DNA of 64,000 nucleotides from Syncephalis fuscata S228 (lineage: Eukaryota > Fungi > Zoopagomycota), in the NCBI GenBank assembly GCA_025786725.1, contig JAHLTZ010000026.1, positions 124,001-188,000 of the forward strand, given 5' to 3'. The position numbers were made by a program, and so were the translations under genes. Shown piece by piece: positions 1-64,000 of the stretch. Below the pieces are notes generated by a model, which searched no databases, was not told the DNA's origin, and saw only the letters and a program-made list of their open reading frames with translations. Numbering within the stretch: position 1 is the stretch's first letter; every line of letters starts with the position of its first letter.

Positions 1-8121
<8,121 letters not shown>

Positions 8122-8245
8122 GCCGCGACAGAGATTGCCAGTATTTAAAAGTGATTGCAAGATGAGAAACAACGATACAGAACAATGCAAGATGGAAATA
8201 ACGGTGACACGAAACTAAACAACTTAGGCTGTGCGCGTGCAACTG

Positions 8246-8294
8246 CGTGTGCGTGTTTGTGTGTACGCGTGTGTGTGGTGTGTGTGTGTGTGTG
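8246..8294. repeat. Imperfect (GT/CA)n microsatellite upstream of the kinase gene
   Basis: cgtgtgcgtgtttgtgtgtacgcgtgtgtgtggtgtgtgtgtgtgtgtg. Confidence 0.7.
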
Positions 8295-9304
8295 TAGTTG
8301 AAGCGTCTGCGTGTTATATAAAATATGGAATCAGTGAGGAAATAGAGAGTATCGTACAACAAAGAATCCAAATAATAGATTCCACCGATTAGAATGTTTA
8401 GTTGGAAATCAATGCTGCAACTACAATAATGGTAACAATAGTAGAAGAAGAAGAAAAAGTAGTAGTAGTAGTAGTAGTAGAGATAGCGACAAGAATTAAG
8501 GCGAGAAAAGGAACAGAAATGACTAGGACAGCGATGACGAAAGGCACAAGTGGTGGTGTTATTGTTGTTTATAGTGTAGAAAAAGGCGAGAAAATAGACT
8601 AGAATAGGTGGACGAATAGAATAATGACCGTGTATTGATAACAGTGTGTAGAATAGTTAATAGAAGAGAGAGAGAGACGCGCCACTATTTAAGTAATAGA
8701 AACGCCTAGAACTTGAACAATCATAGGCGGAATATGAAATGAATAGAATAAAGAAATAACATGTTTATTGTGTATGTGTGTATGTCTATAGAAATTACTA
8801 AATAGAATTCGTTATAGTAAAAGCATGAGCCATCACATTAGCACTTTATCGTGTGTGTGTATATACAAATAATACAAACAAGTATATCTACCACACAAAC
8901 AAATATATATATCACACAACTAAATATATTATTTTTTCATAAATATAGAATTAATAATAATAATAATAACAAATTAATGAACTATAGATTGTTTAATGAT
9001 GTGAATTAATAATAATAAAGGGCGGTATTTGTGACCGCGGAGTTAAATATAATAATAACAATGATTGTATTATAATTCTATTGTAAAAGATCCAGTTTTA
9101 ATAACCATATAGATCACGTGAATACAAAGTAAATTGATTAAAAGTAGTAAATTTAAATTGAATTAATTAGAATTCAAATAGAATTAAGCAGATGAATGAT
9201 TAGGACAAGTAATAGGGATACGCTACTGAATTGCGTGCCACTGTTATTTTTAATTGGTTTAATCATCTTACTTACCCGTAGTATTGCTTAAATAAAAGAC
9301 GAGA

Positions 9305-10336
9305 ATGGCCACTCGGTAATTGGTATAGTCTACTATAGTAAGGAACATTCTAACTAGTTCGTTCATTTATTGTGATTACAGTAAATTAGTTGTGGGTCCT
9401 GGTGCTCTAGTATGTCAAGAAGCGCATCTAACAGGCAATGTTTCTATTGGTACTATATTTATATGTCTACTACTATAATATGGCAGCTAATAGCTTGTTT
9501 ATACGGTTAAACCAACCACTATTACTGCTTTTTATTAGGTTCGGGTAAGTAAAAGTGTACTTCATCCTATGTTTAATTAAACGTGGTAAATATTAAATAG
9601 GCTGTGTACTGCATCCCAAGTGTAGTATTATCGCCGATGTAGGTCCTATTGTTATTGGTCGTAATAATATTCTCGAAGAAGGGGTTATTATTATTAACAG
9701 GTAAGTTAAATAGTAGGCGTAATAGATTGAATATAATATATATTTACCTATTATATAGAAATCAAATGCCATTAATTATTGGTGATGAAAATACATTTGA
9801 AGTGAGCTCCTGTAAGCGTTAACTATTAACAAAGTAATAATTTGACTATTAATCATGTTACTGATCCACTTAATAATTAGTTATAGAAGGATCTAAGATT
9901 GGTAGTCGTAATATATTTGAGGCACGATGTAAGTGTTTTTTTACCTTTAATTAGTAGTATTACTTTTTAATATAATAATAATAGCACGCGTTGTAGGTGC
10001 CACAACTGTTGGTAATCATTGTGTTATTGGTATTGGATGTCAAACAGAACAGGATGAAACAGTACCTGATTGTACCATTATATTTGGTGAACGATTGGAC
10101 CGACGAGTAGGCAAACCAGATTCGGTAAGTTATAACAATGAGTAATACTGTATCAGTGTTAATTAACAAATGTGTGTACAGACTTATCCAGGATTACATC
10201 AGAAACATTTGGAATATTTACGAGATGTAATTATGGTGGATGAATGGACTGCTAGATAACAGCTAATGTTTTGTATATTTTATCATTATCTATTTAGATG
10301 TTACCAAAATTCAATAATCTACGCCCTGTTGCATAG
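9305..10336 (+). CDS. DCTN6: Dynactin subunit 6 (p27), multi-exon, including a 6-nt microexon at 9539-9544
   Basis: Spliced translation MATRKLVVGPGALVCQEAHLTGNVSIGSGCVLHPKCSIIADVGPIVIGRNNILEEGVIIINR...LIIGDENTFEV...KIGSRNIFEAR...LPKFNNLRPVA* matches the hexapeptide left-handed beta-helix pattern of dynactin p27. Not present in the ORF track because the exons are short. Confidence 0.85.
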
Positions 10337-10386
10337 TTGTGCGTATTTCTTATTAGTATTTCTATTAAATGCTTTTATTATTGTTA

Positions 10387-12959
10387 TTAATAACCATATT
10401 TGTCATTTAATGATGTTCGGCCATCACCTATATAAATGATTAGTTATAATGAGCGGATAGACAGGATAAATTCATTTACCTGACTGATCCTTAGGTGGTA
10501 TCCATTCTACAGTCTGATCTTCAGTCTCTATTTCTTTGTTTTTATCATTTTTTCGTTTTCATTATCTGTTATCAAGGTGGATAAAGTCGATGAAGGGTTC
10601 ATTGGTAGAACAGAGCGACGAATAGGTGGTATTTCATCTGATATATCGTCGTCCATTAATGGATTGGCTGGTTTTGGTTTTGTGTATTTGTTATATTAAC
10701 AGTAGAAGATGGTAGAAAAGATGTATTCTGTTTAAGTATTGTAGCGTATCAACTTTGTCTTCAAAGAAATAGACTGTATTGGTGATGGGCTATTTGTTTT
10801 TGTTACTATTGGTGTTTCTGTTGTGGCAGTGGTAGTAGTAAACTGTAGAATAATTGATATCAAATACTTAGCTATCTATAAATAATACTAAATACCTTTT
10901 TACGTTTAAAGTATTTATGGGTAAATCTGTAGGTCTTGTAAATTCAATTAATGGATTTAATCGTTCAATTTCCTAATATTCATTTAGTATGACAATCATT
11001 ATAGCTATATAAATACTTACTTTTTGTAATGTTGATATTTCTTTTTGTAATCTATTGGCTTCTTTTTCTTCAATGCTTGTCTGTACACCGGCCATATAAG
11101 CATCTAAATCATCTTCATTGTTATTGTTATTGGATTCAGAACTAGATTTAGCAATGCTCATATTATTTAATTGTTGTTTTAAGCTTTCTATACGCTCTTC
11201 AACTTGTTGTCGTTTTTCTAACAATGATTCATAATTGTCTACTGGCTTTTGTTTTACACGCATTTGTTTTGCCTTGCGCTTCTCGCCTATTGTTATCAGC
11301 AGTTTAGTATATAACTAAGCATTGATTATAGTTTATAGCCTTACGTGTTCCTGTACGATCGTAGAATGTATCATCGTCACTGTCACCTCCATCATTATCT
11401 TTCAGTATTCTTTTAAATCGCTTTTTTGAGCCGCTATTATTGAATAAATTAATATTCCAGTAATTAATAAATAATAAAGCATACAAACCTTGTTGAGCAT
11501 TTCTTGTATCCAGCTCTCCATGAGCATCTAGTTTTTCCATAGCATCAAGTGATGCTACTCGTTCAGCATCTCTAGTTATTGTTAACAATAATAATATAAT
11601 ATATATATATAATAATAAACATACTTTTTTCGACCTGCACTACCACTGGCCCATACAACTGCGCCATCTTCATCGTGAATAGGTAATTGTATACTGTCAA
11701 GTAATTGGTTAGTATAATAACAACATTATATGTACACCGTTCTTACCGTGCTGTAAATGTATGAAACCCATGCTCAAATTCGTCTTGCATTTCAAATTCC
11801 ATTGCATAACCTCGATGCTAAATAGTATAATTACAATGTTATTATAACCGTATTCACATTATAATTATAATAATCAGTTTTACTACCTCCATGTAATGAC
11901 GTAATGCTTTTTTCGGATCTTCATGGTATGAAGCCTTAGTAGCTTCATCAGCAGCATATATGGATGCACCATATTACCATCACTGCCACTCTCCATAGCT
12001 GCTCTAATTATACCGCCATCATCAGTGACATCTTCGGAAAAGCCCCTATTTTGTTAATATAATTAATATACGCTATTCAGTATTGACATGTTATCGATTA
12101 TCTATTACCAAGTAACGCCGGTGCTTTCGATCTTTTGTTCTTGTTTCTTTTGTTCTTGTAGTCGTGCTTCTGCCTCTTCCTTTAGTCTTGCCCGTATATC
12201 CGGTCCTTGAAGTATATGGGTTCTTGTACTTTCACCGAATCGAACATGATCGCCTGGTCTCAGTTCTATATGTTTACGTGGCGGTATCTGGCGTTTGTTG
12301 ATCGTTGTATGATGTGTGCTATTAAGATCGTAAATATATGATAAGCCTATATATTGCTGATTAGCAATCGTCTATGTAGTATTCGTAAGTACCATTTGAT
12401 TTGAATTCAATAATGGCATGATATCTGGAAACAGACTAGATCAATAATGTTATTGGTTTGTATCTATTATTATACTTAATAAAATAGCTTACTGGATGAA
12501 GTGTTACAATATGACAGCCTGGCACACGTCCTATTTATTGCTGTTATTAATATAGTGTATGAAATGCGGTAACCTACCAACAAGCCAGTAGGAACGACCA
12601 GCTAGTGGCGTCTCTTCACAAACAACGCCTTCCTTTAACACTAGCAATGAAAAGCTGTCCTTGGGTGTGCCTATCCATTCTGGTGGATTATAGTCTAATT
12701 GAGGTGTCGGTGCAGCATTAGACGAAGTGGACGGCAACGGCGCTATAAAGTAAGATTACAGAGTAGTTATTGTATACAGATTCTTTTTATTACAAGCCTA
12801 CTTACCTGGAGTAGTAGATTTCTCTGTTACGCTATTGGAAGTGGAGATGACATCACCGGCATTTGAGCTTTCCTCAACTACCTCTGGTTTAGTTGCCTCT
12901 ACGGGAGTAGTGGAAGCGACAGCGCGCTTTATAGGCTTTGGTACAGCGAACGGTGACAT
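10387..12959 (-). CDS. SLC4A1AP: Kanadaptin-like FHA-domain protein
   Basis: N-terminal FAVPKP; YNPPEW...LLVLKEG...GRLP...HP.VSRYHA...YDLNSTHHTTINK...GDHVRFGESTR (FHA); DSDDDTFYDRT; EDDLDAYM; C-terminal EWIPPKDQSGDGRTSLNDKYGY*, characteristic of kanadaptin. Confidence 0.85.
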
Positions 12960-13974
12960 ACAAGTATTCTTTACTATGAATATCCAAATATTTATAAAGA
13001 AGAATTGTGTTTATAATTGTAATGTTATTATTTTGATCTTACTAATTCATCTGAACTGCCATTTTTATTCTAAATTGTTTTAGGAATAATAAAATGATTT
13101 ATACGTATGACATCATCATTTCATGTTATTTAGTAGTATTTACACATTAAATGTTGTAGTGAATGGGTATTTAGACTGATATTTACTAGATTCTTATAAC
13201 ATTCAATGATTCAGTATAATAAAGTATATTGGTTTATATACCAATAGCCTATTGGATATATGGTAATAGTGTCGATATGTTAGTAATGCTGTCGATGACA
13301 GTTTAAATCACTGTTGTTTATATAATGATTTATATGATAGATGCGTTTGAAAATACTATCTAATAATTATCGGCCAATTGGACATTTAGCGGAAATATCA
13401 GTCAGATAAAAGTCTAGATTGCAATAGCAATAATTTATATTGAAATCAATATGTACATTCCTGAGAATTTCAAGACTAGTACTAGTTATTGCATTGATAA
13501 TAAATGGGCGTTAACAAATAAATAATAATGAAACTAAAGAATACAAACATTCGAACTACTGAGCTTTATTTGCAATTGACAAATGTTAGTATTTATAACA
13601 ACAGAATTGCGAATAATTACATGTCATCAACGACAGTGTAAGTGTTGATGTAGATTTAGCGATTGAACAAATAGTTTGTGCTACAATATAGCAGCATCGT
13701 GGCAGTCAGTAATCTATTAGATAGCTTAAAAGCATGCTTAATTCTTGCTACAATCCACCGTGCTTTATGTAATTTTGATTGTGTTCTATTTATGAGTAAA
13801 ATAATAGCAATCTACATTGCACTTCAATAGATATTGAATCCGTGTAACCATCATATGCAGCAAACAGGATGAAACAGCTCATCGACATGCAACGCCCTTT
13901 ACTTCTACTTGCATCCAGTACTGTTCATCTCGTCTATCTCGTATCGATTTCAGTGCAACTATATCTGGTTAAAC

Positions 13975-16049
13975 ATGCCTTTGGATGCCTATAGAGAACG
14001 TTTTTTGCAAAATTGCGACATTCTACTGCATTTGTGTCACTTTATGGAAGATAAAGCAATAGTACTCTTTGCCAGTAGCTGTCAGCTTACTTATCGAGCA
14101 ATAGTCGATTTACCTGACTATTGGGACGGAAATATAGACGAACATTCTGTCTAGGTGATCGACGTGAACACGAATGGCTTACATGGTACAATTGGCACAT
14201 CAATACTGCGACAAATTTAAAAAAGCCCAAGTCCAAAGTAAATCGGGCAATACGAAAAGTTCTATCATTGGTTTACATTCCAACTATCAACAGTGACAAT
14301 AATAAATATACAAGATTTACTAATGATTTAAATTTTGATGCTAATTTTGATAGCACTCGATGGTTCTATGCTTATTACAGGCGGCGACAAACTAGTCAAA
14401 ACTTGATTGCAGGTCGATTTAAGAAACAAATGTGTCAGCTAACTGTTAGTACATATACTCGATTGATGCCAGTCGACATAAATCCTTGGTATGCATTGGT
14501 AAAGGACACACAGGAATTGAGGCTTTGGTTAATTCAGCATAATACTACTAGCAAGAAAAACAAACATGGAAACGATAAGTTGCTATGGAAAGAGCTTACT
14601 CTTCATTTATCGCCGTATTTATTTGATGGTAAAATTCGAATCAACTCTGCCCATACAGCAAATCGGTTTATTGTAGCCCACGTTTCTATATTTACGTATA
14701 ATGACGTAGCTTCTGTGGCTTTTGGAGATCCAATAGGTAACTAAAATAATTGATATTAATAATTATGATAATTATAACTTATTATTACATAAAAACAGTT
14801 AGCTTGGCCGAAATAGAAGCACAACATATTAGAAGTAATAAATCTAAAGCCAATGCTGCTTTAGATGAACATTCTGATATTTCTTCAACCATTACACCTT
14901 CAAAAGAACAAAAAAGTTACAATAGAAATACTATTTTAGTATGGGCCAATGCAGGCAATTCATCACCAAATATTGTTTATTTCCAGCCCATAGATTATAG
15001 TTGTAAAGAATTAGGTCGACCTAAATTAATTAATATTTATAACGACTGGGCGTTTTTTAAAACTAGAAATTGTAACGATTCATACCAGCGATTCGATTTG
15101 TTTGATTTAGACGGGAACAGATGGGCAAAGGGTCCAAACATGAAAATTTACAATTCAGATGCGTGTATTCAATTCGCTTCGCGCCATCAATGCCAATTAC
15201 TAGTGTGGAAGAAATTATCTACCTTTATTAAAAACAAAGGTGAATCTAGAGCCGACTATATTCAAAGATTGGAAAATCTTGATAGTATAATCCTATCATT
15301 AGACCTTCAATGGAAAGTATTCAATGCTCAAAAAGATCAATATCAATGTGAAATGATTTTATCGGGCCGAGTCAGCATTCCATATTGCCCGAGTGCTAGT
15401 ATTAAGGTCAAAACATATACAGAGAAAATGTGCTTAATTATTGTATTCGGCAGAGAAGAAGATAAATCAAAACGCACTGACAACGGAACTTTTAAAGCCT
15501 CATTGTCATTATTTGTATTAGGGAGGCTTTTACCAAATGATTCAGCACAATCAATATTTGACGCCAGAGACTACGACAAATTACTACCAATTGACAGCTC
15601 TGACAAAGGACGTGTATTATGGACTCGAACTATAGCTAGCAAAACCATTAAACAATTATACAGCGAAAAGCTTATTGTTGTTCAAAGTTATAAAAAGCTT
15701 GATGTGTTGAATGCTCGAGATGGCAGTTTATTGCGTTCAATTGCTTGTTCATTTGAATATAACTTGCTCCTTTCTCGGGCCTTTATGCTTAGTACTTGGC
15801 AAAAAACACGATAACTTTTGGTTTATTGACATGCATACCGGCCGTATTTACAACCCACCAGATCAGTTTACCGGCAAAAAAACTAAAGAAGATAAAGATA
15901 AAATTTTAGGACTCGTTGCAACAGCACAGTTTTCAATTCCAATGAGAAGGCATAATACCTGCACGCCTTCTGTATATCGCTTATCAAGTGCCGTTATCGG
16001 TCGAACTAACTGGAATGGTGGAGGATTATATGAAGCATACATGTTATAA
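13975..16049 (+). CDS. Putative F-box-like protein, lineage-specific; apparent frameshifts near 14125 and 15770
   Basis: N-terminus FLQNCDILLHLCHFMEDKAIVLFASSCQLTYRAIVDLPDYW resembles an F-box, followed by WFYAYYRRRQTSQNLIAGRF and a long beta-rich C-terminal region. Contiguous ORFs with a probable intron at ~14737-14798. Confidence 0.55.
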
Positions 16050-16717
16050 ATAATAAACGTTATTTAAAATTATTCAACACAAATAGTTAACATGCCACAT
16101 GTTGCAAATATCTTAATATTAATATTTATAGCATTTGATGATTTATTATACTAAACTAAGTAAACACTTGTGAAAACTCATTCATAGCGCTCTCGTTGTT
16201 TCAATATTTGCCTTCCATTTATTCACAACAGCAAACCAATAGCTCTTGTACAAGCTATTCTATTTGCTAAATAGCACATTTACTATCAATGATTGCAATA
16301 ATTAACACATTTGTTTTAGATGATGACTGAATGTTTTATGAACACCAATCACAGTAAGACACGTCAAAGTAGCCTTCATAATACGTTGCAGTCATAAGTT
16401 CTGTAAGGCGGCGAGTTTTTATTTGTTTTTATGTACTATTCAAGTTATTAAACGCCAATAAAATCAATGTCCAATAAATTCTAAAATAGAATTGGCCAAT
16501 TCTAAGAATTAAACTTATTGCGCATCTATCTGTTGTTTTCTGTAGAGTTTTAGGCTCGTGTATTTGACAGTCATTGTGATACTAATAAGCGACCTCTTGC
16601 GTCACCGTTCCACTTTACCGCTCATTCCTGATATGTTTAAATAAAACGTGAAATCCCACCAATTGTGACAAAACCATTTTTCTCTTCTATCACCTAAACA
16701 ACAAAATTTACTTCGAT

Positions 16718-19700
16718 ATGACAAAGAAGAAGAAGGTAAAGCCCAGCGCACAACGTGGCTATGCTACCACCAGTCTGCCTAAGAAGCAGCCAGTCTCAAA
16801 TACAGCCGAACCAGTTATCACAGCAACAGCATCAGATACAAAAATAAATACAGAAATACACTTGGAAAATGTAAATCAATTAGCAAATAAAGAAAATGAA
16901 AATCCATCTGTAGATTCACAATCCAGCTCAAAAAAAGCAATTACAGCCGAGCAAGTTGCTCAAGAACGAGACTTGTCCGAGAAGAGTGCTGCTACATGGA
17001 TACATGTACATAGCAATGCTGCTAAAATGGAACAAGTAGATCAGCTACCTCGATTGCAACTATCGCAAGATTTGGAAAAGAAAACGGCTCGTTTATGGAT
17101 GGAAATAGGCATCGACTATTATCACGGTGAGACATACTTTGAGCCAATATAACACCGTTCAATTGCATGATATACTAACGATAATAATGCAATATAGACG
17201 ATGATAATGATCAACATGGGCCATCATCATTGGTTCGACGTCTTATGATGACGTATAGTGTTTTGGCCAACATTGGATTTGAGGCCGATTTGATTCGACA
17301 GGCAATGCAAGCTACCGGTGGCATTAAAGTAACAGATGCATTGGATTGGGTAGGTGAATGTGTTAGTTGAGTACAAACTACTAATCTGCTTATTTAGCTA
17401 TGTATCCACGCACCATTAGAGACAGTGCCACCAAGATTTAGAGATAAATTTTATCATTTAGACGGTAAGCTAATACTATATAATTGTTAGAATCAATTAA
17501 CATATAACATCAACATAGATGATCATGTAACATTTGTTAAAAAGCCACCTGAAGAAGAAATGGAAAAGTCACCAGAAGTTTTAACATTACCAGACATACC
17601 AGTGAAAACAACGAATAAGAGACGAAACTCCAAAGATAAGCTAGATATTGTACGTAGATGTATTTAGTATATAAAATTTAGCTAATTGATTGTTTAATTA
17701 GCCAGCACGCACTTTTTCACCACTCAAGGATAATCAAAAAGCCTGGATACTAGAACAGTATACACACCAAAAAGTAGAGGTAGGTATTGGATAAATATAT
17801 TAAATACAATAGTTAATAAGTGTATATAGAAAGAAGAAAAAGATGTCAATAAACAGTTAGCTGCATTGCACATATCAATCAAGCAGAAAAAGCAGTTGCA
17901 CAAACAAGCCAAAGAATCAGGAACTGCGTATAGTATATTAGATGACATGAAAAAAGGACTGCGCAAACTTGAACGAGAACATGAATTGCTACAAGGTGAT
18001 CCAGAAGCGAATAAAGATATCATACAGCAATTGGTAAAACAACATGAGAAAGAAGAACAACAAAGAATAGCTATGGAACGACAACATAAAAAGCCGAGGA
18101 AGCAAAAAAAGCAAAAGAAGCAACAGAGAATTGTTGGATCAAACAGAAGGTGAAGATGACGACTTGCTAGGCAGCCTATGGGATTTATCGGAGGAGACAA
18201 CACAACCGCCAGATGTTAAATCTACTTCTACTTCTACGCCGCCATTACAGATAATTGAAGAGATTTTATGTCCACAAGGATGGACCGGTAAATTGCCCAA
18301 AAATATTCTTATAGATTATTGTCGTCAACGGGATCGACAAAGCCGTGTTACATTCATTCCATCATCTAAGCTAAAGCATAGCAAGACTCATTGTATTGAT
18401 GTAAAGATTGGTTGGTCAAATGGATCAATACAGCTATTTGAAACTAGTGTGTGTTGTCGACGTAAAGCAGATGCCGAAAACTACATATCAGTAAGTGATT
18501 GAAGCAATATAATTGAAGTACTTATTAAATAAATCACACTAGACGGTTGTATTATATGAGTTGGCACAGAAACCAGTCTATCGTTTATTACCACCACCCT
18601 ATCGTGACATATGGTGCAGCTGGGACAAGGAAAAGGTAGATTTTAATTAATTACTTAACCAAAAACTATATATTTTAATTCACTATTAGATGGATGCTAA
18701 ACTAAACGAACAACATGTGAAAGATGAGTCAATGGCTGCAATGTTATCTGAAATAGTAACACTATCTAAAGAGCGTGAACAATCATTGGTAAGTGACGTA
18801 ATTAACTGTTAATAAATATATATTTATATAATCAATAGCGAGATGAATTAAATACAGCAACAAGTGATTTATCTGGTCCATCTTATGGAAGACGTAAATA
18901 CGAGGCTATACCGGCAGAAGCATATGTTCCACGAGGCAAAATAAGTGAAATGCGCTTATTATTTGAACGGCATCGTACATCCCCAGCCTATAGTAAACTA
19001 TTATTGGAACGGCAACAATTACCGGTATATGAGTTCCGTGAACAATTGTTATCCACTATACAAGCCAATCGTGTTGTATTATTAGTAGGCGATACTGGCT
19101 GGTAAGTAATAGAACTTAGTAGATAGATAGCATCAATAATGAGAATGCTAATAATGCACTATAGTGGTAAAACTACTCAGGTGCCACAATATATTGTAGA
19201 ACATTTATTAGGCAATGAGTCGACAAAAGCATGTCAAGTAATGTGTACTCAAGTGAGTTTTTGTTAAACTATTTAATATTTAATATTGATTATAGTGTAG
19301 CCACGTCGTATATCAGCCATGTCCATTTCTAAACGAGTCTCAATTGAAATGGGGGAAAGTATAAAAGAGTTTGGTACTTTCAACTCACTGGTTGGATATC
19401 AAGTACGATTGGACAATAGAACATCAACCACCAGTGCACTTATTTACTGTACCACGGTATTTAATTGATATCAACAATAATTTGAATGATTCTAACATCT
19501 ATACTAATTAGGGGATTATGTTACGACGATTGGAGGGTGATCCTACACTTCAATCAATTACTCATTTGATTATGGATGAAGTACAGGAAAGAACATTAGA
19601 ATCTGACTTTTAATGATTGTAATTCGTCGATTAATGTTAAGACGTCCAGACTTACGGTAAGTGATAGACATGTATATATTATTATTATTACTATTATTAA

Positions 19701-22496
19701 CATACTATAGAATTATTATTATGAGTGCCACTGTTGATACAGACAAGTTCCGTCGATATTTTGATGATTGTCCGGTAATTCAAGTGCCAGGTAGAACATT
19801 CCCAGTTACGGTGAATTATTTAGAAGATATTATTGAAGCAACTGGTATTTATAGTATTATATTAAATAGTATTGGTTATAACAATATTACTAGGTTATAC
19901 AATTGAGGTTGATTCACGATATGCCAAACCACGAGAGCGAAAGCGTAATAATCTGCCAGGTAACATACTATAATTTACTAGTAATTATTAAACTTAATAA
20001 TAATAATAATAATGACGACGATGATGAAATAGAATCAGTAAATATACGTGGTAAAGGTGGAAAAGTCTATCAAATGGCTATAGATATAGATATGGAAGAA
20101 GATTGGAGCATGACAAGTTATCCAGCATATCCATTAGAGCAATTAAGTGGTCATTATTCGGATATTACACGTCGTACATTAGGCTGTATGGATGAAGAAC
20201 GTATCAACTATGATTTGATTATTCGATTACTGGAGTATTTATGTTTCGAACAAGATACAAGTAACAATGATAATGCGACAAGTGAAGAGGCTATAACATC
20301 AGAGAATATAGAGAATATAGAGACTATAGATGCCAATACATTAAAATCAATTACAAAAGCTTCAGTTGAATTATCCTCAGTAGATGAGGCTATTTTAATA
20401 TTCTTACCTGGATTACCAGAAATTAGAATACTGCACGAGAGAATACTTGATAATGAACAATTACGTGATTCAAGTCACTTTTTAATTATACCAGTTCACT
20501 CACTATTAGCCGGTGAACATCAGGAGCGAGCATTTCAACGACCGCCTAAAGGAATGCGTAAGATTATTCTATCTACCAATTTGGCTGAAACAGGTCAGTA
20601 GCAGCTAGTTAAACAAGTGTATACTCATCAATGCTATAATACTATTAATAGGCATTACTATACCTGATGTCACTATTGTTATTGATACGGGTAAAGTTAA
20701 AGAAATGCGGTAAGAAATGGAATGTGTTTTAGTAGGACTTTTAATAACAGTTTTAGATATGACGAGAAACGACGAGTATCCGCATTGGAGGAAGGATTTG
20801 TAGCTCGTGCCAATGCCCGTCAGCGACGAGGTCGAGCTGGTCGAGTACAGCCTGGTGTTTGTTACCATTTGTTTACACAACATCGACATAACAATATGGT
20901 AAACTATCCTTAATTGATATTAAACAGAGCAATGCTAATGTTTACTTAGATGTTTTCATATCAAACACCGGAAATGTTACGTCTTCCGTTACAAGAGCTT
21001 TGCTTGCGTATTAAGGCCTATGGATACGGCTCTGTAGAACCGTTTTTACTTAATGCATTGGATAAGCCTCGTCCAGAAGCAATTAATACAGCTATGCAGC
21101 AGCTTGTTGAAGTAAATAGAGCATTATGCTCGTAATTCTATACTGACATATTATTATTGTTATTATTATTACTAGGTTGGTGCTATAGCCAGTGAGGAAA
21201 CAGCTGAGATGCATCAGCCATTAACACCGCTCGGTGAACATTTGGCACGTCTACCACTTGATGTTCACTTGGCCAAGATGTTGGTTTATGCACTATTTTC
21301 CGGTGTCTTGATCCAATTCTAACGATTGTGGCGGCCATCAGTAATAAAGCATTTTTATACGGCCATATCAGCAATCGGCAGCGGCTGATCAGGCAAAACA
21401 AGCATTTGCTACAGGTAAACATGATAAACGGTTGTTACATTCGTTAATCTAGAACTAAACATATAATACATGTTAGATAATTCGGATATGTTGACCATTT
21501 ACAAGGCCTACTGTCAATGGTAATGATATAATAGTTTATTAACAATTATACCTATTGCTTCTTCATTGTTGTTAATTATAAACTATAGGCGTGAAGTTTG
21601 CCGAACACGTCGTATGTCCCCCAATGATTTTTGCAAACAGAATTATCTTGATGCACAGGTTTTACAAGTTATTGAAGACACAAAACGACAAATACTTGGA
21701 TTACTTGTCTCAACTCGACTCGTGACTGTAGATGCAGCAACACAATCGTCGCTTAGTCGGTAAGTTTGATTAATGATAATAATAATAGCATAGTATGACA
21801 AACATTTGACGATTTAATTAATATATATTATTATTATTATAGTGGTGGATATCAAACACAAATGGCACTATGTCCTGTACCAGTGGAAGCAAATCAAAAT
21901 GCGCAGCATATTAACGTTTTACGCGCTATCATTGTAGCCGGTCTTTATCCACGTGTGGCTCGACGTGATCACGAGTTGCATCGTTGGTTGATCCGTGGCG
22001 GTGCAACGGTTGTAGTGCATCCGTCTTCAATAAACCAAGAGAAAGGCTTGGACAGATCCACAGGTAGCTGGCTTGCATATAATGTTGCGCAACAATCCGG
22101 TTCGAATGCCTATGTATGGGATACTACTGTGGTGAACGCGGTGGCTGTCGTGTTATTTGGTCGGGAAATGGAGGTTGAGGTGAGTATCAAAACTATACTA
22201 CGTATCTAGTATGTATTAATAACACGCCCTATTATTAGCATTTAATACGACGTGTTACGCTTGAGGATTGGATTAAATTTAAATGTGTAGGTGTGACAGC
22301 AGCTGTATTACGCCGACTGCGCCGTGAATTGGTAAGTAGGCGATAGGATCGTGTAAATATACAATTGTCATCTGATCCAATACTTTTTCTTCAATAGAAT
22401 GCCGTACTACGTCATGCTATTTACCGACCGGGTGAATTACTGCCAGAACGACTTACTCGCTGGCTAGATCTGGCTATTGAAGTAGTTTGTGCATAA
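16718..22496 (+). CDS. DEAH-box RNA helicase, DHX29/DHX57-like
   Basis: Spliced motifs [90 protein letters not shown] and an HA2/OB region. N-terminal UBA-like segment and a WTGKLPK..L.DYC motif as in DHX29. Confidence 0.9.
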
Positions 22497-23688
22497 TACC
22501 TAAACTGCATTGCTTTTTTTGCAAATAAATAGCTATGAGCTAGTTATACTTTTTATTTTTAGTAAAATGGCTATTCATATTCTAGCTAATTAGAGCTTGT
22601 GGTCATTGCAATGCTAATTTGTACATATTATTATCAAACTAATCAATATATTTTGGTGACCTAAAAAATTGTAATCAAATTATGCACAATAATAGATATT
22701 TAAAAAACTACAAGCATAATATATCAGCTTGCTATTGCGTCGGCGTTAAGCGTCTTTTTGGAATGCATGCAGATATTGATGGTTGAATTTGTCGGTGAAA
22801 GCAAAAAAAACAAGTGATGCATTGTTGCTACTTCTGTAAAGCCGATACATTCACTTGCAACACATGATCAGATTATCTGGTAACACAATAAAAACTAGTG
22901 TGTAGATTCTTACGTAATACACTGGACCATTGTAACTGTTACTCGTTTGTGTAAATGCCAAGCCGATTGAGTCAAAAGCTTGGCTTAATTTTAGTGTGTT
23001 ATTGACGTGTTGATATTCGCGTGACCCAAATTGTCTCGTGGATGCGTTTGCAGATGATCTTTGCATGCATAAAGCACACACTGCAGTTACTTATGCACAG
23101 ATGTTAATCACCTGTCAAAACGCTTTGTTATTTTCACGCTGTTTTGACGATATGTTCTATGTAATACAGCGTGATCGGCCTCTCATGCCATAAATCTAAA
23201 TAGTCTACCAGTATACACAAATAACTAGTAATGATGTCATCACGCTATCTTTCACTGAATCAGTGATGCTATCACACAAACAACAGCATGTATAAACTGC
23301 ACATGACCATGTCACTTATTCACCAAGCAATGGCCACTATGCTACTACAACATTTTACTAGCTATGCTTTGTTGTTGCTGTTCACATAATTATCATATGA
23401 ACATCATGTGTATGTATGTGACGCTTTAGCTTATATTGCTTCCTTTCCTTCCTTTTAATTTTAGTATATATTGAACGATATACGCAACCAACTAATAAAA
23501 AATCTTTATTTACTTCACAACTCGCTTTCGTCTAACTAACGCTCTAACAGTTATTGTGTTTTCTCAAGCGTATTCAAGCTCTGCTTTATTTCAAATTTAC
23601 CAAACAAATTCTAACGCCATTGCTCAATTTTTAGCAACCACACTCCATCGTTCACTCTACTTGTTTATTTTAACAAATCAATATCATT

Positions 23689-26600
23689 ATGAAGCTTTAT
23701 ATTGTCGTTGTCTGCACTCTTCTTGTGGCTTTTTTAGTCAGTACAGCCATGGTGGATGCTAGGCCAAACAGAATTCGTCGTGGTATGTTATAGTAATATA
23801 AATGTGCAAATTAACATACTGACGTAATATTTAATTACTTGCAATATTAGCCGGTAAGTCGTGATTAGGGATCATTGTTCCAGTGCTTACTGTATGTTAT
23901 ACAAATAATTGGTATGATAAATAGTTGGTAAGTGTTGATTGCACATAGCTATTGGTATAGTAATTAATCGTTGTCTTTAATTTAAATGGGTAAATAGCGC
24001 CATTGGCTAAAAGTAGGTTTAATATAAAACAAAAATATTATATAAATGATATCGATATTCTGTATTTATATTAATAGGAGGTAAATAGCAATAAGAATAG
24101 TTAATTTCTTATTTAATCAATACTATTTGCATTATTAAACTAGCGCTATCAAAAAGTAAGTGGTAATCTTTATAGACCAACTATGCGCTAAACATATGTC
24201 ATTAATCGTGTATGTTTAACAACTTGTATTAATAGGATGTAAGTGATATTCTATATCAACTAAATATAGACTAAACACATATTATGTACTGTGTGCGCCT
24301 GATAATTTGCATTAATAGCTTGTAAGTAGTATTGCTCATTAGCAACTATGCGCTAAACGTATGCAATATATCTTATATTTAATAACATGATATTATAGCT
24401 GGTAAGTGGTATTGTATGCTTACTAAATATGCACTAAATATATACCATGTACATTGTGTGTTTAATAACTTGACACTGTAGCTAGTAAGTGGTATTGTAT
24501 ATCGCCCAACTATATACTAAACGTATCTCACAATTTTTTGAATACTTGATAATTTATATTAATAGCCAGTAAGTAGTATTGTATATCAATTAGCAATATA
24601 CTAAACATATGCACTGTTTGTGTTTGATAACTTGATATTAATAGCTCGTAAGTGACATAGCATTCTAAGTAGATATAGATTAAACATATATGATGCATTG
24701 CGTGTAATTTATAATTTGAAATTAATAGAATGTAAGTTGTATTTTATATCAGCTAATTATACGCTAAACACTTGCAATGCACCATATGGCTTTAATAACT
24801 TATAACGACAGCTGGTAAGTGATATTATATATTGATTAGCTACGCACTAAATATATACCGTACTTTGTGCGGGATCAATAACTTGAAATTAATAGAAAGT
24901 AGGTGGTGCTATATGTTAATTAGCTATATACTAAACATGTGTCGTGTATCGTGCGTTTTCAATAACTTGTATTAATAGCTGGTAAGTAGTATTGTATATT
25001 AGCTACATATATATTAATAATGCATCATCCACTGTTTGTATTTAATAACTTGGATTAATAGATAGTAAGTGGCATTATATATGACTAATGATATGCTAAA
25101 CATATATTGTGTACTTTGTGTGCTTGATAATTTTATATTAATAGCTCGTAAGTAGCATGGTATATTAATTAGCCATAGTTTAAATATACATTATGTATTG
25201 CGTATGCCTAATAATTTGAAATCAATAGAATGTAAGTGGCATTGTATATTAATCGGCTGTGCGTTAAACGTATGCAATATATCTTGTGTTTAATAAATTG
25301 GCATTATAGCTAGTAAGTGGTATTATATATTGCTCAGCTATATACTAAGCATATGTCACATATTTTTTATGTTTGATAACCTGCATTGATAGAAAGTAAG
25401 TGACATTATATACAAATTAACTATATACTAAGCATATATCATGCACTTTGTGTGCTCAATAACTTGTATTAATAGCTGGTAAGTAATATTGCATAACAGT
25501 TAACTATATACTAAGCGTATGTTATTCACCTTGTGCGTTAATAACTTGTATTAATAGACTGTAAGTGAGATTATACATTAGCTAATTGGGCACTAAATAT
25601 GCTTTATACATTTCTTGTATTTAATAACTTTCCATTATAGCCGGTAATTAATATGTTATATTAATTACATATATATTAATAACATGCGCATGCATCTTGC
25701 GTTTCCAATAACATGTATTAATAGGAGGTGAGTGATATTTTATATCAGTCAACGATACACTAAATACATGTCATGTACTCTGCGTTTAATGATTTTTGCT
25801 AATAGAACGTAAGTGATGTTGTATATCAATCAACCATGCACTAAACATATGTCGTGCACTCTATGTGCCTAATGCTCACACAAATAGATGGTAAGTGGCA
25901 TTGTATATTAAGCAATATTTTACTAAATATATACGATGTACCACGATACCTAACAATTTCTAATAATAGTTTGTAAGCGGATTTTTTATATTAATTAATT
26001 ATACATTAAACGCGTGTGGTATACTTTCATATTTAATAACTTGACATTATAGCTGGTAAGTTGTATTTTACATTAATCAATTATGCGCTAAACATATACC
26101 ACACAAATTATGCTCGATAACTTGTATTAATAGATAGTAAGTGGTATTTTATAATAATTAACTATATACTAAACATATAATATGTGCTGTGGGTGCTCGG
26201 TAACTTGTATTAATAGCTAGTAAGCAACATTGTATATTCATCAATTATATACTAAACATATGTCATGTATTATGCTTAATAACTTTTATTACTAGATTGT
26301 AAGTTGTATTGTATGTTAATTAATTATGCACTAAACAAATGCTATACACTGTGTGGTCAATGCATTGATATTAATAGCTGGTATGTAGTAATCCACGCTG
26401 ATTAACTATATACTAAGCATATAGCATTCACCTTGTGTGTTTAATACCTTGATGTTACTAGAGTGTAAGTTGTATTGCATGTTAGCTAACTATATACTAA
26501 ATATATATCATACACTTTGTGTATTTGGTAACTTGTATTGACAGGGTGTAAGTAATGTTGAATATTAGTTAATTAGGCATTAAACGCACTTTATACATTT

Positions 26601-28181
26601 CTTGCTTTAATAATTTAAATCATAGCTAGTAAGTGATATTTTATGTCAACCAACTATCTACTAAGCATGTATTATGCATTATTGCATTTAATAATCTGGC
26701 ATTAATAGCTCGTAAGTGATATTATATGTTAGTTTAGTGCGCACTAAATATATGTCATTTACTTTGTGTTTAATAATCCGGAACTAATAGAAGGTAAGTA
26801 ATATTATATATAAATTAAATATACGCTAAACATATACCATGCATTATATTTTAATAATTTATATTAATAGCTCGTAAGTAGCATTGTATATTAATTGAGT
26901 ATGCGTTAAATATATACCGTGCACTTTGTATGCTTAACAACAATATGAATAGTTCGTAAGTGGCGTGGCATATTAACTATATGTATACTAATAATATACC
27001 ATATACCATGCATTATGTTTAATAACTTGTATTAATAGATTGTAAGTGGTGTTGTATACTAGATAGCTATGTATTAAACATAAGCAATACATCTGTGTAT
27101 TTAATGATTTGACATTGTAGCTCGTAAGTGGTATTTTATACCAATTGAATATGCGCTAACTATGCTTCATACATGGCATTTAATGATTTGTGTTAATAGA
27201 GAGTAAGTATCATTATATACCGATTAACTATGCGCTAAATATATGCAATATGTCTTTGTCTAATGGCTTGTGTTAATAGGAGGTAAGTAGTATTATATAG
27301 TAATTATTTATGTACTAAACATATACCATGCACCGTATGTTTAATGATTTGAAATTAATAGGAAGTAAGTGGTGCTATATGTTAATTACCTATATACTAA
27401 ACATATATTATGTACTGTATGTGCTTAATAACTTGCCATTATAGCTCGTAAGTGGCATTATATACTAATCAAATATGCGCTAAGCATATACTATGAATTT
27501 TGAATGCTCAATAATATATCTTAATAGGAAGTAAGTGGCATTGCATATTAATTGGCTATACATTAAACATAAACCATCATTATGCGTATTTAATAACTTG
27601 TATTAATAGAATGTAAGTGATATGCTATATTAAGTAGCTGCTCGTTAAACATATGGAATGTACTACACGCATTTAATAATTCATATTAATAGATAGTAAG
27701 TGATATTACACATTAATCAAACTACAAGCTAAATACATAGCATGCGTTGTGTGTATTTAATAATTTGTACAGTAGACAGTATGTGGTACCTTATATTAAC
27801 CAGTCATGCATTAAACATATGATATACACTGCTTGTTTAATAATTTTTAATAATAGGACGTAAGTGATAATGCATATTAATTAACAATGCGCTAATCATA
27901 TATCATGTACTGTGCGTGTTTGATGACTGTATTAATAGATGGTAAGTAACATTGTATACTAACTGATCATGCACTAAATATATACCATGCACTTTGTGTG
28001 TTTGATGGCTTACATTAACAGTCAGTAAGTGCTACTTTATACTAATTGACTATGCGCTAAATATATACCGTGCACTTTCTGTATTTAATAACTTGCAATA
28101 TAGATAGTAAGTAGGGTTATATAATACTAACTCATATGTTAATCCCATGGCATTATATATATATTCATAAATATAGACTAA
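23689..28181 (+). CDS. Micro-exon gene: 55 exons / 54 introns encoding a 92-aa secreted prepro-peptide; 51 internal exons are 3 nt
   Basis: Exon 1 is 23689-23782 (signal peptide MKLYIVVVCTLLVAFLVSTAMVDA, then RPNRIRR+g). Internal exons include 15 nt at 23998-24012 and 12 nt at 24144-24155. The 3-nt exons start at 23851, 23925, 24078, 24236, 24319, 24399, 24482, 24566, 24645, 24729, 24812, 24896, 24979, 25062, 25145, 25229, 25310, 25393, 25476, 25558, 25641, 25725, 25806, 25888, 25970, 26053, 26134, 26217, 26296, 26378, 26462, 26545, 26626, 26709, 26791, 26871, 26953, 27039, 27121, 27200, 27280, 27362, 27445, 27528, 27610, 27693, 27776, 27857, 27939, 28022 and 28104. The last exon starts at 28177 (ac+TAA). 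Every exon is flanked by YAG and a GT donor (mostly GTAAGT). The joined CDS is 279 nt with no internal stop. Confidence 0.82.
24156..28106 (+). repeat. Tandem array of 48 diverged ~82-bp units (homologous intron plus 3-nt exon)
   Basis: Approximate consensus gtaagtggtattgtatattaattaactatatactaaacatatgccatgcactttgtgtgtttaataacttgtattaatag+NNN. Mean period (28104-24236)/47 = ~82 bp. Confidence 0.95.
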
Positions 28182-28408
28182 CCAATGCATTCAAGACATT
28201 GGCATTGGTAGTATAACTGGACTGCAAGTTACATATGTTTTAGGTGTATATTCGGCAAGAATCAAGATCATTTGATAGTTCCGTTCAATCTATTTATATA
28301 TCAAGTTCCATCCAGTGCTCCGACTTACTAATCTTTAATCAATGACACCATTATATTGCTAATAAGTTTGTATTTACTTGTACTTATCCGACTATACAAA
28401 CTTTTAGT

Positions 28409-28414
28409 AATAAA
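28409..28414 (+). promoter_or_regulatory. Candidate polyadenylation signal of the micro-exon gene
   Basis: AATAAA ~230 nt downstream of the predicted stop. Weak evidence in AT-rich DNA. Confidence 0.3.
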
Positions 28415-28902
28415 CATATGGTTTCATTTTAATTATGCTTGGTCTAATTATAATGCTTATGCTTATGCTTAATTTGTATTTAAAGAGCAGTAAACAAAAA
28501 CAAAACAAAACCATAGCAAGAAATTGAATAAATATGTAGTATAAATCGCAAACATAGATCGGTGTGACTGTAGTAATAGTTCCATTTAACGCACAACTAT
28601 GCCTGTAAACATTGTAGTAATATGTGCTGGAAATATTGTATGCTATAGACAGGCATAAAGTACCTTTGTAATAAAGTAATGTATAACTGCATTTTACAAG
28701 TCAAATTCAGCTAATAACCATAAAACTACAAGTAATAAATTCATTTTGCTATTATAAATATTATTATTCAAGTTCTTTTAATAATTATAATTGAATAAAC
28801 AAATATTACTAATATATTTCGAATTAATTTACAAAGAAGACCCTTCTCTTACTATACTATTTTAACGAACTTATTTTGCTACATCGCATCATATCCGTCA
28901 GT

Positions 28903-30153
28903 TTAGACAAGTAAAAGCTCCAACTAAATAGCATTTAAATCATTAGTTTCATTAATTAGTACTATATCTTGTTTACAGCTTACATGGAGAAACGCCGTTT
29001 GACGTGGGTCACGCCACCGCAGTCCACGACTGATATAAAGCCGTCTATTCTCTTCAACCAGAAAAGCTTGTGCCTTATCGAGTGTTTCTTGATAATCGGA
29101 CTGTGTACAGCAGAATCCAAGATAGAAAACGGCACAGGAAAGACTGTGACGCAGGAATGAGCGTCCGGTACCTTCATCGCCCTGAGCAAGAATTCTATTA
29201 AGTGTCTCAATAGTCTCACGTAATTCCTCGGGTGTAACACGCCCATCAAATACTTGTGGCAGTGGATCAATCTGGAAGCGATACCGCTCGTCTGGTCGAT
29301 GATCCCGTTCAATACGAATTAAGGAATACCCATGGCTGAACTATCAGCCATAGAAGACGGCTCATTGCCATTGAGTGGGCCACCCATTGCCGATACTGCA
29401 TGGGCACCATAATAAGAAGTGCCTTCGGTATGGCCCGATTGGCTTGATAGGCCGGTTCGACCTGTGTGCACGGTTAAAGCATCTGTACGTCGTGTACTCG
29501 TCGTGCCATGTCCATGAAGAACGGCCATATCCGGCGTTATAACCGATGGCGGATTTATCGACGATAAATGCATACCAACATTCACAGGTGTCGTGCCGGA
29601 TAGATCATCAAGCTCACTGCCAGTAGCACTTCGATCAAGACAAGACTACGTCGATTCGTATAAGTATCAATTCGCAATGGTACACGTGAATCAGTAGTCA
29701 GATCAGCTGGTAGCATTGCTGGCGATGTTCGCAGTGCAGTTAATCCTACAGACGATCCAGAATCAGGTAGACCAGCAACGTAGGCAGCATCGCGTGCCAA
29801 TGCCGATTGCACACTACCACTTGAGAATTGTCGACCCAGATTGATTGAGCCACCTGTTGATGTAGAAAACTCCCAGTGATCAGGTGGACGCATTGGATCG
29901 AGTGGTGCAAAGTATGTATCGTCAGCCAAACGTGGTACACCATCCGTTTCAGCATAAGTGGTCACGCTATACGGCCTAAGCGTGGACGCATTACTGCTAA
30001 TGCCACCCGCTGATCGTTTATGAATCAGTGTATTACACCCACGTGTAAATAGTCCCCCGTGCCACTATTGGGAGCATTGGCTGTTTCTACTGTGGTATAT
30101 GGACGGTTACTGCGCGCCGGTTGCAATAAGCGTAATTGGCGTCGATCATCCAT
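28903..30153 (-). CDS. ERF4: Erf4/Golgin-A7 family protein (Ras palmitoyltransferase accessory subunit) with a long disordered N-terminus; several apparent frameshifts
   Basis: C-terminal reading with frame correction: LIRIERDHRPDERYRFQIDPLPQVFDGRVTPEELRETIETLNRILAQ..SFLRHSLSCAVFYLGFCCTQSDYQETLDKAQAFLVEENRRLYISRGLRWRDPRQTAFLH|LELLLV*. This parallels the GOLGA7/Erf4 domain. One intron at ~28924-28983. Start position is tentative. Confidence 0.7.
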
Positions 30154-31138
30154 AGTATTATTTAATTAGGTAAAAGCTTGTACTAGCGGTATCAATCAAA
30201 ATAGCCAGTAAATATTGATGATCTATCCAATGCACCTGCACTTAAAATAATCGACTATTGAATAGTAATCGGCAGTTGACAGTAACAGCAGTTGAGCAAT
30301 AGCAGTAGCAGTAGTAGAAGTAGAAGTAGAAATGAATGAAAACGCTAGACCACTACTGTTACCAAATATTAAACAACGACAGCTTGTTTGAAACACAGGT
30401 GGCAAACGGGCAATCCTGCTACAGTAAAAATAAAAGATGATGAAATTTCGCCGTAGCTATTAAGTCGAGATGTTGCGGCGCTGTTATAAATAAGATGCGA
30501 TTATGCTGTTCTTACAATATAGTAAACAACCAGACCCGTAACAATAACGTGGAATAGATAAAGAAATAAGGAGACAAGAGCGAGTAACCACCAGTGGAAA
30601 ACGAGAAGCAAAGAATAGAGAGAAATAAAAATGTTCAAGTCGGAGCCGGTAATGGAAACACCGACTAAAGAGTGACACTGCTTTATGCAATTTTAATGCC
30701 AAGGCTGCAATGTGTAGTATTTAATAGTGATCTACCGATAAATAGTTACTAAATAGCCATATAATAGTACGATTAGTAGTATAGAGTAGTATTAGTGGCA
30801 ATAAAAGCAATATTGACTGTAATAGTATTTGTATGTTTAGTGGCAATAGTAATAAGGAGTCAATAAAAGTAATAAAATGTTAATATGAACAACAATGTAT
30901 GAAAGACTAATGATCTATCAGTAAATACTTTAAATGATTGGCGAACATCAATGATCGCCGTTTATTAGTTGAAATCCATCTCTATTTTATGTTAATAGAT
31001 TTGATGGATGAGTCTATAGATGAAATAGGATATATACACAATCCATTGAATCTAAATATTTTTTCTTTCTTTCTCTCGTTCACTTTATTCAATTGTTCCT
31101 ACTGCCCTAATCTAGGCTAACGACGCATAGATCTAGGC

Positions 31139-32102
31139 ATGTCGTTGTTATCGTTGAACGGAGTACGGTCGAGAGCCGTAGCAAGATCGTGGCATATATT
31201 GCCTACGATCACGGCAGGACGCATACTCGCTACGCGTCACATTCATGCCAATGTACAACCAAAGACTGCAAACAATGGGGAAGACGTGGAAACAGAAGAG
31301 TATGTTAGTTCATACAACTATGCTGAAGATGAGGAACTATATGGATCTACTAATTTATCAGAGTTGACGACAAAGCGTACTGGTAGTAAGTCAATAGTAC
31401 TTACTTATAATTAACTATTAGTTAATTATATATGCTTTATATTTAGTGGATTCGGAAGGGGCCTTTTTTGAGCCAGAGAATGCTGAAGTTAATCATCAGA
31501 AACTTGATCGTATGGCTGATATGTTTGTGTCCATTAGTAATGAAGCAGGTAAGAAAATAGATAGATTAATTAATATTAATGAATTGCTAATGACTAATTA
31601 TAATAATAGATAAACCAATGCCTACACAAAATGAATCTTATAGATTAAGTCGTAAATTTATTCCTGGATCAGTAAGTAGAAATGATGTTATTGTATTATT
31701 GTATATTGTATTATTATATTATAATAATAATAATACAAATTATATTCAGTAAACTTACATGAATAATAGACTTATGCTCCTAAAGATCTTGACGAGGATA
31801 CTTATCGACTCTATAGAGAACGAGCAAAACATATCCGTAGACAGGATCCATTTAATCTACTAGGATTGAATCCATTGCTTGAATACAAAAATGTTGCTTT
31901 ATTATCACGATTTGTAACAGAAATGGGCCGAATTAGACCACGAACTGAAACTGGTCTATCTGGAGTTAATCAACGTCGATTATCAAAGGCTATTAAACGT
32001 TCTCGTGCCATGGGATTGATGCCATTTACATATCGACCATCGTTTGCTTTTATGCAAGAGAATCGAGGACCTGAAAATACACCTATTACATCACGTGATT
32101 AA
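31139..32102 (+). CDS. RSM18: Mitochondrial ribosomal protein S18 (bS18m)
   Basis: Arg-rich mitochondrial-presequence-like N-terminus; last exon [60 protein letters not shown] is an S18 domain. Confidence 0.92.
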
Positions 32103-32354
32103 TGGATAATAAACTTGATACTTGTTGTTAATTACTTGTCATGATCAATGAATAGAGGCAATTGTTACCAGTACACTCACACTTATTTCGACCTTATTTC
32201 CGCGTGTAACTCTTTATAGCTATTCTTCATCTATTATAATTACCTCCACGATCGCTGCCACTTTAGCGTTAGTGGACTATTGAGTAGTACTAGTCCTATT
32301 ATTGTTAACTACGGGCCAGGTAGCAGGTTTATTTAACCAGAATCCAGTTACAGG

Positions 32355-35300
32355 ATGGCGCCTTATGACGGAGCATCAACGAATCCATATGGGATGTCAC
32401 GTAATGCCAGTCAGAACAACGCCATGTCTCCTACTGGGCGGCAGCTGGACAATAATGATCTTACGCGAACATTTAGCCAGTCGAATGCACCTCGAGGTAA
32501 TCCGCGGTCACCTCCGCCTACAGGAGAACGGCCCGCTATGAATCCTTACCGCCAACGACAGTTGGAACGGACGGCGAACAATCAAAGTAGTGGCAGTATG
32601 GGTGGTTATACAAGTCAGCGTAGTGCAAGCAGCAGTGTGGATTATGGCAGTGAAAGCGCCAATCCGTATGCCCGTCCTCGTCGACAACAAGATTCAGTAT
32701 CACAGCTTAAAGATATTACTTCAACGAATACAGCGGCTAATACAGCTCATGTTGAGGACACTAATCCATTTAATCCCAAATCACCTCGACCCAATACAAA
32801 TAATGATATGGGTGAAGTCAATGCACCTCAAGATGAACAAGGAGAAGACCAGACGCGTGCTGGTGGCGGGGAACGAGGAAATAGACGCCATCAGCGTATG
32901 AGTACTTATGGTGGTCGATATGCAGCCGGTGGAGGCAGTGGACATGAGCATACAAAATCGAACAGTAGTCAGCGCAGTTTACGTAGTAGTAGAAATAGTA
33001 GTTTTAGTCAAAGTAATCGACGACGTCCTGGAGATGATGTCGAAGATGAAAATGCGTATCGTGAATTGCAACGGGAACAAGTTCATCCCGATGGTGTGTT
33101 TAATGAACTGCCTGTATTAAGTGATACATTACGTAAATTTCCAGAACTTGAAAATGATAATGTAAGTTATAAATTGGCAAACTACCATAGTAGAAATAAT
33201 AGACATTGTATAGTTTAATGCCATTGATTGGCCATGGCGCTTATGGAAAGAGGACGTCGACGAGTTGATCCAGACGCTTTCTACTCGTTATCAGAGCGAC
33301 TTGAACAAGTGGTAGATACCATTGTACGAAGTAAGAAAATATACAAGTACCATATAGAGTGTAGCTAACTAGTGGATGTTATTGATGAATAGCCCATCAT
33401 CGTAGTTTTACCGATACGATTGACGCCTATAGTAGTGTGTTGGAGGCAGTGACAGCAGCACAAAAGGCCGCATCAGAACTAAAAGCAGATATGATAGAAT
33501 GTAAAGATCGTTTAAGATTAAAACGAGGGATTTAATGCAATGGTGGACACGCAGTCAACAGCATCGAGAGATGATTCGTTTACTTGACGAAATGTATGTA
33601 AAGTAGTATTTTGATTATGATTAATAACATTTTATAGAGAGGATTTAAAAAAGGTACCTGAGCGTGTTGAACAATTGCGACAAAAGCACGAACATACAGA
33701 AGCTGTGGCCCAAGTTGTAAAAGCGCTGGATCATGTAGAGAATGGACCATTAGCGGGTATTGGTGCCTTGGCTGATTTGAAGAAACAATTACTGGCTGAA
33801 CGTAATGTAGGATAGCGATGAATATTATCCATTAGAACATATATAGCTAATAGCGATGTATCTGTATTAATAGACAATGCACGAACGTCTTATTGAAGAA
33901 TTATTAAAATTGCTTTATCTTAAGCAAAGTGATAAATCACGCGATGATGAAGATGCTGGTAAGAATATACGATTAATATGATTAACTATTATATATATAT
34001 ATTAATGGATCAAATTAAAGATACCGATGATCTATTTATTGACTGGCACAATGAGACACAAACCGGTAGTGCAGCTCGTGGACCATTGGCCCGATTGACG
34101 GTATTGTTATCATGTTTAAATGAATTAAAGAAACTACCAGAAGCATTAGAGGTAAGTGGTTGTTAATAGAATAAAGCTGTATGATAGTTATTTAATATGG
34201 TTTATAGACGGTGCGACAACGTATGCCGGCAGAAGTACATCAATTGATTGATTGCGTTATTGCTAAATTAGAACACGAATGTGCTGATCCAGTTGAATTA
34301 TTACATGCATTACAGTCGCGGTTATTACGAGTCATTGAGATTCATCGACAGATTTATATTAAGGCAGCTGAATTCCAAATGGTATGTAAATAGTTAACTA
34401 GTATGACAATAACTAATATAAAGTATGTATATAAATATAAATATATAAATATATATAGACGGATACAGATGCAGCTATTGTTACGGGTAAGTAGTATTGG
34501 GTGCAATTAACAGATACAGTTTTACTAATGGCAATAATAATAATAATAATAGAATTGGGATTAAGTTCTTATAAAGAATCGTGGATGACTGTTCAAAATG
34601 AGGTATGAATATTAATCGATTTTAATTACATTAATTAATGAATAATATTACAAATAGTTAAAATCATTCTTCTATGACTATTTGAGTGAAGATCAGCGTA
34701 ATGTTGACCCGCATACTACACCAGCAGCCAGTATTAATGAAGCATTACGTGGTAAACGTAAATTACGCGATCAACCCAAGGTAAATAAAATATATTTAAA
34801 TTAAATTAAATTAAATTATTAATTGCTTATAACTAATGTTTATGATTAATAGAAACTATTTAGATTATTGGACACTGATGCAGAGGTTGATTTTGCTGAT
34901 GCTTATGACACGGTTCAGCAGCGTATTACTATGACATTCCCTGACTTTCGTGGTGAAAAAGATAATGATGACGCAGATGGTGGTCATACTGGTACATCCC
35001 ATACTACAGATGCGTCAATTGCCATGGCTGCTGGTCTATTATCGGGCGAGAAGGCACTTGGTCGACATATTCTATTGGCCAAGCCAAGTCCGGCCGTTGC
35101 AGCTAGGCTATTTCGTCCAGTGCTTGAATTCTTGGAACGAGCTCGACGTGTTGACCGGTAAGTGGACGAATACTGCGTTTTAATAATTTATACCAATATA
35201 ATTTGTTATGATCATTTAGTATTATTGATGTACGTGATATCCTGGCCTTTATGCAAGACTTTTATACAACATTCTTTTATCCAGTCTCTGATCCCAATCT

Positions 35301-35459
35301 ACAAGATGAAATGGGTAAGTTTGGTCTTAAAGCATTGAACTATATCTAATCTATCTATCTATCGATATAGGTGGCATTAATGGTCTTACAGAAATGGTTA
35401 AAGAAGTTATGGGTGAAGCACTACTTGAACCGGTTACTTTCTCATTGGAAGAGTCATAA
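32355..35459 (+). CDS. SEC8: Exocyst subunit Sec8/EXOC4-like protein, apparently short at the C-terminus
   Basis: After a disordered N-terminus: HHRSFTDTIDAYSSVLEAVTAAQKAASELKADMIECKDRLRL...WWTRSQQHREMIRLLDEIEDLKKVPERVEQL...LAGIGALADLKKQLLAERNTMHERLIEELLKLLYLK, typical of the Sec8 N-terminal domain. Also W..VQNE.KSFFYDYL and KLFRL. Confidence 0.8.
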
Positions 35460-35569
35460 TGTTGATCATTTTTGGACTTATTTCTTATGATTATATGTGT
35501 GTGCGTGCTTTTGTAAATATACATTAGAAAGTGATGCTGCCTTCATTTGTCTCCATTTAATATAGTCAT

Positions 35570-37131
35570 TCAATGGTTATTTTGAATCTTTTGTAAGCAT
35601 TGTCGTAATTGGCGTGCTTGCATGGGACGCATCTTTTCGGCTATTGTAGCTAGTGCTGTTACAATATCTATTGGTAGCTGTTGAGCCTTGGGACGTTGAC
35701 GGGCCAATGCAATAGCAAGTAGGCCAAATTTAATCGAATTGGCGGTTGTTGCATCTTGTCGCGTTAATACTCGTATTAATATACGTATAGTTTCCAACCT
35801 TATTGATGTGGCTGCTATAGGCATTCCTATCAATTGTGTAGTTAATGTATATAATGTATCGTTCCAAATGACATGATTGTTTAATTGATTATGCAAATGA
35901 CCACTAAACATGCTACTACCCCAGTAACTATATATTATTCATTAGTTGAGAATAGTTGAATAGATGGTTAATTACCCAAGTATTGCATCTATATACATTG
36001 TATAGAGGGTACGGCCTGGGCTATTTTCTTTATCATGTCACCATGCCATGTTTCTAATAATAAGAATAATTATTAATTAAAATACAACGTTTAATCTCTA
36101 GCCAATATATACTTTACCTAAAGTACATGTTTGTGGCCATAAAAAAAGGATACCATGAGCGCAAGCATACGGCTCTTGCTCGGCAACTCTTGTCAATGAA
36201 TATTGTAAATTTCGAGTTGGCCGTGTATTTGTATGACACAGCTTGTTTATTTGTTAGTATACTATTTATAGATATCAAGTTACCATTACCTTGGGAAGTA
36301 AAAAATGTTGAAAAAGTAATGCTCGGTGCGACAGTACAGTTTTTAAATCAGAAATTGTTAATAAAAGCGTATCAATAAGCAAGGATAATTGATCTTCTAA
36401 TAACTGCGCAATAAGCTCGTTGTTATAAGCGAGAATACGCGTCAACTGGTTAAAGTAAGTCAAGTTGCTTAAATCTAACCGTGTTAACTTACTTGACTAC
36501 ATGGATAATCAAGGGCGGTTTGAAGTATTGTTTGCAGTGAATTGATATTGGCATCATTCGGTAATGTAGTAGCGGAAAAAGTAGTAGTTAAAATAGCATG
36601 TAATTGATCACGAATAGCAACTATATCATTATCAATCGACTCAATATACTGCTCGCTATTTCTTTGCGTCTCGATTAATGATAATTTAGTTTTTGGTAAA
36701 TGACTATCATGATCAGCGTCATCTAATTACAATGATTAAATAACATTAAAAGTTGTAGACTGCGTCACTTACTCATTGCTATATCATTGATAGAAACATC
36801 ATCGGTGTCGTTATCGGCTGCACAAATAAGCGTTTCAATAGTTTCCAAAGGTAATTCGCGACAAAGTAGTATCAATTCTTTAGCTTCAGTCTACAAGCCA
36901 TAACTATAGTTAATATTGCTTTGCTATAGAATATACATGACCTAACACTTACAATGCTAGCTGGTACATGCCATATCTTGGGTAATGACGCTATAGAATT
37001 TGTTATTAATTGCTATATTTTACATTTATACTAATACCTATTGCTTGCTTGTTTAGCGCAAGTCTCAAATAAGCAGGAAGACGCGTGCTTGAGGTTTCAC
37101 TGCAACCGAGTGCTAGTCGTAGATTATTCAT
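35570..37131 (-). CDS. Helical-repeat protein, possibly FANCE-like (multi-exon)
   Basis: Spliceable exon chain on the minus strand. C-terminal VIWNDTLY...ANSIKFGLLAIALARQ...LATIAEKMRPMQARQLRQCLQKI and FQHFLLPK.IL resemble the FANCE C-terminal domain. Recognition from memory only; low similarity. Confidence 0.4.
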
Positions 37132-38635
37132 AGTGGAAAAGGTTTAAACATTTGCTGTCGAAATATAAGAAATAAACGAGTTTGAATTGGCGTGGATAAA
37201 AATAATAATGAATTATTTTAAAGTTATTAAGCCATTGGTTTATCTTTTAATTATAATAATAATGTTAACTAAATAGCTATAAAATAATATTAGCGGAAAA
37301 ACCAACACTTTTTAAAATATAGATAATAATATGTGTATTATATTGAGTGTGTGCTACACAAGTGTTCTAATATATATACTGAGTAATTTCTAGATGTTTT
37401 ATAATTTTGACTTTTAGATTCAACTTATGACAATAATATTATTATTACGTAATTGTCTAAAGTTATTATAGCAACTTATGACGTGTTGATTATTTAATTG
37501 GCACTGTTTAATGTTTATCGTTATTGTTACAAAGAAATAGACGCTACTTTTATTAACCCATTGTTTATAAGTTTAATTTGAATTGTATCATCTAAATTGC
37601 TTTAATAATTTAATAAGAAATGTTACTATAATATCGGTTTTTAATTAAATATTACATTTATTAATTTAAATTTAAAGATTTAATAGTAATAATAATAATA
37701 GTATTAGTGTTTGATGGTTGCAATGGTAATGGTGATTTGCATAGTCATCATTATATGGCTTTTACAGGTGATGGTTCATATTAGTATTTACCTGATAAAA
37801 TAAATACATTTATTGAATTATTGTTATTGATTTGGCTTGATGATTAATTTTTACCGATCTGTTGGATGCGTAATGGAAATGCTTGTCAAGTAGAAATCAA
37901 AGTTTGAAATGATTATAATAAATAGATAGCTAGAAAGGCTGTATAGTACACGCCTAAACCACTAAGGCCAATTGGATTATTTTTTTAGTTTTAGCAGATA
38001 AGCAACTAAACCATTTAAATGCCATTTTTATTAGCATTACTAATGGTTTACATACTTTCTATATCAATACAACAATTATTAAGCCAAACACTTAAGTTAC
38101 AAAGCTCAGAATATTAGAATACGTTGCTTAAAACTTAATATAAGCGCATGCTTTATGAGCTATGTAATGCCTTTTTTATTTGATAAAAGCTCTGCTTAAG
38201 ATATATATGTGGGCCATACACAGGTTTATTACGGTGGATAGCACAGATAATATAGGTTTAGCCATGATTATATAATGTTTGATGCGAACGGGCAAAACAC
38301 CTCTGAGTAATTCTACTGTTATTTAAAGACAGGCCTTTCTTTTATAGATATAAAGGCCTTTCAGAATGAGCCATGAAATTACTCGCTGTAAAACCATCTA
38401 TGAAAAGGCCTGCTTGCAAGTAGCCGAATTGTTGTTCATAAGTCAGAAATAATATCGATGCCATTGATTCTATATAAACCATACGGTTTTGCTTAAACTA
38501 TGTACAATACAAACCATCCACTATCACGCGCGCCATATAATAACAATTTACTTTATTCTTACTATCTTGTCTAACAATTCACGATATTTCTATTTACAGC
38601 TATTAACTAACGATTTCAGTCGATTTACTCATCCA

Positions 38636-41258
38636 ATGAAACCTATCCTTTTAGCCGCTTTATTGCTGGCATTTGCCGCCAGTGACGTGTTGGCTCAAGC
38701 AAAAACACGCGTTCCAAGCCAACCTCCCACTGCTGCCACACCAACCACTAAAGTCAGCACACTCGATAATGCTTTTTTAATTCAGCTGGATGACGCCACT
38801 CAGCAGGCTGCATTCCGTGATAGCTTGACAAAGCTTAGCATTAATTTCCGTGTGCGCTATGCACTTACCGCTACCATGAACGCCATCAGTATCGACACTG
38901 ATAGCAAAAATCTTAAAGTTATCGAGGATGTGCCTGGTGTAAAGCGTATTTGGCCAATTAATCAAGTAGCTGGTCCTGTTGTTCAACGACAGCAGCTAAA
39001 GGAAGACAATCCATTGCCATACTCGCATGGTATGACGGGCGTGGATGTGATGCATACGAAATACAAGGTCTACGGAAAAGGGTTAAGGTCGGTGTCATCG
39101 ACAGCGGCATCGATTACATGCATCCAGCCTTAGGAGGCTGCTTTGGTCCAAGCTGTCGTGTCGCCTATGGGCGGGACTTTGTTGGCAACAATTTCAATGG
39201 CACAACAAGTACCATTAGCCAAAGCGATGACCCTCGCGACACATGCAATGGACATGGTACGCATGTGGCCGGCATTATTGGTGCACACGACGAAGCATTT
39301 CTTGGTGTTGCTCCAGAAGTTACATTTGGTGCCTATAAAATATTTGGCTGCGGCAGATACACATCAACCGATGCCATTAAGGCCGGACTGGATCGTGCCT
39401 ATGCCGACGGTATGGACATTGTGAATCTGTCGCTTGGTGAAACTGGTGGCTGGGCTCAGTCTGATGATGCTATTCTGGCCGAAATACTTGCTCGAAAAGG
39501 CTTGATTGTTGTGGCATCAGCCGGCAACTCGGGAGATGGCGGTCTCTGGGAGGTCGGTAGTCCTTCTGTCGCCCCTAGCGTTTTCTCAGTCGCATCACTT
39601 GATAACTTCAAGTATCCACACCTGGGCTATCTCTTAGTTTGGCAATCGATACCGTGTTTGGTTACTCGGTATCCAATAAGCTTAATCCTTTGAACACGAA
39701 CGCCACAGAGATTGTTGTGGCTGGTCCTGCCGACAACGTATTGGGATGCAGGCCGTTTGGTCCCGAGGTAAATGGCAAAGTTGTATTAATCCAGCGAGGC
39801 AACTGCACTTTCGACATCAAAGCCATGAATGCCGAAAAGGCTGGTGCTGCTGTTGCTATTCTCTACAACAATGAGCCAGGCCCGTTGAGTCCTTCAATCT
39901 CACCAGATATTAAAATTTCAGTATTAAGTATTGAAAAATCCAGCGGTGAAGCAATTATTAAGAGTCTGGCGAGCAATCCAAATCAGAAGATTTTATTTGA
40001 TAAAAATATTATAGTAGAAGTGCCTACGGCAGGCCACTTGTCCGCTTTTTCATCATGGGGGCCCGGCTCCAAGGCCGAGATCAAGCCAGATATTGGTGGT
40101 CCCGGTGGCTTTATCTACTCAACCATTCCGTTGCCAATGGGTAAATACGGCGTCAAGAGTGGTACATCAATGTCTTCTCCATATGTTGCCGGATCCATAG
40201 CACTTTATCTACAAGTTAATGGTATCGATAATAAATTGGGCACTGGTGCTGAGAAGATTGATCGTACTCGTCTACACCAGCTGTTCCAAAACACTGCTCG
40301 TCCCGCCACTGAAGTCAAAAACAACACTCTTATCAGTTCAGTTGCACTTCAAGGCGCCGGTATGCTCAATGTCGAACGTGCCATTTTTGGCACCACGCTT
40401 GTTACGCCATCACGGCTTGCTCTTAACGACACGCAATATCCTGGTAATCACAATGGTGATGCACGCAATCGAACTGTGCGTATTACCAATCTGTCAAAGT
40501 CTGATCGTGTCTACACCGTTACTCACGTTCCAGCTGTAGCTGCACGTGGTTTTGACGCTGATGGCTCAGTAATGTTCCAGCCCGAGACGCGTGACGCACC
40601 AGCCAGTGTTAGCTTTTCATCCAGTCATGTAAAAATTGCCGCTGGTCAAATCAGCAGTATTGATGTGTTAATCACGCCACCTAGTGCGCTGCCTGAAACT
40701 GAGAAATGGGTATATTCGGGTTATATTGTATTTGATCCAGCCGCAAACTCAAACAACACGCCATCAAGCGATGCCATATATGTACCATACCTTGGTATTA
40801 AGGGACGTTTAAGCGATATACATGTTCTAAAGCAGAATCCTACCATCGAAATGGCCGATCAACTAACAAAGCAGCTTATTCCACCATCAAACACGACAAC
40901 GCCCTATGTATTGACTGGCCATGAAGTCATGACTGTGTCGTATGATGTCGAATATCCTAGTTTACACGCAAAAACGCGCATATATGATGCCGCTACCAAA
41001 AAAGTAGTTGGTGCCATTCCTGGATCTTCCCAAGACAGGCTTATCCGAAGACAGCCCAAGTCTCCTCCTAGTAATACATTCAAATGGGCTGGCGGTGTGA
41101 CGATAAACGATAAAGCCACCTTTAAAGGTAGCAATCTTACAAACGGAATTTACTACTTTGAATTAATGGCACTTCGTCCCTATGGAGATGCCGCAGTGGA
41201 TAGTGATTATGATATTTGGCGCTCACCTAACGTCACGATTAATATTACTAAAGCTTAA
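38636..41258 (+). CDS. Secreted subtilisin-like serine protease (S8) with PA domain and Fn3-like C-terminal domain; two apparent frameshifts (~39080, ~39620)
   Basis: Signal peptide MKPILLAALLLAFAASDVLA; catalytic motifs VIDSGIDY, CNGHGTHVAG and KSGTSMSSPYVAG; PA motif LIQRGNCTFDIKAMNA; QGAGMLNV; YSGYI. Confidence 0.9.
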
Positions 41259-42269
41259 TTTTAATAAACAGTTTAGTATAAGCGAATTATTTAAATAAAA
41301 TTTGAGCAAATTATTTTATTTTGTTTAACCTACTTTTAAACAATATCATTTGAGCTACTGTGCTAGTCATTTAACAGTTTTATAGATAAAATAAGAAACT
41401 CCCTGTTGAGCTGTCAAAAAGAAATCTTGCAATCAAAAATAGTCTTTTGTATTTTATTATTAGCATAGAAATACCAAACAGCAATATTTATTCAATCTGA
41501 GTAAAAGTTGACTATTTGCAATAAGTATATAATCATAATAAAAATATAACCGTTATAAAACACCTGTGCATAAAAATAACAATAAAAAGCCTTTTGTGCT
41601 CTATTTTTAACATCATTTAATTGATTATATAGCTATATAATATATAAGTGGAAAATAGCAACTGTAATATGAACAAAATATTTATTTAAGGTAAAGAGCC
41701 GTGGGAATATTGAATTAATTTGAATTACCAAATATGGTAATGGCAATATATTTGCAAAATATTATTAGAAAAACACAGTACTGCAACATATGGTTATTGT
41801 TGCTATTAGAACCAATATACTTTATGCTATTGATACTAGTATTTTTATTATCCCAAGTATTTTAAAATATTTTAACTTTGCTATATACACATCATTCGTA
41901 ACTGTTTTAGATGGTAAAAGCAATCGGACTTATCCGAAAGGCCGTACACTACTATCCGGGTATAATTAACCTGTTTTAATTAAAAAATGTATTAATAATC
42001 AACATATGACAATAGTATATATAATCATATATGTGAAAGTGTGTAAAAACCATATTTATAATGATGGTGACTAATTATTATTACGCTGGTTTTAAGCTTA
42101 TCAATACATGTGCAACAAATTAATTACCAAGCTTAATGAATATAAAAGTACGTGTAGTTGTCCAACACGTACACTAAACCTCAGCACACTTGAATTCACA
42201 GTCTTTTTTTGAAAGTCAGCATTACATTACCAGTTTAACAACAGGGCAGCCTTACACGGTATCATTAGT

Positions 42270-42972
42270 ATGTCGCTTACACTTTACTCCAACGATCGCT
42301 GTCCATTTGTGCGCCGTACTCGTATAGCATTGGAAGAAACCAACACCAAGGTGAAATCTATTGAAATTGATTTGAATAACAAACCTGAATGGTAGTTTTA
42401 ACTGGAATAACAATAAAAACAGTGCATGTAATTAACTCTGCTTGATAGGTACAAAAAGAAATCAACGCATCAGGCAAGGTTTCAGCTTTAAAAGTTGAAA
42501 GTGGTAAATTTATTGTTGAGTCGCTTGTAATTGCACAGTATATCATTGAAAAATATGGCTCCAACACTGAATTAATTCCGCAAGATTCATAGGCTCGCGC
42601 TAAACTTCGACTATTTATTGATAATTTTGAAAATAACTTTTTTCACAGTATTCTTGATTATTAGGGCAAAAAATACAGCTCAGATGGAACAAGGACGGAA
42701 AAGTGCTTGCTGCGACACGCCAATTAAGTTTTGATTTGAAGAAACTATCGGGCGAGGGTCCATATGTTTTTAGTAACCAGTTTACCTTGGCCAACATTCT
42801 TGGAGCCGCCCCTTTGGTGCGTTTGAGCACAATAGAGAAAATAGGTCAATTCACTATTCCAGATACTGTTGAATATGCTCGTTTTAACAGCTGGGGCAAA
42901 GCACATCTCCATCTGATGAGGCTATCTACAATAATACATCCAACTAAGAGAGTGTATTTCTGTTGCATCTAA
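42270..42972 (+). pseudogene. Glutathione S-transferase (omega-like, CPF motif) with an in-frame TAG
   Basis: MSLTLYSNDRCPFVRRTRIALEE...IDLNNKPEW|intron|YKKEINASGKVSAL...ESLVIAQYIIEKY...LIPQDS*ARAKLRLFID...GPYVFSNQFTLANI. TAG at 42590-42592, and the C-terminus looks degraded. Confidence 0.7.
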
Positions 42973-43656
42973 ATAAATAGTTATTTTATTTTCAAAATAG
43001 GAATAACAAATTTAATATTTTGTGCAAAAAAAAGTTTGATCGTTTGGCGTTAATGTTGTGCAATCATGCATTGAGATTATTATTGTGCCGTTCTATTTAC
43101 CTAGATGTTAAATATTGCAATATCAGTTGTGGACATACTATTTACTATTTTAAGCTTTCTAGTTGGATTTTATTGGTATTAAAAATTAATGCTGCCTATT
43201 AAAATTGTATTTATTTTATAGCTAAATTAAATGTAAAAGATTTGCTTTTCTGTTTATTACTAATAATTACGATAAAACTATTAATAATAAAGATTCAGAC
43301 CTTGGCTAATTTTTACCGGTCTACTTTATTAGCAGGGCGCTTATACAATTTCCGGTTAATCTGGTCAAAATATTTCAATATTTATTGGTGGGATTGACAT
43401 GTTGCATCGTTGGTATATCATTTGGCTAGAACATGGCCAGCATGATGAAGACGATGTTACACGGCATTGCATAACATACCAATCATGCATAAGCTACATA
43501 GATGTTGGTTGCGTGGCGCTTTCCTAGCAAAAGTACCCATTCTGTTTATTACTTTTCGTCCTACTTTTTTTGATAAGCCTGTAAACAAATTATTATTTAT
43601 ATACAACACATTTTATAGCTCACATGCAACAGACTGTAAATATAGTCAACTAAACA

Positions 43657-44571
43657 ATGGGAAACCTTTTCGAGTATAATCCTTTAGGCGAAATATCCGA
43701 AGGTGATTTCTTTATGCGGCATACGAGTCTGGGTGATGCCAAACTCCGTGCGCATAGCTGTTTTGCTCAAGTTGTTGTTAATGTAATACTGATAGCCGTA
43801 TTTACGCAAAATACATGGCAAGCAGCAAAGCTGGTTTATTTAAAGCATACTAGCGTGGCAAGCTGGTGCTGTATTTTACAAGCATTGCTTGGGCTTGCAA
43901 CTGCAGTGGTCAATATAACAACTGCTTTTCCGGAAGGTCTTTCATGTCGTATTACAATATGGATGGCCTCAGTTGGAATAGTCATTTCTAACATTTGTGT
44001 AAATACATGTCTACTACTAAAGGCATACGTTATTGCCGATCGCAATCGCTTTCTTTTAGCAATTGGCAGTTTTATTACATTGCTAAATCCTGGAATAGTA
44101 TGGATTGTTTTTGTCGACAGTCCTGTGCAGAATACCGTAGATTCGGCCTGCTCTGTTGACTTCCCGCCATACTTTCCTTGGTTTCGATTTGTGTTGGATA
44201 TATCTAGCAATTCTATTTTTTCTGCTGTATTTCTTCATGTTGTCATTAAGCAGTATCGCCAGCAGGGCAAGAAATGTTGGCAAAAATTGAAATCAGATGG
44301 GCTTATTTATTTATTCGGTGTTGTTTTCTCAAACATCTTTTGCGCACTATTAGTTGCATCGCAATTAGCTGGAAAGCTTGGCAATATGTTTATTTTAATT
44401 GATTGTAAGTTCAGCGCAAATAACAATAATACTTTATACTAAATATGTTTAGGGATGTTAACATCATTTTTACTCATTCGACAACACGAAGGAATGCGGC
44501 GAGCATTCAGTGAACATGACGGTGCTTCTCATTACAAGCAAATTCATGTTATTCACCAAGAACGTCAATAG
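43657..44571 (+). CDS. Multi-pass (probably 7-TM, GPCR-like) membrane protein, 2 exons
   Basis: About seven hydrophobic segments; Cys at the top of putative TM3 (LSCR) and in the loop before TM5 (SACSV). Intron 44405-44452; exon 2 reads WMLTSFLLIRQH...HQERQ*. Confidence 0.7.
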
Positions 44572-45369
44572 ATTGTTAGCTTTGCGTTTGTCCAACTTTT
44601 TCGGAAATAGCAATTGTCTACATGGGCTGCTTCAATTACTAATAGGACTTGCAATAACCTGTTTTTTGTATTACCTATTAATGATTATTGTTGTGCTTGA
44701 GCAGCTATGGATTAAATTTACTGAGTACCAATAAAGTGGGATTGTAAGGTTTAAAATTCTTAATACTATTTCATTTATGTTATTTGTATATAAAGATGTT
44801 ACTTATTAAATAGTTTTAATAATGGAATATATATGTGAAAGTGCGTTGCAATTTCCTAGTAAATATGGGAGTCACATATTTTATTTACAACAGGCCTAGA
44901 GTACACCTATAATTTGCTTATACAGTTATGACAGGTAATGATTTATATATATATAGACACTTGCTCGTGTTTTTTGAAACATTAGCCTTTTCATTAAGAA
45001 ATATTCAGAGAATTTAGTCACACAATGGAATCACGCCATAGAATAGGACCGTGGTAAACAGGCAATACCACTGAGTGCAGCATGTAATCGATGCTGCGAC
45101 CTTTTTATTTGACTTGACCAAATAATTACTTGTTTTTTTAGAAATAACAGTACTAACTTTTTGTCAAGTATAAATACACGTATCAATATTTGTATTTCAA
45201 TAGTACAATACTTATCATATTTACTTTGCTTTACTCTTCCCTGGAATAGCTAGTTACGACATAACACATCTTAAAAACTTGTTAACGTATTTTACGCAAC
45301 CACCAACTGCTTTAGCCACTCTGCATATCTAAGCTTAACAAGACAAAGCATCACTTCAAGCAAATCAAC

Positions 45370-46601
45370 ATGCAGCCACAAGTCAGCGCTTTTATTTTAT
45401 TAGCTTTAGCAGCAGCAGCTTACGTACATGCCGCACCAGCCGAGTCAACATTTGCCAATCGCTTCCCTTCTCTTCCATTCAAACATACCCAAATAAGCAC
45501 CAATGGCTTTCCAATGAACGAGAAAGGCGAAAGCTTTCACCTGATCCAGCAAGGAGTAGACCAGTCACCTGTGTGGCTGTCCGAGTCGCAAGTTTGGGAT
45601 ATTGAAAAGACCCAACGTAGATTCATGGATGTCACTTTTCATCCAGATATGATGGAAAAAGCAAATACACTTCATCGTGCTCAAAAGCTAAACTCTTTGA
45701 GTAAAGACATCCAAAGATTTGCTAGAAACTCGCCTGTTGTTCTTTCTCATAAAGATCAGGTGGCTTCTATTGTCGACAGTTGTAATACCACGTTAATGAA
45801 AACGACATTGGAAAAAATGGTAACTTTTTTAATCGACGTTACGATAGTGAACATGGAGCCAATGCATCCAAGTGGCTGCTTTCTAAAGTACAAGAAGTTG
45901 CTAGCAATGCCAAGCCTGGGATCGACGTTAAAGTAATTGAATTTAAGCATCCTTTTATTCAATCTTCAGTTATTGCTCGAATTGAGGGTCAACAAAATCA
46001 AGAGGAAACGGTCATTATTGGTGCTCATCTGGACTCTACCAATAGCAAGGATCATGCGGGTCGAGCTCCAGGTGCCGACGACGATGGATCCGGTACTGTG
46101 TCCAGCTTTGAAGCATTTCGTGCTTTAATTGATTCTGGATTCAAGCCAAAACGTCCAATCGAATTTCACTGGTATGCTGGAGAAGAAGGCGGTCTTTTGG
46201 GATCACAGGATGTTGCGTACAGCTATCAGCAAGCCAATCGTAAGGTAGCAGGCATGCTGCAGCTAGATATAACCGGCAGACCCTTCAAAGACCGGCCAAA
46301 TGAAATAGGCATTATCAACGATTATGTTGATCCAAATCTTACAATTACACTCAAAGAGATAGTTAAACAGTATTTGCCGGATGTCACCACTAAAGATGGT
46401 TGGTGCTATTATGGCTGCTCGGACCATTATTCATGGAATCAAACTGGTTACCCAGCAGCTCGTTCCTTTGAGTCGGCAAAGGCAAGCTATAATACTGATA
46501 TGCATACGACTGAGGATACTATTGACAAGGTGAATTTTGATCATGCACTTCGTTTCACCAAAATAGCTGTAGTATTTGCAGCTGAGCTATCGCTTGAGTA
46601 A
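45370..46601 (+). CDS. Secreted leucyl aminopeptidase, peptidase family M28; one frameshift in a T run near 45825
   Basis: Signal peptide; FMDVT; IIGAHLDS, RAPGADDDGSG, WYAGEEGGLLGS, MLQLD, CYYGCSDHYSW and MHTTED zinc-ligand motifs. Confidence 0.92.
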
Positions 46602-47372
46602 TTATGCATTGCCATCAATATAAATAAAGTTTGTTCATTTAATCATTTATTTCAAATATATCTAAAACAATAAGATCAATCAATATTTCTACTATTACCA
46701 TATTTAGTGATACAAATTAATTAATTTTGCATGGTTTTGTAGCTTAAATATATTTTATTTTATTTATTATTGTTAGGATAAAATTGTATTTATTTCTTAT
46801 TAGCTTATGGGCACTTGTTGTGTGTTTAGTTTAATAAATTTATTTTTATCCGGCTTAGCATTACCAGCTAGTCAAATTACTGCATAAACGTGGACTGGTT
46901 TTGGTGGCACCGCATTGGGTCACTATGTTTAGATGGTTTTGAGTCGAAAGAACAAATGAAGTAACAAATGCAGTCTTAAAGTTAATTGATACGAGCAAGA
47001 CAAAGGATGCACAAGTCAAGAATAATGGTTAATACCGGTCGTGTTTCATAATATTTATGGTCTTTATAATTGATAATTTTAAAACAAAACAAAGAACTCG
47101 AACAATAAAAATTAATCTATTCTCAAACAGGCGTAATCCCTTGCTAGTCTTTCTTTGTTCGTTTAGTCTCTAATGATGGACTTACAGCAAATTGCTTATG
47201 AAATAAATAGATACAATTCATTGCACCAATTCAATCAAACACCATTCACTCCTTTCAAAACTAAATTGTAGGTTGATCCTACTCAAATACTATTTCCCCA
47301 TTGTTCCACGCATAATCAACTAAATCCGGCATCATTATTAATTGGTGCTATTTTCAATATATCCATTTAAAA

Positions 47373-48446
47373 ATGTTCAACATGGTTTTTTCATCTCATA
47401 TCTTTCGCACTGGCATATTAACAAGCACTCTAGCTGGTATAATTGCTTCCGGTTTTTTGGTCTCAGCCTCGTCGTATGAAAAGGCGTCAGCCGTCATTAA
47501 CGGCCCCAAGGTCAATGGCATCTTTACTTTTGATCAAACTGCCACTGGTGTAACCATCAACGGAGCTATTGAAAGTGGTCTCTGTACTCCTGGCAATTAC
47601 TCCTACCATATTCACGAAAACTATATTCCTGAAGGCGGAAACTGTCAGGACGCAGGAAAACATTTTGATCCAGTGTTAGACAATGACTCTTCAACTGGAG
47701 AAAAGAAATGCGAATTGGGCGATTTAAGCGGAAAATTTGGTACAATTTCGGTGCAAGACACTCTAAACAAACCTATTCCGCCGTTTCGACATATTGATCC
47801 CAGCCTTACCTTGGTCGGTAAAAACAATATCGTGGGCCGATCTATTGTTATTCATAACCCGGACGGTAGTCGATTGGCTTGCGCTAATATTCGTTTAACC
47901 AATCACTCTACCAACGTTTCGACATCTAATAAAACACATGACACGTCAAACGCTGGTACTCCTCAAGCTCCGCCTAATCAACCAAATCAGCCAAATATTA
48001 ATAAGCCAAGCAGCGGTATTCCAGTCGTGCGACCACCTAATTATGGGGATACAACCACAGCAACCACAGATGGTGGTCAGGAAAGAATCGCTAAAATAGC
48101 TGGTGGAAAGTGTATCAAATCAAATGGATTTATGCATAACGATACGCTAAATAACGTAGCTCATGGTGGTTATGCAGAGGAAATCGTCCCATGCGACGAT
48201 ACACCAGCTATTCAGCCACCAGTTGATAGCTCCATAGCCACTTCATCACAAGCCAGCCCACCAGCCACTCAAATGTCCAATGGCTACTATGCTCATCCAA
48301 ACAGTCAAAAATCATCTTGCCCATCTAATAAGTCTATCAGAAGACGGTCCAATAGACGTTCTTCAGAACCAGTCACTACTAACATTGTAAAACGTTTCAG
48401 AGTACCAAATGCCTACGAATCACACTATATAAAAAATAATTCATAA
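47373..48446 (+). CDS. Secreted Cu/Zn-SOD-fold protein (Cu-only SOD5-like) with a low-complexity C-terminal tail
   Basis: N-terminal hydrophobic signal; YHIHE, GKHFDP, CELGDLSGKFG, IVGRSIVIHNPDGSRLACANI. Confidence 0.85.
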   Translation: MFNMVFSSHIFRTGILTSTLAGIIASGFLVSASSYEKASAVINGPKVNGIFTFDQTATGVTINGAIESGLCTPGNYSYHIHENYIPEGGNCQDAGKHFDPVLDNDSSTGEKKCELGDLSGKFGTISVQDTLNKPIPPFRHIDPSLTLVGKNNIVGRSIVIHNPDGSRLACANIRLTNHSTNVSTSNKTHDTSNAGTPQAPPNQPNQPNINKPSSGIPVVRPPNYGDTTTATTDGGQERIAKIAGGKCIKSNGFMHNDTLNNVAHGGYAEEIVPCDDTPAIQPPVDSSIATSSQASPPATQMSNGYYAHPNSQKSSCPSNKSIRRRSNRRSSEPVTTNIVKRFRVPNAYESHYIKNNS

Positions 48447-48738
48447 TTATCCACATGATAATTAACAGCAATAATAAATATCTATTAACATAGCTATTAA
48501 GTTGTTTCTTACTACGATTGCTGTGATAAGCTATTATTCGCAAGTAATAGAAATGGCAGTTATAAATAGTAGATATAAAAAGAAAAACTAATCAGGTATA
48601 TAGTTACTTTACGCAATTTAGAAAATAGTATCAGGAATATGGATTAAATGTTCATTTAAGATGCAGAAACGTGAGGAAATTAGATAATTTGTATTACCAA
48701 AGTATAGTAATATAATAATAATTAAAACAAATTATTAT

Positions 48739-51700
48739 TCACTCCTCATCATCATTAACGAGCTCAGACCAGTCATCTGGTACTGACTCTCCTGCACTTA
48801 CAGGCGAGGTAATAGATAAAGAGCTAGCTTTGTTGGTAGCGTTATTACTATCGCTACTTTCTGAACTATTGTTAGCTAGATCAGCCACCATTACAAAGCC
48901 TTTACTTTCATCACTTGGCGAAAGTATGTTGTACCAATGGCGTCTTTGTGTGTCGTTGATATCTTTGGTGGAAGTAACTTCTTTGCTTGGGCTGTTGTTG
49001 ATTTGTTGCTATTGCTACTGCTACTGCTGATTTCCTCAGACCAAGCATCAGGAGAACTACGCGCTCCTGAAATAGTAAAACGGGGTGCTTGTGCATAGCA
49101 GTTTTCATCATCGTTTTTACAGATGTAGATGCGGAGTCATTAGTATTACTATTCTTTGATATATTAGAAATAGTGGTCGTGGACTAGGACGATTACCATT
49201 CGTTGGTATCGTGTTTGACAACTGGGAGAAGCGGTAGTATTTAAGCGATAACACTTCAAATGAACCATTGCTAATTATGCTAGGCCGCGCAGCAGCTGTT
49301 GGCAATATCGATAAGCATTTGTTTAAGTTACAATTTTATCGTATATCACTTACCAGAAGGCAGAGGTCGAGGTCGTAGCAGACCAGCCGGCCATAAAATA
49401 TCTCCAGTATCGCTTAGTGCAACTAAGCAAACATCTCCAGCTGTACCAGCTACAACCAGGCTCGCTTTAATGTGGTGCGAATATTCGTCCATTGTGTCTC
49501 CATAAGCTTTAGTTCAATTTCAGGCACGACTGCTACATCTTCGTCGGTCAGCCTACAATAAATCAATCAATATTTGTTATTTAATTCAGCTTAGTTATTA
49601 CCATTGAAATTCAAAAGGTACTTCGTTATTGAACGCTTTTTGCACCTGCGGCATCAGCTCTGCCTCGGTCAATCCAAATTTAAGATAGCGAATCAGTAGC
49701 GCATTGATCATAGAATGTCGCTGTTCATTGTCTCCCTCACTATCGTTACACAAATACCATTAGTAATTAACAAATTATCGTTTATAATCAAAGCATTACC
49801 TTTGATTTATAGACGGACTGGGAAAATAGCCACCGGCCACTTGCGATAATAGCGGTGTGGGCGTCAGTGAAAGTCGAGTCCGTCTCACCACAACAGATCT
49901 CTTAGGCTCGGGATCAATCGAAGTGGTTTCCATTTTGTAATGCTGGCATAGCATATGAACGGCTCGTCGATGATTTGACTTCATCGTTGGTAGGTAAAGT
50001 GCTGAAGATATTGGCTTTTTGGAGTCGAGATAATCAACCAGATCCAATTCTAGCTTGCGAATAAAAGCCATATTTCCTTGAGCAAATATTATTAGATCGG
50101 ATTCGTAGTCATGAGTCATATTAAAGGCTATACGACTGAACTGTTCAATACGAAGTGCATCGGCCAATTTTTGATTTCTAATTAAACGAGCACATTCATC
50201 GTCACAATCAAGTGTAATGCCAATTGGGTTTGTTCCTTTTGCCATACACGCGCGCATTTCCTTTTGGCGGCCACACGGACAGGTAACTGGATTGGTTCCT
50301 GGCAAGCTATCCGGCTAATTGGACATACACTTGGGGCATGACAACGAATACGACATGGATGTCCACAATCTGAACGACGTTTACCGCACTGCTGGCTACA
50401 TACGGCATCGCAAGATCCTTCATGGCACAACTGCTGACATAAATGACCGCCACAATTCAACATTTTCTTACAAACTTGCCCACATGATATATTGGCGGCG
50501 GTGCGGTGACACGGTACATTACGCACTATGTCCCGGCCACATCGGCACTGTCGAGTCACAAGATGAACGCAGGGAGGACACGCCACATCATCTGGGTGGC
50601 ATTCGTGCGGTATCATTGGATGTGGACATTCGGAGGATCTTGTACAGGGATACGGACATTTTGGTAGTGTAACGCCGCAAGCAATCGGTGGCTCGAGTCG
50701 AGTACGTCCGCAGGGACAAGCTATTTCATCGAATGTTGCCTCTGCACGTGTGTACAATTAGTATATTTTCTATTAAATCATTTTCATGTCTTTCATACTA
50801 ATAAATTACCTAAACAAGGATAGCAGTGGCCCCGATGACATAATTGTTCGCACTTATGCACACCGCATCTTAAGCGTTTGCTGCAGACCAAATGGCAAAG
50901 ATGAACATCAGGATTGTCAGTATCTGTACAGCATCGTAGATTGCATCTATGTTTGCCACATTCCTTTAGCTTGTTACATATACGATCACACCGTGGCTGT
51001 GTGGAAGCTACTTGTTGTTCATGACATGGTAGGCTTATTTGCGATCCACCACAAGCACATGAGACTGGTATTATTTTTTGGCAAGGTGGACAAGTTCCTG
51101 TATGGCATTGTTGTTGGCATAAATGTCCACATTGCAACATACGCCCACAAGCTTGATTGCAAGTTGGAATAGGATCTGTACAGGTAGTACGCTGTTGCTC
51201 TTTATCCATTAGTAAAGCCAAAGACTGTTTCCCGCATGGACAGCTTTTAATAAGATCGGGAGAAAATGGACATTTGGTTGAGGATGCCGTTTGAACATGA
51301 CAGTTTTGTTCACATTGATGTTTACCGCAATCAAACCATCTAATGAAATAATAACACATTAATACGTATTGTTTAATATCATACTAATTAAACTTACCGC
51401 TGGCAAATTCTATCACAAGCGTAATATCCCGTAAACAATTCGTATGGCTCAACTGTCTCTCTTGTTTCTTGAGCTTGCCAGTACCACAGGCTGCCTCACG
51501 ATTACTGCGACCACAATAGCACGTTGATGGTCTTTTTCGCCACATGGTGCACACAGTCCCGAATGACATTCCCGCTGGCATGAATGCTGGCCACATCCAA
51601 GTAATTCACCACAAATTGCCCCACAGGATATGCCTTCGGGTCGATAGTCAGTACAACGCACCTGATAGCTTTCTTTACCACAATGGCAGTAAGTGGTGGG

Positions 51701-52635
51701 GGCCATAGCTGCACATGGAGGACATGGGCCCGGATGACATGGTAAACTGCACGGATGCTGACATCCCGGATTACCATTATTTCTCGCATTATTAGCATCA
51801 TTCGTATTAAACGTTGCTCTCCTTTTCAGTTGGCCACACGGTTCGCCACACTGTGTGGAGTGTAAGCGCGTGAATATTCAGGATCGACCCGTTTATCACA
51901 GAAGCATCGATAGCTACTAGGCTTGGTTTCTTGCGGCTGCTGACAGCCAGGACAGCGCCATGTAGTGGCATTTTCCTGCTGTAATAAATTATTGGCCCAT
52001 TTGCGAACACATTTGAGATGGAAAACGGCCCAGCATCGGTCACAGGACCAAACAGGCTGCCGGCGATAAACAGTTTCACAGCAAACCATACACTCGTGGG
52101 TATCGTTGCCAAGAGTGCGAATCAGTGTCCCACGAATATCCTCATCTTCCGGTGCTGTAGATCGGTTTTGACGTGCTTGTGCACGGCGTGCTCGTGGACG
52201 ACGCTGACGATCCCTTTGTGGGTTTTGCGTACTATTGCCATTGTTGTTAGGACTAGAAGTAGCAGTGTCGTTGCCACTATTGTCCACACTAGAATCACCT
52301 AATATGCGGACATGTCGAACAAGTGCTTCAGTGGTAGACGCTTCTCTCCACGTCCTCTACCTCTGCCTCTGTTTCTAGTACGATTTTGGCGATTGTTGAT
52401 AGAAGGATTTACTGTTTGTTCAGTAGTATTTGAATTAATTAATTCATTGTTTTCGCTATTAGATGTATTATTATTATTATTATATTATCATTATTATTGT
52501 TGGACTGTTGTTGTGCTTGTGGTCTTGCACGACGGTTATTGTTACGCCCACGGCCACGGCCACGACCACGACCACGACCACGTTCAGCAGTATTACTATC
52601 AGCAGAAGCTGTGGCAGGCGTGCTATCGTTGTCAT
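48739..52635 (-). CDS. NFX1: NF-X1/FAP1-type zinc-finger protein (RING, NF-X1 repeats, R3H); several apparent frameshifts
   Basis: ECMVCCETV..RQPVWSCDRCWAVFHLKCVRKWA...WRCPGCQ; multiple CGxHxCxxxCHxGxCxPC repeats; R3H motif MKSNHRRAVHMLCQHY...DPEPKRSVVV; RG-rich N-terminus. Confidence 0.9.
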
Positions 52636-54129
52636 TGTAAAATTCAAGTAATGAGATCCCCTTTCAAATAGCAATATAATAAATTTAATGATGCTTTTGA
52701 TAGATACTAAAGTCCAGCGCGTCTCTTGTTCAATAATTGCTCAAAAAAAATAAAAGGAATAATTCAATTGTAAACGATAATACAAATTTTTGATAAAAAT
52801 AGAACACAGTTAATGCAAGGTGGCAGCTGACTATAATGTGATACGCAAATACAAAATCTATTCAGCAGCAAACTAGAAATAGGATATAAAAAGATAATTG
52901 TCAATGCAGTAGCTGAATAATGAAGCAGAAAGCGAACGTTGAAAGCTGTCGTTTTTATTGCCGTCGGACATTAATTCATGAGTCAGCATGCCGCACACAT
53001 ACCCATCGATAGCTGATAATGTGTAATTATTTGTCGGTAAAATCTCGAATTTTCCCGATGTTTTAGAAACTACTGCACATGCATTGTTCGACATATCGTG
53101 CGATAGATACGACTAAGTCGCGAATTACATACTGTAAAAAGTAATTTGAAGCTATACCAGCTGTATGGATGATGGTGTTTTTTATCTTTAACTTAACAAG
53201 CTTTATTGTTTTTATTTATTCGATAAAACGGCTTATTGTTTTAAGCAACGTAAATTTATAAAAATGTGCTAAAGTATATTATTATGTAGTAAATTTATAT
53301 ATTTATAAATATTTAATATGCATAGTGATAGCATTGAATTGCTAGAAATTGATTAGCTTCTTTTTGGTAGCAAAATCACTTTTATATTTCACTTAATCCA
53401 CCCAACAAATCGGTATATCATAGAACATAGTAGAAGTTAAATAACGCATAATAAAAATATTTTATTTTATTATTTCACTTCATTTATTAATAAATTAAAC
53501 TCGGCTGTTTATAAATATTGACTGACAGGCTCACATCTCACAATCTACGTCATCGCATTTCCCTTTCTCTTTCTTTACACTTGATAGCATATATCCATAG
53601 CATATACTTGTACACTCCATATATGTAACTAGATAGTGTTAGTAGTTAACTGACTACTAGTTAGGTGCACACACTATTTACACATGTCCTTGCGTTGCTC
53701 TTTTGTAATCTGCTCTTTTTACAAATCATTTTCTTTGATCATTGGTGTTGGTACCTTCATTTATATGATAAGTACATTCCCGGCTTATTTTTATTTTATG
53801 TCGAGCATCTGCTGCGAGGATACCGTGGTATGTTCTATTTTATTATGGACCGCAATGGCAGATCACTTAGCAACAGCTTTGCTATTTCAACAATACAGCA
53901 GTGCACTTTACTACTGTTGTTACTACTGTATGTATACGGCAGCCAGTACGATGATGTGTTGGCGATCTATAGCAAATCAAAGTATACATCAGTTTTGGCA
54001 ATATATAGACTGTATACTGTGCTAAGAATTATAACAACTAAAAAAGACTTTTGACTGCATACGGCTTATATGCTAGTATATGTGTTAATATATAATCATA
54101 ATAAGTAATAAGTATTATTAAATAGATAA

Positions 54130-54692
54130 ACGATAGTAATAAATAAATGCTAATCCATATTATTATTGCTGTTGTAAAGTACTAAAGCATTATAATTTGA
54201 TTATTTAATATCACTTACTATCCACTATCATGTCAATAGAAAGAAGGTTATTAAATTCAGTCATCTTAACCACAAATCATACTGAATAATTAGTAATTTA
54301 ATTAAATGTATAATAATGTTAAATGACATACAATATTTATATAATAATGCAGTTTATTTAACTTAATTAACGTATTAAAATTAAAAGTTAAAAATGAAAT
54401 GGTACATAGCATGTATATATTAGTGCAACAACAACAATTGCAAAACGATATGGAACCATGATTATATGGCTTCTATTAATATTCGATCAATCTTTCTACA
54501 CATAGCCAACAACAATAATAGTTAGCCTTAAATGTTTCAATAAAATCGAATAGTATACTACATTATGTATTTAAATCAATTTATTAACAGCATTTTAATA
54601 GAAAGTAATACAGTTATGTTGCGTATAACAATGGTATAACTCTGATTGGAACGAATTTTGCTTTGAAGACTCAAACTGTGAGAGTCAAAATA
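54130..54692 (+). repeat. Diverged third copy of the AT-rich repeat family, in the same orientation as the 61-62 kb copy
   Basis: 54141 aaataaatgctaatccatattatt..tgtaaagta matches ~61235; 54464-54692 (atatggcttctattaatattc..atctttctacacat...agttatgttgcgtata...gagtcaaaata) matches ~61857-62087. Confidence 0.75.
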
Positions 54693-54965
54693 TAATTTAA
54701 TCATAAAATATTACTATTTTACTCAATTGCCCGATAATAGCATTGGTAACTTGTCGTAATAAATATATAATTCATTTGCAAACATATTATAATCAGTATT
54801 AAAACTATCATTATTATACAGTCAGCATGATAAAAAGTCGTTACCCTAAAACGTATTCATCGATAAATAAAGAAAATAAATTCATAGATTTATTGAAAAT
54901 CAAACGAAATAGAAGTAGTGGGGATATGTGCAAATAGAATCAGCCTATGGATAATGAATAGATGG

Positions 54966-55431
54966 TTACGCCTCCTTTTTGTTATTATTAACAACAATGG
55001 GCACTATTAAGGGGATTAGTAAATGCTAATATTATTCACGATATCAATCGACTCTTACCAATAATCACAATAAGTAGAATGATAACAATAGCACAAATAA
55101 TAAGTCGTAGTTTCATGTCCTTCCACCACATACGACGCTCCACTTGCTTGGCTCCTTTCTTAAATTGACCTGCCGCTTCATTCAAGTGTTCTAGCGGTGT
55201 TTATTTCGGACACCATGCAACAATACACTATTAGTGGTGCATCTAGAGAACAAGGAATCGGCCATACTTACCCGCCTTTTGTTCAATATCTGCCAAGACT
55301 TCTCCTCGATTGACGGCTAAATCGATATTTTCCTTCATGATCCCCTTGAGCTCATCAGCCTGATTCTGCAAATGTTTAACTTTGGAATCGGGCTGAGCAG
55401 CCTGAGGCGGACGTGTGGTGGCGTAGGACAT
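54966..55431 (-). CDS. SNC1: Synaptobrevin/VAMP R-SNARE (Snc1-like), 3 exons
   Basis: KVKHLQNQADELKGIMKENIDLAVNRGEVLADIEQKA|EHLNEAAGQFKKGAKQVERRMWWKDMKLRLIICAIVIILLIVII|VPIVV. Confidence 0.9.
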
Positions 55432-56788
55432 GTTGGCGGCCGTTAGTAGAAGATAGCAAGCAGCGCTAAATGAAATATACTAGTATTGGCTGGCTATGGT
55501 GTTAGTGGAGAGTGGCGATGAAAAACGGAAGCTGAAGCACAAATAGGTACACGTCAAAGACACAAGCTGTGCGCAGAATGCAGTAAGGAGAAAAAAGATG
55601 GAAAGCAATACTTACTATTGCTTAGTACTGATATGCACAAATAGTAGTATGAACAAAGCTTAAAGTCACGCGGCCTGTAGAACAAGCCAAGAAAACGAGT
55701 ATGCAAGAAACTGAATTGAACAGATTCGGCTGGAAAGATATGCTAGAAAGAGATCAACGAAAGAAGTGTACTTGCGTGATGGCCAGGATGACTCATCAGG
55801 TGATGCCAACTTATGTCTGATTTCGAAAGGCCATGCCAAGCTTTTTCATTTACCATTACAAAAGATTCTAAAATAGCAATAAACATTTAGCCAACTAAAA
55901 CTACTTTATATACACTAACTTTATCCTTTGTTCTTTAACAATTTTATTTAATAAAAATGGCGGTAAACATCCGCTTAAACAGAAAAATCAATATTTTAAA
56001 TAGCTATCTTAATGATTATTGTTATTGTTACGCTAATAAACGCGGATTGTATCATTTTATATTTAACATCGTTTTTAAAAGCCTGTGAATTTTATTATTC
56101 TATATTATACCAAAACGCTTTATTTATATATACTCCAATACAATTTACTCAATGCACTCATTGCGTTATATGCATTATAACTTCGGTACTAATATCTACG
56201 TTTTCCATTTTATATTTACTCTACTATATACTACTTTATGCTTATTTGACCTTACTCTATTCAAGATTGTTGCTTTTTGCTTTTAGATTAATTACTAATT
56301 AGTTTTAGCTTATTTTGGCCAGTTTACTCGCCAAACAATATACACTATATTTTCAACACCGTTATTACTGTTTTTTTGTCATTACATATTCATATCGTAA
56401 TATATTATTCTATACTTACTGTATCTTGTTTACTCAGTAATTTTATATGCTTAACCTTAGATTATTAGTTATAAATTTTGTCTTATTTTACTCATTGAGC
56501 TATACGTACTGATAAAATAAAAAATATGTGCATTGTGAGCTTAATGATTTATTAAAACATATATTAAATTTGTTGTTTGTAAGTAATTATTATTGAGCTG
56601 TTTAACGCCAGTTGGTTGTGGATTTAATACTATCCGGGTTAATGAATATTTATCCATAATATAAGAATGCGATTATATTTGTTAATACATATAATTAATG
56701 TAGGTACAATAATATACTACTATTATTGGCACTGTTATATACAACAAACATAGCTATAATATTTTAATTTGACTACTTTAAAATCCAC

Positions 56789-57665
56789 GAGGCCGATCAT
56801 TATTGTTGTTGACCATGTGTAGAAAGATTGATTGAATATTAATAGAAGCCATATGATTGCGATCCCATATCGTTCCGTATTAATTGTTGTTACATCTATC
56901 TACAACATGGATTATTGCATCTGAATGGTCTTTTCTATTTCTAATATTCTACTATTGCATTTTGGGCATATTTGTGATGTAAGATCAAGATTAATATAAT
57001 TATTATAAAAGTCGTTTGTTAAACAGCCACTTTTTTTATAGTCGGTCTGACTAAATAAATGACATTTTGAACAATTAATAGCATAATGACAATATATATA
57101 TATTAAAGCAATAATAAAGATAGCTAATTAACTACATTGTTGTATTGATAATTACACATGAATTAATTAATGTTGGATGCAGTATTATACATGTTATAAT
57201 GATGAATGGGTGTTTAATTGCATTTAAGTGTTGAGGGGTGAAATAGGTAAATAAAAATATAGGAGTCAAAGTAAAATAGTTTACTAATATTAAATAATAT
57301 ATTAGTAGACTTATGTGATTCGGTGTCAAAAGACCAAAATTGATATTCTTTACTTGATTAAACTACATATTTGTTATTCTACCAAACATGGAACTGGATG
57401 GTGAGTTGTAGTAAATATCAAAATTACAATGCTTTGAATACTTTACAGCAACAATAATATGGATTAGCATTTATTTATTATATTGTATTATAAGCGACAT
57501 GAAAATACTACAACATTTATCAACACTAATATCAAATATTGAAAATAGTGCAGAGTAACCAAGACTTTGATTGATTCAATTGGAGTTGATGTGGCACTAC
57601 AACAAATAACATTTCTCAGTATTAAAAACTGATCGACGGTTTATTTGAGTTATGGATCTTTTTAT
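56789..57665 (-). repeat. Left arm of an 877-bp near-perfect inverted repeat
   Basis: Reverse complement of 61046-61922. Coordinate sums are constant at 118711 at every point checked, so there are no net indels. Both arms carry an identical spurious 65-aa ORF. Confidence 0.95.
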
Positions 57666-57921
57666 CCTTCAGTTTGAAGCTAAGGGCACAAAGTAAAGTA
57701 GCACCATATAAGGTCATAGACGACAACAGCAACCTATCGTAGATATGTGTCTACAACGTTCACACAGAACAGATCAGAGAATAAATGATATACCATGAAT
57801 CATGGAAAAAGCTAAAACATGCATACGAAAAGCTTACACGATAGCGAAAAAACAATTGTTAAGTAATAAGAAGGATAAGAGCGTTGATTCATGCTATATG
57901 GCTGCGATATGATGATAACAA

Positions 57922-60217
57922 TTAGATACGCCCAATAATGAGTGCATCTACGAAATCGCCCTTGCTAAGAGATCGTGCTTGTTCGCTTGCTAACGGTAGC
58001 TGCAGTAAAGCATTTGCTCCACGTACGCTTGCCATACGACTGCTGCGCTGATCGCCGGTACTTGTGGCAACAAAGCCGGTGCCATCTTCAGTCACTCGTA
58101 CAAGTGCACGATGATATTCAGGTCTTGAATCGAGTTGCACGTCATGTGTCAGTTTTACACGCATCATCGTGTGACCTGGATTGTTAAGCCCGCCCATGCG
58201 ACGAAGTGCTGGTACTGCAAATAGATGGAATGTAACCAGCGCTGATCCTGGATTGCCTGGCAGTGCAAAGACCAGTTTAGTAGCGTCGGAAGGTGTACGT
58301 CCAGGCACGGTAGCAAAAGTTGTGGGCTTGCCTGGCTTCATCAATACGCGGCCAAAGTGGATGGTTGCACGTAAACGGGTCTCCAAGATTGACTTAAGAA
58401 TATCGGCCTCGCCCATAGATACACCACCCGTAGTAATGAGTACATCGACACGCTCCAAGGCACTACGTAATCCAGCCTCAATATGGTCAGGATGATCGGG
58501 AATAACGCCAAGGTCGACGCTTTCAAATCCAGCGGCACGGACAGCAGCCAGAAGCGATGGTCTATTTGCATCACGGATTTGTCCCATATGAAGTGGGCCA
58601 CCTGCACCAACGTCTACAACCTCATTACCAGTTGACATAACACCAACGACTGGGCGACGATAAACAGCCAGTTGACCAACACCGCTAGCTGCCAGTAAAC
58701 TAACTTCACCGCCAACTTCAGTAATGGTATCGCCGGTATGTAAAATAATTTCGTTACTCTGGACATCAGAACCAATTTCACGAACATTTTCACCTGGCTG
58801 GACAGTGCGTGACAATTCAACGAGTTCTTCTCCTTGATTATCACTTGATGCTTTAATAAGCTTTGAGTGTTCTATTGGAACGACTGCATTAGCTCCTTCA
58901 GGTAAAGGTCCGCCCGTAGCAATACGGGCAATATATCCACTAGGTAATGATAATGGCTCTGTTCCTGCTAGTGCTACGTACTCGAAGACTGGGAAAGTAC
59001 CAGCTCCATCAGTTGCTAAATAAATAGCATAATATATTAGTAAAAAGTATATTCATGTATATGTTTTTAATTAACCTACCATTAATCGCGTAACCATCCA
59101 TGGTCGATGCGCGATAGGCAGGTACTGCTTCGCGTGCATGGATGTCTTCAGCGACTACTGCGCCAGCAATGTTGGTACTTAGTGCAACATTAATAGGAGG
59201 CAGGCGTTTAGCATACTCATGAACAAGTGCTAATGCATCGCCTACTGGTGTTAATGGATAGGGTGAAACACGTAGACGATTGACTATATATATATATATA
59301 TATGGAATAAATTAATTACACTGCTGTGTATATTATCGTATCGTTTACATACCTGGCGAAGTAAGTGTGCGTGCATTTTGATTCAATTGTGGAATTGGAC
59401 TGACTGAGCGTGGAAGTGTGCCTGCGACATTGGCTTGCGACGTACGAGGTAGCGCGCCAATGACTGTATGCGAAGGAATACGAAGTGAGCCATAGGCAGC
59501 TGCCGAAGTAGGCGAAAGCGCAGCTGGCGATGAACCTGGACCGGCTGGCATAGCAGGATTATGCATCGAATCGTGCGCTGCCCGTGAACTTGTCGTACCG
59601 CGTGCCAGTTCAAGTGCATGCGGTAAAATAGGAAGCAAAGCAGATAGATTTTCTAGCGCACCTTTTGGCGAACCTGGTAGTGTGATAATAACAGTATTGC
59701 CACGAATGCCACAAATGGGGCGTGAAAGTGCGGCAAATGGTGTTACTTGCAAGCCTGACGTCAGCATGGACATCATTAGACCCGAGGCAACTTTTGTTAA
59801 AAGTGGTTGAATAGCCTAACGTAATTATTGCTATTAGTATTAATATTACCATGCCATTTTATCGTATTATGTGTATTTCTCACCTCAGGTGTTACGTCAC
59901 GCTGGCCAAAGCCAGTACCACCATTGGTAAGTACTAAATCCAACTTTCTATGGCCTGTCCATAGTTTAATAGTGCCTTGAATTTGATCGGCATCGTCGGG
60001 AACACACGAGCGAGCTGTAATAAGCCAGTTGTTGACCTCGTCGTTATTTTCGGTCAGCAATGCTGCAACAGCCGGCCCGGTCTCATCGACAGCTTGCTGT
60101 GCAAAAACACTATCGCTCACTATAGTTATTCAGACATTATTAGCTACTATGCCCACCCGTTCATGTTAGGTGCAACTTACCCGTCAATAGACCGACGTGA
60201 TATCTTGCTTGAGGCAT
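57922..60217 (-). CDS. cnxE: Gephyrin/CnxE molybdenum-cofactor biosynthesis protein (MogA G-domain plus MoeA E-domain)
   Basis: GLLTVSD...DETGP...LTNGGTGFGQRDVTPE...TLPGSPKGALE (MogA); VPAYRASTMDGYA, RIATGGPLPEGANAV, GENVREIGSD, STGNEV, ITTGGVSMGEAD, MKPGKP, LPGNP, STGDQRSSR (MoeA). Confidence 0.95.
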
Positions 60218-61045
60218 TATATATTCACTAGTGGTATACTTTTACAGACTAAATATAGAAGGAATGCGCGTGAGTGGAAAGTGAGACATAACATTGTGAG
60301 CCGCTGCTGTTGGGGTGGCTTATATGGCCAGCTCTTGCGCTAGCCAAGGGCGGCGTGGAAGATACCGGGTTGGTCACCGTGCAGCAACCAATAGCCACAC
60401 CAATTACTATATCTTCTATTTTTTACCCACCTTAAGGTCAATACAGATGATGAAAAGAAGTTGTATACGGCTGTTGCAGTAAAAGCACTCAAGGCAAAGG
60501 CAAAAGGTGACGAAAGCGGGAAAGGCGAAAGAGATAGATAGACGGATAGACAAATAGAGAGTGAGAGAGTGAGAATTAAAGAAATATACTATGAGCGTTA
60601 AAGACCCAGCGTTGCAATAATCGATAAACTTTCAACTAATTATATAAAAGAATGATCCTATTAGGTGGAGTAGTAATTGCAATAGGTATACAATTCGATA
60701 TAAAAAAGGTAAACTGAAAGGCGACGAGGCGTAATGGAAACGACGAACTTTTGACTTCACGCGCTCTTTCACGCACTCGCTCAGTGCGCATTAATATACA
60801 AGCATAGAGACGCATAAAGGCTCACGCGTACATACACACACACACACACATACATACACGCATCTATACGCGTGGACAATATTTATCATGTGGTTGTAAA
60901 AATGACTACTATATTTGGCAATGCTCTAATGAAACTGCGAACATGCAGGCACTAATGCTTTTTAAAATCATGTGGCCATCGTATCACATTATTGTTTATT
61001 AACCGGGAGCTATTGTACTTTGACGCCCTATCCTTCAGTTTAAGA

Positions 61046-61922
61046 ATAAAAAGATCCATAGCTCAAATAAACCGTCGATCAGTTTTTAATACTGAGAAAT
61101 GTTATTTGTTGTAGTGCCACATCAACTCCAATTGAATCAATCAAAGTCTTGGTTACTCTGCACTATTTTCAATATTTGATATTAGTGTTGATAAATGTTG
61201 TAGTATTTTCATGTCGCTTATAATACAATATAATAAATAAATGCTAATCCATATTATTGTTGCTGTAAAGTATTCAAAGCATTGTAATTTTGATATTTAC
61301 TACAACTCACCATCCAGTTCCATGTTTGGTAGAATAACAAATATGTAGTTTAATCAAGTAAAGAATATCAATTTTGGTCTTTTGACACCGAATCACATAA
61401 GTCTACTAATATATTATTTAATATTAGTAAACTATTTTACTTTGACTCCTATATTTTTATTTACCTATTTCACCCCTCAACACTTAAATGCAATTAAACA
61501 CCCATTCATCATTATAACATGTATAATACTGCATCCAACATTAATTAATTCATGTGTAATTATCAATACAACAATGTAGTTAATTAGCTATCTTTATTAT
61601 TGCTTTAATATATATATATTGTCATTATGCTATTAATTGTTCAAAATGTCATTTATTTAGTCAGACCGACTATAAAAAAAGTGGCTGTTTAACAAACGAC
61701 TTTTATAATAATTATATTAATCTTGATCTTACATCACAAATATGCCCAAAATGCAATAGTAGAATATTAGAAATAGAAAAGACCATTCAGATGCAATAAT
61801 CCATGTTGTAGATAGATGTAACAACAATTAATACGGAACGATATGGGATCGCAATCATATGGCTTCTATTAATATTCAATCAATCTTTCTACACATGGTC
61901 AACAACAACAATGATAGGCCTC
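61046..61922 (+). repeat. Right arm of the 877-bp inverted repeat; similarity to the 54.1-54.7 kb copy continues to ~62087
   Basis: Reverse complement of 56789-57665; the few mismatches seen lie near the ends. Confidence 0.95.
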
Positions 61923-62354
61923 AAATGTTATAAAGAAATCAAACAGTATGCTATATTGTTTATTTAAAGCAGTTTATTAATGGCACTTTAATAAAAATCA
62001 ATATAGTTATGTTGCGTATAATAGCGACATGACTTCAATTTAAACGAATTTTTTGCTTTAGGGGCGCAAAACTCGGGAGTCAAAATAAAGTTCAACCCAG
62101 TTTTCAATAAGTGTTAAACATTCATTGCTTTTAGCATGATTATACATTAATCATCATTTTATAACTAAATATCAATAATAAACTCTTGTTTATATGGCTG
62201 TTAGTATAATAATAATAATTTTATTATTGGTGCTTTTACTATTGCTGTAAAGTACGTAAGTTAATAGTGACACATAACAAATAAAGAATATGAGTAGTCC
62301 TGCAACTTATATTCTTTGATATAGGCTATTTAACTAAAGAATTAATTATAAAGT

Positions 62355-62966
62355 TTATGGAATACGAAATCCAATCTTTAGTTTTGAAAAGAGCTGTGGG
62401 CCATAAGTGGGACTTTGATGGCAAGGTATGATGTAGAATTGAGTACTATCGTCATTGCCTGAAAGACAGTAATCAGTCGCCAGATTACGAAGCCAGCACC
62501 GTTTATAATCATTACAGCCAAGACGCCACATTTGTTTACTATCAACTCGACTTGAGTCGGCCGGGCATCGATTTACTTTTACTGGACTATGGGATACCAT
62601 GGCTTCAATACCCAAGCAAAGGTCTTCGCCAATACGGATAGGCTGATAACCTTGTGTAAAATTGCCATCAAACTTCCAAGTTTGGCCGGGACGCCAGTAA
62701 TTCTTTGCACATTCATCAGCCACGACTGAATAGTTGGCACCAAGTCCTTCAGCGTATAAACAACGGGTGCTATTAGTGTTGCCTGTATAGCCAGAGGCCG
62801 AGTATTTTGGCGGAGGCAGTTGGCATTTAACATCCGGAAAATTAAGAAGAAATGGCTCTATTCCTGCTTCTGTGGCCGGCACAGAAGTCAGTACAAGTAA
62901 AACCAGTCCTACAAATAATAGAGATAGCTTTACAGCTAAAGAGCTTGTTGTAAAACGACTAAACAT
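62355..62966 (-). CDS. Small secreted ricin-B (beta-trefoil) lectin-like protein
   Basis: Signal peptide; three subdomains with CL...C...QxW/F pattern (RCLY..ECA..GQTW; LCLG..NRC..KQMW; YCLS..PCH..PQLF). Confidence 0.75.
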   Translation of the reverse strand: MFSRFTTSSLAVKLSLLFVGLVLLVLTSVPATEAGIEPFLLNFPDVKCQLPPPKYSASGYTGNTNSTRCLYAEGLGANYSVVADECAKNYWRPGQTWKFDGNFTQGYQPIRIGEDLCLGIEAMVSHSPVKVNRCPADSSRVDSKQMWRLGCNDYKRCWLRNLATDYCLSGNDDSTQFYIIPCHQSPTYGPQLFSKLKIGFRIP

Positions 62967-64000
62967 GATTAATTATAAACAGACAATGGAGAGGGATTTA
63001 ACTGTAATAAATTAATGGTATTAGAGGCGTGGCTGGGTGGATGTTTATATAAATGATTGTCCTATCGTTTGTATGAGTATAATGGTAACGAGCAAGCGTG
63101 GACTATTAGGTATAACAAACAATTAAGAACAAAGAGATAAGTGACGACAGGCGAGTAAAGGCAAATAGCCGACAATGGATATTAGTTGGTTAATTGGTTG
63201 GCTTTAACACATACACGGATGTGCAATACACTATAGTTACTGAACTAGCAGCACTAACCAGAGTAATCGAAATAATAGAGGATTGCTAAAACAAGGAAGA
63301 TGAAGAAAAAAGAATGAAGAAAGAAGACAGCATCAATAAATATGGAACTAAATGGAATGGCAACGAGAGTGGCATGCGGTTACATTGACAAAGGAAACTA
63401 CACTCAAGGATTTACATACTGGTGACACGAGCAAACAGGAATATGGATCCAACTTGAATTGTATCATGTTAACATGTGACAATGTCTGAACAGCTTTTAC
63501 TATCAAAACCTGTTTTGTTTAAACTGGTATTAGTCACCATAGTTTATTAAATAAAAACAATAAAAAAACAAGAAATAAGATATGGCTATAGCTAAAGTAT
63601 TAGATTGTGGAATGTAATTACTGCAAATGCAAGGTGTTAAGTATTTGAGTAAAAACATTTTTAAATTAATTACAATTATTTAGTGTGAACAAAACTGGAT
63701 AATTTATAATTACCAAATATGGTAATGCCTATTATTAATAATAGTATTTCTATTATTAGTATCATATTTAATAAACAATTAACATATAAAGCTGACTATT
63801 TTATTAATCAAATAAACAAATTGCTATTTTTCCTATTCATTTGTAAATGTTAATTGTAATACTTTATGCATAATAGCTATGATTGTGATGTGGCTCCAGT
63901 GTCTTTATATTTCTAACAGCTATTACCATTATAAAGTGTAGCATTTTCTATTTATAATATCTATGGCCACCTTAAGTGCTTTCAATGTAATTAAGTGCTA

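Follow-up and report, generated by a model that had tools for sequence, protein, structure and literature searches.

Serial 3-nt exons as the probable core of an expressed gene for a putatively secreted prepropeptide in the fungus Syncephalis fuscata

The micro-exon genes (MEGs) of Schistosoma have exons of 3-81 bp and long introns of up to 5 kb, and variation by alternative splicing has been reported for them (PMC10526429). MEGs and the Syncephalis genes described here are alike in their secreted products (predicted in Syncephalis), in the conventional signal-peptide and last exons that enclose very short exons with lengths that are multiples of three, and in forming large, fast-diverging families in a parasite. 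Unlike those of MEGs, the internal exons of the Syncephalis genes are nearly all 3 nt long, their introns are about 80 nt long and homologous to one another, and the organism is a fungus. Neither a profile of exon 1 nor Pfam revealed sequence similarity to MEG proteins, and the resemblance is one of analogy, not of membership. A second comparison is offered by the bicycle genes of gall-forming aphids, which encode putative secreted effectors. They contain a large number of internal exons of unusually small size, nearly every one with codon position 2 as its first base; the length of the protein tracks the number of exons, and the structure of the genes has been conserved more than their sequence (PMC9168663). 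The Syncephalis genes share the exon starts at codon position 2 (phase-1 introns), the dependence of length on exon number and a structure that outlasts sequence. Bicycle genes differ in having about 17 exons on average, each of tens of bases, and in belonging to an animal genome, and neither serial 3-nt exons nor mutually homologous short introns are reported for them.

Single 3-nt exons are known as rarities. Ratchet points of recursive splicing in Drosophila and vertebrates are zero-length exons of the form AG/GTAAGT, at which very long introns are removed stepwise. The Syncephalis junction TAG-NNN-GTAAGT similarly places a 3' splice site directly before a strong 5' splice site, but whereas a ratchet point leaves nothing, or an exon that is discarded, each Syncephalis step would leave a coding triplet if the introns are removed in the order proposed below. 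Introners are near-identical introns present in many copies per genome and dispersed in unrelated genes, and the classical gain of an intron by tandem duplication produces one intron at an AGGT site. Common to both and to Syncephalis are homologous spliceosomal introns, with new ones copied from existing sequence. Unlike introners, the Syncephalis introns occur only within tandem arrays of a single gene family, and the pattern sites listed genome-wide are tandem runs; unlike the classical gain, thousands of exon-intron units are involved. Conotoxins and Kex2-processed fungal peptides have a conserved signal and pro region and a hypervariable mature part, and diversify by point substitution. 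The signal peptide and the RR/KR sites are likewise conserved in the Syncephalis family while the mature parts are unrelated; in contrast to the conotoxin type, length and sequence also change by codon-sized cassettes, and processing of the Kex2 type is putative.

The window analysed here is a 64,000-nt stretch of Syncephalis fuscata S228. It contains an array of homologous introns separated by single triplets, which is very probably the core of a real, expressed gene for a secreted prepropeptide. The parts of the gene are as follows.

23689..23782, + strand: coding part of exon 1, 94 nt from the ATG, with a phase-1 end and the donor GTATGT
23783..24155, + strand: pro-region, five shorter, diverged introns (63-71 nt) and small exons
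23851-23853, 23925-23927 and 24078-24080, + strand: the 3-nt exons CCG, TTG and GAG of the pro-region
23998-24012, + strand: 15-nt exon of the pro-region
24144-24155, + strand: 12-nt exon of the pro-region
24156..28106, + strand: micro-exon array, 48 homologous introns (76-83 nt) with a 3-nt exon after each
28107..28176, + strand: last intron, 70 nt, with a TACTAAC-like branch motif and an ATAG end
28177..28400, + strand: terminal exon with a nominal end, its first two bases finishing the last codon (Asn), then TAA at 28179-28181 and the 3' UTR

Exon 1 encodes MKL..VDA-RPNRIRR, a signal peptide (judged by eye) with a short pro-piece ending in RIRR, and stops one base into a codon (phase 1). 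This 94-nt, phase-1, RR-ending exon is shared by 24 of 25 paralogues. The joined exons of the pro-region read AVAPLAKR-ALSKR, with two dibasic sites inside, and the 15-nt exon is also found in paralogues on C24, C57 and C72. Of the 53 internal exons of the window gene, 51 measure 3 nt and the other two 15 and 12 nt; its coding sequence lies mostly in very short internal exons of multiple-of-3 length, placed between a conventional first exon for the signal peptide and a conventional last exon. The last intron falls outside the 80-nt intron family, and its counterpart and acceptor are conserved in complete paralogues, while micro-exon and intronless paralogues alike retain the terminal-exon motif NN-TAA-CC(A/G)A..TTCAAG..CATTGG. 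The dibasic motifs RR, KR and KR are present and conserved in the family; secretion of the product, its dibasic processing and any biological activity are predictions from sequence.

The 48 units described in the initial annotation are recovered to the base (24156-28106), its count of 26 different triplets among the 51 three-nt exons is right, and the strings TQSETD and TQSKTD that it had read both occur in the joined translation. Sites of the form AG-NNN-GT(A/G)(A/T)G occur 48 times on the + strand between 23849 and 28102 with a spacing of 79-86 nt, the gaps in the series being occupied by three variant donors (24076, 24894 and 25639); elsewhere in the 64 kb there are 10 on the + strand, and the entire - strand has 7. 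The array introns follow the form GTAAGT ... (C/T)TAAA(C/T) ... TTTAATAACTTG ... TTAATAG, are all in phase 1 and are separated from their neighbors by exactly 3 nt in 47 of 47 gaps; the final 3-nt exon is ATA (28104-28106). The donor is GTAAGT in 43 of 53 introns, the acceptor is TAG in 50 of 53, and 47 of the 48 array introns contain a (C/T)TAA motif.

When the 48 introns from 24156 to 28103 are aligned over 80 columns, mean entropy is 0.84 bit and mean pairwise identity is 0.67 overall and 0.59 over the 62 non-fixed columns, compared with about 0.30 expected from composition alone. Entropy in the exon columns is 1.71, 1.57 and 1.97 bit, a level of at least 1.5 bit being reached by 5 of the 80 intron columns, and the per-site identity of the window exons (0.32) is that of random sequence. 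As had been anticipated, conservation is highest at the splice motifs, with a nearly invariant donor, branch motif and acceptor, and lowest in the 3-nt exons, and the introns resemble one another beyond base composition also where no column is fixed. Two finer claims hold in part. The acceptor variant shared by the two AAT exons exists as described, although an AAA and a GAA exon also follow the GAAATTAATAG ending. A six-unit recurrence, taken as higher-order structure, is marginal: 15 of 18 triplet positions agree (order shuffle, P = 0.014), and the corresponding diagonal of intron comparisons, with a mean identity of 0.72, ranks fourth of 897 diagonals and so is not an outlier. No conserved RNA secondary structure was detected in 120 family introns: RNAalifold predicted no base pairs in them, and their MFE z-scores averaged -0.43.

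The joined triplets behave as coding sequence. In the frame set by exon 1, the unique arrays contain no stop in 351 joint-spanning codons, whereas 12.9 are expected when the order of triplets is shuffled within arrays (P<2e-4); for the window array alone the figures are 0 and 3.4 (P = 0.01). The conserved TAA of the last exon sits in this same frame. T makes up 61% and C 16% of codon third positions, which fall on exon position 2; third positions of the intronless paralogue L061 are 53% T and 26% C, and the introns are 38% T and 35% A. The frame in which each exon is itself a codon is likewise free of stops (0 of 395, about 6-7 expected), which we attribute tentatively to a preference for codons ending in T or C. 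L061, which is 100% identical to the S. fuscata protein KAI9599469.1 at NCBI, can be followed colinearly, base by base, through the joined exons of the window gene over five predicted junctions, the joined pro-region matching its uninterrupted ORF at the nucleotide level, and it shares with the window gene the position of the stop, a homologous 3' UTR and a homologous promoter.

Transcript data come from run X2, which was guessed to be RNA and has a depth profile that is not obtainable from DNA. Its word depth is very high over 23664-23827, with 76912 at exon 1, drops to about 0-150 within the array, and reaches 37427 and 24584 across 28092-28400; both ends of the gene are covered about 1000-fold deeper than the array. 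The window gene is highly expressed in this RNA-like run, with depth from paralogues mixed in: the contigs placed on the window are mostly 90-95% alike, and the depth over the end exons therefore comes partly from paralogues. One X2 contig passes from the end of exon 1 of the paralogue L026/L030 into GTG-AGG, the first two 3-nt exons of that gene, where the genome continues with GTATGT. For the inclusion of micro-exons in the mRNA, the indirect support from stop avoidance, codon bias and colinearity with L061 is strong, and direct junction support consists of two micro-exons of one paralogue, with no read or contig across the 51 micro-exons of the window gene. A second loose end in X2, TATAGGCCCGCGG..., had no match in the genome when searched with two gapped patterns and a contiguous 18-mer; a spliced product or a difference between strains could account for it, and it proves nothing.

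These observations can be accommodated by a simple scheme. Exon 1 would supply the signal peptide and the pro-piece with its dibasic end, and the 3-nt exons would supply the whole mature peptide, each holding the last two bases of a codon and the first base of the codon that follows, while the conserved last exon would provide the stop codon and the 3' UTR. Because a 3' splice site and the following 5' splice site are 3 nt apart and can hardly both be occupied, we infer that the introns are removed one by one, in the manner of recursive splicing. The introns between the 3-nt exons would descend from one ancestral intron, and units of one intron and 3 nt would be duplicated or deleted in tandem, one or a few per event, through misaligned recombination between similar introns. 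The triplets may then diverge freely under selection on the peptide, the introns being kept to a consensus that fixes their length and includes a TAG acceptor, two branch-like motifs and a strong donor.

The architecture appears to be common to over 100 sister genes. The family was analysed on loci L001-L062, merged into 37 segments; at least 40 copies of exon 1 were scored out of 254 first-look candidates, and the signal-peptide region has at least 150 matches in the genome. A genome search with an intron model, as proposed in the initial annotation, proved productive: an HMM built from the 48 window introns gave 539 matches in 36 loci, 491 of them family introns outside the window array, and all 48 matches in the window lie within the array, no ordinary intron being matched in its other 60 kb. 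Over the 36 loci, 451 of the 488 gaps between adjacent introns measure exactly 3 nt, and a strict pattern for adjacent micro-exon pairs occurs at least 2549 times genome-wide, compared with 0 in the reversed control. Other exons traced in the family are mostly of 6, 9, 15 and 27 nt, with rare calls of 1 and 2 nt that may be tracing errors. The mature parts differ between members, being Cys-rich, Pro/Arg-rich or Ser/Thr-rich. Among 1.84 billion representatives the exon 1 profile retrieved only S. fuscata proteins and one environmental contig, family members have no match in Pfam, and a homologue search with the family protein P0002 returned only 5 family members, the window product not among them.

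The proposal that the gene grew by single and multi-unit blocks is supported, with the evidence coming from the sister genes. Pairs of paralogues that are 96-99% identical differ by array indels of 82, 162, 162 and 244 nt, that is, by 1, 2, 2 and 3 units. In seven sister arrays the introns are 0.80-0.90 identical within the array, and up to 99-100%, compared with a mean of 0.67 between arrays; some of these arrays have a period-2 pattern, and for 43% of units the nearest relative belongs to the same array, compared with 6% by chance. Whole-unit copy differences and raised local similarity, the marks of unequal exchange, are thus seen in the sisters and not in the window array, where identity is 0.669 within the array and 0.670 between arrays and does not fall with distance, implying that this array is old and has had no recent duplication. 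Each unit adds exactly 3 nt to the mRNA and its gain or loss stays in frame, which bears out the suggestion that recombination could change the peptide residue by residue. "Massive intron gain", as the growth was described, fits the thousands of homologous introns but is one side of the history, since intronless members of the family exist and the one placed on the tree nests within the micro-exon clade with 90% support, indicating that introns have also been lost secondarily.

The same nested position weighs against the best surviving alternative, which we consider very unlikely, that the introns spread codon by codon as an introner-like mobile element or by reverse splicing into mRNAs of the family. 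The intronless members with colinear coding sequence might be taken as its starting material, and homologous introns at thousands of sites in over 100 genes, some at least 95% identical and flanking different triplets, are what such spread could produce; on the tree, however, the position of the intronless gene fits a loss of introns and not an ancestral state without them. Insertion would also have to occur in phase 1 at every consecutive codon, and the HMM has no match outside the array in the 60 kb of other genes. Near-identical paralogues differ in length by whole tandem units, and the period-2 identity and low-complexity runs of triplets (CTC-CTC-GTC and similar) are traces expected of tandem duplication.

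Even less likely is that the gene is real and its arrays old and stable in length, the similarity of introns in sister arrays being due to gene conversion while selection keeps the triplets. Where the introns of units within an array agree at 95% or more, agreement between their triplets is only 35-90%, varying with the position, and this could be explained either by fast divergence of exons after duplication or by gene conversion of introns. The window array, evenly about 67% alike without an effect of distance, is also compatible with conversion, as are recent paralogues, in which none of 255 exon sites differs in eight clean pairs compared with about 1% of intron sites. This last result corrects the term "hypervariable" in the initial annotation: the exon columns are highly variable, but not as a mutational hot spot, and their variability reflects selection or homogenisation of the introns. 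An apparent excess of exon substitutions (odds ratio 2.8) was discarded, since unit-by-unit inspection of one C24 alignment traced it to a register shift of one unit. Stable length is contradicted by the whole-unit indels between paralogues that are 96-99% identical. Moreover, the low-complexity triplets of young arrays agree at 65-90% in exon positions 1-2, compared with 27-49% in bins of lower intron identity, as expected if exons are copied along with introns. Gene conversion and unit duplication are not mutually exclusive.

Barely credible, and largely refuted, is that the array is a non-coding minisatellite within one long intron, removed as a whole (4.4 kb) so that the triplets never enter the mRNA, with splice-like motifs that merely come along with the repeat: skipping of every unit would give the RNA-like run the same near absence of depth over the array, and TRF detects a period of 82-84 nt only in short stretches (71-76% match), yet the 3-nt spacing is exact in nearly all gaps across 36 loci, conservation peaks in the splice motifs and is least in the intervening 3 nt, joint-spanning stops are avoided and third positions have a codon-like bias, an intronless paralogue follows the joined exons colinearly, and an RNA contig carries two micro-exons of the paralogue L026/L030.

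Under the favored reading of a gene assembled from codon-sized exons by unit duplication and deletion, the product is plausibly, judging from its sequence, one of over 100 variable secreted peptides acting as effectors or toxins against host fungi. A broader interpretation is possible but rather doubtful: that S. fuscata and, independently, at least one or two uncultured eukaryotes represented by metagenome contigs build secreted peptides from codon cassettes, thousands of one-codon exons lying among self-similar introns that serve as signals for obligatory stepwise splicing, as homology arms by which single residues are gained, lost and shuffled in frame, and possibly as substrates for combinatorial exon skipping, the whole being a selected generator of diversity for an arms race between host and parasite and not an accident of repeats. 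We know of no report of 50 or more consecutive 3-nt exons, in over 100 genes and thousands of copies, and a search of the literature found no description of 3-nt-exon arrays or of the Syncephalis family. The arrays would test the limits of splice-site recognition and offer a natural system for ordered removal of the recursive type in a fungus. For intron evolution they represent the creation of introns on a large scale through copied exon-intron units, and for gene design a case in which recombination alters the length of a protein residue by residue and never breaks the frame. In the biology of this obligate parasite of fungi, the peptides are candidates for effectors or antifungal toxins.

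Standard gene finders are blind to genes with 3-nt exons, and exons of this size defeat placement by ordinary read aligners. One public gene model of the family, mapped piecewise, reads into an intron, and two further public models look mis-spliced by eye, so that a large and highly expressed part of the secretome is missing or wrong in the databases. Because similar arrays are present in contigs from soil and AT-rich metagenomes, other early-diverging fungi may have the same gap in annotation. Six metagenome candidates with GGA as their only triplet share one pattern and are treated as false positives; L067, read from this set, is a CRISPR array with a repeat that happens to contain TAATAGGGAGTAAGT.

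A scan of the window with the pattern AG-NNN-GT(A/G)(A/T)G gives 48 matches on the plus strand between 23849 and 28102, 79–86 nt apart, and three further sites with the variant donors GTAAAT, GTAGGT and GTAATT fill the series, against a background of 10 sites in the remaining 60 kb of that strand and 7 on the entire minus strand. The gene thus delineated contains 51 three-nucleotide exons (micro-exons) with 26 distinct triplets, and its predicted parts are as follows.

ATG at 23689, plus strand: coding part of exon 1 (94 nt), a hydrophobic signal peptide followed by RPNRIRR, stopping one base into a codon
Following exon 1: pro-region, five shorter diverged introns around three 3-nt exons, one 15-nt exon and one 12-nt exon, joined as AVAPLAKR-ALSKR
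Directly after the pro-region: the homologous array
28107–28176, plus strand: last intron, 70 nt
28179–28181, plus strand: TAA of the terminal exon, after two bases that complete an Asn codon

The predicted joined translation has 92 residues, and the portion beyond the last KR is Ser/Thr-rich and contains TQSETD and TQSKTD. This product was absent among the proteins returned by two protein searches, neither exhaustive for it.

The 48 introns of the array (24156–28103) measure 76–83 nt and give an alignment of 80 columns with a mean column entropy of 0.84 bit. The donor is GTAAGT in 43 of the gene's 53 introns, 47 of the 48 array introns have a (C/T)TAA motif in mid-intron, and the TTTAATAACTTG block and the acceptor TTAATAG are near-invariant (TAG in 50/53). 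Exon columns 1, 2 and 3 have entropies of 1.71, 1.57 and 1.97 bit and an identity per site of 0.32, as for random sequence. Pairwise intron identity is 0.67 overall and 0.59 over the 62 non-fixed columns, where composition would give about 0.30. Splice motifs are therefore more conserved than the rest of the unit and intron similarity extends beyond them and AT bias, which confirms to the base the initial annotation of 48 recognisable ~82-bp units with conserved splice motifs and 26 triplets among 51 exons. An HMM of the array introns matched none of the ordinary introns in the rest of the window and found 491 more introns of the same family at other loci. The neighbours are ordinary genes whose introns are unlike those of the array.

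4826–8190, minus strand: PAK-type kinase
19903–22490, plus strand: helicase with a Helicase_C domain and introns of 60–85 nt, directly upstream of the micro-exon gene
38489–41258, plus strand: S8 subtilase with PA and Fn3-like domains
47373–48446, plus strand: Cu/Zn SOD-like ORF
57922–58815, minus strand: MoeA/gephyrin-like gene

Contigs from a small DNA run with the same organism label (X1, depth 4–5), too short for comparison of unit number, differ from the window at five array-intron positions (24750, 24876, 24938, 24942 and 24951), which could reflect variation between isolates or errors in sequencing.

Four independent lines, namely stop avoidance, codon bias, colinearity and RNA, support the reading that the triplets are spliced in and translated. 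In the frame dictated by exon 1, each codon consists of the last base of one exon and the first two of the next. This frame has no stop in 351 codons of unique arrays, against 12.9 after shuffling of exon order within arrays (P<2e-4), and none in the window gene alone, against 3.4 expected (P = 0.01); stops in the third frame number 28, matching expectation. At codon position 3, T accounts for 61% and C for 16%, compared with 53% T and 26% C in the intronless paralogue L061 and with 38% T and 35% A in the introns. This bias likely accounts for the absence of stops among the triplets themselves. Family-wide, the +1 frame, in which each micro-exon is a codon, has no stops in 395 where about 6–7 are expected; a preference for T/C-ending codons is the likely cause, and dual coding is a possible alternative. 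The public model P0011, a long Leu/Val/Ala-rich product, appears to be the +1-frame reading of a P0005-like gene. L061, which encodes the database protein P0002, corresponds base for base to the joined exons of the window gene (exon 1, CCG, TTG, 15 nt, GAG, 12 nt), terminates with the same TAA, continues into a homologous 3' UTR, and upstream has 435 nt or more in common with micro-exon members. In X2, a public run containing the window region and guessed to be RNA, summed contig depth is 76912 at exon 1, about 0–150 over the array, and 37427 and 24584 at the last exon; part of the end-exon depth is assigned to paralogues, because most contigs are only 90–95% alike to the window. One X2 contig passes from the end of exon 1 of the paralogues L026/L030 to GTG-AGG, where the genome reads GTATGT; these are exactly the first two micro-exons of L026/L030, so that the junction supports two micro-exons of that paralogue rather than the window gene's own array.

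S. fuscata is a zoopagalean and an obligate parasite of other fungi, and the few papers found that name it are phylogenomic or virus surveys only. Its genome (29.4 Mb, 371 contigs) holds at least 40 scored copies of exon 1 among 254 first-look candidates, at least 150 matches to the signal-peptide region and at least 186 to a five-unit array block, while a strict pattern of two adjacent units gives 2549 matches against 0 for the reversed control. Exon 1 is 94 nt long, phase 1 and RR-terminated in 24 of 25 copies examined. The gap between neighbouring family introns is exactly 3 nt in 451 of 488 cases (36 loci), the remainder being boundary slips or one missed intron. A profile of exon 1 peptides from 19 paralogues, searched against 1.84 billion representative proteins, returned 19 proteins, of which 18 are 'hypothetical protein BDF19DRAFT_...' of S. 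fuscata; P0002 occurs in the window's own assembly at 100% identity and uninterrupted. The sole match outside the S. fuscata annotation is P0019 from an ENA environmental contig (ERZ1505405, 589 bp; L086:338-580), a diverged uninterrupted member of 80 aa that contains Cys. The traced products have the prepro part in common and a wholly different remainder (Pro/Arg-rich, Cys-rich, Gly-rich and others), and P0016 has a hit to the SVWC domain (PF15430, E = 4.7e-7). Mature peptides unrelated to one another are therefore joined to the signal/pro cassette. Cys-rich mature parts occur in P0008, P0010, P0013, P0014 and P0016, encoded elsewhere in the genome. At two loci (L025, C157:303628-306775; L024, C168:182407-185554) the first micro-exon is ATG followed by GCAAGC, which looks like a GC-AG intron within a micro-exon array. 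The copy L029 (C57:188615-191745) has a phase 0 exon 1 of 93 nt ending in FIG instead of RR, and its intron 1 carries 70 nt in duplicate when compared with L026, a sister at 98% identity; the copy may be decaying.

Every duplication of a unit adds one more intron; the homologous introns, thousands in number, therefore represent gain by copying, which fits the massive intron gain initially proposed. L061 retains the family promoter and, in a tree built on positions -70 to +94, nests within the micro-exon genes (support 90/92 and 90/78). This is only suggestive of a secondary loss of its introns, for example through cDNA, because the tree has 165 columns and is unrooted.

Growth by unequal exchange of single and multiple units, as first proposed, holds for the family. 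Gaps within the arrays of paralogue pairs 96–99% identical measure 82, 162, 162 and 244 nt, equal to one, two, two and three whole units; mean intron identity within seven sister arrays is 0.80–0.90, with pairs at 0.95–0.99, against a between-array mean of 0.67; the nearest neighbour of a unit lies in the same array in 43% of cases versus 6% by chance; and in several sister arrays identity rises at even lags, a sign of blocks of two units. The window array itself shows no recent duplication: identity within it (0.669) equals that between arrays (0.670) and is flat across lags 1–12, and the six-unit repeat reported earlier is only suggestive, with triplets matching at 15/18 (P = 0.014) but the intron diagonal ranking 4th of 897. 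These features mark it as an old member of a family in which turnover continues elsewhere.

The triplet core, initially called hypervariable, is not a mutational hot spot, since in eight recent paralogue pairs none of 255 exon sites differs, compared with about 1% of intron sites. An apparent excess of exon substitutions in genes of contig C24 was a one-unit alignment shift in the pair inspected. Triplets are decoupled from introns: where the introns of two units in one array are 95% or more alike, positions 1, 2 and 3 of the flanking exons are alike in only 65–70%, 70–90% and 35–40%, the least conserved being the codon first base and the best conserved the codon third base. Selection for amino-acid change after duplication fits this pattern; a similar one would result if conversion homogenised the introns while selection held the triplets. 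The proposed origin by unit copying is thus supported with two qualifications, that this array is old and that exon variability reflects selection or conversion and not mutation, and the overall explanation of array and gene is regarded as highly probable.

No conserved RNA structure was found in the family introns, and the constraint on array introns is one of primary motifs and length. Their donor is a perfect U1 match, and they carry two branch-like motifs, CTAAAC and TAATAAC, which lie about 45 nt and about 15 nt, respectively, before the 3' end. In the neighbouring helicase gene each of these forms is found in ordinary introns as their only branch motif. Because only 3 nt separate an acceptor from the next donor, the two could not plausibly be engaged simultaneously, and the introns would likely be removed in order, one by one, analogous to recursive splicing.

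The closest analogues include schistosome micro-exon genes, which encode secreted proteins and have exons of 3–81 bp but introns that are long, up to 5 kb (PMC10526429), and aphid bicycle genes, whose many small exons nearly all begin at codon position 2 (PMC9168663), the same phase as in the window gene. However, both lack serial 3-nt exons and mutually homologous short introns, and no sequence relationship of the family to either was found. Fungi are reported to have isolated 3-nt exons (PMC5639578). A full-text literature search found no description of arrays of them; these arrays are classed as a new, extreme variant among micro-exon genes. The public NCBI/JGI model P0003 is wrong, consisting of exon 1 and a 19-residue read-through piece that maps about 70 nt downstream (L006, C57:512907-516054; mapped piecewise). 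By eye, P0001 and P0007 (L003, L023) likewise appear to run into intron sequence.

A two-unit pattern scan of metagenome contigs gave 23 contigs. Six of them (L063, L067, L071, L079, L082, L083), with 33–51 identical GGA triplets about 72 nt apart, have one pattern in common and were treated as false positives of the scan, apparently CRISPR arrays; the one read, L067:6879-9205, is a CRISPR array with a 37-nt repeat containing TAATAGGGAGTAAGT and variable spacers. Arrays of 3-nt exons were found at the following places.

L072:6072-7190, plus strand: soil contig Ga0335075_10035010
L068:40-972, minus strand: soil contig Ga0335072_10093949
L064:88-1417, L065, L073–L077, L081:714-4713 and L084: AT-rich arrays on WNFZ01.../WNGA01... 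and Ga0137367 contigs

The two soil contigs (GC 45%) show the layout of the window gene in a different organism: an 87-nt signal-peptide exon (MRVPALFLV...) of phase 0 is followed by 14 or more 3-nt exons, each a whole codon (D L S S Y Q C F I D Y Y D Y). Between these exons lie introns of about 60–70 nt that resemble one another (GTAAGT..GCTGAC..TAATAG) and gave no match to the Syncephalis intron HMM; this array may be of independent origin. About ten AT-rich contigs (GC 16–26%) have the same layout, with variable 3-nt exons 80–110 nt apart, AT-rich and mutually similar introns of about 90 nt, and an open, Ile- and Met-rich exon-as-codon frame. The introns of the soil contigs are unrelated to those of the window array, and the architecture may thus have arisen more than once.
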